In this document: piece by piece, positions 1 to 64,000 of the stretch
Position numbering within the stretch: the first letter of the stretch is position 1
Layout: each line of letters opens with the position of its first letter
Assembly (NCBI RefSeq): GCF_016903815.1
Contig: NZ_CP069973.1
Source: Escherichia coli
GTDB taxonomy: Bacteria > Pseudomonadota > Gammaproteobacteria > Enterobacterales > Enterobacteriaceae
Length of the DNA: 64,000 nt
Reading direction: 5' to 3' (one strand)
The notes under the pieces: generated by a model
The model's database searches: none
What the model was told of the DNA's origin: nothing
Seen by the model: only the letters and a program-made list of their open reading frames with translations
Made by a program: the position numbers and the translations under genes

Positions 1-1348
1 TGCTGGCGATGTTGCTCCATGAGCTGTCACTGGCCAGCATGTTTTGCAGGTTAACGTTGATCGCCCCCCCAAGCGGCAGCGTCAGACGGGTTTCGCCCAC
101 TGCCTGATTATCGTATCCATATCCCGTTGCCGCCCAGCTAAGCGTACTCAGTGAGCCGGAGGTCGAGGCACCTGCCAGCCAACTCTCTTTAGCTGGTCGC
201 GTCTTTTTCCCGTTTTCCGACCAGCGATCCATATGAAAGCTACCGCCCCATATCTGCCACGCCAGTGGTGCACCGACGCCGCGCCCCCGGCTAAACAGCT
301 TATTGACCCGTTGAGTGCGTTTGCTGATCACGCGACCGTTAACGATCACCTCAACTTCCACATCGTAAATACCGTACGGTAGACCTCGGGTATCCACTTC
401 ATGATTGCCCATGGTGAAGTTCTGAACGCTTAATAGCCGCCCATCACGGGTGAGATGTACTTCGCCCGCCGCCGGTAAAAAGGCGATCACTGGCGTGGCT
501 GACTGGCTGCTGTCGAAGATGGTGGAGCTGGCCTGGTTTCCCCAGGAAAGGCCGTAAATCTTCCCTGCTGAAATGGCGGTCATCGGCCCTAAGGACTGCA
601 AGTTCCAGGTGTCGAGCATTCCACCGGCAAATCGGTGACCGGCAAAATCGCGTTCATACATCGCTTTATATAATTCACTGTCCTGTTGACCGCTACCGAT
701 CCCGTACAGCGAGCCGTCGAGCACCACGTGATGTTCGCGCAGTGCAGTAACGTTATTCAGCGACAGATAGCTGGATGTGTTGCTCCCGCCGTTACGCAAC
801 TGGTTGTTATAGACGCCGAAGTTATAGCTCAGATTACTGCTGAGGGTGTTAACACTGGACTGCCCGATGTCTTCGCTACGTGAGCGTAGTACGGTGCCCA
901 GCGCTTCGCGCTTGACCACTAGCTGCAGCAGCAGTTGGCGCAAGCTGAGATCCAGCTGCGCGTTGTCAGTCAGGGGGATGGTAAGGGCCTCATTGAACGG
1001 GGCGTTCGCCAGAGCCATCAGCTGCTGTCGAGTTTGTTCGCTGACACTGGCGTTATCTTCACTCTCTTCCAGCTGTATTTTCCGGATGCGTAGCTGTCCA
1101 TCATCCAGCCAGATAAAAGCGCTGCCGATTCGCTGATCGTCCTGGCGACCCTGGCTACCGGCGAGATGAATATAAAGCGGGACGCTCATGCCGTCCTGGA
1201 GCGCCTGACTGAAGGCCTGCGGAATAATCACCCCACCTATTTGCTGCGCACTTATGTCAGCAGCGCTGGCATCGGGCTGAACGAACAAAAAGACCATGCC
1301 GAAGGCAAACTGGGCTTTCAGTCCTGGGGAGAACCGTCGTAAAGGCAT
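1..1348 (-). CDS. ecpC: E. coli common pilus usher EcpC, N-terminal part; continues beyond window start
   Basis: Reverse-strand frame open from an ATG near 1348 to the window edge; begins [29 protein letters not shown] (signal-peptide-like); sits directly downstream of ecpB in the ecpRABC order. Confidence 0.7.
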
Positions 1349-1373
1349 TGTCGTTATCCATCTGCACAGCTAT

Positions 1374-2042
1374 CTATTTCACGGGAATGAACTTATCACC
1401 CTGCCAAAGTGCAACCCGTCCTTTGTTATCCGCCGTGTCCACGCGGGTAAAACGACGCGACTTGCCCGGCATCAGGTAGTAATTCTCTTTACACTCCTTA
1501 CCATTGGCGGCTTTCAGGCAGGGGCCGTAGGCGAGGATCCGCAGCGTCGCATTTCCTGTATTTGTCAGGGAGCCGTTGGCGTACTGAAAGCGGTAGTTCG
1601 CCTGGCGGGGGGCGACGACCAGAATGGTGCCGATGCGGGCGGAAGCAGTGGCTACAGCGCTGCGGTTGGCATTATCGCGCTGCGCATCACTGAGGGCCTG
1701 ATCGAACCAGACAATGCGGTAGTAGCGCTCTTTTTCATCTGCTGGTCCCTTATAGAAGAAGCGGATCACTTCGCTGGCTTGGGCGGGTAGCAGCAAGCTA
1801 GCGGGAGTGAGTAGCAACTCATCCGGCTTGTCCATTGCGATAACCTGCCCGTCGTCAAGCGGTGAAGAGAGCCGTTCGAGACGGATATTGATGAGGCGGC
1901 CACTGTCGGTACTGTTTTGGATCGTTTTGCTCAGCGTGCTGCTGTCACTGTTCATAAACGATGATATATCGCCGACATCCAGCGCCTGGGCCGGAGATAT
2001 TCCGGAAAACAGCAGAGCGAGAGGCAGAAGGTGCTTTTTCAT
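1374..2042 (-). CDS. ecpB: Ecp pilus periplasmic chaperone
   Basis: 222-aa ORF with N-terminal signal peptide ([20 protein letters not shown]); position between ecpA and ecpC. Confidence 0.85.
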
Positions 2043-2060
2043 AACAATTCCGTCCAGGAA

Positions 2061-2086
2061 TAAAGCAGGGGGGCTACCCCTGCTGG
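2061..2086 (-). terminator. GC-rich stem-loop between ecpA and ecpB (partial terminator or attenuator)
   Basis: Reverse strand reads AGCAGGGG-loop-CCCCTGCT followed by TTTATT; an 8-bp G/C stem directly after the ecpA stop. Confidence 0.45.
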
Positions 2087-2099
2087 TACATCAGAGAGA

Positions 2100-2687
2100 T
2101 TAACTGGTCCAGGTCGCGTCGAACTGTACGCTAACGTCGCCGCTCCAGATGCCTTCCGGTAGAGTGCTGTAATCGGTTACTGCGGTGGTACCATTGGTGG
2201 TGCCGCTGATGATGGAGAAAGTGAAACCATCCTGTGCGGTGGTACGATTGCTGGCATTGTAACCGTTAGCCAGTGGGCTAAGGTTGCCGCCCAGTACGCC
2301 GTTGGCGGTATCGATCATCACGGTATCGCCAGTTTTTTCGACTGCCGCGCCGTTATAATCCACGCCCACATTCAGTGTGGAACCTGAGGTATCCAACTGG
2401 GTTAAGGTGTTGGTGATAAGACGTGAGGTCAGTTTAAAGGCGGTAGCCGTTGAGTCACCCTCGATAGCCACGTCAAATAGACCTTTCTGTGAGTTAAAAC
2501 CTTTAATGCCTTCGGCATACTGGAACGCCAGGCTACCGAGTGGCGTCACAACCAGCTTACTGGTGGTGTCTTTTTTGGCTGTTGCTGACCAGGTCGCTAC
2601 AGCCTGAGCTGTTACGTCAGCAGCCTGCGCCACACCTGTACCGGTAAACACCGTTACCAGAGCTATTGCCAGAACCTTTTTTTTCAT
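2100..2687 (-). CDS. ecpA: E. coli common pilus major subunit (MatB)
   Basis: 195-aa ORF, signal peptide [22 protein letters not shown], Ser/Thr/Gly-rich pilin-like body; matches recalled EcpA. Confidence 0.9.
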
Positions 2688-2761
2688 TGCTTTTCTTCCC
2701 GAGTTGAATTGAGGACGTGATGTCCCTGTGAGTCATTTTTTAAAACTAACTTGCCTGGAGT

Positions 2762-3373
<612 letters not shown>

Positions 3374-4387
3374 TTACAGGTACATTCAGTTTCTTTAGTA
3401 AATCGGAAGTAAATAAGATACGTAGCACATATCAATATAGGTTAAACGAGATTAAGTTTTAATTATTTCGATTAGGTTTAAATTTATGTTTTTTTCCTGA
3501 TGAGTGTCAATATGTGAACAGAAAAGGAATTCCATGGTTAAGTCAATATTTACAAAAAATGAAAATATTGCTTTTTTGATAAGAAGAAAAAGACATTCAG
3601 TTTCATAAGGTTATTGGCAATATAACGTTCAATTCTTACTTGCATTTTATATTAGCCAGGAACTTTGCCCTGAGGTGTTAGGAATAGTCTTAATGTGTTG
3701 TGTAATGGACTAGTAAAAAAACAAGTTTAAATGATAAGAAATAGAATATAAAACTATCATGAGTTATAATTAAAGATGATTTTCCAATCAGTAAGGTGTT
3801 TTAATGGATTAACATGCCGCACAAAATGGTTATGGGTGTTCATCCCAATAAGTGATGAAAAATTAAACAGGTGTAAGTACGTCATCTGTCCGGTAAGCCC
3901 CCTAAGAGCCAAATTAAGTGAAGTTAAACGAAGACTGCCAGTTGTCACAGGAACGATGGCCTCTTTGCCAGGGCACTGCATTCAGTCATCTGTGCGCGTT
4001 ACTCTAACTGGCACTCGAACGTCGGCGATGGGGTTACCGGTGGATCAGGCCGTTCCTGTGGCGTAAACGTTTTTATGTCAGTACCAACAGATTTACCACA
4101 TTTATCATCTTAACCGTTTGAGTGTAAATGCAGGCTGCGTCGCAAAGGGAGGAAACTGAGTGGCGTGTTCAGTCTAAAAGAGAGTTGATGCCAGCATACA
4201 GGGCGCACCTGGTCAACAAGTCAACATTAATATAATGGAATATTCGGAGAGAAACGTCAGGCAGTTGACCTTAAATGAACAGGAAGATACATCCCCAGGA
4301 AAATTAATGCTGGTGTAATAAATACACCAACATTAATCCGGTCTGATTATTAATCAGACAAATATCGTTAATTCGTCGAATTTTGAA

Positions 4388-4528
4388 TCAACGTTTTTTC
4401 TTACGACCCTGAACGGCCTTAAAACGTGGATTAGATTTACAAATCACATATAGCCGTCCTTTTCGCTTCACAATCTGACAGTCTGGATGGCGTTCTTTTG
4501 CGGTACGCAGAGAGTTAAGGACTTTCAT
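4388..4528 (-). CDS. rpmJ2: Zinc-independent ribosomal protein L36 paralog
   Basis: 46-aa [49 protein letters not shown] read from the reverse strand; absent from the ORF track because it is short; its ATG overlaps the rpmE2 stop (ATGA). Confidence 0.85.
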
Positions 4529-4791
4529 CATGCCCCCTTTTTCGTGCTAACAAAACGACCAAAACGTTGGGTGAATCGTGCAACATTTCCTTCTGATGCC
4601 ACTGTTCTCAGCTTCCCTGTATAGAACGGGTGCGATTTAGAAGAGACATCAATTGTCACGTACGGATACGTTACGCCATCCAGCTCAATCTCACGGTCTG
4701 TTTTGATAGTCGAGCCGATTTTAAAGTACTCATCAACACTGGTGTCGTGGAACACCACAGTACGATACTCAGGATGGATATTGGGCTTCAT
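4528..4791 (-). CDS. rpmE2: Zinc-independent ribosomal protein L31 paralog
   Basis: 87-aa product [59 protein letters not shown]...; start taken at the second Met of the track ORF. Confidence 0.9.
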
Positions 4792-4802
4792 CATTTTTAC
4801 CT

Positions 4803-4820
4803 GTTATGTTATAACATAAC
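4803..4820 (-). promoter_or_regulatory. Zur box (zinc uptake regulator operator) upstream of rpmE2-rpmJ2
   Basis: Perfect 18-bp palindrome GTTATGTTATAACATAAC about 10 bp upstream of the rpmE2 start; matches the Zur operator type known for this operon. Confidence 0.75.
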
Positions 4821-5719
4821 CATAAAGATACATGCTCATCCGGATCATTTCAACACCCAATCCCTGTGACCATTTGTGGTATGTGGAATTTCGGCAACGG
4901 GGAAGTCTGGCATTGTTAGCAGCCATTGGCGACGCTCCCATAAACGCCTTGATGAGTGATGGTTTCGCTGAGAGTATGAATTTTTCGAGAATGGAGGCTA
5001 TCTCCATTTTACTGGCCGATGATTTATCGCAGTTTGATTGCCGGACAGCGTGTATTCCTCTCCCACGGATATAATAATTACTTACAAAAAAGGGAGAGGA
5101 TGCATATTTTTTAATATCACTGAAGTGAACAGTTTATTGCCGTTATTAATAGAAATGGAGAAATAAATAGGCGTATTCTACAATTGCGACAAAAACAACG
5201 ATATTAATCAGTTTATGACTGATTTGTTGTACTTTATTCTCTTTCATTGGTACTTCCTCGCTTTAAAAAAGAGTGCACTTCGTAAGTGCCCTTATATAAA
5301 TAACGAGTTTGGTCAACCAATTTTTTGACATGTATCACAAATTTGAATAGATGTATTACATCGGCTATCTTTTATTGCCCCAACGTCATTGATATATGTC
5401 GCCTGAAGTCAGTCCGGGAATGAGTCTGATCTCAAAACTGGCCCAGCCCGGGCGTTGATTGGCGCTGAGGAGCATATCGCATCTCATCATAATGTCGTAT
5501 CTCCTGGGGTGTTATACAAGATATCGTTGTTGGTGACCTGGGAGAGGAATTGAGTTCTATTAAACCGTCAACTATGCCGGATACATACTGGATTACACAG
5601 CAGGCACGCCTTACGAGAGAACGTGCCGCAGTGACGAGTTAATTATCTGAAAGAATTTGCGAGGCTGTATCGGTTACTCATTGGTTTAATAGTTTTACTC
5701 TCGGGAGAGTAATAGATAT

Positions 5720-6862
5720 TTAATCCATTAACGGAAACCAGCCAGTTCCTTTCGATGCCTGAATTTGATCCCATAGTTTATCCGGAATGGTTAATTCAGG
5801 AACAAGTTGTGGATTAAGGGTTGTTTGAATTTCATGGCTTCTACCTGATTCAGCTAAAGTCACCCATTCTGGATTTATCACCAGCCCTTTACCGATCGCA
5901 ACAAGTGGCAGGCCAGCGGAAATTGCTTCTTGAGCCTGAGACGGTGTGCGTATTTTACCTGCAGCGATTACCGGCACTCTGCCTGCAATATGATTTAAAA
6001 TCAATTCAATAGTTCGGGGGCCATTTGGCGACTCAACAGGGTAGCTATCGTTAATACTGACCAGCGAGGTATGTATATACGAAATACCGGATGAAATGAG
6101 TCGATCAAGGAGTTTATAAGTATCCTCTATCCGCAGCCCCCCTGTTACAGATTCTTCAGGAGATATTCTGTAACCGATAGCAAAGCGCTTTGTCGCATAT
6201 TCATAGACTACATTTTTTACTTCCTGTAATACGGCCAGCGGGAAGCGCATACGTCCTTCAAGATCTCCTCCCCATCGGTCATTACGCTGGTTAAATAGAG
6301 GGGAGAAGAAATTCTGCAGAAGGAATCCGTGCGCACCATGAAGTTCAACGCCATCAAAACCTGCTTTAATCGCCCTTTTTGTGACATCTCCGAATGCTCT
6401 AATGGTTTCCTGAATTTCGTTTTCAGTCATTTCCCTGCTTTGTACCACTCTCTTCATAAAGTCACCAGATTTTACGCTTGATGCGCTGGCACTAATAACA
6501 TCGTTATTTGGCACAAGCTCCGGGATGGCTTTATTACCAGCGTGGAAAATCTGCAAAATAGCCGGAGCACCGCCACTTTTGGCTGCAGCTGCTAACTTTT
6601 CAAGGCTGTTAATGAAACGGTCGTCATACGCGGCAAATTCATGAGTAAACCCAATGCCGCTTGGCGTGACATAGGTGCATCCTGTTATTACTAAACCAAC
6701 ATTTTGTGAGCGACGTTTATAAAATTCGAGTTCTTGCTCAGAGATGGTTCCATCAGGATTAGCTGACCAGGTTGTCATAGGAGCCATAACGATACGATTA
6801 CGTAGCTTTATTTTTTCTGTCAGCATAAAAGGAGAAAACAATGATGGGTGTTTATTTGTCAT
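5720..6862 (-). CDS. Old-yellow-enzyme family NADH:flavin oxidoreductase
   Basis: 380-aa ORF; N-terminal LFSPFMLTEKIKLRNRIVMAPMTT motif typical of OYE/NemA-like FMN reductases; GAGGT 6 nt upstream of the ATG. Confidence 0.8.
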   Translation of the reverse strand: MTNKHPSLFSPFMLTEKIKLRNRIVMAPMTTWSANPDGTISEQELEFYKRRSQNVGLVITGCTYVTPSGIGFTHEFAAYDDRFINSLEKLAAAAKSGGAPAILQIFHAGNKAIPELVPNNDVISASASSVKSGDFMKRVVQSREMTENEIQETIRAFGDVTKRAIKAGFDGVELHGAHGFLLQNFFSPLFNQRNDRWGGDLEGRMRFPLAVLQEVKNVVYEYATKRFAIGYRISPEESVTGGLRIEDTYKLLDRLISSGISYIHTSLVSINDSYPVESPNGPRTIELILNHIAGRVPVIAAGKIRTPSQAQEAISAGLPLVAIGKGLVINPEWVTLAESGRSHEIQTTLNPQLVPELTIPDKLWDQIQASKGTGWFPLMD

Positions 6863-7035
6863 AACAATACCTCAAATGTTTATCTGATTTTAATGCGTAT
6901 AATCTTAATAAGTTGAGTTGCTACTTTTTGATGCTTTTTTTCCTTTAATAGAATTCTTTTTGAGTAATTTTATTATTGTTGTGTAGTCAATAAAGGATAA
7001 ATGTCAGGGAGATAAGGAATCTCCCTGTAAGATTA

Positions 7036-7956
7036 TTACAAATGTGTTTTATAAAAAGGAATTAATTTTTCGAGTGCCTGTTTCACAGGTTCTGGCTTAT
7101 CATACAGGTCGTAATGTGAATAACCTTCAACCACGACCAGCTCTTTATGTTTTGAGGCAGCGCGGCCAATAATTTCGCAGCCGTCACGGTAGGCACCAAA
7201 TGCGCCCACTCTATCGCCCACCACAACCATTATTGGTTGAGTTAACAGGACTTCTGCAAGATGAAATGCATCCCAACCCACGGCAACAGTCTGATGTGAG
7301 AATAGCGAACGATTTACCCCATTAGGTGCACAGCCTCGTGGCGAACGATAATATTCTGTGGCTTCAAAAAGGTCTATTTCTGTTAATCCCGCTTCAAGAG
7401 CTGCATCCGGAGAAGAGGGGAGTAAATCATCTACGCGAAGTTTTGCGCCGTTAGCTTCGTCTGTTCTTTGTTGCGCCATCGCTTCGAGTGCTCCGATAGG
7501 ATTAAACGCTGTAAATCCCTCACGCATAAGACGCCCGTAGTTTGCACCCGTGACAGTACCAATAGCTTTAATTCGACGTTCTGTCATTGCGGCATTAATG
7601 GCATATCCACCTCCACCACAAATACCCAGTACACCAATACGCCCGGCATCAACGTAAGGTAAGGTGGTAAGGTAATCAACGACAATGCTGAAGTCTTTTA
7701 CTCGCATTGTTGGATCTTCCAGATAACGCGGTTCTCCACCGCTGCTTCCCTGAAAACTGGCATCAAAAGCAATGACGATAAAGCCAGCTTTTGCCAGGGC
7801 GGCACCATACACACTACCCGATGTCTGTTCTTTGCAGCTTCCAATTGGATGGGCGCTGATAATGGCAGGATACTTTTTTTCACTATTAAAATCGTCAGGG
7901 AAATAGATATCAGCAGCTATATCCCAGTAAGTATGTTTTATCGAAACAGTTTTCAT
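7036..7956 (-). CDS. Alpha/beta hydrolase (dienelactone-hydrolase-like)
   Basis: 306-aa ORF; GICGGGGYA nucleophile-elbow-like motif; same strand as and upstream of the OYE gene. Confidence 0.7.
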   Translation of the reverse strand: MKTVSIKHTYWDIAADIYFPDDFNSEKKYPAIISAHPIGSCKEQTSGSVYGAALAKAGFIVIAFDASFQGSSGGEPRYLEDPTMRVKDFSIVVDYLTTLPYVDAGRIGVLGICGGGGYAINAAMTERRIKAIGTVTGANYGRLMREGFTAFNPIGALEAMAQQRTDEANGAKLRVDDLLPSSPDAALEAGLTEIDLFEATEYYRSPRGCAPNGVNRSLFSHQTVAVGWDAFHLAEVLLTQPIMVVVGDRVGAFGAYRDGCEIIGRAASKHKELVVVEGYSHYDLYDKPEPVKQALEKLIPFYKTHL

Positions 7957-8112
7957 TTCAAGCTCCGGGGATTTGCCTAAACAGATTTAAATATCATTTC
8001 TATTATCCGCAACTGGCATTCGTGTTCATATCGAGAACGGCGTAATAGTATGACTTGTATTGGTTATCATCAATGGTCTAATATCTATCACAGTGTTAAG
8101 TTAAGGTTTACA

Positions 8113-9039
8113 ATGATGAAAATAGAGCCTTCAATTTTGCCTTCTCTTGCCTGGTTTGCGCTTATTGTTCGTGCCGGCAGTTTTTCCAGAGCCGCTTCTG
8201 AAATGGGTATTACGCGGGCCGCATTGTCCCAGAATTTAAAATCTCTTGAGGAACGTCTTAACACCAAGCTGATATACCGTACGACCCGCAATATGTCGCT
8301 TACTGAGGAAGGACAGCGTCTGTATGAAGTGCTGGTGTCGGCTTTGGGGCAAATTGATGATGCTTTGAAAGATGTTGGTGATACCCAACTTGAACCTACA
8401 GGCCTGTTGAGAATAAATTCCTCCCGTGTTGCAGCACGGATGCTTGTTGAGCCTCATATTGGCGAGTTTCTTACTCGTTACCCCAAAACAAAGATAGAAC
8501 TCATTATGGATGACGGTTTATCTAACATTATTGCGGACGGCTGTGATGTGGGCATACGTCTTGAGCAAGGACTGGATGAGCATATGACTGCCGTTCCTGT
8601 TTCTCCGCTTATTAAACTGGTTACTGTGGCATCGCCAGATTATTTAAAAGAACACGGTATTCCTGAAACGCCTCAGGAACTGAGTAACCATAATTGCCTT
8701 CGGTTGCGGCATAAAAGTAGCGGTGCACTCTCTGCATGGGAGTTTTCTAATGTTGTGGGGGGTAATGAAGAGTTCGAAATAGAGGTTTCAGGTAAGTATA
8801 TTTCTAATGATGACGAAAGCATGATACGAATGGCGCTGAATGGAACGGGTATCATTCAACATCTGGATTTTGCAATCGCTGAACATATCAATGCGGGCAA
8901 GTTACAGCCGATTCTTGAGGATTGGGCCGTTTCATTTCCTGGATTTTATATATATGTTTCATCACGGGTGAGAATGCCCTCTAAAGTTCGTGCTTTTATT
9001 GATTTTATGGTGGAGAAAAGAGTAAAAATAGAAAGTTAA
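8113..9039 (+). CDS. LysR-family transcriptional regulator
   Basis: N-terminal HTH (LAWFALIVRAGSFSRAASEMGITRAALSQNLKSLEERLN); start set at the internal MMKIEP after AAGG; divergent from the hydrolase gene. Confidence 0.8.
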   Translation: MMKIEPSILPSLAWFALIVRAGSFSRAASEMGITRAALSQNLKSLEERLNTKLIYRTTRNMSLTEEGQRLYEVLVSALGQIDDALKDVGDTQLEPTGLLRINSSRVAARMLVEPHIGEFLTRYPKTKIELIMDDGLSNIIADGCDVGIRLEQGLDEHMTAVPVSPLIKLVTVASPDYLKEHGIPETPQELSNHNCLRLRHKSSGALSAWEFSNVVGGNEEFEIEVSGKYISNDDESMIRMALNGTGIIQHLDFAIAEHINAGKLQPILEDWAVSFPGFYIYVSSRVRMPSKVRAFIDFMVEKRVKIES

Positions 9040-9121
9040 TGATGTGTGTCAGAATATCGGTAAGAAGAATGGCGCAATCGTGAGGATACGTTTATTCATA
9101 ATAAATCTCCTGAAAGTTTAG

Positions 9122-12045
<2,924 letters not shown>

Positions 12046-12595
12046 TTATCGTTCATGAGAAGCATAACGTAAAGGGAAAAGCTCGATTAGACGGCAGGAT
12101 TTGTCAGGGGGTATGAACAAAATTCATAAATCTGTTTGAGGGTTGAGATTAGTCGTGCAAGTTCGATATCCCCGGAATTTACAGTCCGATGAATATAAAT
12201 GAATGTCCATAAAAAATATATTGGTTTATCCTGGCGTATATACTCACTTCGACGTACTCCCAATAGCAGTTAATTAAAGACGGGTCATTATTATTCACTC
12301 TTAATAATGAATTATTCACTGCCCGCAGAGTAAGAAATATAACTTAAGTATCTATTTAATAACTTGCACAAAAAGCTAAATTTTTACCCATAAATAAAAA
12401 TATAATCCCGCGCCCAACCACCTGATGAGTGGCTACAGACACTGGATATATTAGGTGGCGGTGTACTTTCTTACATAAAGGTATTTCCTTTTCTGCGGAA
12501 AAGGAAACCGGGAAATCCCCGGTTTTTCTGACAAGCAGACGCCATTATTTGTGTCTGCCTATGTTCGTTAATTCGTTCATCAGGAAATTATCTCA

Positions 12596-15500
12596 ATGTC
12601 ACGTTATAAAACAGGTCATAAACAACCACGATTTCGTTATTCAGTTCTGGCCCGCTGCGTGGCGTGGGCAAATATCTCTGTTCAGGTTCTTTTTCCACTC
12701 GCTGTCACCTTTACGCCAGTAATGGCAGCACGTGCGCAGCATACGGTTCAGCCACGTTTGAGCATGGAAAATACCACAGTAGCTGCTGATAATAATGTGG
12801 AGAAAAATGTCGCGTCGTTTGCCGCAAATGCCGGGACATTTTTAAGCAGTCAGCCAGATAGCGATGCGACACGTAACTTTATTACCGGAATGGCCACAGC
12901 TAAAGCTAACCAGGAAATACAGGAGTGGCTCGGGAAATATGGTACTGCGCGCGTCAAACTGAATGTCGATAAAGAATTCTCGCTGAAGGATTCTTCGCTG
13001 GAAATGCTTTATCCGATTTATGATACGCCGACAAATATGTTGTTCACTCAGGGAGCAATACATCGTACCGACGATCGTACTCAGTCAAATATTGGTTTTG
13101 GCTGGCGTCATTTTTCAGGAAATGACTGGATGGCGGGGGTGAACACCTTTATCGACCATGATTTATCCCGTAGTCATACCCGCATTGGTGTTGGTGCGGA
13201 ATACTGGCGTGATTATTTGAAATTGAGCGCCAATGGTTATATCCGGGCTTCTGGCTGGAAAAAATCGCCGGATGTTGAGGATTATCAGGAACGCCCGGCG
13301 AATGGCTGGGATATTCGTGCTGAGGGCTATTTACCCGCCTGGCCGCAGCTTGGCGCAAGCCTGATGTATGAGCAGTATTATGGCGATGAAGTCGGGCTGT
13401 TTGGCAAAGATAAACGCCAGAAAGATCCACATGCGATTACCGCTGAAGTGAATTACACGCCAGTGCCTCTTCTGACCCTGAGTGCCGGGCATAAGCAGGG
13501 CAAGAGTGGTGAGAATGACACTCGCTTTGGCTTGGAAGTTAATTATCGGATTGGCGAACCTCTGCAAAAACAACTCGATACAGACAGCATTCGCGAGCGT
13601 CGAATGCTGGCAGGCAGCCGCTATGACCTGGTTGAGCGTAATAACAACATCGTTCTTGAGTACCGCAAATCTGAAGTGATCCGTATTGCTCTGCCTGAGC
13701 GTATTGAAGGTAAGGGCGGTCAGACGGTTTCCCTGGGGCTTGTGGTCAGCAAAGCAACACACGGACTGAAAAATGTGCAGTGGGAAGCGCCGTCATTACT
13801 GGCTGAAGGTGGCAAAATTACCGGTCAGGGTAGTCAGTGGCAAGTAACGCTCCCGGCTTATCGTCCAGGCAAAGACAATTATTATGCGATTTCAGCAGTT
13901 GCCTACGATAACAAAGGCAATGCCTCGAAACGTGTGCAGACAGAAGTGGTTATTACCGGAGCTGGTATGAGCGCCGATCGCACGGCGTTAACGCTTGACG
14001 GTCAGAGCCGTATTCAAATGCTTGCTAACGGTAATGAGCAAAAGCCGCTGGTGCTGTCTCTGCGCGACGCCGAGGGTCAGCCAGTCACGGGCATGAAGGA
14101 GCAGATCAAGACTGAACTAACCTTCAAACCGGCTGGAAATATTGTGACTCGTACCCTGAAGGCCACTAAATCACAGGCACAGCCCACACTGGGTGAGTTC
14201 ACCGAAACTGAAGCAGGGGTGTACCAGTCTGTCTTTACGACCGGAACGCAGTCAGGTGAGGCAACGATTACTGTTAGCGTTGATGGCATGAGCAAAACCG
14301 TCACTGCAGAACTGCGGGCCACGATGATGGATGTGGCAAACTCCACCCTGAGCGCTAACGAGCCGTCAGGTGACGTGGTTGCTGATGGTCAGCAAGCCTA
14401 CACGCTGACGCTGACTGCGGTGGACTCCGAGGGTAATCCGGTGACGGGAGAAGCCAGCCGCCTGCGACTTGTTCCGCAAGACACTAATGGTGTTACCGTT
14501 GGTGCCATTTCGGAAATAAAACCAGGGGTTTACAGCGCCACGGTTTCTTCGACCCGTGCCGGAAACGTTGTTGTGCGCGCCTTCAGCGAGCAGTATCAGC
14601 TGGGCACATTACAACAAACGCTGAAGTTTGTTGCCGGGCCGCTTGATGCAGCACATTCGTCCATCACCCTGAATCCTGATAAACCGGTGGTCGGCGGTAC
14701 GCTTACGGCAATCTGGTCGACAAAAGATGCCAATGACAACCCTGTGACCAGCCTCACGCCGGAAGCGCCGTCATTAGCGGGTGCCGCTGCTGTTGGTTCT
14801 ACGGCATCTGGCTGGACAAATAATGGTGATGGGACGTGGACTGCGCAGATTACTCTCGGCTCTACGGCGGGTGAATTAGAAGTTATGCCGAAGCTAAATG
14901 GACAGGATGCGGCAGCAAATGCGGCAAAAGTAACCGTGGTGGCTGATGCGTTATCTTCAAACCAGTCGAAAGTCTCTGTCGCGGAAGATCACGTAAAAGC
15001 CGGCGAAAGCACAACCGTGACGTTGGTGGCGAAAGATGCACATGGCAACGCTATCAGTGGTCTTTCGTTGTCGGCAAGTTTGACGGGGACCGCCTCTGAA
15101 GGGGCGACCGTTTCCAGTTGGACCGAAAAAGGTGACGGTTCCTATGTTGCTACGTTAACTACAGGCGGAAAGACGGGCGAGCTTCGTGTCATGCCGCTCT
15201 TCAACGGCCAGCCAGCAGCCACCGAAGCCGCGCAGCTGACTGTTATTGCCGGAGAGATGTCATCAGCGAATTCTACGCTTGTTGCGGACAATAAAACTCC
15301 AACGGTTAAAACGACGACGGAACTCACCTTCACCGTGAAGGATGCGTACGGGAATCCGGTCACCGGGCTGAAGCCAGATGCACCAGTGTTTAGCGGTGCC
15401 GCCAGCACGGGGAGTGAGCGTCCTTCAGCAGGAAACTGGACAGAGAAAGGTAATGGGGTCTACGTGTCGACCTTAACGCTGGGATCTGCCGCGGGTCAGT

Positions 15501-24495: not shown

Positions 24496-25923
24496 ATGTC
24501 GATCAAAACCAGTAATACAGATTTTAAGACACGCATCCGTCAGCAAATTGAAGATCCGATCATGCGCAAAGCGGTGGCAAACGCGCAGCAGCGTATCGGG
24601 GCAAATCGGCAAAAAATGGTCGATGAATTGGGGCACTGGGAGGAGTGGCGCGATCGGGCCGCCCAGATACGTGATCATGTTCTGAGTAATCTCGACGCTT
24701 ATCTGTACCAGCTCTCAGAAAAAGTGACGCAAAACGGCGGTCACGTCTATTTTGCAAAAACTAAAGAAGACGCCACTCGCTACATTTTACAGGTTGCCCA
24801 ACGCAAAAATGCCCGGAAGGTGGTGAAATCTAAATCGATGGTGACCGAAGAGATTGGTGTCAATCATGTGTTGCAGGATGCTGGCATTCAGGTGATTGAA
24901 ACCGATCTGGGTGAATACATTCTCCAGCTGGATCAAGATCCGCCCTCTCATGTTGTGGTCCCGGCAATTCATAAAGATCGCCATCAGATCCGTCGGGTGC
25001 TACACGAACGTCTGGGCTATGAGGGGTCGGAAACGCCTGAAGCAATGACCTTATTCATCCGGCAAAAAATCCGCGAAGATTTCCTCAGTGCTGAAATAGG
25101 TATTACCGGCTGTAATTTCGCGGTGGCAGAGACCGGTTCGGTATGCCTGGTGACCAATGAAGGTAATGCGCGAATGTGTACCACGCTGCCTAAAACGCAT
25201 ATTGCAGTGATGGGAATGGAGCGTATTGCCCCCACGTTTGCCGAGGTAGATGTATTGATCACCATGCTGGCGCGCAGTGCCGTTGGTGCACGTTTGACGG
25301 GATACAACACCTGGCTGACAGGACCGCGCGAAGCGGGGCACGTTGATGGTCCTGAAGAGTTTCATCTGGTTATTGTCGATAACGGGCGTTCTGAGGTGCT
25401 GGCCTCTGAATTTCGGGATGTGCTGCGCTGTATTCGCTGCGGGGCTTGTATGAATACTTGTCCGGCATATCGCCATATTGGCGGTCATGGATATGGCTCT
25501 ATTTATCCAGGGCCAATTGGTGCGGTGATTTCTCCGCTACTTGGCGGCTATAAAGATTTTAAAGATTTACCCTACGCCTGCTCTTTATGCACCGCTTGTG
25601 ACAGCGTGTGTCCGGTGCGTATTCCGCTGTCAAAACTGATTTTGCGTCATCGTCGGGTGATGGCTGAAAAAGGGATCACCGCAAAAGCAGAGCAACGGGC
25701 GATAAAAATGTTCGCTTATGCCAATAGTCATCCAGGATTGTGGAAAGTCGGGATGATGGCTGGTGCTCATGCGGCAAGCTGGTTTATCAATGGCGGCAAA
25801 ACACCACTCAAATTTGGCGCGATTAGCGACTGGATGGAAGCACGCGATCTTCCTGAAGCTGACGGAGAGAGTTTCCGTAGTTGGTTTAAGAAACATCAGG
25901 CGCAGGAGAAAAAGAATGGATAA
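24496..25923 (+). CDS. ykgF: LutB-type 4Fe-4S iron-sulfur protein
   Basis: 475-aa ORF with two CxxCxxCxxxCP ferredoxin motifs (CIRCGACMNTCP, CSLCTACDSVCP). Confidence 0.88.
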   Translation: MSIKTSNTDFKTRIRQQIEDPIMRKAVANAQQRIGANRQKMVDELGHWEEWRDRAAQIRDHVLSNLDAYLYQLSEKVTQNGGHVYFAKTKEDATRYILQVAQRKNARKVVKSKSMVTEEIGVNHVLQDAGIQVIETDLGEYILQLDQDPPSHVVVPAIHKDRHQIRRVLHERLGYEGSETPEAMTLFIRQKIREDFLSAEIGITGCNFAVAETGSVCLVTNEGNARMCTTLPKTHIAVMGMERIAPTFAEVDVLITMLARSAVGARLTGYNTWLTGPREAGHVDGPEEFHLVIVDNGRSEVLASEFRDVLRCIRCGACMNTCPAYRHIGGHGYGSIYPGPIGAVISPLLGGYKDFKDLPYACSLCTACDSVCPVRIPLSKLILRHRRVMAEKGITAKAEQRAIKMFAYANSHPGLWKVGMMAGAHAASWFINGGKTPLKFGAISDWMEARDLPEADGESFRSWFKKHQAQEKKNG

Positions 25924-26611
25924 TCGGAGCGAATTTTTGAATAACGTTGCTCAGGCACTGGGTCGCCCGCTGCGACTTGAACCGCAAGCAGAAGATGCGC
26001 CGCTTAACAACTATGCTAACGAGCGGCTTACCCAACTTACCCAACAGCAGCGTTGTGACGCGTTTATTCAGTTTGCCAGCGATGTTATGTTGACGCGCTG
26101 TGAACTGACCAGCGAGGCGAAGGCGGCAGAAGCTGCAATACGTCTGTGTAAAGAGCTGGGAGATCAGTCGGTCGTGATTAGCGGTGACACGAGGCTGGAG
26201 GAATTGGGGATTAGCGAACGTTTGCAGCAGGAATGCAATGTCGTTGTTTGGGATCCGGCGAAAGGTGCCGAGAATATCTCACAGGCAGAGCAGGCTAAAG
26301 TGGGTGTCGTGTATGCTGAATATGGTTTAACCGAATCGGGAGGCGTGGTTCTTTTTTCCGCCGCCGAGCGCGGGCGTTCATTGAGCCTGCTCCCGGAATC
26401 TTCTCTTTTTATCCTGCGTAAAAGCACAATCCTGCCGCGTGTAGCGCAACTCGCAGAAAAATTGCATCAGAAAGCGCAGGCCGGTGAACGAATGCCGTCC
26501 TGCATTAACATCATTAGCGGCCCTAGTTCAACGGCGGATATTGAGCTTATCAAAGTCGTCGGGGTTCATGGCCCGGTGAAAGCGGTGTATCTGATTATTG
26601 AGGATTGCTGA
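25916..26611 (+). CDS. ykgG: LutC-type subunit
   Basis: 231-aa product from MDNRSEFLNNVAQ (AGGAG RBS); start overlaps the ykgF 3' end by 8 bp. Confidence 0.8.
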   Translation: MDNRSEFLNNVAQALGRPLRLEPQAEDAPLNNYANERLTQLTQQQRCDAFIQFASDVMLTRCELTSEAKAAEAAIRLCKELGDQSVVISGDTRLEELGISERLQQECNVVVWDPAKGAENISQAEQAKVGVVYAEYGLTESGGVVLFSAAERGRSLSLLPESSLFILRKSTILPRVAQLAEKLHQKAQAGERMPSCINIISGPSSTADIELIKVVGVHGPVKAVYLIIEDC

Positions 26612-26718
26612 GAGAGATATGAAGTCTGGACATAAACCTGAAGGCAGCATACGAGGTTGTGAATAGCGTTAAGGACAACCTGACTTAACCCCGTTCCGTC
26701 ATGGTTATGCTGCTCTTC

Positions 26719-26757
26719 TGTAAATATCCTGGCATTAGTAATGCCAGGATATTTACA
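26719..26757. terminator. 39-bp perfect palindrome between convergent ykgG and ykgH (candidate bidirectional terminator)
   Basis: TGTAAATATCCTGGCATTA-G-TAATGCCAGGATATTTACA, 19-bp perfect arms. Confidence 0.5.
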
Positions 26758-26853
26758 GTGAAAAAGACAGGCATCCATTCCTGAAAACGGGTTCCCTTCC
26801 CGGTCATTGTCACTTCAGCTTTATACAGGCACTCTCTATCAGAATGCTGTTTA

Positions 26854-27522
26854 TTACTGCCCAGAGTTTTGTTGGTATTCATCTACCATTTTTTTGACAA
26901 GGCAAAACATTACAGAAATCACAATGCTTAGAAAAAATCCCAGAATCAGGCAAATGGCAGCAGGATATTTACTTTTTATTTCCGGTGAGCTTATAGTTAC
27001 ACAGCCATCACCGTTCGGATACAATGACCAGTTCCTGGTCAGGTATATCATTTTTGTATAAAGCTCACTGTTAATTGCTGAAGGTGTTTGTATCTCATCG
27101 AGAACTTGCCTGCCATTATGGTATTCTGACGCATACCATTTGATAATAGACGCCTGCACGCGAGATATTTCCGCTTCAGCAGTTGGTAAATCTCTCTTAT
27201 CTCCTGACCATTCCAGCTTTATTTCTCTGTTCTTGACATCTGGGCTGGTCTGAAAAAATGTAGTAATTCGCTGAATAACATCTTCAGTCATTGTGGTCTG
27301 ACAGGCAAAGTTATTATTGCTATCACAGCTAACAAGTATGCCTGGTGTTGTCTGGTTTATTTTTAGGCTGTAACTCACTTTTATATTATCTTTATTGATA
27401 TACAGAAACAACAGCACCATTGCCATACAGATAGTTATAATAAAAAGGATAATACGAAACTTTTTCTTCAGATAAAATAAAATCTCAATCAGATCGATAT
27501 CCTGTTTGATTTGTTCACTCAT
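26854..27522 (-). CDS. ykgH: Membrane protein of unknown function
   Basis: 222-aa ORF with hydrophobic segments near both ends; symbol by synteny. Confidence 0.6.
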   Translation of the reverse strand: MSEQIKQDIDLIEILFYLKKKFRIILFIITICMAMVLLFLYINKDNIKVSYSLKINQTTPGILVSCDSNNNFACQTTMTEDVIQRITTFFQTSPDVKNREIKLEWSGDKRDLPTAEAEISRVQASIIKWYASEYHNGRQVLDEIQTPSAINSELYTKMIYLTRNWSLYPNGDGCVTISSPEIKSKYPAAICLILGFFLSIVISVMFCLVKKMVDEYQQNSGQ

Positions 27523-27732
27523 AATATATCCAGAAAATAAAATCTGCCGCAGATAAATGAATTAATAGTCTGTATCAGGAGTGTTCGGGTTAAATATCAG
27601 CAAAAAACCAGCATCATGAATACTGGATATGAAGCATGAGAGTTACCTCAGTGTTTTATATAAGGATTCGGTCCTCATAGTAGAACGGTAACTCTCAATC
27701 TAATCGGTTCCTGAGTCAGTTCACATAACGAC

Positions 27733-29403
27733 TCATTTTTTCACTCTCACCGGCATCCCATTTGCCACAAAATATCTTGCCGTGCTCCTCGGCAACGCTT
27801 CTTGCCCGCGAATCATATCCGCTATTTTCTCGCCAATCATAATCGTCGTGGCGTTCAAATTGCCGGTGATAATTTGCGGCATAATTGACGCATCCACCAC
27901 GCGCAGGCCTTCCAGCCCGTGTACGCGGCCTTCGCCGTCAACCACTGCCATCTCGTCATAACCCATTTTGCAGGTACCGCACGGGTGGAAGGCGGTTTCG
28001 GCGTGGTTACGCACGAACTCATCGAGCTGCTCATCCGTCTGGCATTCGACACCGGGGCTGATTTCGCGGCCACGATACTGATCCAGCGCCGGTTGATGCA
28101 TGATCTCGCGGGTGATGCGAATTGCGTCGCGGAACTCCTGCCAGTCCTGCTCGTGCGACATGTAGTTAAACAGAATCGCTGGATGCTGGTGCGGGTCGCG
28201 GGATTTAATCCGCACATGCCCACGGCTTGGCGAGCGCATCGATCCGACGTGGCACTGGAAGCCGTGCTCTTTCACTGCGTTCGAGCCGTTATAGTTAATC
28301 GCCACTGGCAGGAAATGGTACTGAATATTCGGCCACGCAAATTCCTCACGGCTGCGAATAAATCCGCCTGCTTCAAAGTGGTTGCTGGCACCAACGCCGG
28401 TGCCGCCAAACAGCCACTCCGCACCGATTTTCGGCTGATTCCACCACTGCAGGGCAGGGTAGAGGGAAACCGGTTCTTTGCACTCATATTGCAGATACAT
28501 CTCCAGGTGATCCTGAAGATTTTCGCCGACGCCGGGTAAATCATGCACCAGCGGAATATCAAACTCCGCCAGCAGTTCAGCGCTACCCACGCCGGAACGT
28601 TGCAGGATCTGCGGTGAGGCAATCGCGCCTGCACATAACAGCACCTCTTTATTCGCCGCCGCGCGGGTCGGAATGGTGCTGTCGCCTTCCAGCCACTCGA
28701 CGCCCACCGCGCGTTTGCCGTCAAAAATGATGTGATCGGTCATGGCGTGAGTACGAATGGTCAGGTTAGGGCGCGATTTGGCCTGATCGAGATAGCCACG
28801 CGCGGTGCTGGCGCGACGGCCATGCGGCGTGACGGTGCGATCCATCGGGCCAAAACCTTCCTGCTGATAGCCGTTGAGATCGTCCGTGCGCGGGTAGCCC
28901 GCCTGCACGCCCGCTTCAATCATCGCTTCAAACAGCGGATTGACGCCGGGTTTGGAGGTGGTGACGCTCACCGGGCCATCACCGCCGTGGTAGTCGTTCT
29001 CGCCCACGTCGCGAGTCTCGGCCTTGCGGTAGTAGGGCAGGCAGTCGAGATAACTCCAGTTCTCCAGGCCAGGTTCTTGCGCCCAGTTGTCGAGATCCAG
29101 CGCGTTGCCACGGATGTAGCACATGCCGTTGATCAGCGACGATCCACCCAGACCTTTACCGCGTCCGCACTCCATGCGGCGGTTATTCATAAACGGTTCA
29201 GGTTCCGTTTCATAGGCCCAGTTGTAGCGTTTACCCTGTAGCGGGAACGCCAGCGCTGCGGGCATCTGGGTGCGGAAGTCAAAGCGATAGTCCGGGCCGC
29301 CCGCTTCAAGCAGCAGCACGGAGGTATTCGGATCTTCAGTCAGACGGGTAGCGAGAACGTTGCCGGCTGAGCCGGCACCAATAATGATGTAGTCAAATTG
29401 CAA
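27733..29403 (-). CDS. betA: Choline dehydrogenase (GMC oxidoreductase)
   Basis: 556-aa product beginning (M)[20 protein letters not shown] from a TTG codon 7 nt after AGGAGG. Confidence 0.9.
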
Positions 29404-29416
29404 ATAAACCTCCTGG

Positions 29417-30889
29417 TTAGAATATGGACTGGAATTTAGCCATCTCAACCTGGATGGACTTCACCTGGGTGTAACTCTGGAGCGTCATCACGCCGTTCTC
29501 GCGACCAATGCCGGAGTGTTTGTAGCCGCCAACGGGCATCTCTGCCGGGGATTCGCCCCAGGTGTTGATCCAGCAAATACCCGCTTCCAGCTGATGAATG
29601 ACGCGATGCGCGCGGTTCAGGTCCGCCGTCACGATGCCCGCCGCCAGGCCGTAGTCGGTATCATTGGCGCGGCGAATCACTTCGTCCTCAGATTCATAAG
29701 TGAGAAGCGACATCACCGGACCGAAGATCTCTTCGCGCACGATGGTCATTTCGTCGCGGCAATCGGTGAACACGGTCGGTGCAACCCATGCGCCGTTATC
29801 GAAGCCATCGCCTTTCAATACATCGCCGCCGCACAGTACGCGCGCGCCTTCCTCTTTGCCTTTGGCGATGTAACGCAGCACGTTATCGCGATGCGGGAAG
29901 CTGACCAGCGGGCCGAAGTTAGTTTGCGGATCGAAAACGTCGCCCGCGCGAATGCGCTCAACGCGCGCCAGAATCTTTTGTTCAAATGCGGCTTTGCATT
30001 TCGCCGGAATAAACACGCGGGTGCCGTTGGTACACACCTGACCGGAGCTGAAGAAGTTCGCCATCATGGCGATATCAGCGGCGAGATCGAGATCCGCATC
30101 GTCGAAAACGATCAGCGGTGATTTACCGCCCAGCTCCATGGTCACTTCTTTCAGGGAGGAAGCCGCCGAGTTAGCCATCACTTTTTTGCCGCTGGCGACA
30201 CCGCCGGTAAATGACACTTTGGCAATGCCCGGATGCTCGGTCAGATACTGCCCGGTTTCCGCACCTACGCCCGGCAGCACGTTAAATACGCCGTCCGGCA
30301 GGCCCGCTTCGCTGTAAATTTCGGCCAGCTTTAACGCGGTAAGCGGGGTGACTTCGCTCGGTTTGAAAATCATCGCGTTGCCTGCCGCCAGCGCCGGTGC
30401 GGATTTCCACAAGGCAATCTGGATCGGGTAGTTCCATGCGCCAATCCCTGCCACTACGCCCAGCGGTTCGCGGCGGGTATAAACAAATGACGTCTCACGC
30501 AATGGGATCTGGCTGCCTTCCAGCGACGGGATCAGCCCGGCGTAGTACTCGAGCACGTCCGCGCCGGTAACGATATCGACGGTTGAGGTTTCCGAATACG
30601 CTTTTCCGGTGTCGAGGGTTTCCAGTTTTGCGAGTTCGTCATTGCGTTCACGCAGAATATCAACGGCCCGACGCAGAATACGCGAGCGCTCCATAGCGGT
30701 CATCGCCGCCCAGATTTTTTGCCCCTGTTGGGCACTCTTCACGGCGCGATCGACATCCTCACGCCCGGCGGCCTGCACGGTCGCCAGCACGTTACCGTTG
30801 GCCGGGTTAATGGTCTCGAAGGTGCGACCGCTGGTGGCGGAGGTATAACCACCATGTATATAAAGCTGCTGTTCTGCCATTCGGGACAT
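29417..30889 (-). CDS. betB: Betaine aldehyde dehydrogenase
   Basis: 490-aa aldehyde dehydrogenase ([15 protein letters not shown]...; EMELGGKSP catalytic region). Confidence 0.92.
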
Positions 30890-30902
30890 CACGTTTCCTC
30901 GG

Positions 30903-31490
30903 TTAATCGGTGGGTAAATGCTGAGTAATAAAGTGACGGGTCAGCGAGTGTGCGAGAGGTTTATCCAGCGGTTTGCCGCTCAGTGCCGCGCGCAGCCATA
31001 ATCCGTCAATCAGCGCGGCAAGGCCGTAGCCCGCTTCCTGTGCCTGTTGGCGCGGTAACTCGCGGTGAAATTCGCTCACCAGATTCGACAACAAGCGGCG
31101 GCTGCTCACCTGCTGCAAACGGTAAAGCATTGGCTGATGCATACTGCTGGCCCAAAACGCCAACCAGGCTTTCATCGCAGCATTACTGACCTGCGTTTCA
31201 TCGAAATTCCCGTCAACAATCGCCTGTAATCGCTGCTCTGCACTGCCCTGCGGAAGTGCATGTAATCGATTCAAAACCGCGTCACGCAGCTGACTGGTGA
31301 TATCGCGCATGGTTGCTTCCAGCAGACCATTTTTGTCCCTGAAATAGTGGCTGATGATCCCCGTAGAAACGCCTGCACGGCGGGCGATCTGCGCGATCGT
31401 TGCATCGTGCATGCCCACTTCATTTATTGCTTCCAGCGTGGCGTCGATCAGTTGTCTGCGCCGGATCGACTGCATCCCCAATTTGGGCAT
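30903..31490 (-). CDS. betI: TetR-family choline-responsive repressor
   Basis: 195-aa product from [14 protein letters not shown]; TetR HTH ([20 protein letters not shown]). Confidence 0.9.
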
Positions 31491-31534
31491 TTTCGCCACT
31501 CCATTCATCAGCGTTGTTTATCTATTAAAGCGGT

Positions 31535-31552
31535 TATTGATTGGACGTTCAA
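31535..31552. promoter_or_regulatory. Candidate BetI operator in the betI/betT divergent promoter region
   Basis: Imperfect dyad ATTGATTGGACGTTCAAT centred on ACGT within the 128-bp intergenic region. Confidence 0.3.
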
Positions 31553-31618
31553 TATAAAATGTGTCTTAATTGTTACGAATTTGATTTTAAATGGTAACAA
31601 TAACAGTGGGGATACTGG

Positions 31619-33652
31619 ATGACAGACCTTTCACACAGCAGGGAAAAGGACAAAATCAATCCGGTGGTGTTTTACACCTCCGCCGGACTGATTTTGTTGT
31701 TTTCCCTGACAACGATCCTGTTTCGCGACTTCTCGGCCCTGTGGATTGGCCGCACGCTGGACTGGGTTTCTAAAACCTTCGGTTGGTACTATCTGCTGGC
31801 GGCAACGCTCTATATTGTCTTTGTGGTCTGTATCGCTTGTTCGCGTTTTGGTTCGGTGAAGCTCGGGCCAGAACAATCCAAACCGGAATTCAGTCTGCTG
31901 AGTTGGGCGGCGATGCTGTTTGCTGCCGGGATCGGTATCGACCTGATGTTCTTCTCCGTAGCCGAACCGGTAACGCAGTATATGCAGCCGCCGGAAGGCG
32001 CGGGTCAGACGATTGAGGCTGCGCGTCAGGCGATGGTCTGGACGCTGTTTCACTACGGCTTAACCGGCTGGTCGATGTATGCGCTGATGGGCATGGCGCT
32101 CGGATACTTTAGCTATCGTTATAATTTGCCGCTCACCATCCGCTCGGCGCTGTACCCGATCTTCGGTAAACGGATTAACGGGCCGATTGGTCATTCAGTG
32201 GATATTGCAGCGGTAATCGGCACCATCTTCGGTATTGCCACTACGCTCGGTATCGGTGTGGTGCAGCTTAACTATGGCTTGAGCGTACTGTTTGATATTC
32301 CTGATTCGATGGCGGCGAAAGCGGCACTGATCGCCTTGTCGGTGATCATCGCAACAATCTCTGTCACCTCCGGTGTCGATAAGGGCATTCGCGTGTTATC
32401 GGAACTCAACGTTGCGCTGGCGCTGGGGTTGATCCTGTTCGTGCTGTTTATGGGCGACACCTCGTTCCTGCTTAATGCGCTGGTGCTGAACGTTGGCGAC
32501 TATGTGAATCGCTTTATGGGCATGACGCTCAACAGTTTTGCCTTCGACCGTCCGGTTGAGTGGATGAATAACTGGACGCTCTTCTTCTGGGCATGGTGGG
32601 TGGCATGGTCGCCGTTTGTCGGCTTGTTCCTGGCGCGTATCTCGCGTGGGCGTACCATTCGCCAGTTCGTGCTGGGCACGTTGATTATTCCGTTTACCTT
32701 CACGCTGTTATGGCTCTCGGTGTTCGGCAATAGCGCGCTGTATGAAATCATCCACGGCGGCGCGGCATTTGCCGAGGAAGCGATGGTCCATCCGGAGCGC
32801 GGCTTCTACAGCCTGCTGGCGCAGTATCCGGCGTTTACCTTTAGCGCCTCCGTCGCCACCATTACTGGCCTGCTGTTTTATGTGACCTCGGCGGACTCCG
32901 GGGCGCTGGTGCTGGGGAATTTCACCTCGCAGCTTAAAGATATCAACAGCGACGCCCCCGGCTGGCTGCGCGTCTTCTGGTCGGTGGCGATTGGCCTGCT
33001 GACGCTCGGCATGCTGATGACCAACGGGATATCCGCGCTGCAAAACACCACGGTGATTATGGGTCTGCCGTTCAGCTTTGTGATTTTCTTCGTGATGGCG
33101 GGGTTGTATAAATCTCTGAAGGTAGAAGATTACCGCCGTGAAAGTGCCAACCGTGATACCGCGCCGCGACCGCTGGGGCTTCAGGATCGCCTGAGCTGGA
33201 AAAAACGTCTCTCGCGCCTGATGAATTATCCAGGCACGCGTTACACTAAACAGATGATGGAGACGGTCTGTTACCCGGCAATGGAAGAAGTGGCGCAGGA
33301 GCTGCGGTTGCGCGGCGCGTACGTGGAGCTAAAAAACCTGCCGCCGGAAGAGGGACAACAGTTGGGGCATCTGGATTTGTTGGTGCATATGGGCGAAGAG
33401 CAAAACTTTGTCTATCAGATTTGGCCGCAGCAATACTCGGTGCCGGGCTTTACCTACCGCGCACGTAGCGGGAAATCGACCTACTACCGGCTGGAAACCT
33501 TCCTGTTAGAAGGCAGCCAGGGCAACGACCTGATGGACTACAGCAAAGAGCAGGTGATCACCGATATTCTCGATCAGTACGAGCGGCACCTTAACTTTAT
33601 CCATCTCCATCGTGAAGCGCCGGGCCATAGCGTGATGTTCCCGGACGCGTGA
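31619..33652 (+). CDS. betT: BCCT-family choline transporter
   Basis: 677-aa polytopic membrane protein with the BCCT Trp-rich signature (WTLFFWAWWVAWSPFVGLFLARISRGRTIR). Confidence 0.92.
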   Translation: MTDLSHSREKDKINPVVFYTSAGLILLFSLTTILFRDFSALWIGRTLDWVSKTFGWYYLLAATLYIVFVVCIACSRFGSVKLGPEQSKPEFSLLSWAAMLFAAGIGIDLMFFSVAEPVTQYMQPPEGAGQTIEAARQAMVWTLFHYGLTGWSMYALMGMALGYFSYRYNLPLTIRSALYPIFGKRINGPIGHSVDIAAVIGTIFGIATTLGIGVVQLNYGLSVLFDIPDSMAAKAALIALSVIIATISVTSGVDKGIRVLSELNVALALGLILFVLFMGDTSFLLNALVLNVGDYVNRFMGMTLNSFAFDRPVEWMNNWTLFFWAWWVAWSPFVGLFLARISRGRTIRQFVLGTLIIPFTFTLLWLSVFGNSALYEIIHGGAAFAEEAMVHPERGFYSLLAQYPAFTFSASVATITGLLFYVTSADSGALVLGNFTSQLKDINSDAPGWLRVFWSVAIGLLTLGMLMTNGISALQNTTVIMGLPFSFVIFFVMAGLYKSLKVEDYRRESANRDTAPRPLGLQDRLSWKKRLSRLMNYPGTRYTKQMMETVCYPAMEEVAQELRLRGAYVELKNLPPEEGQQLGHLDLLVHMGEEQNFVYQIWPQQYSVPGFTYRARSGKSTYYRLETFLLEGSQGNDLMDYSKEQVITDILDQYERHLNFIHLHREAPGHSVMFPDA

Positions 33653-33664
33653 TTGTTATTGCAT

Positions 33665-33703
33665 AAAACCGCGCCATGTCTGCATATGGCGCGGTTTCTC
33701 TTA
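33665..33703 (+). terminator. Rho-independent terminator after betT
   Basis: AAACCGCGCCAT-loop-ATGGCGCGGTTT perfect 12-bp stem followed by TCTCTT. Confidence 0.7.
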
Positions 33704-34528
33704 CCTCTTGATACGTTATATCTGTGTACAGTTAAGCCCTTAGTATCGATTGATGATTGCCAGGCAACAGATAATAAAAAAGAAAAGAACTATTGAAGCC
33801 CAAAACCTACGCTTGGACTGTTGTGAATGTTCAATAAGCTTAGTCTTATTTAATGTAAATATTGGTGCTAATTTGAAATGACGCTTTATTCATGGGAAAC
33901 GCGTAGCGCAAATCAACTAAAATCAATGTAACTGTTTGTTGTTTAAGGTTTAATTGTCTGTGTCTGATATTTTATTGATTGTTTTAAATATTGTTTTTAT
34001 TGTCATTGTTATAATGTTGGCTATCTATTGCTGAATGGATTCAGCCTTAAAAAGCAGGTTGTTAAGGGATAGGCATAGAGTAATGACGTGTATGCATAAC
34101 CAACATCTTTACTCATTATGTCATTGAATGTTGACGCTATGTGTTTATGAGGTTGAGGTATTTTCAGTTGATCTGGATTGTTAAATTCATATAATGCGCC
34201 TTTACTCATGAATGGGCGTCAATACGTAGTGGGAAATTATAAATATTGAAATAGTCCAACTACTTCTTTATTACCAAAAATGAGTATCTGAATTTTAATA
34301 TTGCATTCTTGCGTGATTATCTCCTGAGTTTGACTTGTGATTACCTTTTTAAGGTATTTAGCGTAACTGTTTTTGAGCGAGCATCAGAGGTAAAGATAAT
34401 CTTTTTGATAGTGATGTGGGATGTTATGCGTATGGCATCGCTGATGTTTATGGTTACCCCTTATGTGTGCTCAGGAATCCACAGGTAATCACTCATACTG
34501 AACAGCGATAAAAGATAAAGGTGTGTTC

Positions 34529-35617
34529 ATGAATTCATGTGATTTTCGTGTTTTTCTGCAAGAGTTCGGTACAACGGTTCATTTGTCATTGCCTGGTAGC
34601 GTATCCGAGAAAGAACGACTGCTACTCAAGCTGCTGATGCAGGGAATGTCTGTAACAGAAATATCACAGTACAGAAATCGCAGTGCAAAGACCATTTCAC
34701 ATCAAAAGAAACAGCTCTTTGAGAAACTGGGGATTCAGAGCGATATTACTTTCTGGCGGGATATTTTCTTTCAGTACAATCCGGAGATCATATCCGCCAC
34801 GGGTAATAATAGTCACAAATATATTAATGATAATCACTATCACCATATCGTCACGCCTGAAGCCATCAGTCTGGCGTTGGAAAACCACGAATTCAAACCG
34901 TGGATCCAACCGGTTTTCTGCGCGCAGACTGGGGTACTGACGGGCTGTGAGGTGCTTGTCCGCTGGGAACATCCACAAACGGGAATTATCCCACCGGATC
35001 AGTTTATTCCTCTGGCGGAGTCATCTGGTCTTATCGTCATAATGACTCGCCAGTTGATGAAACAGACTGCGGATATTCTGATGCCGGTAAAACATTTGCT
35101 GCCGGACAATTTCCATATTGGCATCAACGTCTCGGCGGGTTGTTTTTTGGCTGCGGGATTTGAAAAAGAATGCCTGAACCTGGTTAAGAAATTAGGTAAC
35201 GATAAAATCAAACTGGTTCTCGAGCTAACGGAACGTAACCCTATTCCGGTAACGCCAGAAGCCAGAGCGATATTTGACAGCCTTCATCAGCACAACATTA
35301 CCTTTGCGCTGGATGACTTTGGTACGGGTTATGCGACCTATCGTTACTTGCAGGCGTTCCCGGTCGATTTTATTAAGATCGATAAGTCATTTGTGCAAAT
35401 GGCGAGCGTGGACGAAATATCCGGTCATATTGTGGACAATATTGTCGAACTGGCGCGTAAGCCTGGTCTGAGTATCGTGGCGGAAGGGGTAGAAACCCAG
35501 GAGCAGGCGGATTTAATGATCGGCAAAGGCGTTCACTTTTTGCAGGGCTATTTGTACTCTCCGCCAGTACCGGGTAATAAATTTATCTCTGAATGGGTAA
35601 TGAAAGCAGGTGGTTGA
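34529..35617 (+). CDS. pdeL: c-di-GMP phosphodiesterase with N-terminal LuxR-type HTH and C-terminal EAL domain
   Basis: 362-aa product from MNSCDFRVF; LuxR HTH (LLMQGMSVTEISQYRNRSAKTISHQKKQLFEKL) and EAL-domain motifs (ELTE, DDFGTGYA). Confidence 0.9.
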   Translation: MNSCDFRVFLQEFGTTVHLSLPGSVSEKERLLLKLLMQGMSVTEISQYRNRSAKTISHQKKQLFEKLGIQSDITFWRDIFFQYNPEIISATGNNSHKYINDNHYHHIVTPEAISLALENHEFKPWIQPVFCAQTGVLTGCEVLVRWEHPQTGIIPPDQFIPLAESSGLIVIMTRQLMKQTADILMPVKHLLPDNFHIGINVSAGCFLAAGFEKECLNLVKKLGNDKIKLVLELTERNPIPVTPEARAIFDSLHQHNITFALDDFGTGYATYRYLQAFPVDFIKIDKSFVQMASVDEISGHIVDNIVELARKPGLSIVAEGVETQEQADLMIGKGVHFLQGYLYSPPVPGNKFISEWVMKAGG

Positions 35618-35658
35618 TGTAAACCGCTATTCACAGCGCATCGGGAGGTTGGCAGCGA

Positions 35659-36591
35659 TTAATTCTCCCGATGCAGTAAATCCTGATAGATCCCCGTTAA
35701 TATGCCATTTGGCGAAAATTGTTTTTTAATCCACTGCGTCACCTGACCCGTAGCAGAATGCTGAGTTGCGAGTAACATGCGTGAATCCTGGCGCGGATTA
35801 TGGATTTGTCGGGTAACCAGCAGGGATTGCGCCATCGCCTCACGGACCATGTAATCCGGCAAAAAACCAATCCCTTCACCTAAAATCTGGCACTGACATT
35901 TGGTGTTGAAATCTGGCACCAGAATCGACTCCTGCCCATGCAGCAACCAGCCCACTTTTTTATTAATCGTATGCGCGGTGTCCTCCACCATGATATTAGG
36001 ATAGAGACGCAGTTGGCTTTCGGCGATCGGCTCCGGCACAAAGGCTAATGGGTGATCCGGGGCGATAGCAAAAGCCCAGCGAATTGCGCCAATCTCCGTG
36101 TAATCAATGCCGCCGCCGTCCAGCAGTGTGTCGGGCGCGCCGATAGCAATATTCGCCTGATTATTAATAATCGCATCCCAGACGCCGTTATACACTTCGG
36201 TCGTCACGGTAATCTGGCAGGTTGGAAACTGCTTTTTCAGTACCTGTAATAAGCGTGCGGTGTGTTTGGGCGTATAAAGCAGTTGGTTAATACAAATGCG
36301 CACCCGTGCTTCTATACCCTGCGAAATAGTATCGATGCTGCGTTTGATGGCGTGAAAATCATTCAGCAGGTCGGTAGCTTTGCGGAAAAAATAACGCCCG
36401 GACTCCGTTAACTCAATGCTTCGGGTACTGCGAGTGAACAGCACCACATCCAGCCCTGTTTCCATTCGCTTGATGGTGTAGCTAATGGCGGAAGTGGTTA
36501 AACCCAACTCTTCTGCGGCTTTACTGAAGCTGCCAAAACGCGCAGCGGTAGTAAATGCCAACAGATTCTCTTCGGTAAAAATTGAGTTCAT
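35659..36591 (-). CDS. yahB: LysR-family transcriptional regulator
   Basis: 310-aa ORF with N-terminal LysR HTH (FTTAARFGSFSKAAEELGLTTSAISYTIKRMETGL). Confidence 0.85.
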   Translation of the reverse strand: MNSIFTEENLLAFTTAARFGSFSKAAEELGLTTSAISYTIKRMETGLDVVLFTRSTRSIELTESGRYFFRKATDLLNDFHAIKRSIDTISQGIEARVRICINQLLYTPKHTARLLQVLKKQFPTCQITVTTEVYNGVWDAIINNQANIAIGAPDTLLDGGGIDYTEIGAIRWAFAIAPDHPLAFVPEPIAESQLRLYPNIMVEDTAHTINKKVGWLLHGQESILVPDFNTKCQCQILGEGIGFLPDYMVREAMAQSLLVTRQIHNPRQDSRMLLATQHSATGQVTQWIKKQFSPNGILTGIYQDLLHREN

Positions 36592-36682
36592 TAAACCATT
36601 CCCGCCATTATCTACTATGAATTTCTCCAGCCATGACTGTAGAGGTATCGGTTAAAGATAGATAATCATTTTTGAATAACTT

Positions 36683-37180
36683 TTAATACCCGTCGCGTTT
36701 AGTCGTCGCTTCGCTTAATTTTTGTCCGCCATATTCTGAAATTATCCCCACGCAGTTACCCGCCAGAAAACCCAGTAATGTCACCGTCCAGTTCATCCCG
36801 CTGGCAAAAAATAGCGTCATGCCGAGAAAGCCTCCGGGAATAAAAGACAATAAACCGAAACGTCCTTGCCAGACCACTACCGCCGAGAAGGGTACAGTCA
36901 TAATCACGCTCGCCCAGAACGTGGACAATCCACTCACCGAGGCCAGCCAACCGGCAGCCAGCGCGGCGAAAAACGCCCACACCATCCCGGAATAATTAAC
37001 CGCCAGGCTTCTGATAAACCCCGTTTTACCGCCGCCTGCGGCATAAAAACTGCAAAAGGCGACGAAGCCAATGGTTCCTAATAATTCCCATCCCTGAGAG
37101 AGCCCGACATGTGAAGACACTAACTGCCAAAGCCCTGCACAAATACCGACGGTGACACCCGTTGCCGTGAGTCCGTTCAT
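36683..37180 (-). CDS. yahC: Small polytopic inner-membrane protein
   Basis: 165-aa strongly hydrophobic ORF; symbol by synteny. Confidence 0.7.
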   Translation of the reverse strand: MNGLTATGVTVGICAGLWQLVSSHVGLSQGWELLGTIGFVAFCSFYAAGGGKTGFIRSLAVNYSGMVWAFFAALAAGWLASVSGLSTFWASVIMTVPFSAVVVWQGRFGLLSFIPGGFLGMTLFFASGMNWTVTLLGFLAGNCVGIISEYGGQKLSEATTKRDGY

Positions 37181-37437
37181 CTTGTTCCCCTCTGGTTAGA
37201 CATGGACGAAAGCTACTCTTACATGTGCAGACTATAGAGAAATAAAACCTGATTGAGTGAAAGGGTATCGGGTCAAAGAAACAAATATTGCACTACCGCA
37301 CACTGCGAAAAGATTGTTGAACATCATTCAACAAAAAGGCGAAATACGGCGAATTAAATTTAAGCGGGTTCTTTTATCAGATTATCGTTGCTATTCTCAA
37401 TTCATCGAAAACAGCCACAAAAAACAGGGGAATGTGA

Positions 37438-38043
37438 ATGACTATAAAAAATCTACCTGCCGACTATTTATTGGCTGCGCAACAGGGTGATATCGATAAA
37501 GTAAAAACCTGCCTTGCGCTGGGTGTCGATATTAATACCTGCGATCGTCAGGGGAAAACGGCAATTACGCTGGCAAGTTTATATCAGCAATATGCTTGCG
37601 TTCAGGCATTAATTGATGCCGGAGCGGATATTAATAAGCAAGATCAGATATGTTCAAATCCTTTTTTAATTAGCTGCCTGACCGGCGATTTAACCCTGTT
37701 ACGGATTATTTTACCGGCTAAACCCGATCTTAATTGCGTAACCCGTTTTGGCGGTGTCGGCCTGACGCCTGCCTGTGAAAAAGGCCATTTAAATATTGTA
37801 AAAGAGCTTTTGGCGCATACGGAGATTAACGTTAACCAGACCAACCATGTTGGCTGGACGCCGCTACTGGAAGCAATTGTGCTTAATGATGGCGGGATTA
37901 AACAGCAGGCGATTGTCCAGTTATTGCTGGAACACGGTGCCAGCCCGCACATGACGGATAAATATGGCAAAACGCCGCTGGAACTGGCGCGAGAACGGGG
38001 CTTTGAAGAGATTGCGCAGTTACTGATTGCCGCAGGTGCATAA
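37438..38043 (+). CDS. yahD: Ankyrin-repeat protein
   Basis: 201-aa ORF with several ankyrin-type repeats (DRQGKTAITLASLYQQYACVQALIDAGADIN; GWTPLLEAIV...). Confidence 0.85.
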   Translation: MTIKNLPADYLLAAQQGDIDKVKTCLALGVDINTCDRQGKTAITLASLYQQYACVQALIDAGADINKQDQICSNPFLISCLTGDLTLLRIILPAKPDLNCVTRFGGVGLTPACEKGHLNIVKELLAHTEINVNQTNHVGWTPLLEAIVLNDGGIKQQAIVQLLLEHGASPHMTDKYGKTPLELARERGFEEIAQLLIAAGA

Positions 38044-38082
38044 ACCGGGAGGCTTGCTATCAACACACCAGAAAGACGGTGT

Positions 38083-38946
38083 GTGTGGGCGCTAACTGCG
38101 GATGCTGATTTTCTGGCGCAGCGGGGGCAAGGACAGGTTGAACAGGTCTTTGCCAGAGCGGTAAATATCGCACTTCCGGCCCGCCAGCAGTTGCTGACGC
38201 TGCTTTGTGAAGAGTACGACAATGCGCCAAACAGTTGTCGGTTGGCACTCACTCACTTTGATGGTCTGTTCCGGCATGGTGATAAGGTTCAGTTTGACGA
38301 TCAAGGCATTACGATTGGTCAACATCTTCATATAGAGATGAGTAGTTGTCGGCGTTGGCTGTCCCCAACCTTGCAAATGGCCGCTGTGAATTTTCACCTT
38401 ATCGCCTGGCAACAGTGGCATGACATTATTCATCAGCACCTGGGGGAAAATGAAACCCTGTTTAATTATCGCGGCGATAATCCGTTTTATCAGGCGTTAA
38501 ATAAAGCACTACATATTAAACGTCGGGCAGTTATTCAGGCAGTAAACGATAAACAAAATATCGCCTCAGCAGTCGCCAGTATGATGGGCTTAGGGATTGG
38601 CCTTACGCCATCAGCCGATGATTATTTAACAGGTCTGGCGCTTATTTTATTTATTTCCGGGCATCCGGCAGAAAAATACAAAGAGGAATTTTATCGCGGT
38701 CTGCAACGCGGCAGAAATAATACCACGTTATTAAGTGCCATAACGCTGGAAGCCGCATTACAACAACGCTGCCGGGAAAATATTCATCGTTTTATTCATA
38801 ACATTATTTATGACATCCCTGGGAACGCAACTCAGGCAATAGAAAAAATTAAACATATTGGCTCCAGTTCCGGCTGCGACATGCTGTATGGCATGGCCGA
38901 TGGTTGTGCGCTGAGCCAAACCTACGGAGGGAATTATGTCAGTTAA
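38083..38946 (+). CDS. yahE: DUF2877-type protein (YlbF paralog)
   Basis: 287-aa ORF with GTG start; symbol by size and synteny. Confidence 0.7.
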   Translation: MWALTADADFLAQRGQGQVEQVFARAVNIALPARQQLLTLLCEEYDNAPNSCRLALTHFDGLFRHGDKVQFDDQGITIGQHLHIEMSSCRRWLSPTLQMAAVNFHLIAWQQWHDIIHQHLGENETLFNYRGDNPFYQALNKALHIKRRAVIQAVNDKQNIASAVASMMGLGIGLTPSADDYLTGLALILFISGHPAEKYKEEFYRGLQRGRNNTTLLSAITLEAALQQRCRENIHRFIHNIIYDIPGNATQAIEKIKHIGSSSGCDMLYGMADGCALSQTYGGNYVS

Positions 38947-40483
38947 AATAGTCATTAAACCGAATACCTATTTTGATTCTGTCTCGCTGATGTCTATCTC
39001 CACGCGTGCAAATAAACTCGACGGCGTCGAGCAGGCATTTGTGGCGATGGCGACCGAAATGAACAAAGGCGTGCTGAAGAATTTAGGACTGCTGACGCCG
39101 GAGCTGGAGCAGGCGAAAAACGGCGACCTGATGATTGTCATCAATGGTAAATCGGGTGTGGACAACGAGCAGTTGCTGGTGGAGATTGAAGAACTGTTCA
39201 ACACCAAAGCGCAAAGTGGCTCGCACGAGGCGCGTTACGCCACTATTGCCAGCGCCAAAAAGCATATCCCGGAAAGTAACCTGGCGGTGATTTCGGTCAA
39301 CGGTCTGTTTGCCGCTCGCGAAGCGCGTCAGGCGCTGCAAAACGATCTTAACGTGATGCTGTTTTCCGATAACGTCTCAGTTGAAGATGAACTGGCGCTC
39401 AAACAGTTGGCCCACGAAAAAGGGCTGCTGATGATGGGGCCAGACTGCGGTACGGCGATTATCAACGGCGCGGCGCTCTGCTTTGGTAACGCCGTGCGTC
39501 GCGGCAACATCGGTATTGTTGGCGCATCCGGCACCGGTAGCCAGGAACTGAGCGTCCGTATCCATGAATTTGGCGGCGGCGTTTCGCAACTGATCGGCAC
39601 CGGCGGGCGCGACCTGAGCGAGAAAATCGGCGGCCTGATGATGCTCGACGCCATCGGGATGCTGGAAAACGATCCGCAAACTGAAATCATTGTGCTTATC
39701 TCCAAACCGCCTGCGCCTGCGGTGGCCCGCAAAGTGCTGGAACGCGCGCGTGCCTGCCGCAAGCCAGTGGTGGTTTGCTTCCTCGGTCGTGGCGAAACGC
39801 CGGTGGATGAGCAGGGGCTACAGTTTGCCCGCGGCAGTAAAGAGGCGGCGCTGAAAGCGGTAATGCTCTCCGGCGTGAAACAGGAACATCTCGACCTGCA
39901 TACCCTGAACCAGCCATTGATTGCTGACGTGCGCGCTCGCCTGCAACCGCAACAGAAATACATTCGTGGCCTGTTCTGCGGCGGCACGCTGTGCGACGAA
40001 ACGATGTTCGCGGTGATGGAAAAACACGGCGATGTCTACAGCAACATTCAGCCCGATCCGGAATTCCGCCTGCAAGATATCAGCCGCAGCATCAAACACA
40101 CCTTCCTCGACTTTGGTGATGACGACTTCACCAACGGCAAGCCGCATCCAATGATTGACCCGACCAACCGCATCAGTCGCTTGATCGAAGAAGCGCGCGA
40201 TCCAGAAGTGGCGGTGATCGTGATGGATTTTGTGCTCGGATTTGGATCGCATGAAGATCCGGTCGGCTCCACCATCGATGCGATCAAAGAAGCGAAAGCG
40301 ATCGCCGCTGCCGAAGGACGTGAGTTGATCATTCTCGCCTATGTGCTGGGTACCGATCTTGATACGCCATCATTAGAACAACAAAGCCAGATGCTGCTTG
40401 ATGCTGGGGTAATTCTGGCAAGCAGCAGCACCAATACCGGATTGCTGGCGCGTGAATTTATCTGCAAAGGGGAGGAAGCCTGA
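38936..40483 (+). CDS. yahF: FdrA-like protein with CoA-binding / succinyl-CoA-synthetase-alpha-like fold
   Basis: 515-aa ORF; Gly-rich nucleotide/CoA-binding motifs (GIVGASGTGSQE, LGTGGRD); start overlaps yahE by 11 bp. Confidence 0.8.
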   Translation: MSVKIVIKPNTYFDSVSLMSISTRANKLDGVEQAFVAMATEMNKGVLKNLGLLTPELEQAKNGDLMIVINGKSGVDNEQLLVEIEELFNTKAQSGSHEARYATIASAKKHIPESNLAVISVNGLFAAREARQALQNDLNVMLFSDNVSVEDELALKQLAHEKGLLMMGPDCGTAIINGAALCFGNAVRRGNIGIVGASGTGSQELSVRIHEFGGGVSQLIGTGGRDLSEKIGGLMMLDAIGMLENDPQTEIIVLISKPPAPAVARKVLERARACRKPVVVCFLGRGETPVDEQGLQFARGSKEAALKAVMLSGVKQEHLDLHTLNQPLIADVRARLQPQQKYIRGLFCGGTLCDETMFAVMEKHGDVYSNIQPDPEFRLQDISRSIKHTFLDFGDDDFTNGKPHPMIDPTNRISRLIEEARDPEVAVIVMDFVLGFGSHEDPVGSTIDAIKEAKAIAAAEGRELIILAYVLGTDLDTPSLEQQSQMLLDAGVILASSSTNTGLLAREFICKGEEA

Positions 40484-41901
40484 TGAGCCAGTCACTGTTT
40501 AGCCAACCGTTGAACGTTATTAACGTCGGCATCGCCATGTTTAGCGATGACCTGAAAAAGCAGCATGTAGAAGTGACTCAACTCGACTGGACGCCGCCGG
40601 GGCAGGGCAATATGCAGGTGGTGCAGGCGCTGGATAACATTGCCGATTCGCCGCTGGCAGACAAAATCGCCGCCGCTAACCAGCAGGCTTTGGAGCGCAT
40701 TATCCAGTCGCATCCGGTGCTGATTGGTTTTGATCAGGCGATTAACGTGGTGCCGGGTATGACGCCGAAAACCATTCTTCACGCCGGACCGCCGATCACC
40801 TGGGAAAAAATGTGTGGCGCGATGAAAGGCGCGGTCACCGGAGCGCTGGTGTTCGAAGGGCTGGCGAAAGATCTCGATGAGGCGGCTGAACTGGCGGCCT
40901 CCGGGGAGATCACCTTCTCGCCGTGCCACGAACATGACTGCGTGGGATCGATGGCGGGTGTTACCTCGGCCTCGATGTTTATGCACATCGTGAAAAACAA
41001 AACCTACGGCAACATCGCTTACACCAATATGAGCGAGCAGATGGCAAAGATTTTGCGTATGGGCGCTAACGACCAGAGCGTGATCGACCGACTCAACTGG
41101 ATGCGTGATGTGCAGGGGCCAATGCTGCGCGATGCGATGAAAATTATCGGCGAGATCGATCTGCGCTTAATGCTGGCGCAGGCGCTGCATATGGGCGATG
41201 AGTGCCATAACCGCAATAACGCCGGGACGACGCTGCTGATTCAGGCGCTGACGCCGGGGATTATTCAGGCGGGCTACTCCGTCGAGCAACAGCGCGAAGT
41301 GTTTGAGTTTGTCGCCAGCAGTGACTACTTCTCCGGCCCGACGTGGATGGCGATGTGTAAAGCGGCGATGGATGCGGCGCACGGCATCGAATACAGCACT
41401 GTGGTGACCACCATGGCGCGTAACGGCGTCGAGTTCGGCCTGCGGGTCAGCGGATTACCGGGGCAATGGTTTACCGGTCCGGCGCAGCAGGTCATCGGCC
41501 CGATGTTTGCCGGTTATAAGCCGGAAGATTCTGGGTTGGATATTGGCGACAGCGCCATCACCGAAACCTACGGCATTGGTGGATTTGCTATGGCGACCGC
41601 GCCTGCAATCGTCGCGCTGGTGGGCGGTACGGTGGAAGAGGCCATCGATTTCTCCCGCCAGATGCGCGAAATCACTCTCGGCGAAAATCCCAACGTCACC
41701 ATTCCGCTGCTCGGTTTTATGGGCGTGCCGTCGGCAATCGACATAACCCGCGTGGGCAGTAGCGGCATTCTGCCGGTGATCAACACCGCCATCGCCCATA
41801 AAGATGCGGGCGTCGGCATGATTGGCGCGGGCATTGTGCATCCACCATTCGCCTGCTTCGAGAAAGCCATTCTTGGCTGGTGCGAACGTTACGGCGTCTG
41901 A
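40483..41901 (+). CDS. yahG: DUF1116-type protein (YlbE paralog)
   Basis: 472-aa ORF whose ATG overlaps the yahF stop (TGATG). Confidence 0.75.
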   Translation: MSQSLFSQPLNVINVGIAMFSDDLKKQHVEVTQLDWTPPGQGNMQVVQALDNIADSPLADKIAAANQQALERIIQSHPVLIGFDQAINVVPGMTPKTILHAGPPITWEKMCGAMKGAVTGALVFEGLAKDLDEAAELAASGEITFSPCHEHDCVGSMAGVTSASMFMHIVKNKTYGNIAYTNMSEQMAKILRMGANDQSVIDRLNWMRDVQGPMLRDAMKIIGEIDLRLMLAQALHMGDECHNRNNAGTTLLIQALTPGIIQAGYSVEQQREVFEFVASSDYFSGPTWMAMCKAAMDAAHGIEYSTVVTTMARNGVEFGLRVSGLPGQWFTGPAQQVIGPMFAGYKPEDSGLDIGDSAITETYGIGGFAMATAPAIVALVGGTVEEAIDFSRQMREITLGENPNVTIPLLGFMGVPSAIDITRVGSSGILPVINTAIAHKDAGVGMIGAGIVHPPFACFEKAILGWCERYGV

Positions 41902-41996
41902 CCCTCCAACTGCACCTTACGATCCCTTCTCCCTTCTGGGGAGAGGGGCAACCTCACTCTCATAACACCATCACCCTCTGTAGCGGACATAACAAC

Positions 41997-42947
41997 ATGA
42001 AAGAGCTTGTGGTCGTTGCCATTGGTGGCAACAGCATTATCAAAGATAACGCCAGCCAGTCGATTGAGCATCAGGCGGAGGCGGTGAAAGCCGTCGCCGA
42101 TACGGTGCTGGAAATGCTGGCTTCCGATTACGACATTGTGCTGACCCACGGCAACGGGCCGCAGGTCGGTCTGGATTTACGCCGCGCGGAGATAGCCCAC
42201 GAGCGCGAAGGGCTGCCCTTAACGCCGCTGGCGAACTGTGTGGCGGATACGCAAGGCGGCATTGGCTATCTGATCCAACAGGCGCTGAACAACCGGCTGG
42301 CCCGCCACGGCGAGAAAAAAGCCGTCACCGTGGTGACTCAGGTGGAAGTGGATAAAAACGATCCGGGGTTTGCCCATCCCACCAAGCCCATCGGCGCATT
42401 CTTTAGTGAAAGCCAGCGTGACGAATTACAAAAGGCAAACCCTGACTGGCGTTTTGTTGAAGATGCCGGACGGGGCTATCGCCGCGTGGTCGCCTCGCCG
42501 GAACCGCAACGTATTGTAGAAGCACCTGCCATTAAGGCGCTGATCCAACAAGGCTTTGTGGTGATTGGCGCGGGCGGTGGCGGAATTCCGGTGGTGTGCA
42601 GTGAAGCGGGGAATTACCAAAGCGTGGACGCGGTTATCGACAAAGATCTCTCTACCGCGCTATTGGCCCGTGAAATTCACGCCGACATTCTGGTGATTAC
42701 CACTGGCGTCGAAAAAGTGTGTATTCACTTTGGCAAACCGCAGCAACAGGCGCTGGATCGGGTGGATATTGCCACCATGACCCGCTATATGCAGGAAGGG
42801 CATTTCCCACCCGGCAGCATGTTGCCAAAAATCATCGCCAGCCTGACGTTCCTGGAACAGGGCGGCAAAGAAGTGATTATCACCACGCCGGAATGCCTGC
42901 CTGCGGCGCTGCGCGGTGAAACGGGCACCCATATTATTAAAACGTAA
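41997..42947 (+). CDS. yahI: Carbamate kinase-like protein
   Basis: 316-aa product from MKELVVVAIGGNSI (amino-acid kinase family N-terminus), THGNGPQVG motif; track ORF begins upstream at a non-native start. Confidence 0.85.
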   Translation: MKELVVVAIGGNSIIKDNASQSIEHQAEAVKAVADTVLEMLASDYDIVLTHGNGPQVGLDLRRAEIAHEREGLPLTPLANCVADTQGGIGYLIQQALNNRLARHGEKKAVTVVTQVEVDKNDPGFAHPTKPIGAFFSESQRDELQKANPDWRFVEDAGRGYRRVVASPEPQRIVEAPAIKALIQQGFVVIGAGGGGIPVVCSEAGNYQSVDAVIDKDLSTALLAREIHADILVITTGVEKVCIHFGKPQQQALDRVDIATMTRYMQEGHFPPGSMLPKIIASLTFLEQGGKEVIITTPECLPAALRGETGTHIIKT

Positions 42948-42956
42948 GGACGTAAG

Positions 42957-44339
42957 ATGAAAGAAAGCAATAGCCGCCGTGAGTTTCTGAGCCAGAGCGG
43001 TAAGATGGTCACCGCCGCCGCGCTGTTTGGTACCTCTGTGCCGCTCGCCCATGCGGCAGTCTCTGGCACAACCCACTGCGACGCGAATAACACCATGAAA
43101 ATCACTGACCCGCACTACTATCTCGACAACGTGTTGCTGGAAACCGGTTTTGACTACGAAAATGGCGTGGCGGTGCAGACCCGCACGGCGCGCCAGACTG
43201 TGGAAATTCAGAACGGCAAAATTGTTGCACTGCGCGAGAACAATCAGCATCCGGACGCCACGCTGCCGCACTATGACGCTGGCGGTAAGCTGATGCTGCC
43301 CACTACCCGCGACATGCATATTCATCTCGACAAAACCTTTTACGGCGGGCCGTGGCGCTCGCTCAATCGTCCGGCAGGCACCACCATCCAGGACATGATC
43401 AAACTTGAGCAGAAAATGCTGCCGGAGTTGCAACCGTACACTCAGGAACGGGCGGAAAAACTGATCGATTTATTGCAATCGAAAGGCACCACCATTGCCC
43501 GCAGTCACTGCAATATCGAACCGGTTTCCGGCCTAAAAAATCTGCAAAATTTGCAGGCGGTACTGGCGCGACGTCAGGCGGGCTTCGAGTGTGAAATCGT
43601 CGCCTTCCCGCAGCACGGTTTGCTGCTGTCGAAATCGGAACCCTTAATGCGCGAAGCGATGCAGGCGGGGGCGCATTACGTCGGCGGGCTGGACCCGACC
43701 AGTGTCGATGGCGCGATGGAAAAATCCCTCGACACCATGTTCCAGATTGCGCTGGACTACGACAAAGGCGTCGATATTCACCTGCACGAAACCACTCCGG
43801 CAGGCGTGGCAGCCATCAATTATATGGTTGAAACGGTAGAGAAAACGCCGCAACTGAAAGGCAAGCTAACCATCAGCCACGCCTTTGCGTTGGCAACGCT
43901 CAACGAACAACAGGTAGATGAACTGGCGAACCGGATGGCGGCGCAGCAAATTTCTATCGCCTCGACGGTGCCGATTGGCACGTTGCATATGCCGCTCAAA
44001 CAGTTGCACGACAAAGGCGTAAAAGTGATGACCGGCACCGACAGCGTTATCGACCACTGGTCGCCTTACGGCCTGGGCGACATGCTGGAAAAAGCCAATC
44101 TGTACGCGCAGCTCTATATTCGTCCTAACGAACAGAACCTCTCCCGCTCGCTGTTTTTAGCCACTGGCGATGTATTGCCGCTCAACGAAAAAGGCGAGCG
44201 CGTGTGGCCCAAAGCGCAGGATGATGCCAGCTTTGTGCTGGTGGACGCCTCCTGTTCCGCCGAGGCGGTGGCGCGTATCTCGCCGAGAACGGCGACGTTC
44301 CATAAAGGGCAACTGGTGTGGGGGAGTGTGGCAGGTTGA
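42957..44339 (+). CDS. yahJ: Metal-dependent amidohydrolase/deaminase with twin-arginine signal
   Basis: 460-aa ORF; Tat-like N-terminus (SRREFLSQSGKMVTAAALFG...AHA); HIHLD metal-binding motif. Confidence 0.8.
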   Translation: MKESNSRREFLSQSGKMVTAAALFGTSVPLAHAAVSGTTHCDANNTMKITDPHYYLDNVLLETGFDYENGVAVQTRTARQTVEIQNGKIVALRENNQHPDATLPHYDAGGKLMLPTTRDMHIHLDKTFYGGPWRSLNRPAGTTIQDMIKLEQKMLPELQPYTQERAEKLIDLLQSKGTTIARSHCNIEPVSGLKNLQNLQAVLARRQAGFECEIVAFPQHGLLLSKSEPLMREAMQAGAHYVGGLDPTSVDGAMEKSLDTMFQIALDYDKGVDIHLHETTPAGVAAINYMVETVEKTPQLKGKLTISHAFALATLNEQQVDELANRMAAQQISIASTVPIGTLHMPLKQLHDKGVKVMTGTDSVIDHWSPYGLGDMLEKANLYAQLYIRPNEQNLSRSLFLATGDVLPLNEKGERVWPKAQDDASFVLVDASCSAEAVARISPRTATFHKGQLVWGSVAG

Positions 44340-44607
44340 TACGCATTTGAAACGCCTGCAACGGTGAATAGTAAGAGATTTAAGCCCCAGGGAGTGGGGC
44401 AGCAATGGTTTGCTAATGAATGATCCTGAACTTTATAATCTCCCGGCATAATTTCCAGGGGATTATTTGAGAGAAATACACAAAAGTGAGTTTTAACAAA
44501 GGTATTTATCAAGCCATAAATGTGACCTGCTTTGGATAAAAAAGATTAAGCATCGAAAAACCAATGATCTTCTTGCTGATGGTTATCAACAGTAATTAAG
44601 ATGTGAT

Positions 44608-45048
44608 TTGTTTTTCCGTAATCGCGAAAATATTCTCATGACCATAAAAGAAAAAATCTCACAAAAATATCCCCATGCTTCCTTTTGTACTTTTGGCGAT
44701 TCAGCAGTGTTGGCCGATCACCTCGCAACGTTGATTGCGACTGGTGTTAAAACAGCTTCCTGTGGTTCGCTGGCGGGATGTATTGAAGACAACGCATTTC
44801 CGCTGATTGGTGAGTATAAGATTGTAGAAAATAGCCGTGGTGAGCCTGTCTGTGTTATCAGAGTGATTGGCCTGCATTTACTGCGCTTTTCTGATGTCAC
44901 CGCAGAGCTTGCCCGTAAGGAAGGTGAAGGTGACCTCAGTCTTGAATATTGGCGTAATGAACACCGTCGTTTTTTCCAGGCAGAAGGATGCTATTCACCA
45001 GAAATGGACGTTATCTTTGAAGAATATGCCCTTATTGACGTTGTGTAG
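44608..45048 (+). CDS. Small ASCH-domain-like protein (start may be the MTIKEK Met at about 44638)
   Basis: 146-aa ORF; no close match to recalled K-12 genes; the domain call is tentative. Confidence 0.5.
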   Translation: MFFRNRENILMTIKEKISQKYPHASFCTFGDSAVLADHLATLIATGVKTASCGSLAGCIEDNAFPLIGEYKIVENSRGEPVCVIRVIGLHLLRFSDVTAELARKEGEGDLSLEYWRNEHRRFFQAEGCYSPEMDVIFEEYALIDVV

Positions 45049-45298
45049 ATAACTATTTTTCTACGCGAAATAAGCTCACAAACATAAAGCATCGCTAATT
45101 TTGTTTATTTTGCTGTTTTTTACGTGATGATTGTCACACTTATTGTTACTGCCCGTTTTGTCCATATTTATAACCAAATTTTTAATAGCTGCCTGAAATA
45201 GGGCTGTTTATTCTGCATAAAAATATTCGAAAATTCTTATTCTCTCCAGCGCGCTAATTTGGGCGAACACTTCCTGACTACCCTGCAATGAGGCTGAA

Positions 45299-46285
45299 AT
45301 GATGAATAAACGTTTTGTTATCAATATGGTGTCTTCGCTGTTATTAGGCGCTGCGCTAATTTCTGCGCCGCTCCAGGCAGCGGAAAAAGTCGTGGTGAAT
45401 ATCTCTAAAGTCGATGGTATGCCGTGGTTTAATCGCATGGGCGAAGGTGTGGTTGAGGCGGGTAAAGCCTTTGGTGTTAATGCGTCACAGGTGGGGCCTT
45501 CAAGTACTGATGCTCCGCAACAAGTTAAAATTATTGAGGATTTAATCGCCCGTAAGGTTAATGCAATTACAATTGTGCCAAACGATGCCAACGTGCTGGA
45601 ACCGGTATTCAAAAAAGCGCGAGATGCCGGAATTGTGGTTCTGACCAACGAATCCCCCGGTCAGCCAAGTGCTAACTGGGATATCGAAATCATTGATAAC
45701 GAAAAATTTGCCGCTGAATATGTTGAGCATATGGCGAAACGCATGGGTGGCAAGGGCGGTTATGTGATTTACGTGGGTAGTTTGACCGTGCCGCAGCATA
45801 ACTTATGGGCTGACTTGCTGGTGAAATACCAGAAAGAGCATTACCCGGATATGCATGAAGTTACCCGCCGCATGCCGGTTGCCGAGAGTGTGGATGACTC
45901 ACGTCGTACCACACTGGACCTCATGAAAACCTATCCTGACTTGAAAGCGGTTGTCTCCTTTGGTTCAAACGGTCCGATTGGCGCGGGACGTGCAGTGAAA
46001 GAGAAACGGGCGAAAAATAAAGTCGCAGTCTATGGCATGATGATCCCTTCACAGGCGGCATCACTGATTAAAAGTGGTGATATCACCGAAGGGATTACTT
46101 ACGATCCGGCCTCTGCAGGTTACGCACTCGCGGCCGTCGCCAGCACGTTGCTGAAGGGTGAAGAGATCAAACCTGGATTAGAAATGGAGAATCTCGGTAA
46201 GGCCGACGTAGATATGGATAAGCGAATTATCCGTTTCCATAAGGTATTACTGGTCAACAAAGACAATATCGACTCACTTTATTAA
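45299..46285 (+). CDS. Periplasmic sugar-binding protein (RbsB/YtfQ/LsrB superfamily) of an ABC transporter
   Basis: 328-aa ORF with signal peptide (MMNKRFVINMVSSLLLGAALISAPLQA); C-terminus VLLVNKDNIDSLY resembles the LsrB/YtfQ ending. Confidence 0.8.
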   Translation: MMNKRFVINMVSSLLLGAALISAPLQAAEKVVVNISKVDGMPWFNRMGEGVVEAGKAFGVNASQVGPSSTDAPQQVKIIEDLIARKVNAITIVPNDANVLEPVFKKARDAGIVVLTNESPGQPSANWDIEIIDNEKFAAEYVEHMAKRMGGKGGYVIYVGSLTVPQHNLWADLLVKYQKEHYPDMHEVTRRMPVAESVDDSRRTTLDLMKTYPDLKAVVSFGSNGPIGAGRAVKEKRAKNKVAVYGMMIPSQAASLIKSGDITEGITYDPASAGYALAAVASTLLKGEEIKPGLEMENLGKADVDMDKRIIRFHKVLLVNKDNIDSLY

Positions 46286-46333
46286 TCCATTTCTTCGGGG
46301 CGAAAGCCCCGATTCTTATTGCCAGGGGATGCT

Positions 46334-47818
46334 ATGGAAACCTTCCTTTCCCTTCGTCATATCAACAAAACGTTTCATGCCACGCGAGCGCTGCGCGATG
46401 TTTCTCTCGACTTTATGTCGGGTGAGGTGCACTGCCTTGCCGGGCAAAACGGCTGTGGTAAATCGACGTTGATTAAAATTATGTCCGGTGTTTATCGCCC
46501 GGATGAGGGGGCGGAAATTACGCTTGGTGGGAAAAACTGGTCAAAGCTGACACCCGCCGCTTCGGTGGCGCAGGGGATTCTGGTGATTTATCAGGACCTC
46601 TCTTTATTTCCTAACCTGAGTGTCTGGGAGAATATCGCCGTGAATCACTATCACCACGGTCTGTTTGTTAACCGCCGTCGTCTGCGTGAGGTGGCGCAGG
46701 CGGCAATGACCAGTATTAACGTCACATTGCCACTGGATACGCTCGTTTCTGAGCTTTCAATTGCCCGCTGTCAGCTGGTGGCAATTTGCCGTGCACTGGC
46801 GCAGGACGCACGGTTGATCGTGATGGATGAACCAACCGCTTCGCTGACCCATCAGGAAGTGCAAGGGTTATTACAGGTGGTGCATCAATTGCGGGAACGC
46901 GGGATCTGCGTGGTCTTCGTCAGTCATCGTCTGGAAGAAGTGATGGAAGTTTCCGACCGTATTTCAGTGCTGAAAGATGGTGAGCTGGTCGGGACCTTTC
47001 CGGCTGCAGAGATGACCACAAAACAACTCGGTTTCCTGATGACCGGCCAGGAGTTTGAATATCAGGTGCGAGAGTTGTGGCAGGGAAAATCCAGCATCCC
47101 AGTGCTGGAGGTGCGTAATTTAAGTCGTCATGGGGAATATCAAAATATTAACTTGCGGGTGGAAGCGGGCGAAGTGGTGTCGATTGTTGGCCTGCTTGGT
47201 GCGGGGCGCACGGAATTATGTCTGAGTCTGTTTGGTATGACCCGACCGGATGCTGGCGAGATCCTCATCAACGGCCAGCTGGTTACACTGCATAGTAACC
47301 AGGACGCCATCCGCCACGGTATTGGTTATGTTTCGGAAGATCGCATGTCGCGCGGTTTGGTGATGGCGCAATCTATTGAAGACAACATCATTAGCACTGT
47401 TTTTCACAAGGTAAAAGATCGCTTCGGCTTTCTGAGTGAAGCTAAAGTGCGTGACCTGGTGGACAGGCTAATCAAGGCATTGACCATCAAAGTCTCTGAC
47501 CCACATCTCCCGGTGAATACGCTTTCTGGGGGTAACGCGCAGCGAGTATCGATCGCCAAATGGCTGGCGATTGGGCCACGACTGTTGATTCTCGATAGCC
47601 CGACTGTCGGTGTTGATATCGCCAACAAAGCAGGAATATACGGCATTATCAGCGATCTGGCGGCTCATGGCATTGCGGTATTGATGATCTGCGATGAAAT
47701 TGAAGAAGCGTGGTATCAAAGCCACCGGATTTTGGTAATGCAAAAAGGTCAGATCACCCATAGCTTCCTGCCTGACAGCAGTTCTCAGGCCAGGATTGCG
47801 GAGGTGGTAAATGGCTGA
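46334..47818 (+). CDS. ABC transporter ATPase with duplicated nucleotide-binding domains
   Basis: Walker A GQNGCGKST, LSGGNAQR signature, second NBD; start set at METFLSL after AGGGGA. Confidence 0.85.
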   Translation: METFLSLRHINKTFHATRALRDVSLDFMSGEVHCLAGQNGCGKSTLIKIMSGVYRPDEGAEITLGGKNWSKLTPAASVAQGILVIYQDLSLFPNLSVWENIAVNHYHHGLFVNRRRLREVAQAAMTSINVTLPLDTLVSELSIARCQLVAICRALAQDARLIVMDEPTASLTHQEVQGLLQVVHQLRERGICVVFVSHRLEEVMEVSDRISVLKDGELVGTFPAAEMTTKQLGFLMTGQEFEYQVRELWQGKSSIPVLEVRNLSRHGEYQNINLRVEAGEVVSIVGLLGAGRTELCLSLFGMTRPDAGEILINGQLVTLHSNQDAIRHGIGYVSEDRMSRGLVMAQSIEDNIISTVFHKVKDRFGFLSEAKVRDLVDRLIKALTIKVSDPHLPVNTLSGGNAQRVSIAKWLAIGPRLLILDSPTVGVDIANKAGIYGIISDLAAHGIAVLMICDEIEEAWYQSHRILVMQKGQITHSFLPDSSSQARIAEVVNG

Positions 47819-48782
47819 ACTGAAAAAACGCCATGAATTCTGGCTGGCATTACTGATTGTGGTGCTGTTTGTTGGCCTTGCCTGGCGCAGCGACGAGTTT
47901 CTGACATTCGGTAATTTGTACGATCTCGCCAATAACTATGCCATGTTGACTATTCTCGCCTGTGGTTTGTTTGTGGTGTTAATTTCCGGTGGGATTGATA
48001 TTTCGTTTCCGGCAATGACCATCATTGCGCAATACGGCATGGTGCTGCTGCTGCAAAAAATTGGTGGCAACTTTGCTGTTGCGTTTGCCCTGGCGGGCGG
48101 CATCGGCATTTTACTTGGCTTAATTAACGCCTTACTGGTTAATCGCCTACGGGTGCCGTCTATCATCATCACCATTTCGACGCTGAATATTTTCTATGGC
48201 CTGCTGTTATGGTTGAGTAAAGGTGTGTGGCTGTACGACTTTCCGCCGTGGTTTGAGCAGGGGGTAATGTTGTTCAAGTACACCGATGCTGACGGCTATG
48301 ACTATGGCCTTGGTCTGCCGCTGATCGCCATGATTACGGTGGTGCTGCTGACAGCGTTTATCATGAATTTCACCAGTGTAGGGCGCAAAATTTATGCCCT
48401 TGGCGGGAACCGTGAATCCGCCAGTCGCATCGGCTTTAGCGTGCTGAAACTGCAACTTTTCGTCTACGGCTATATGGGATTGATGTCTGGCGCTGCGGGT
48501 GTAGTGCAGTCGTGGACGGTGATGACTGTCGCCCCCGATTCTCTTCTGGGTTATGAGCTGACAGTACTGGCTGCGGTGGTGCTTGGCGGCACTAGTTTGC
48601 TCGGCGGGCGCGGCACGTTAACCGGTACTTTGCTCGGCGTGGTGTTGTTGGCAGTGATGCAAAACGGGCTAAATTTATTGGGAGTCTCGTCTTACTGGCA
48701 AACATTGATCACCGGCATCATCATCGTTGCCAGCATTAGCGCCACGGCGTGGAGTCAGCATCAGAACCGGAGTCTGCTATGA
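47811..48782 (+). CDS. ABC transporter permease
   Basis: 323-aa polytopic ORF; start overlaps the ATPase stop by 8 bp. Confidence 0.85.
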   Translation: MAELKKRHEFWLALLIVVLFVGLAWRSDEFLTFGNLYDLANNYAMLTILACGLFVVLISGGIDISFPAMTIIAQYGMVLLLQKIGGNFAVAFALAGGIGILLGLINALLVNRLRVPSIIITISTLNIFYGLLLWLSKGVWLYDFPPWFEQGVMLFKYTDADGYDYGLGLPLIAMITVVLLTAFIMNFTSVGRKIYALGGNRESASRIGFSVLKLQLFVYGYMGLMSGAAGVVQSWTVMTVAPDSLLGYELTVLAAVVLGGTSLLGGRGTLTGTLLGVVLLAVMQNGLNLLGVSSYWQTLITGIIIVASISATAWSQHQNRSLL

Positions 48783-49735
48783 AAAAATCGTGGCGTAATA
48801 ACGTTGAGTTTTACTTGATCGGCCTGCTGGTGCTAACTGTTGCCGCGTTCAGCATTACTATGCCGGAGATTTTCTGGTCGATAAGTAATTTCCAGTCCGT
48901 CGCTTCGCAAATGCCCGTGCTGGGCATTCTGGCGTTGGCTATGGCGGTGACCATGCTTTGCGGTGGCATTAACTTGTCAATTATAGCCACTGCTAACGCC
49001 TGTTCACTGGTGATGGCGTGGGTGGCGACTCAGTATCCACCGGGTATTGCTACGGTTGTCGCTACGCTGCTGGCGGGCGCTGGCGCGGCGGTGATAATCG
49101 GTTTATGTAACGGCGTATTGATTGCTGGTATTCGAGTGTCGCCAATTCTTGCAACACTCGGGATGATGACGTTGCTCAAAGGGGTAAATATTCTGGTGAC
49201 AGGCGGTAGCGCCATTGCCAATTATCCCTCATGGGTGCTGTGGTTGAATCATGCACAGTGGTTCGGTATTCCGCTACCGATGTGGTTGTTTGCCGCAGTG
49301 GCGCTGGGGCTGTGGATATTGCTGGAGAAAACGCCGCTCGGTAAATCCATTTATCTGATTGGTTCTAACGAACGAGCAACACTTTACTCCGGCATTAACA
49401 CTCGTCGGGTGCTGATTTGGGTTTATGTCATTTCCGCCTTGCTTTGTGCGGTAGCGGCATTTTTGATGATGTCGAAACTCAACTCGGCTAAGGCCTCTTA
49501 TGGCGAATCGTACTTGCTGGTGTCAATCCTCGCGGCAGTACTCGGCGGGGTTAATCCGGACGGCGGCAGCGGGCGGATAATTGGTATGGTGCTGGCGCTG
49601 TTTCTTCTGCAAATTATTGAAAGCGGCTTCAATATTCTCGGTATAAGCCCCTACCTGACGATGGCCTTATGGGGAACGTTGCTGCTCTGTTTCATTCAGG
49701 CTCGCGGCATGTTGGGGCTGGATCGGGTGGTTTAA
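48779..49735 (+). CDS. ABC transporter permease
   Basis: Polytopic ORF; start taken at MKKSWRNN, overlapping the upstream stop (ATGA). Confidence 0.8.
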   Translation: MKKSWRNNVEFYLIGLLVLTVAAFSITMPEIFWSISNFQSVASQMPVLGILALAMAVTMLCGGINLSIIATANACSLVMAWVATQYPPGIATVVATLLAGAGAAVIIGLCNGVLIAGIRVSPILATLGMMTLLKGVNILVTGGSAIANYPSWVLWLNHAQWFGIPLPMWLFAAVALGLWILLEKTPLGKSIYLIGSNERATLYSGINTRRVLIWVYVISALLCAVAAFLMMSKLNSAKASYGESYLLVSILAAVLGGVNPDGGSGRIIGMVLALFLLQIIESGFNILGISPYLTMALWGTLLLCFIQARGMLGLDRVV

Positions 49736-49821
49736 ATATTGGCTATATTCAATGGACGCGTTTTGCCGCGATGACATATCAGGCATCGCCAAATACACAT
49801 AGCTAATCAGGAGTAAACACA

Positions 49822-50871
49822 ATGAAGATCAAAGCTGTTGGTGCATATTCCGCTAAACAACCACTTGAACCGATGGATATCACCCGGCGTGAACCGGGAC
49901 CGCATGATGTCAAAATTGAAATCGCTTACTGTGGCGTCTGCCATTCCGATCTCCACCAGGTCCGTTCCGAGTGGGCGGGGACGGTTTATCCCTGCGTGCC
50001 GGGCCATGAAATTGTAGGGCGCGTGGTAGCCGTTGGTGATCAGGTAGAAAAATATGCGCCGGGCGATCTGGTCGGTGTCGGCTGTATTGTCGACAGTTGT
50101 AAACATTGCGAAGAGTGTGAAGACGGGCTGGAAAACTACTGTGATCACATGACCGGCACCTATAACTCGCCGACGCCGGACGAACCGGGCCATACTCTGG
50201 GCGGCTACTCACAACAGATCGTCGTTCATGAGCGATATGTTCTGCGTATTCGTCACCCGCAAGAGCAGCTGGCGGCGGTGGCACCTTTGTTGTGTGCAGG
50301 GATCACCACGTATTCGCCGCTACGTCACTGGCAGGTCGGTCCGGGTAAAAAAGTGGGCGTGGTCGGCATCGGCGGTCTGGGACATATGGGGATTAAGCTG
50401 GCCCACGCGATGGGGGCGCATGTGGTGGCATTTACCACTTCTGAGTCAAAACGCGAAGCGGCAAAAGCCCTGGGGGCCGATGAAGTTGTTAACTCACGCA
50501 ATGCCGATGAGATGGCGGCTCATGTGAAGAGTTTCGATTTCATTTTGAATACAGTAGCTGCGCCACATAATCTCGACGATTTTACCACCTTGCTGAAGCG
50601 TGATGGCACCATGACGCTGGTTGGTGCGCCTGCGACACCGCATAAATCGCCGGAAGTTTTCAACCTGATCATGAAACGCCGTGCGATAGCCGGTTCTATG
50701 ATTGGCGGCATTCCAGAAACTCAGGAGATGCTCGATTTTTGCGCCGAACATGGCATCGTGGCTGATATAGAGATGATTCGGGCCGATCAAATTAATGAAG
50801 CCTATGAGCGAATGCTGCGAGGAGATGTGAAATATCGTTTTGTTATCGATAATCGCACACTAACAGACTGA
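49822..50871 (+). CDS. yahK: Zn-dependent NADPH aldehyde reductase (cinnamyl-alcohol-dehydrogenase family)
   Basis: 349-aa ORF with GHE..G and CGVCHSD zinc-ADH motifs and GxGxxG (GVVGIGGLGHMG); AGGAG RBS. Confidence 0.9.
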   Translation: MKIKAVGAYSAKQPLEPMDITRREPGPHDVKIEIAYCGVCHSDLHQVRSEWAGTVYPCVPGHEIVGRVVAVGDQVEKYAPGDLVGVGCIVDSCKHCEECEDGLENYCDHMTGTYNSPTPDEPGHTLGGYSQQIVVHERYVLRIRHPQEQLAAVAPLLCAGITTYSPLRHWQVGPGKKVGVVGIGGLGHMGIKLAHAMGAHVVAFTTSESKREAAKALGADEVVNSRNADEMAAHVKSFDFILNTVAAPHNLDDFTTLLKRDGTMTLVGAPATPHKSPEVFNLIMKRRAIAGSMIGGIPETQEMLDFCAEHGIVADIEMIRADQINEAYERMLRGDVKYRFVIDNRTLTD

Positions 50872-50908
50872 AAAAATTAATAAATACCCTGTGGTTTAAC
50901 ATATTAAC

Positions 50909-50946
50909 TTCGCTCTCCACTTAACTTTTTAGTTAAGGAGAGCGAA
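50909..50946 (+). terminator. Stem-loop terminator after yahK
   Basis: TTCGCTCTCC...GGAGAGCGAA 10-bp stem enclosing an inner TTAACT/AGTTAA stem, about 40 bp after the yahK stop. Confidence 0.55.
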
Positions 50947-51113
50947 ATAATATCAAAGTAGCAGTAAAACCTATAACGTAAATTCAAATTGTTAAATTAA
51001 CTCCCTCCAGTACACAATACTTCACACGTTAGTTATGAGCGATTTCTGATAGTGCCTGGTTTAATCAGGGCTTTATTATCTGCGACGTTTATTTTTATTT
51101 AAGAGAGATCGCG

Positions 51114-51929
51114 ATGATATCATTAAAAGCTCCGCACAATAATTTGATGCCATATACGCAACAAAGCATACTTAATACAGTAAAAAACAATCAGTTACCA
51201 GAGGATATCAAAAGCTCCCTGGTCTCCTGTGTCGATATATTCAAGGTTTTGATTAAACAATATTATGATTATCCCTATGATTGTCGTGATGATTTAGTCG
51301 ATGACGACAAACTCATTCATCTCATGGCTGCCGTACGAGACTGTGAGTGGTCAGACGATAACGCACTCACCATAAATGTGCAGTTTAATGATTTCCCTGG
51401 ATTTTATGACTGGATGGATTACCCTGATCACCCGGTTAAGTTTGTTTTTCGCATACTTGAAAATCAAAAAGGGACAGTTTGGGTATATGACCAGGACGAT
51501 GCGTTTCTTGATATTAAAGCAAACGTGCAGGCTGGACGCTTTACCGGGCTTAAGAAATTAGTGCAGTTTATCGATTCAGTGCGAACAGATTGCAAATGTA
51601 TTCTTCTTGAACACCATATGCCTTTGCTGAGACTTTTCCCTAAAGGGAAAGAGTGTATGCATGTGGAAAAATGGCTTCGCGAAATGTCGTCTATTCCGGA
51701 GACCGACGCACCCATTAAGCAGGCGCTTGCGCATGGATTATTATTACACTTAAAAAATATCTACCCTGTTTTTCCTGAATCACTGGTGATGTTATTGCTC
51801 TCTGTTCTGGACGTAAAAACATACAGAGATGATGCGCGATTAAATCAATGGATATCTAATAGAGTGCAGGAATTAGGTGACAGATATTATCCTGTAAATA
51901 AGCACGTTAAAATCCGCTACACTCTTTAG
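51114..51929 (+). CDS. yahL: Hypothetical protein
   Basis: 271-aa ORF in AT-rich context; symbol by size and synteny only. Confidence 0.6.
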   Translation: MISLKAPHNNLMPYTQQSILNTVKNNQLPEDIKSSLVSCVDIFKVLIKQYYDYPYDCRDDLVDDDKLIHLMAAVRDCEWSDDNALTINVQFNDFPGFYDWMDYPDHPVKFVFRILENQKGTVWVYDQDDAFLDIKANVQAGRFTGLKKLVQFIDSVRTDCKCILLEHHMPLLRLFPKGKECMHVEKWLREMSSIPETDAPIKQALAHGLLLHLKNIYPVFPESLVMLLLSVLDVKTYRDDARLNQWISNRVQELGDRYYPVNKHVKIRYTL

Positions 51930-52155
51930 TTCAGAAAGGGTTCCACCTGCGAGTTGTTATTCCACCAGAGAGTGAATCGCAAAGCAGGTGATCATTTCAT
52001 CTGTATATCCGTATGCCAAATGGCATTCCACCGCCTTTTTCGCCGATATTTTGTTGTGATCGGCGACACTTCGCTTAAAAAAGCATCAGCAGTGGTTTCG
52101 CAGCTATACGGTGTATAAAAAATGATCTCATGCAGATGTTTTGTGAATGTGTGGG

Positions 52156-52184
52156 TTGACATTCATATTAAAAAAATCATAATT
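52156..52184 (+). promoter_or_regulatory. Candidate sigma-70 promoter upstream of yahM
   Basis: TTGACA-16/17 nt-CATAAT/ATAATT about 160 bp upstream of the yahM start. Confidence 0.4.
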
Positions 52185-52341
52185 CCATCATGTTTGTGTG
52201 GGGTCTTTTCTGTATCTTACGCATCGCACTCAAGCCTGACAGAAAATATGCTGTAAGGCTCATATCAAAAACCGCCATTAGCTCATCAGGAAGAGCAGAC
52301 GACAACCAGGATTGTTGTATGGTACGGGGTTCGAGGCCTCG

Positions 52342-52587
52342 ATGGCGGTCCAACTTTTCATAACTCTTCTGAATCAGCTCCCCTTATTATCATCCCTGCA
52401 AAGTGGAACATTACCATTGTTTGGCTATTCAGGACGGGTCAGAGCAATGAAAAAAGCCCACACAGGGGAGAGTGGGCTGAAATGGGAAGCTAAAGACTCA
52501 AGTAAACTTATCGGAAATAAGGACCACGCATTACGGGGGCTATCATCGCCGATGGTCGGGATTCGGCAAATCAGGTTGATTACGTAG
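52342..52587 (+). CDS. yahM: Small hypothetical protein
   Basis: 81-aa product from MAVQLFITLLNQ within a 91-aa track ORF; symbol by size and synteny. Confidence 0.45.
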   Translation: MAVQLFITLLNQLPLLSSLQSGTLPLFGYSGRVRAMKKAHTGESGLKWEAKDSSKLIGNKDHALRGLSSPMVGIRQIRLIT

Positions 52588-52603
52588 AGAGTAAATTATC
52601 TGC

Positions 52604-53275
52604 TCACCGCTGCGTCACCCCTTCGTAAATCAGGCGTAGCGCGAATACACCAATAATTGCACCAATAACCCGACTGGCAACGCGTTGCATACGCCCATAA
52701 GCACGACGCACTGCGGGCAAAGAAAACGCCTGACTAAGAAAAACGCGCCAGATAACTGATGCGAGCACAATCCCCGCCCAGGCCATTAAACGTGCCCATG
52801 TTGGTGTTTCGGCATTTAATGTTACTGAGAAAATACTGATAAAAAATAAAACGGTTTGCGGGTTAGAGAGATCGGTAATTAATCCGCGGCGAAAAAAGAC
52901 ATACCAGGGGGCGTTAATCGGTTGTTGTAGTGTGCTCATTTGCGGTGTTGACTGGCGGCGCATGCTGCACCACGCAAACCATAAGAGATAAGCGCCGCCG
53001 ACGATTCTGATAAGCGAAAAAATCTCCTCACACTGCGTAATTAGCGTTGCAAGACCAAACAAACCCAACCCGGAATAAAATGCATCGCCCAGCGCCACGC
53101 CCAGCCCGGTCAGCACCCCTGCGCGTCGACCGGAAGCCAGGCTGGTTTGTACTACCACAAAGAGATTGGCTCCCGGATTAAAAAAAGTAATCACGAACAG
53201 TCCTACGGTCAGGTAAACGGCATGCAAAGGATCCATAGTGATTTCATCCATAAATAAGTGAACTAACTGCATCAT
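52604..53275 (-). CDS. yahN: LysE/RhtB-family amino-acid exporter
   Basis: 223-aa polytopic ORF typical of the LysE family. Confidence 0.8.
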   Translation of the reverse strand: MMQLVHLFMDEITMDPLHAVYLTVGLFVITFFNPGANLFVVVQTSLASGRRAGVLTGLGVALGDAFYSGLGLFGLATLITQCEEIFSLIRIVGGAYLLWFAWCSMRRQSTPQMSTLQQPINAPWYVFFRRGLITDLSNPQTVLFFISIFSVTLNAETPTWARLMAWAGIVLASVIWRVFLSQAFSLPAVRRAYGRMQRVASRVIGAIIGVFALRLIYEGVTQR

Positions 53276-53421
53276 ATTTCTACCAAAAATAATCGGGTGC
53301 GAGAGAGATCACAAAGTGTCTTATTTCCGGTTACTGGCGTTTATGCCCTGACTGAACTAATTATTAATCAACCCAATAATGTCGGTGGGTGATAGTGTGA
53401 TAACAACTCTGGAGCCGTAAT

Positions 53422-53697
53422 ATGAAAATAATCTCTAAAATGTTAGTCGGTGCGTTAGCGTTTGCCGTTACCAATGTCTATGCCGCTGAATTGATGACCA
53501 AAGCGGAATTTGAAAAAGTTGAATCGCAATATGAAAAAATAGGTGATATTTCAACCAGTAATGAAATGTCGACTGCAGATGCAAAAGAAGATTTAATCAA
53601 AAAAGCCGATGAAAAAGGGGCTGATGTGTTGGTGCTGACCTCTGGTCAAACTGACAATAAGATTCACGGCACGGCAAATATTTATAAGAAGAAGTAA
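53422..53697 (+). CDS. yahO: Small periplasmic DUF1471 (YhcN-family) protein
   Basis: 91-aa ORF with signal peptide ([21 protein letters not shown]). Confidence 0.8.
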
Positions 53698-53762
53698 TTC
53701 TGAAACCTATGTAAACATCCCCGATGCGTAAGTTTATCGGTGATCATCATCTATTGAAATTT

Positions 53763-53797
53763 ATGCCGGATAAAGCGTTCGCGCTGCATTCGGCAGT
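53763..53797. repeat. REP (repetitive extragenic palindromic) element
   Basis: TGCCGGATAAAGCGTTCGCGCTGCATTCGGCA matches the REP consensus; ends at the prpR stop. Confidence 0.6.
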
Positions 53798-55384
53798 TCA
53801 GTTTTTCAGCCGCCGCCAGAACGTCGTCCGGCTTATGCCTAAATAATTCGCCGCTGCTGTTTTATCGCCTTTAAATTTCTCCAGTGCCTGTTGTGGTGTC
53901 AGTAAGCGTGGAGCGGGAATTTTCGCCGACTCGCGCGCCAGCTCCGGCAGTAGCAGCTGCAAAAACTGCGGCGTTAAATCCGGCGTCGGTTCCACACTTA
54001 AAAACAGCGCCAGTCGCTCCATCATATTGCGCAGTTCTCGAATATTGCCCGGCCAGTCGTAGTGCACCAGCACGGTTTCGCTTGCCTGTAATCCCTGGCG
54101 TAATGCGGAAGAAAACGGGGCAGCAAGTGCAGCCAGAGACACTTTCAAAAAGCTTTCCGCCAGCGGCAGAATATCTGCCACCCGCTCACGCAGTGGTGGC
54201 AGTTGCAGGCGTAAAATGCTCAGCCGATAAAACAGGTCACGGCGAAACTGCCCTTGCCGCATATCTTCTTCCAGATTGCAGTGAGTGGCGCTAATGACTC
54301 GCACATCCACCGGAACAGGCTGATGCCCGCCGACGCGGGTGACCTCTTTTTCTTCCAGCACCCGTAACAGGCGAGTCTGCAAAGGTAGCGGCATTTCGCC
54401 AATCTCATCCAGAAACAGCGTACCGCCGTGGGCAATTTCGAACAGCCCGGCGCGACCTCCGCGTCGCGAGCCGGTGAACGCCCCTTCCTCATAGCCAAAC
54501 AGCTCTGCTTCCAGCAACGATTCGGCAATCGCCCCGCAGTTGACGGCAACAAACGGATGCGACTTTTGGCCCTGTCGCGCATCGTGGCGGGCAAAATATT
54601 CCCGATGAATCGCCTGGGCCGCCAGCTCTTTGCCCGTCCCCGTTTCCCCTTCAATCAACACCGCTGCACTGGAGCGGGCATACAGCAAAATAGTCTGCCG
54701 TACCTGTTCCATCTGTGGTGATTGACCGAGCATATCGCCCAGCACGTAACGAGTACGCAGGGCGTTGCGGGTGGCATCGTGAGTGTTATGGCGTAACGAC
54801 ATGCGCGTCATATCCAGCGCATCGCTGAACGCCTGGCGCACGGTGGCGGCGGAATAGATAAAAATTCCGGTCATTCCGGCTTCTTCTGCCAGATCGGTAA
54901 TCAGCCCCGCGCCGACCACCGCTTCGGTGCCGTTAGCTTTTAGCTCGTTAATCTGCCCGCGTGCGTCTTCCTCGGTAATGTAGCTACGTTGGTCGAGGCG
55001 CAAATTAAAGGTTTTTTGAAACGCCACCAGCGCTGGAATGGTTTCCTGATAAGTGACAACGCCGATAGAAGAGGTGAGTTTTCCGGCTTTTGCCAGTGCC
55101 TGTAACACATCGTAGCCGCTCGGTTTAATCAAAATAACTGGCACTGACAGGCGGCTTTTCAGGTACGCGCCGTTAGAGCCAGCAGCGATGATGGCGTCAC
55201 AGCGTTCGTTTGCCAGTTTTTTGCGGATGTAGGTCACCGCTTTTTCAAAGCCAAGCTGGATAGGGGTAATGTTCGCCAGATGATCAAACTCGAGGCTGAT
55301 ATCGCGAAACAGCTCGAACAGGCGCGTTACAGATACCGTCCAGATAACCGGTTTGTCGTCATTCAGCCGTGGTGGATGTGCCAT
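53798..55384 (-). CDS. prpR: Sigma-54-dependent activator of propionate catabolism
   Basis: 528-aa product from [18 protein letters not shown]+ sigma-54 activator motifs ([13 protein letters not shown]) and C-terminal HTH. Confidence 0.92.
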
Positions 55385-55427
55385 AGCGCACCGCAAAGTT
55401 AAGAAACCGAATATTGGGTTTAGTCTT

Positions 55428-55451
55428 GTTTCATAATTGTTGCAATGAAAC
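55428..55451. promoter_or_regulatory. Dyad GTTTCAT-N10-ATGAAAC upstream of the prpB promoter (candidate PrpR enhancer site)
   Basis: Inverted repeat followed by four more TGAAAC(G) direct repeats at roughly 11-12-bp spacing (55445-55490). Confidence 0.4.
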
Positions 55452-55559
55452 GCGGTGAAACATTGACTGAAACGTTAACTGAAACGCATATTTGCGGATT
55501 ACTTCATGACTTTATTTATAACAAATTGAAATTAAACATTTAATTTTATTCGATCAATT

Positions 55560-55577
55560 GTGGCACACCCCTTGCTT
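55560..55577 (+). promoter_or_regulatory. Sigma-54 (-24/-12) promoter of prpBCDE
   Basis: TGGCAC-N5-TTGCT about 45 bp upstream of the prpB ATG. Confidence 0.75.
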
Positions 55578-55622
55578 TGTCTTTATCAACGCAAATAACA
55601 AGTTGATAACAAAGGATGGGCT

Positions 55623-56513
55623 ATGTCTCTACACTCTCCAGGTAAAGCGTTTCGCGCTGCACTGTCTAAAGAAAATCCATTGCAGATTGTTGGCACCATC
55701 AACGCTAACCATGCGCTGTTGGCGCAGCGTGCCGGATATCAGGCAATTTATCTTTCCGGCGGTGGCGTGGCGGCAGGGTCGCTGGGGCTGCCCGATCTCG
55801 GTATTTCTACCCTTGATGATGTGCTGACCGACATTCGTCGTATCACCGACGTTTGTTCGCTGCCGCTGCTGGTGGATGCGGATATCGGTTTTGGTTCTTC
55901 TGCTTTTAACGTGGCGCGCACCGTGAAATCGATGATTAAAGCCGGTGCGGCAGGACTGCATATTGAAGATCAGGTTGGTGCGAAACGCTGCGGTCATCGT
56001 CCGAACAAAGCGATCGTCTCGAAAGAGGAGATGGTGGATCGGATCCGCGCGGCGGTGGATGCGAAAACCGATCCTGATTTTGTGATCATGGCGCGCACCG
56101 ATGCGCTGGCGGTAGAGGGGCTGGATGCGGCGATTGAGCGTGCGCAGGCCTATGTTGAAGCGGGTGCCGAGATGTTGTTCCCGGAGGCGATTACCGAACT
56201 CGCCATGTACCGCCAGTTTGCCGATGCGGTGCAGGTGCCGATCCTCGCCAACATCACCGAATTTGGCGCAACACCGCTGTTTACCACCGACGAATTACGC
56301 AGCGCCCATGTCGCAATGGCGCTGTACCCACTTTCAGCGTTCCGCGCCATGAACCGCGCCGCTGAGCATGTCTACAACGTCCTGCGTCAGGAAGGGACGC
56401 AGAAAAGCGTCATCGACACCATGCAGACCCGCAACGAGCTGTACGAAAGCATCAACTACTACCAGTACGAAGAGAAGCTCGACGAGCTGTTTGCCCGTAG
56501 CCAGGTGAAATAA
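55623..56513 (+). CDS. prpB: 2-methylisocitrate lyase
   Basis: 296-aa ORF of the PEP-mutase/isocitrate-lyase superfamily (KRCGH motif). Confidence 0.93.
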
Positions 56514-56557
56514 AACACAACGAAAAATATCTCGACCCTACAAATGACGAGGACATC

Positions 56558-57727
56558 ATGAGCGACACAACGATCCTGCAAAACAGTACCCATGTCATTA
56601 AACCGAAAAAATCGGTAGCACTTTCTGGCGTTCCGGCGGGCAATACGGCGCTCTGCACCGTGGGTAAAAGCGGCAATGATTTGCATTACCGCGGCTACGA
56701 CATTCTTGATCTGGCGGAACATTGCGAATTTGAAGAAGTGGCGCATCTGCTGATCCACGGCAAACTGCCGACCCGTGACGAACTCGCCGCTTACAAAACG
56801 AAACTGAAAGCCCTGCGTGGTTTACCAGCTAATGTGCGTACCGTGCTGGAAGCCTTACCGGCGGCGTCGCACCCGATGGATGTTATGCGCACCGGCGTTT
56901 CCGCGCTCGGCTGCACGCTGCCAGAAAAAGAGGGGCATACCGTCTCTGGCGCGCGGGATATTGCCGACAAACTGCTGGCGTCACTTAGCTCGATTCTTCT
57001 CTACTGGTATCACTACAGCCACAACGGCGAACGCATCCAGCCGGAAACCGATGACGACTCCATCGGTGGTCACTTCCTGCATCTGCTGCACGGCGAAAAG
57101 CCATCGCAAAGCTGGGAAAAGGCGATGCATATTTCGCTGGTGCTGTACGCCGAACACGAGTTTAACGCCTCCACCTTTACCAGCCGGGTGATTGCGGGCA
57201 CCGGCTCTGATATGTATTCCGCGATTATTGGCGCGATTGGTGCACTGCGCGGGCCGAAGCACGGCGGGGCGAATGAAGTGTCGCTGGAGATCCAGCAACG
57301 CTACGAAACGCCGGACGAAGCCGAAGCCGATATCCGCAAGCGGGTGGAAAACAAAGAAGTGGTCATTGGTTTTGGTCATCCGGTTTATACCATCGCCGAC
57401 CCGCGTCATCAGGTGATCAAACGTGTGGCGAAGCAGCTCTCGCAGGAAGGCGGCTCGCTGAAGATGTACAACATCGCCGATCGCCTGGAAACGGTGATGT
57501 GGGAGAGCAAAAAGATGTTCCCCAATCTCGACTGGTTCTCCGCTGTTTCCTACAACATGATGGGCGTTCCCACCGAGATGTTCACACCACTGTTTGTTAT
57601 CGCCCGTGTCACTGGCTGGGCGGCGCACATTATCGAACAACGTCAGGACAACAAAATTATCCGTCCTTCCGCCAATTATGTTGGACCGGAAGACCGCCAG
57701 TTTGTCGCGCTGGATAAGCGCCAGTAA
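56558..57727 (+). CDS. prpC: 2-methylcitrate synthase
   Basis: 389-aa citrate-synthase-family ORF (GFGHPVY motif). Confidence 0.93.
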
Positions 57728-57760
57728 ACCTCTACGAATAACAATAAGGAAACGTACCCA

Positions 57761-59212
57761 ATGTCAGCTCAAATCAACAACATCCGCCCGGAATTTGATC
57801 GTGAAATCGTTGATATCGTCGATTACGTGATGAACTACGAAATTAGCTCTAAAGTGGCCTACGACACCGCACATTACTGCCTGCTCGACACGCTCGGCTG
57901 CGGTCTGGAAGCTCTCGAATACCCGGCCTGTAAAAAACTGCTGGGGCCAATTGTTCCTGGCACTGTCGTCCCTAACGGCGTGCGCGTCCCCGGAACTCAG
58001 TTCCAGCTCGACCCCGTCCAGGCGGCATTTAACATTGGCGCGATGATCCGCTGGCTTGATTTCAACGATACCTGGCTGGCGGCGGAGTGGGGCCATCCTT
58101 CCGACAACCTCGGCGGCATTCTGGCAACGGCGGACTGGCTTTCGCGCAACGCGGTCGCCAGCGGCAAAGCGCCGTTGACCATGAAACAGGTGCTGACCGC
58201 AATGATCAAAGCCCATGAAATTCAGGGCTGCATCGCGCTGGAAAACTCCTTTAACCGCGTCGGCCTCGACCACGTTCTGTTAGTGAAAGTGGCTTCCACC
58301 GCCGTGGTCGCCGAAATGCTCGGCCTGACCCGCGAGGAAATCCTCAACGCTGTTTCGCTGGCGTGGGTGGACGGTCAGTCGCTGCGCACCTATCGCCATG
58401 CGCCGAACACCGGCACGCGTAAATCCTGGGCGGCGGGCGATGCCACTTCCCGCGCGGTACGTCTGGCACTGATGGCGAAAACGGGCGAAATGGGTTACCC
58501 GTCAGCCCTGACTGCGCCTGTGTGGGGCTTCTACGACGTCTCCTTCAAAGGTGAATCGTTCCGCTTCCAGCGCCCGTACGGTTCTTACGTCATGGAAAAT
58601 GTGCTGTTCAAAATCTCCTTCCCGGCGGAGTTCCACTCCCAGACGGCAGTTGAAGCAGCGATGACGCTCTATGAACAGATGCAGGCAGCAGGCAAAACGG
58701 CGGCAGATATCGAAAAAGTGACCATTCGCACCCACGAAGCCTGTATTCGCATCATCGACAAAAAAGGGCCGCTCAATAACCCGGCAGACCGCGATCACTG
58801 CATTCAGTACATGGTGGCGATCCCGCTGCTATTCGGGCGCTTAACGGCGGCAGATTACGAGGACAACGTTGCGCAAGATAAACGCATTGACGCCCTGCGC
58901 GAGAAGATCAATTGCTTTGAAGATCCGGCATTTACTGCTGACTACCACGACCCGGAAAAACGCGCCATCGCCAATGCCATAACCCTTGAGTTCACCGACG
59001 GCACGCGATTTGAAGAAGTGGTGGTGGAGTACCCAATTGGTCATGCTCGCCGCCGTCAGGATGGCATTCCGAAGCTGGTCGATAAATTCAAAATCAATCT
59101 CGCGCGCCAGTTCCCGACTCGCCAACAGCAGCGCATTCTGGACGTTTCTCTCGACAGAGCTCGCCTGGAACAGATGCCGGTCAATGAGTATCTCGACCTG
59201 TACGTCATTTAA
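57761..59212 (+). CDS. prpD: 2-methylcitrate dehydratase
   Basis: 483-aa MmgE/PrpD-family ORF. Confidence 0.93.
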
Positions 59213-59251
59213 GCAAACAGCGGTAAGGCGTAAGTTCAACAGGAGAGCATT

Positions 59252-61138
59252 ATGTCTTTTAGCGAATTTTATCAGCGTTCGATTAACGAACCGGAGCAGT
59301 TCTGGGCCGAGCAGGCCCGGCGTATTGACTGGCAGACGCCCTTTACGCAAACGCTCGATCACAGCAATCCGCCGTTTGCCCGTTGGTTTTGTGAAGGCCG
59401 AACCAACTTGTGTCACAACGCTATCGACCGCTGGCTGGAGAAACAGCCAGAGGCGCTGGCGCTGATTGCCGTCTCTTCGGAAACAGAAGAAGAGCGCACC
59501 TTTACCTTTCGTCAGCTGCATGACGAAGTGAACGCGGTGGCCTCAATGTTGCGTTCATTGGGCGTGCAGCGTGGCGATCGGGTGCTGGTGTATATGCCGA
59601 TGATTGCCGAAGCGCATATTACTCTGCTGGCCTGCGCGCGCATTGGCGCTATTCACTCGGTGGTGTTTGGTGGATTTGCCTCGCACAGCGTGGCGGCGCG
59701 AATTGATGATGCTAAACCGGTGCTGATTGTCTCGGCTGATGCCGGAGCGCGCGGTGGCAAAATCATTCCCTATAAAAAATTACTCGACGATGCGATAAGT
59801 CAGGCGCAGCACCAGCCACGCCATGTTTTGCTGGTGGATCGCGGGCTGGCGAAAATGGCACGCGTCAGCGGGCGGGATGTCGATTTCGCGTCGTTGCGCC
59901 ATCAACACATCGGCGCGCGGGTACCGGTGGCGTGGCTGGAATCCAACGAAACCTCCTGCATTCTCTACACCTCCGGCACGACCGGCAAACCTAAAGGCGT
60001 GCAGCGTGACGTTGGCGGATATGCGGTGGCGCTGGCGACCTCGATGGAAACCATTTTTGGCGGCAAAGCGGGCGGTGTGTTCTTTTGTGCTTCGGATATT
60101 GGCTGGGTGGTGGGGCATTCGTATATCGTCTACGCGCCGCTGCTGGCGGGGATGGCGACTATCGTTTACGAAGGATTGCCGACCTGGCCGGACTGCGGTG
60201 TGTGGTGGAAAATCGTCGAGAAATATCAGGTTAGCCGGATGTTCTCAGCGCCGACCGCCATTCGCGTGCTGAAAAAATTCCCTACCGCTGAAATTCGCAA
60301 ACACGATCTCTCGTCGCTGGAAGTGCTCTATCTGGCGGGGGAGCCGCTGGACGAGCCGACCGCCAGTTGGGTGAGCAATACGCTGGATGTGCCGGTCATC
60401 GACAACTACTGGCAGACCGAATCCGGCTGGCCGATTATGGCGATTGCTCGCGGTCTGGACGACAGGCCGACGCGTCTGGGTAGCCCCGGCGTGCCGATGT
60501 ATGGCTATAACGTGCAGTTGCTCAATGAAGTCACCGGCGAACCGTGCGGCGTCAACGAGAAAGGGATGCTGGTGGTGGAAGGGCCGCTGCCGCCGGGGTG
60601 TATTCAGACCATTTGGGGCGACGACGACCGCTTTGTGAAGACGTACTGGTCGCTGTTTTCCCGTCCGGTGTACGCCACTTTTGACTGGGGGATCCGCGAT
60701 GCTGACGGTTATCACTTTATTCTCGGGCGCACTGACGATGTGATTAACGTTGCCGGGCATCGGCTGGGGACGCGCGAGATTGAAGAGAGTATCTCCAGTC
60801 ATCCGGGCGTTGCCGAAGTGGCAGTGGTTGGGGTGAAAGATGCGCTGAAAGGGCAGGTGGCGGTGGCGTTTGTCATTCCGAAAGAGAGCGACAGCCTGGA
60901 AGATCGCGAGGTGGCGCACTCGCAAGAGAAGGCGATTATGGCGCTGGTGGACAGCCAGATTGGCAACTTTGGTCGCCCGGCGCACGTCTGGTTTGTCTCG
61001 CAATTACCGAAAACGCGATCCGGAAAAATGCTGCGCCGCACGATCCAGGCGATTTGCGAAGGACGCGATCCAGGGGATCTGACGACCATTGATGATCCTG
61101 CGTCGTTGGATCAGATCCGCCAGGCGATGGAAGAGTAG
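59252..61138 (+). CDS. prpE: Propionyl-CoA synthetase
   Basis: 628-aa acyl-CoA synthetase (YTSGTTGKPKG AMP-binding motif). Confidence 0.93.
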   Translation: MSFSEFYQRSINEPEQFWAEQARRIDWQTPFTQTLDHSNPPFARWFCEGRTNLCHNAIDRWLEKQPEALALIAVSSETEEERTFTFRQLHDEVNAVASMLRSLGVQRGDRVLVYMPMIAEAHITLLACARIGAIHSVVFGGFASHSVAARIDDAKPVLIVSADAGARGGKIIPYKKLLDDAISQAQHQPRHVLLVDRGLAKMARVSGRDVDFASLRHQHIGARVPVAWLESNETSCILYTSGTTGKPKGVQRDVGGYAVALATSMETIFGGKAGGVFFCASDIGWVVGHSYIVYAPLLAGMATIVYEGLPTWPDCGVWWKIVEKYQVSRMFSAPTAIRVLKKFPTAEIRKHDLSSLEVLYLAGEPLDEPTASWVSNTLDVPVIDNYWQTESGWPIMAIARGLDDRPTRLGSPGVPMYGYNVQLLNEVTGEPCGVNEKGMLVVEGPLPPGCIQTIWGDDDRFVKTYWSLFSRPVYATFDWGIRDADGYHFILGRTDDVINVAGHRLGTREIEESISSHPGVAEVAVVGVKDALKGQVAVAFVIPKESDSLEDREVAHSQEKAIMALVDSQIGNFGRPAHVWFVSQLPKTRSGKMLRRTIQAICEGRDPGDLTTIDDPASLDQIRQAMEE

Positions 61139-61140
61139 GT

Positions 61141-61220
61141 TATTGTCGGATGCGTCGCCTGGCGCATCCGACACCATGCGCCGATGCCTGATGCGACGCT
61201 TACCGCGTCTTATTATGGCT
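61141..61220. repeat. Pair of REP elements (BIME-like) between prpE and codB
   Basis: TGTCGGATGCG-TCGCCTG-GCGCATCCGACA perfect 11-bp hairpin, then GCCTGATGCGACGCTTACCGCGTCTTAT matching the REP consensus. Confidence 0.7.
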
Positions 61221-61374
61221 ACCCACTGTTTTTACACCGATAATTTTTCCCCCACCTTTTTGCATTCATTCATATAAAAAATATATTTCCCCACGAAAAC
61301 GATTGCTTTTTATCTTCAGATGAATAGAATGCGGCGGATTTTTTGGGTTTCAAACAGCAAAAAGGGGGAATTTC

Positions 61375-62634
61375 GTGTCGCAAGATAACAACTTTAGCCA
61401 GGGGCCAGTCCCGCAGTCGGCGCGGAAAGGGGTATTGGCATTGACGTTCGTCATGCTGGGATTAACCTTCTTTTCCGCCAGTATGTGGACCGGCGGCACT
61501 CTCGGAACCGGTCTTAGCTATCATGATTTCTTCCTCGCAGTTCTCATCGGTAATCTTCTCCTCGGTATTTACACTTCATTTCTTGGTTACATTGGCGCAA
61601 AAACCGGCCTGACCACTCATCTTCTTGCTCGCTTCTCGTTTGGTGTTAAAGGCTCATGGCTGCCTTCACTGCTGCTGGGCGGCACTCAGGTCGGCTGGTT
61701 TGGCGTTGGCGTGGCGATGTTTGCTATTCCGGTGGGCAAGGCAACCGGGCTGGATATTAATTTGCTGATTGCCGTCTCCGGTTTACTGATGACCGTCACC
61801 GTCTTCTTTGGCATTTCGGCGCTGACGGTTCTTTCGGTGATTGCAGTTCCGGCTATCGCCTGTCTTGGCGGTTATTCCGTGTGGTTGGCCGTTAACGGCA
61901 TGGGCGGCCTGGACGCATTAAAAGCGGTCGTTCCCGCACAACCGTTAGATTTCAATGTCGCGCTGGCGCTGGTTGTGGGGTCATTTATCAGTGCGGGCAC
62001 GCTCACCGCTGACTTTGTCCGGTTTGGTCGTAATGCCAAACTGGCGGTGCTGGTGGCGATGGTGGCCTTTTTCCTCGGCAACTCGTTGATGTTTATTTTC
62101 GGTGCAGCGGGCGCGGCGGCACTGGGGATGGCGGATATCTCTGATGTGATGATTGCTCAGGGTCTGCTGCTGCCTGCGATTGTGGTGCTGGGGCTGAATA
62201 TCTGGACCACCAACGATAACGCGCTCTATGCGTCGGGCTTAGGTTTCGCCAACATTACCGGGATGTCGAGCAAAACCCTTTCGGTAATCAACGGTATTAT
62301 CGGTACGGTCTGCGCACTATGGCTGTATAACAATTTTGTCGGCTGGCTGACCTTCCTTTCGGCAGCTATTCCTCCGGTAGGGGGCGTGATCATCGCTGAC
62401 TATCTGATGAACCGTCGCCGCTATGAGCACTTTGCGACCACGCGTATGATGAGTGTCAATTGGGTGGCGATTCTGGCGGTCGCCTTGGGGATTGCCGCAG
62501 GCCACTGGTTACCGGGTATTGTTCCGGTCAACGCGGTATTAGGTGGCGCGCTGAGCTATCTGATCCTTAACCCGATTTTGAATCGCAAAACGACGGCTGC
62601 AATGACGCATGTGGAGGCTAACAGTGTCGAATAA
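61375..62634 (+). CDS. codB: Cytosine permease
   Basis: 419-aa polytopic ORF, GTG start after AAGGGGGAA. Confidence 0.93.
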
Positions 62635-63907
62635 CGCTTTACAGACAATTATTAACGCCCGGTTACCCGGCAAAGAGGGGCTGTGGCAGATTCATCTGCT
62701 GGACGGAAAAATCAGCGCCATTGATGCGCAATCCGGGGTGATGCCCGTAACTGAAAACAGCCTGGATGCCGAACAAGGTTTAGTTATACCGCCGTTTGTG
62801 GAGCCACATATTCACCTGGACACCACGCAAACCGCCGGACAACCGAACTGGAATCAGTCCGGCACGCTGTTTGAAGGCATTGAACGCTGGGCCGAGCGCA
62901 AAGCGTTATTAACCCATGACGATGTGAAACAACGCGCCTAGCAAACGCTGAAATGGCAGATTGCCAACGGCATTCAGCATGTGCGTACCCATGTCGATGT
63001 TTCGGATGCAACGCTGACTGCGCTGAAAGCAATGCTGGAAGTGAAGCAGGAAGTCGCGCCGTGGATTGATCTGCAAATCGTCGCCTTCCCGCAGGAAGGG
63101 ATTTTGTCGTATCCCAACGGTGAAGCGTTGCTGGAAGAGGCGTTACGCTTAGGGGCAGATGTAGTGGGGGCGATTCCGCATTTTGAATTTACCCGTGAAT
63201 ACGGCGTGGAGTCGCTGCATAAAACCTTCGCCCTGGCGCAAAAATACGACCGTCTCATCGACGTTCACTGTGATGAGATTGATGACGAACAGTCGCGCTT
63301 TGTCGAAACCGTTGCAGCCCTGGCGCACCGTGAAGGCATGGGCGCGCGAGTCACCGCCAGCCACACCACGGCAATGCACTCCTATAACGGGGCGTATACC
63401 TCACGCCTGTTCCGCTTGCTGAAAATGTCCGGTATTAACTTTGTCGCCAACCCGTTGGTCAATATTCATCTACAAGGACGTTTCGATACGTACCCAAAAC
63501 GTCGCGGCATCACGCGCGTTAAAGAGATGCTGGAGTCCGGCATTAACGTCTGCTTTGGTCACGATGATGTCTTCGATCCGTGGTATCCGCTGGGAACGGC
63601 GAATATGCTGCAAGTGCTGCATATGGGGCTGCATGTTTGCCAGCTGATGGGCTACGGGCAGATTAACGATGGCCTGAATTTAATCACCCACCATAGCGCC
63701 AGGACGTTGAATTTGCAGGATTACGGCATTGCCGCCGGAAACAGCGCCAACCTGATTATCCTGCCGGCTGAAAATGGGTTTGACGCGCTGCGCCGTCAGG
63801 TTCCGGTGCGCTATTCGGTACGTGGCGGTAAGGTGATTGCCAGCACCCAACCAGCACAAACCACCGTATATCTGGAGCAGCCAGAAGCCATCGATTACAA
63901 ACGGTAA
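62624..63907 (+). pseudogene. codA: Cytosine deaminase reading frame interrupted by an in-frame TAG at 62939-62941
   Basis: GTG start overlapping the codB 3' end; frame reads ...[38 protein letters not shown] and then continues to the stop at 63907 (427 codons if read through); [10 protein letters not shown] metal-binding motif lies upstream of the stop. Confidence 0.8.
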
Positions 63908-63924
63908 TTTCCTCTGCGTTGAAG

Positions 63925-63948
63925 AGCCACTGACCTGTGTCAGTGGCT
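63925..63948. terminator. Stem-loop between convergent codA and cynR
   Basis: AGCCACTGAC-CTGT-GTCAGTGGCT perfect 10-bp stem. Confidence 0.5.
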
Positions 63949-64000
63949 ACCGTGATTCATGCCCGCCAACATCCGCACATTCTTCCAACGCCATGTGTAA
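63947..64000 (-). CDS. cynR: 3' end of a LysR-family regulator gene (cynR) entering from the right edge
   Basis: Reverse-strand frame ...LHMALEECADVGGHESR-stop; placement by recalled synteny only. Confidence 0.35.
   Translation of the reverse strand, partial: LHMALEECADVGGHESR

Follow-up and report, generated by a model that had tools for sequence, protein, structure and literature searches.

The divergent genes prpR and prpB of Escherichia coli are separated by an intergenic region of 238 bp (55385-55622 of the window, i.e. the whole stretch of 64 kb that was analysed). Within this region, five exact copies of the hexamer GTTTCA/TGAAAC, one inverted and four direct, are gathered in 58 bp (55428-55485). 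Judged from its sequence, this array is in all likelihood a multi-half-site enhancer (UAS) through which PrpR would activate the prpBCDE operon, together with a putative IHF bend and a sigma-54 promoter. Sequence comparison indicates that the element is almost certainly the counterpart of the characterised PrpR enhancer of Salmonella and is therefore already known in kind. The present analysis supplies the elements themselves, the excess of hexamers, the conservation seen and the association with PrpR-type activators; the binding of PrpR, the need for IHF and the dependence on sigma-54 come from the Salmonella literature.

The prpR-prpB locus

The preliminary description had taken this region for the prpR-prpB control region, and both genes were indeed found at its flanks (Table 1). 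PrpR contains a PrpR_N sensor domain (residues 36-196), an AAA+ domain (Sigma54_activat, E = 1.7e-65, residues 219-393) with the Walker A motif GETGTGK, and an HTH_8 domain (residues 498-527). With its AAA+ and DNA-binding domains, the product of the adjoining prpR gene corresponds to the cognate activator of a sigma-54/bEBP system. The sigma-54 contact loop of the protein (residues ~300-305; window 53801-55384) reads GAFTGS, as compared with the canonical GAFTGA.

The intergenic sequence is 100% identical to that of E. coli strain 7/2. Of 5,426 complete E. coli genomes, 5,218 carry the 238-bp region and 208 lack it; nine copies were found on plasmids. In one strain, SCPM-O-B-9504 (L094, NZ_CP144930.1 3929290-3932487), two IS1 copies flank the prp control region and prpR is an N-terminal pseudogene fragment.

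A sigma-70 scan of the control region gave no promoter match on the prpR strand and a single match on the plus strand, at chance level. Since prpR is transcribed divergently from the same 238 bp, the hexamer array probably overlaps the prpR promoter as well. At 55404-55421, on the stretch from the prpR start codon to H1, there is a palindrome, AAACCGAATATTGGGTTT, that includes the near-hexamer AGAAAC. It is kept in Escherichia, Citrobacter and Kluyvera, and a T-rich stretch is found instead in Salmonella and C. koseri. This palindrome may be part of the prpR promoter or leader.

Table 1. Features of the prpR-prpB locus. Positions refer to the 64-kb window; centres are given relative to the predicted transcription start of prpB.
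Feature	Position	Strand	Remarks
prpR	53798-55384	-	528 aa; sigma-54 enhancer-binding activator
H1: GTTTCA (+), TGAAAC (-)	55428-55433	-	left dyad arm; centre ~-156
H2: TGAAAC	55446-55451	+	right dyad arm; centre ~-138
H3: TGAAAC	55456-55461	+	centre ~-128
H4: TGAAAC	55468-55473	+	centre ~-116
H5: TGAAAC	55480-55485	+	centre ~-104
CRP-like 22-mer AAACGTTAACTGAAACGCATAT	55470-55491		weighted scan; 6/10 core positions; overlaps H4 and H5
AT-rich spacer	55500-55555		enhancer-promoter gap; most variable intergenic part within E. coli
IHF-like core TTTCAATTTGTTA	55519-55531	-	one mismatch to WATCAANNNNTTR; centre ~-62
Sigma-54 promoter TGGCAC-N5-TTGCT, TGGCACACCCCTTGCT	55561-55576	+	-24 GG at 55562-63; -12 GC at 55574-75
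prpB	55623-56513	+	methylisocitrate lyase; first gene of prpBCDE

A dense array of hexamers

The first two hexamers, H1 and H2, are the arms of the dyad GTTTCAT-N10-ATGAAAC, which had been noticed before and was recovered at 55428-55451. TGAAAC then recurs three more times (at 55456, 55468 and 55480), and not four times as first described. The direct hexamers H2-H5 are spaced by 10, 12 and 12 bp from start to start. Two one-mismatch hexamers were also observed, AGAAAC at 55402 and GTTGCA at 55439.

The window as a whole is not enriched in this motif: GTTTCA/TGAAAC occurs 40 times on both strands together, a number equal to that predicted by shuffling. A hexamer cluster as large as this one has a Poisson expectation of ~2e-6, and the biggest that arose in 300 first-order Markov simulations had three members and appeared once. 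In the same way, among the 2,080 hexamer/reverse-complement pairs in the 64 kb, GTTTCA/TGAAAC is alone in exceeding three copies per 60 bp.

Probable identity of the repeats as PrpR half-sites

According to a review of the Salmonella RpoN regulon, the PrpR enhancer consensus is CGTTTCATGAAACG, credited to footprinting by Palacios & Escalante-Semerena 2004. This consensus consists of two abutting GTTTCA/TGAAAC hexamers, of which the E. coli region holds five exact copies. The sharing of these hexamers suggests that the E. coli array uses the half-sites of the footprinted Salmonella enhancer. The exact Salmonella palindrome CGTTTCATGAAACG is absent from the E. coli region; the aligned position reads CATTGACTGAAACG, in which only the right half is found. 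The array would thus be a variant arrangement of the same half-sites.

Salmonella and E. coli share the prpR-prpBCDE genes, their divergent layout and a sigma-54 promoter placed ~62 bp ahead of the ATG of prpB. An identical first site, GTTTCATAAWTGTTGCAATGAAAC, the invariant TGAAACGTTA hexamer and an AT-rich spacer are likewise common to both. The arrangement of the half-sites is different. In Salmonella and Citrobacter, the palindrome CGTTTCATGAAACG is followed by TGACAC, giving four exact hexamers with the polarity - + - +. Escherichia has five exact hexamers (- + + + +) and lacks the left half of the palindrome; unlike in Salmonella, exact TGAAAC copies flank H4 at a distance of 12 bp on either side (H3 upstream, H5 downstream). 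In addition, the Escherichia spacer is ~25 bp shorter than that of Salmonella. No description of this rearrangement was found in the literature searched, and key primary papers lay beyond that search.

The repeats had been considered more numerous than PrpR would need. Their number is no puzzle, because the consensus is palindromic, the Salmonella region itself contains four exact hexamers, and sigma-54 activators function as hexamers. Arrays of this kind have known parallels. The NorR enhancer at norVW contains three GT-N7-AC sites, all needed for the assembly of the activator oligomer. As in NorR/norVW and NtrC/glnAp2, the PrpR array offers several sites at which an AAA+ oligomer would be nucleated, ~100-150 bp ahead of the sigma-54 promoter. 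PrpR arrays differ from these systems in their recognition sequence and in their mixed inverted and direct half-sites with irregular spacing, where NorR and NtrC use regular dyads.

Conservation of the array

Orthologous regions were compared from three Salmonella subspecies, Kluyvera, E. fergusonii, E. marmotae, E. albertii and five Citrobacter loci (C. koseri, C. braakii, a C. amalonaticus-like locus, C. werkmanii and Citrobacter sp. FP75), the cross-genus alignment comprising 13 Enterobacteriaceae sequences. H4, in the form TGAAACG, is invariant (13/13). H1 is exact in 12 of the 13 sequences, with GTTTCG in S. indica, and H2 is likewise exact in 12/13, with TAAAAC in Kluyvera. The block TGTTTCATAAWTGTTGCAATGAAAC that contains H1 and H2 is essentially invariant in this alignment.

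The other two hexamers are more restricted. H3 is exact in Escherichia only; it reads TGAAAT in E. albertii and TGATTC or another sequence in Salmonella and Citrobacter. The degenerate copy in E. albertii implies that the hexamers need not all be essential. At the H5 position, TGACAC or TGGCAC was found in Salmonella, Citrobacter and Kluyvera. In Salmonella and Citrobacter, GTTTCA abuts H4 directly, and TGACAC or TGGCAC follows 12 bp downstream. The complete 14-mer CGTTTCATGAAACG, aligned with H4, is present in Salmonella and in the C. koseri, C. braakii and C. amalonaticus-like loci, and C. werkmanii and Citrobacter sp. FP75 have its 12-bp core GTTTCATGAAAC preceded by G. Escherichia has ATTGMC at the position of the left half of the palindrome.

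Within E. coli, the 73-bp array (K-12 version) is unchanged in 4,511 of 5,220 records, and no record has less than 95% identity to it. For the whole 238-bp region, 1,411 E. coli records have 90-95% identity to the window. Within Escherichia, the bases between the hexamers are conserved like the hexamers themselves, so that conservation inside the genus cannot single out the hexamers.

Sigma-54 promoter, AT-rich spacer and a possible IHF site

The sigma-54 element TGGCAC-N5-TTGCT of the preliminary description is present, although its ends, given as 55560-55577, had to be corrected (Table 1). Nowhere else in the 64 kb is TGGCAC-N5-TTGCW matched exactly, and the element is conserved in all 13 Enterobacteriaceae as well as in more distant orthologues. 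The position of the -12 GC predicts a transcription start near 55587. Relative to this predicted start, the hexamers are centred between -156 and -104, within the range of ~80-200 bp that is typical of activator sites. In vitro, genomic SELEX with the RpoN holoenzyme gave a peak in the prpR/prpB spacer of K-12. Genetic work in Salmonella found that prp expression needs prpR, ntrA (sigma-54) and ihf.

The AT-rich stretch between the array and the promoter, also pointed out earlier, was confirmed with 82% A+T as compared with 50% for the whole window. In an alignment of seven Escherichia sequences (five E. coli, E. marmotae and E. albertii), substitutions are concentrated in this spacer. The spacer bases TAAC..ATTGAAATT, which contain the IHF-like core, are nevertheless invariant in the seven sequences, and a TAA....TG element is found at the same position in other genera. 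Two further one-mismatch IHF matches lie near 55519-55531. It is plausible from these sequences that the AT-rich spacer undergoes an IHF-type bend, because IHF is required in Salmonella and the IHF-like core is invariant in an otherwise variable spacer. The order of enhancer, putative IHF bend and -24/-12 promoter is shared with XylR/Pu and other IHF-assisted sigma-54 promoters; in contrast to XylR/Pu, the prp site is a predicted one, with one mismatch. Not every PrpR orthologue leaves room for such a bend: in L009 and L010, for example, the spacer measures 45-56 bp.

Beyond the sigma-54 promoter, the prpB leader has features of its own. On its minus strand at 55596-55608, TATCAACTTGTTA agrees with the IHF consensus at every position. 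There is also an 8-bp perfect inverted repeat, TTATCAAC...GTTGATAA, with arms at 55583-55590 and 55602-55609. The inverted repeat and the exact IHF match are kept in Escherichia, Citrobacter and Kluyvera and are not found in Salmonella. A structured RNA in this leader was considered and rejected, the hairpin being weak (-6.8 kcal/mol, z = -1.9) and not conserved in Salmonella.

Co-occurrence with PrpR-type activators

Hexamer arrays accompany prpR well outside the enteric bacteria. In Photorhabdus and in Oxalobacteraceae/Burkholderiales, PrpR orthologues of ~60% identity are divergent from prpB, and three to six exact hexamers lie upstream of sigma-54 promoters. For instance, GTTTCA occurs twice and is followed by TGAAAC four times in L010 and three times in L013. 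Arrays of five or six hexamers were found in E. coli, L010, L013 and a spirochaete locus (L022). The latter encodes a PrpR_N-type activator, and its gene is followed at 4296-4342 by three GTTTCA and two TGAAAC copies, ~110 bp upstream of TGGCAT-N5-CTGCA. In a MAG of the Desulfofervidaceae (L025:3445-3481), three direct copies lie just downstream of the gene of a response-regulator-type activator with a recognition helix of the SRTTLW type.

The link between hexamers and the recognition helix was examined in 71 activator loci among the matches listed, a cluster being defined as at least three hexamers per 80 bp. Among these listed matches, clusters were present in 12 of the 23 loci with an SRTTLW-type helix and in none of the 48 loci with another helix (Fisher 1e-7). 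When close orthologues were excluded, clusters were still found in 3/9 SRTTLW-type loci as compared with 0/48, again among the matches listed (p = 0.003). This suggests, at the level of sequence association, that the hexamer recognition code may be wider than PrpR proper. The proposal that the repeats form a multi-site enhancer is thus supported by the match to the Salmonella half-site, by conservation and by this co-occurrence with PrpR-type helices.

The pooled hexamers extend to TGAAACR, the next base being a purine in 44 of 48, and in most arrays GTTTCA copies come before TGAAAC copies. Spacings between hexamers range from 6 to 31 bp across taxa, so that no one fixed arrangement of dimers can account for every array. 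Fixed helical phasing as a general rule was likewise rejected, given the 10/12/12 bp of E. coli and the variation elsewhere.

Some other loci were recorded beside these. In a Bacillota MAG (L016:4152-4177), a hexamer array lies just downstream of a sigma-54 activator gene. The helix SR(T/S)TLW is common to the activators of L022, L016 and L025. Upstream of prpB in Xanthomonas massiliensis (L014) and in a Burkholderiales MAG (L015), the repeats are of the GTTTCG/CGAAAC type and retain the GAAAC core; the PrpR homologues of these two loci are more distant, with 44-46% identity.

Alternative explanations

The control region is AT-rich (61-82% A+T), which could favour a cluster of hexamers as a chance or compositional product of intergenic DNA. 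On the contrary, the expectation for such a cluster is minute, simulations never gave more than three members, no other hexamer passes three, and the cluster is conserved across genera; a compositional artefact was ruled out on these grounds, and the probability left to chance is negligible. Another possibility is that only the H1/H2 dyad and H4 are functional, H3 and H5 being idle copies left in Escherichia by the tandem duplication or slippage of a 12-bp unit. TRF does detect, at 55456-55486, 2.6 copies with a period of 12 bp, and both the restriction of H3 to Escherichia, with its decay in E. albertii, and the TGACAC found in place of H5 outside the genus would agree with this idea. However, the 12-bp frame is ancestral, since Salmonella has TGATTCGTTTCA / TGAAACGTTAGC / TGACACGT in the same register. 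Moreover, of the 5,220 E. coli records, at least 86% carry both H3 and H5 and none has less than 95% identity over the array; the appearance of the two hexamers goes together with the disappearance of the left palindrome half, which looks like compensation. Idle copies produced by slippage are therefore held to be very unlikely.

A second regulator had also been suggested for the repeats. In its explicit form, H3-H5 would be mainly sites for CRP and/or Cra (FruR), coupling propionate catabolism to carbon status, and PrpR would need H1 and H2 only. Claims for both proteins exist, with weak support, and neither is needed to explain the repeats. For CRP, control of both promoters is found in the literature, and a biosensor paper citing Lee et al. 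2005 reports a CRP site that overlaps the PrpR operator and whose mutation abolished PrpR regulation. The best CRP-like 22-mer covers H4-H5 and, from its sequence, is probably this literature's 'putative CRP site overlapping the PrpR operator'. Yet no site with three or fewer core mismatches to TGTGA-N6-TCACA was found in the E. coli region, the 22-mer matching 6/10 core positions, and prpR and prpB are among the RegulonDB CRP targets missed by CRP SELEX (Shimada et al.). Mutating the CRP-like segment would also destroy the PrpR half-sites H4 and H5, so that the published CRP-site mutations may have acted by removing PrpR contacts. For Cra, the left half of the operator is TGAAACG, and ACTGAAACGTTAAC (55466-55479) departs from RSTGAAWCSNTHHW at one position. 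Genomic SELEX is reported to have placed a Cra site in the prpB regulatory region, and phosphomimetic Cra lowered prp expression. On the other side, an EMSA with prpB DNA from the same authors detected no shift, and prp is not mentioned in the main text of a Cra ChIP-exo study. In the E. coli region, the Cra matches are one-mismatch, asymmetric matches to RSTGAAWCSNTHHW that overlap H4 and H5, and the palindrome TGAAWCGWTTCA is not found with two or fewer mismatches. The Cra operator shares the half-site TGAAAC(G) with the PrpR array; compared with the PrpR palindrome, its half-sites are reversed, TGAAAC and then GTTTCA, and abutting. Finally, the invariant H4 belongs to the PrpR palindrome of Salmonella, and multi-hexamer arrays accompany PrpR-type activators in Oxalobacteraceae and in a spirochaete. 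CRP or Cra may be overlaid on the PrpR enhancer, but they leave unexplained the hexamer arrays that lie beside PrpR-type activators far from enterics, and a main role for them at H3-H5 appears unlikely.

Proposed mechanism and significance

With the array read as a PrpR enhancer, each GTTTCA/TGAAAC(R) hexamer would be the contact for one C-terminal Fis-type HTH of PrpR, and the array would concentrate PrpR on DNA and favour the assembly of the AAA+ oligomer. Binding of 2-methylcitrate to PrpR_N would lift the repression exerted by this domain. IHF would then bend the AT-rich spacer near -62, so that the PrpR oligomer could reach sigma-54 RNA polymerase in its closed complex, and ATP hydrolysis by PrpR would remodel this complex and open the -24/-12 promoter. 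For E. coli, we infer the occupancy of each hexamer, the stoichiometry, the exact IHF site and any overlap of the array with the prpR promoter.

A broader and more tentative proposal, which we regard as rather doubtful, is that PrpR-type enhancers are flexible platforms with about one hexamer per activator subunit, in which the number of half-sites and their convergent polarity would be conserved and fixed dyads would not. Half-site turnover between Salmonella and Escherichia, with one palindrome half lost and two direct copies gained, would have taken place without loss of function. TGAAACR would be read by SRTTLW-type helices across phyla, including in activators with other sensor domains, and in enterics the likeness of the half-sites to those of Cra and CRP would let these carbon-flux regulators compete or cooperate with PrpR.

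The results add detail to a known system and do not open a new one. The pPro vectors for propionate-inducible expression are built around the prp promoter, as are propionate biosensors for the gut. Salmonella parts have been reported to give ~threefold higher output. Promoter engineering could be guided by the five half-sites, arranged otherwise than in Salmonella, by the reported CRP site lying on two of them, and by the IHF-like core as the sole conserved part of the spacer. The half-site arrangement, the CRP overlap and the IHF-like core may also bear on the higher output of the Salmonella parts, in a region that serves as the control switch of propionate catabolism.

Follow-up and report, generated by a model that had tools for sequence, protein, structure and literature searches.

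An amber codon at Trp106 of codA: a probable recent clonal pseudogene in a sub-branch of Escherichia coli ST405

The codBA operon of Escherichia coli encodes a cytosine permease, CodB, and a cytosine/isoguanine deaminase, CodA. In the window analysed here, a stretch of 64,000 nucleotides from contig NZ_CP069973.1, the codA frame is interrupted by a single amber codon. A sequence-only reading of this DNA had offered three explanations for the stop, namely a recent lesion, a sequencing error, or a codon that is read through by suppression. Is the stop real, does the cell still make a useful CodA, and how did the mutation arise? To answer these questions, we compared the locus with solved structures, curated family models, complete genomes, and public contigs. 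We put the probability at about 0.92 that codA is a recent nonsense pseudogene (Trp106 to amber) that is clonal in an ST405 sub-branch and has lost its function.

The codB gene (61375–62634, plus strand) is intact in the list of open reading frames and encodes 419 amino acids. In strain 7/2, whose sequence is identical here, it is annotated as coding sequence WP_000076233.1, a protein also recorded for a K-12 derivative and the B2 strain JJ1886. The codA frame (62624–63907, plus strand) begins at a GTG and shares its first 11 nt with the end of codB. As translated from the window, it comprises 427 codons and a terminal TAA, with one internal stop, a TAG at codon 106 (62939–62941, plus strand) that lies between DDVKQRA and QTLKWQ in the protein. 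The frame on the 3′ side of this codon is otherwise intact. Strain 7/2 matches the window base for base between 56624 and 64000, and its RefSeq codA feature, which has matching coordinates, is recorded as "pseudo, internal stop". The sequence-only reading had described this GTG-initiated frame, its single TAG, the open sequence downstream, and the intact codB, all of which agree with the translation and the annotation. The 3′ end of cynR (63947–64000, minus strand, placed by the RefSeq record of strain 7/2, which has the same sequence) is convergent with codA. As no gene follows codA in the codBA operon and cynR faces it on the opposite strand, the stop is expected to exert no polarity on other genes.

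The identity of the lost residue was established by comparison with the enzyme. The window frame aligns end to end with the CodA chain of PDB entry 3o7u (E = 2.9e-290), and a tryptophan falls exactly at the codon-106 position. Crystallised E. coli CodA entries, including 3o7u and 1k6w, carry tryptophan at the position of residue 106, and the sister genomes described below have TGG there, so the Trp106 proposed in the sequence-only reading is borne out. Once this tryptophan is put back, the protein reaches 895.6 bits with the NCBIfam model NF006685, for which the curated cut-off is 483 bits, and it ranks as a full-length family member. The locus shares with that of E. coli CodA (PDB 1K6W and 3O7U; NF006685 / PRK09230; amidohydrolase superfamily) the order prpE-codB-codA-cynR and the start that overlaps codB. 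Apart from the stop, four amino-acid differences separate window codA from the K-12 enzyme. In contrast to the 427-residue enzyme, the window encodes a fragment of 105 residues, since the TAG at codon 106 breaks what should be an uninterrupted single-chain frame of about 427 codons. The earlier prediction of a truncation at about residue 105 agrees with the position of this codon.

Sequencing errors most often take the form of one wrong base, and the rest of the codA frame is perfect; both points would fit a misread or misassembled base in a gene that is really intact. To evaluate this explanation, the allele was searched for in other genomes. The 1284-nt codA with TAG occurs as 100% identical copies in exactly 44 complete E. 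coli genomes. Likewise, among the 5,224 complete E. coli genomes with the locus, a 57-mer centred on the TAG has an exact match in 44 and none in the other 5,180. The carriers come from many laboratories and several continents, and their sources include humans (Sweden), the AR-bank, FDAARGOS, the WCHEC series, cattle, wild birds, an estuary, and other surface water. Moreover, the exact 105-aa N-terminal product is present on 932 public contigs (NCBI, ENA, and Logan), and the exact 308-aa C-terminal open reading frame is called as a separate gene on 875 contigs. Such split open reading frames are exemplified by BBL95089.1/BBL95090.1 and by strains BIDMC 77 and BWH 40. An identical allele in 44 complete genomes and some 900 contigs from different laboratories, countries, and hosts, together with the internal stop reported by RefSeq, excludes a sequencing error for practical purposes, and we regard the chance of an intact underlying gene as negligible. 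The same comparison argues against the view that CodA homologues naturally end at this point, given the absence of the TAG 57-mer from 5,180 of the 5,224 genomes and the solved enzyme, which is one chain of 427 residues.

To trace the origin of the stop, we compared the window with its closest relatives. Strains 50579417, DA33137, and E597 are identical to the window over the 4,377 nt from 59624 to 64000, save for a G at 62940 (plus strand) that makes codon 106 TGG; their codA is annotated as intact (WP_001314516.1). When the carrier strain 7/2 is set against the same three genomes from prpE to cynX (7,284 nt), base 62940 is again the sole difference. A linked second mutation was considered because the start of cynX is annotated differently in the RefSeq record of strain 7/2; it was rejected, as the sequence is identical over the overlap, which reflects either an annotation difference or a cause further downstream. 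The intact ST405-type sister allele and the window allele are thus identical in DNA over at least 4.4–7.3 kb and stand one base apart, with G in the sisters and A in the window. Accordingly, one G-to-A transition explains the stop, as the sequence-only reading had proposed. In agreement with this, the next-best matches to window codA differ by one base in 1284.

The flanking sequence indicates how far this relationship extends. The 25 kb on the 5′ side of codA are near-identical in TAG carriers and TGG sisters. The relatedness of the sisters was judged by this 25-kb flanking identity, as the papers on 50579417 and DA33137 give no sequence type; one TGG sister is typed as O102:H6. The group of haplotypes with at least 99% identity contains about 93–100 complete genomes, and TAG is found in 44 of them, roughly half. 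Among the carriers, WCHEC96200 and WCHEC4533 belong to ST405, phylogroup D (PMC5762679, PMC9037040). Based on the identical codA haplotype in all 44 carriers and the near-identical flanks shared with TGG sisters, we infer that the TAG allele would have arisen once, from one transition within a single clone whose named carriers are ST405, phylogroup D, and the 44 carriers would then be monophyletic. All 44 TAG copies are also identical on the 3′ side of the stop and show no sign of decay. None would be expected, as clone-level divergence amounts to only 0–3 differences per 25 kb. Collectively, the closest orthologue is intact and differs only by the inactivating base, while the inactive allele is, among the complete genomes, confined to one lineage and recovered in independent assemblies. 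A recent lesion that arose within one clone is therefore the supported option among the three.

Next, the sequence context of the mutated base was considered. In the sister sequence, codons 105 and 106 read GCC TGG and contain the Dcm site CCTGG (L002 3314–3318). The mutated base is the fourth of this site (L002 3317), and the CCTAG of the window (62937–62941) is the remnant of the ancestral site. The mutated G pairs with the inner, Dcm-methylatable cytosine of CCAGG on the minus strand. The ancestral codA haplotype contains six Dcm sites, which give twelve possible deamination outcomes; 10 of these leave the protein unchanged, and the other two are R360K and the change of W106 to a stop. There are 141 possible nonsense substitutions in this codA haplotype, including 40 G:C-to-A:T transitions, and the W106 stop is the only one that depends on Dcm. 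The K-12 and B2 haplotypes have GCA TGG at these codons and thus lack the Dcm site, and no nonsense site in their codA depends on Dcm. Furthermore, dcm (WP_001157256.1) and vsr (WP_000228683.1) are both annotated as intact in strain 7/2. The observed change therefore combines an ancestral CCWGG, a substitution at the inner C:G pair, a G:C-to-A:T transition, and a lineage that encodes Dcm.

At Dcm sites, deamination of 5-methylcytosine yields a T:G mismatch, the lesion dealt with by very-short-patch repair (PMC2715241). By this route, a synonymous GCC at Ala105 would first create CCTGG across codons 105 and 106. The 5-methylcytosine opposite the G at 62940 might then deaminate, and a T:G mismatch that escaped very-short-patch repair would leave the G-to-A change. 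From the sequence context, we consider it probable that the mutation at 62940 arose in this way. Classic amber hotspots at CCAGG sites of lacI, which stem from 5-methylcytosine deamination and are counteracted by Vsr, were reportedly described by Coulondre and Miller in 1978. The codA site has in common with them the CCWGG sequence, the G:C-to-A:T change at the methylated inner cytosine pair, and the amber product. In contrast, the methylated cytosine of codA is on the non-coding strand, so that Trp TGG becomes TAG instead of Gln CAG becoming TAG, and the codA site requires a synonymous GCC at Ala105 and is limited to haplotypes that have it. If this origin holds, codA would illustrate, in natural isolates, how a silent substitution can give the following codon a nonsense hotspot that depends on methylation.

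A hotspot at this site would be expected to produce the stop on other GCC backgrounds as well. In an evenly spaced sample, about 40% of complete genomes are one base off the TAG 57-mer and presumably carry CCTGG with TGG, and no TAG was found outside the 44 carriers among the 5,224 complete genomes. Short contigs gave a less uniform picture. A 105-aa variant with V41I (P0009) is present on seven of them. Three of these seven, L018, L020, and L021, carry TAG on haplotypes that differ from the window at 4–9 positions per 2–3 kb. These differences are mostly alleles that also occur in K-12 or B2, which makes the contigs mosaics of ST405-like alleles and alleles of other lineages. No complete genome matches the haplotypes of L018, L020, and L021, and their best matches are ST405 carriers. 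Either genuine recombinant backgrounds or chimeras assembled from samples of mixed strains would account for them. A TGA at codon 106 in contig L019 was set aside as unreliable, since it lies 16 nt from the contig end among clustered mismatches.

One interpretation of these contigs is that the change of Ala105 from GCA to GCC made Trp106 a haplotype-specific amber hotspot, at which the knock-out recurs and is retained, or perhaps selected, in hospital-adapted multidrug-resistant clones, the ST405 sub-branch among them. If so, L018, L020, and L021 would be the first sign of independent origins. We consider this scenario unlikely.

Even a genuine amber codon might be compatible with CodA activity if it is read through efficiently, either by a suppressor tRNA or by natural insertion, and yields useful full-length enzyme. 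The fully intact frame on the 3′ side of the stop would fit such a scheme, although an intact frame is expected anyway from the tiny divergence of the clone. The base after the stop is C, and UAG followed by C is a relatively weak terminator in E. coli termination-context studies. Moreover, insertion of Gln, Tyr, Trp, and Lys by near-cognate tRNAs at UAG is known (PMC4333366). However, proteomics of RF1-proficient E. coli revealed no significant translation of UAG (PMC4333366), and the annotation of strain 7/2 shows an intact prmC and an intact prfA, the gene for release factor 1.

The sequence-only reading had pointed to amber suppressor tRNA alleles as a check on suppression. In one carrier genome, that of strain 7/2, we inspected the eight chromosomal tRNA genes that are a single anticodon change away from CUA. 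All eight are wild type: glnV and glnX have the anticodon CUG; tyrT, tyrV, and tyrU have GUA; serU has CGA; trpT has CCA; and leuX has CAA. None of the loci inspected on the strain 7/2 chromosome has a CUA anticodon, and no genuine tRNA gene lies within the window. With these loci wild type and prfA intact, the suppression option loses its basis in strain 7/2, and production of useful full-length CodA by read-through is very unlikely. A trace of near-cognate read-through product, probably with Gln at position 106, may be made.

The consequences of truncation were then considered at the level of the protein. Translation would terminate once residue 105 has been added, and the resulting fragment would have only the first HxH metal-binding motif. 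The corresponding N-terminal open reading frame (62624–62941, plus strand; 105 aa and stop) retains His62 and His64 of this motif and little else of the barrel, and it scores 163.6 bits against NF006685, below the cut-off of 483. In the Pfam assignment, Amidohydro_3 covers residues 48–405 of CodA; with the stop at 106, about 84% of the amidohydrolase domain is thus lost, along with 75% of the whole protein. His215, Glu218, His247, and Asp314 all lie on the 3′ side of the stop, which leaves only His62 and His64 before it. We take the four downstream residues to be the remaining metal ligands and catalytic residues of CodA; in the crystal structures the numbering is presumably lower by one (His61/63/214, Glu217, His246, and Asp313). 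In truncated codA, the ligands and catalytic residues are accordingly no longer carried by one polypeptide.

The sequence downstream of the stop retains a second open reading frame (62981–63907, plus strand), which appears in the list of open reading frames as 308 aa starting at a GTG at codon 120 and lacks the HxH motif. On its own, this C-terminal fragment reaches 676 bits against the CodA family model NF006685. Together the two open reading frames cover CodA except for 14 residues, and gene callers report both. These observations might suggest a functional split, in which the 105-aa fragment and a 308-aa fragment re-initiated at GTG 62981 assemble into an active enzyme. However, no Shine-Dalgarno-like sequence precedes GTG 62981 (20 nt upstream, ttgccaacggcattcagcat) or the next in-frame starts, and residues 106–119 would be absent from the assembled protein. 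In addition, the HxH motif and the other ligands of a single (beta/alpha)8 barrel would reside on separate chains. There is also no natural split CodA to serve as a precedent: in the sister, K-12-derivative, and B2 genomes examined, codA is one gene of 427 codons, and the exact TAG 57-mer is missing from nearly all genomes that have the locus (5,180 of 5,224). Such an assembly is therefore extremely unlikely.

With codA a nonsense pseudogene, cytosine/isoguanine deaminase activity is expected to be lost, while cytosine import through the intact CodB would be kept. From established CodA biology, the predicted phenotypes are that cytosine would be unusable as a source of pyrimidine or nitrogen and that the cells would resist 5-fluorocytosine. 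Loss of codA is the classic route to 5-fluorocytosine resistance. Laboratory codA mutants selected on 5-fluorocytosine have the same gene inactivated and are expected to show the same phenotype; in contrast, the allele described here is a natural one that has become fixed in a clinical clone, and nothing points to exposure to, or selection by, 5-fluorocytosine. Carriers should be unable to deaminate cytosine, isoguanine, and 5-fluorocytosine, which is relevant to counter-selection genetics based on codA and, marginally, to the conversion of flucytosine into 5-fluorouracil in the gut.

The frequency of the allele might be taken as a sign that codA loss is adaptive, having been selected in a hospital-associated clone through toxic cytosine analogues or altered pyrimidine salvage and having become common in the sub-branch for that reason. 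The presence of TAG in 44 of about 93–100 complete genomes of the haplotype group, the spread of carriers across humans, cattle, wild birds, water, and several continents, and the established link between codA loss and 5-fluorocytosine resistance would all fit this proposal. Nevertheless, one origin in one clone is equally explained by hitch-hiking. A general advantage is difficult to reconcile with the finding that about 40% of complete genomes appear to have CCTGG and yet no TAG occurs outside the clone, and no paper linking ST405 with codA was found. We therefore regard adaptive loss as doubtful. Most likely, the loss of codA is neutral: the allele would persist because loss of CodA costs little in the niche, and it would have hitch-hiked with a successful multidrug-resistant clone.

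The allele is already flagged in public records, as a pseudogene in RefSeq and as split open reading frames in GenBank. In the literature, we found no publication that mentions it, and searches for ST405 together with codA returned only unrelated word matches. The codA allele is an ordinary clone-specific nonsense pseudogene, and the Dcm context accounts neatly for its probable origin by a well-known mechanism; the allele does not challenge current understanding and has little importance beyond bookkeeping. In practical terms, it marks an ST405 sub-branch, which could be typed by this one base.

Beyond the table of Touchon et al. 2009, no published codA pseudogene of E. coli was found; that table lists codA as absent in B2 strains (PMC2617782). 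A general loss of codA in extraintestinal lineages was considered on this account and rejected, as the B2 strain JJ1886 has an intact codA of 427 codons and is missing only cynRTSX.

Based on sequence comparisons, the window is not taken from strain 7/2, a carrier of the same amber codA allele. A 768-bp IS1 element occupies 18867-19634 within an aldo/keto reductase gene, whose reading frame it interrupts at 18871. Its termini form imperfect inverted repeats of 23 nt, and it contains two open reading frames, one insA-like (91 aa) and one insB-like (167 aa). The element is flanked by a 9-bp target duplication, CGCTTGATT, at 18858-18866 and 19635-19643. In strain 7/2, this IS1 is absent and the reductase gene (CRT46_RS01525) is intact; therefore, the window derives from another member of the clone.

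Additional sequence is observed in some strains in the 25-kb region upstream of codA, equivalent to 37601-62600. Some of the closest relatives with an intact TGG codon in codA, including 50579417, AR_0372, and Z1002, contain about 2,977 bp of extra sequence here, such that their matches (H212-H220) are split into two pieces and extend over 27,977 nt in the record compared with 25,000 nt in the query. In the same region, the carrier strain 5283 has approximately 1,336 additional bases. These extra stretches look like mobile-element insertions, and they could help to subdivide the clone. Separately, and outside the window, the chromosome of strain 7/2 carries an ISEcp1-blaCTX-M-14 unit (29136-32836 of its fetched record, L013), which is flanked by a truncated lamB and IS903B fragments and lies close to sorbose PTS genes.

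Using the RefSeq annotation of strain 7/2, we mapped two further pseudogenes onto the window, both marked as frameshifted in the identical sequence of that strain. These are ykgL, at 4128-4353, and ykgE, at 23767-24485, the latter being the first gene of the lutABC-like lactate-utilisation operon ykgEFG.

For codA in other sequences, the contig logan:SRR18086811_417 (L019) shows TGA rather than TAG at codon 106 (positions 3316-3318), on a more divergent codBA haplotype with 98.7% identity. Because the contig ends 16 nt away and several mismatches cluster beside the codon, this TGA is probably an assembly-end artefact. Among B2 strains, codA has been listed as a missing function (Touchon et al. 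2009, Table 5; PMC2617782). However, in the B2 strain JJ1886 (fetched record L006), RefSeq annotates codA as intact; here lacA follows codA directly because cynRTSX is missing. Also outside the window, 8 of the approximately 5,230 codA matches in the ecoli_genomes collection are located on plasmids instead of chromosomes.

Between yahL and yahM, ARAGORN calls an 81-nt tRNA-Ser (GGA) on the plus strand at 52272-52352. The sequence has a cloverleaf fold (-29 kcal/mol, z = -1.9), and both the T-loop motif GGUUCGA and a 3' CCA are present. A search for an Rfam tRNA match gave none at E values up to 1, and the RefSeq annotation has no tRNA at this position. One possible reading of this element, which lies upstream of yahM, is a tRNA-like relic. 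The surrounding stretch of 161 nt is core E. coli sequence, found in 5,169 of the 5,426 genomes, K-12 among them.
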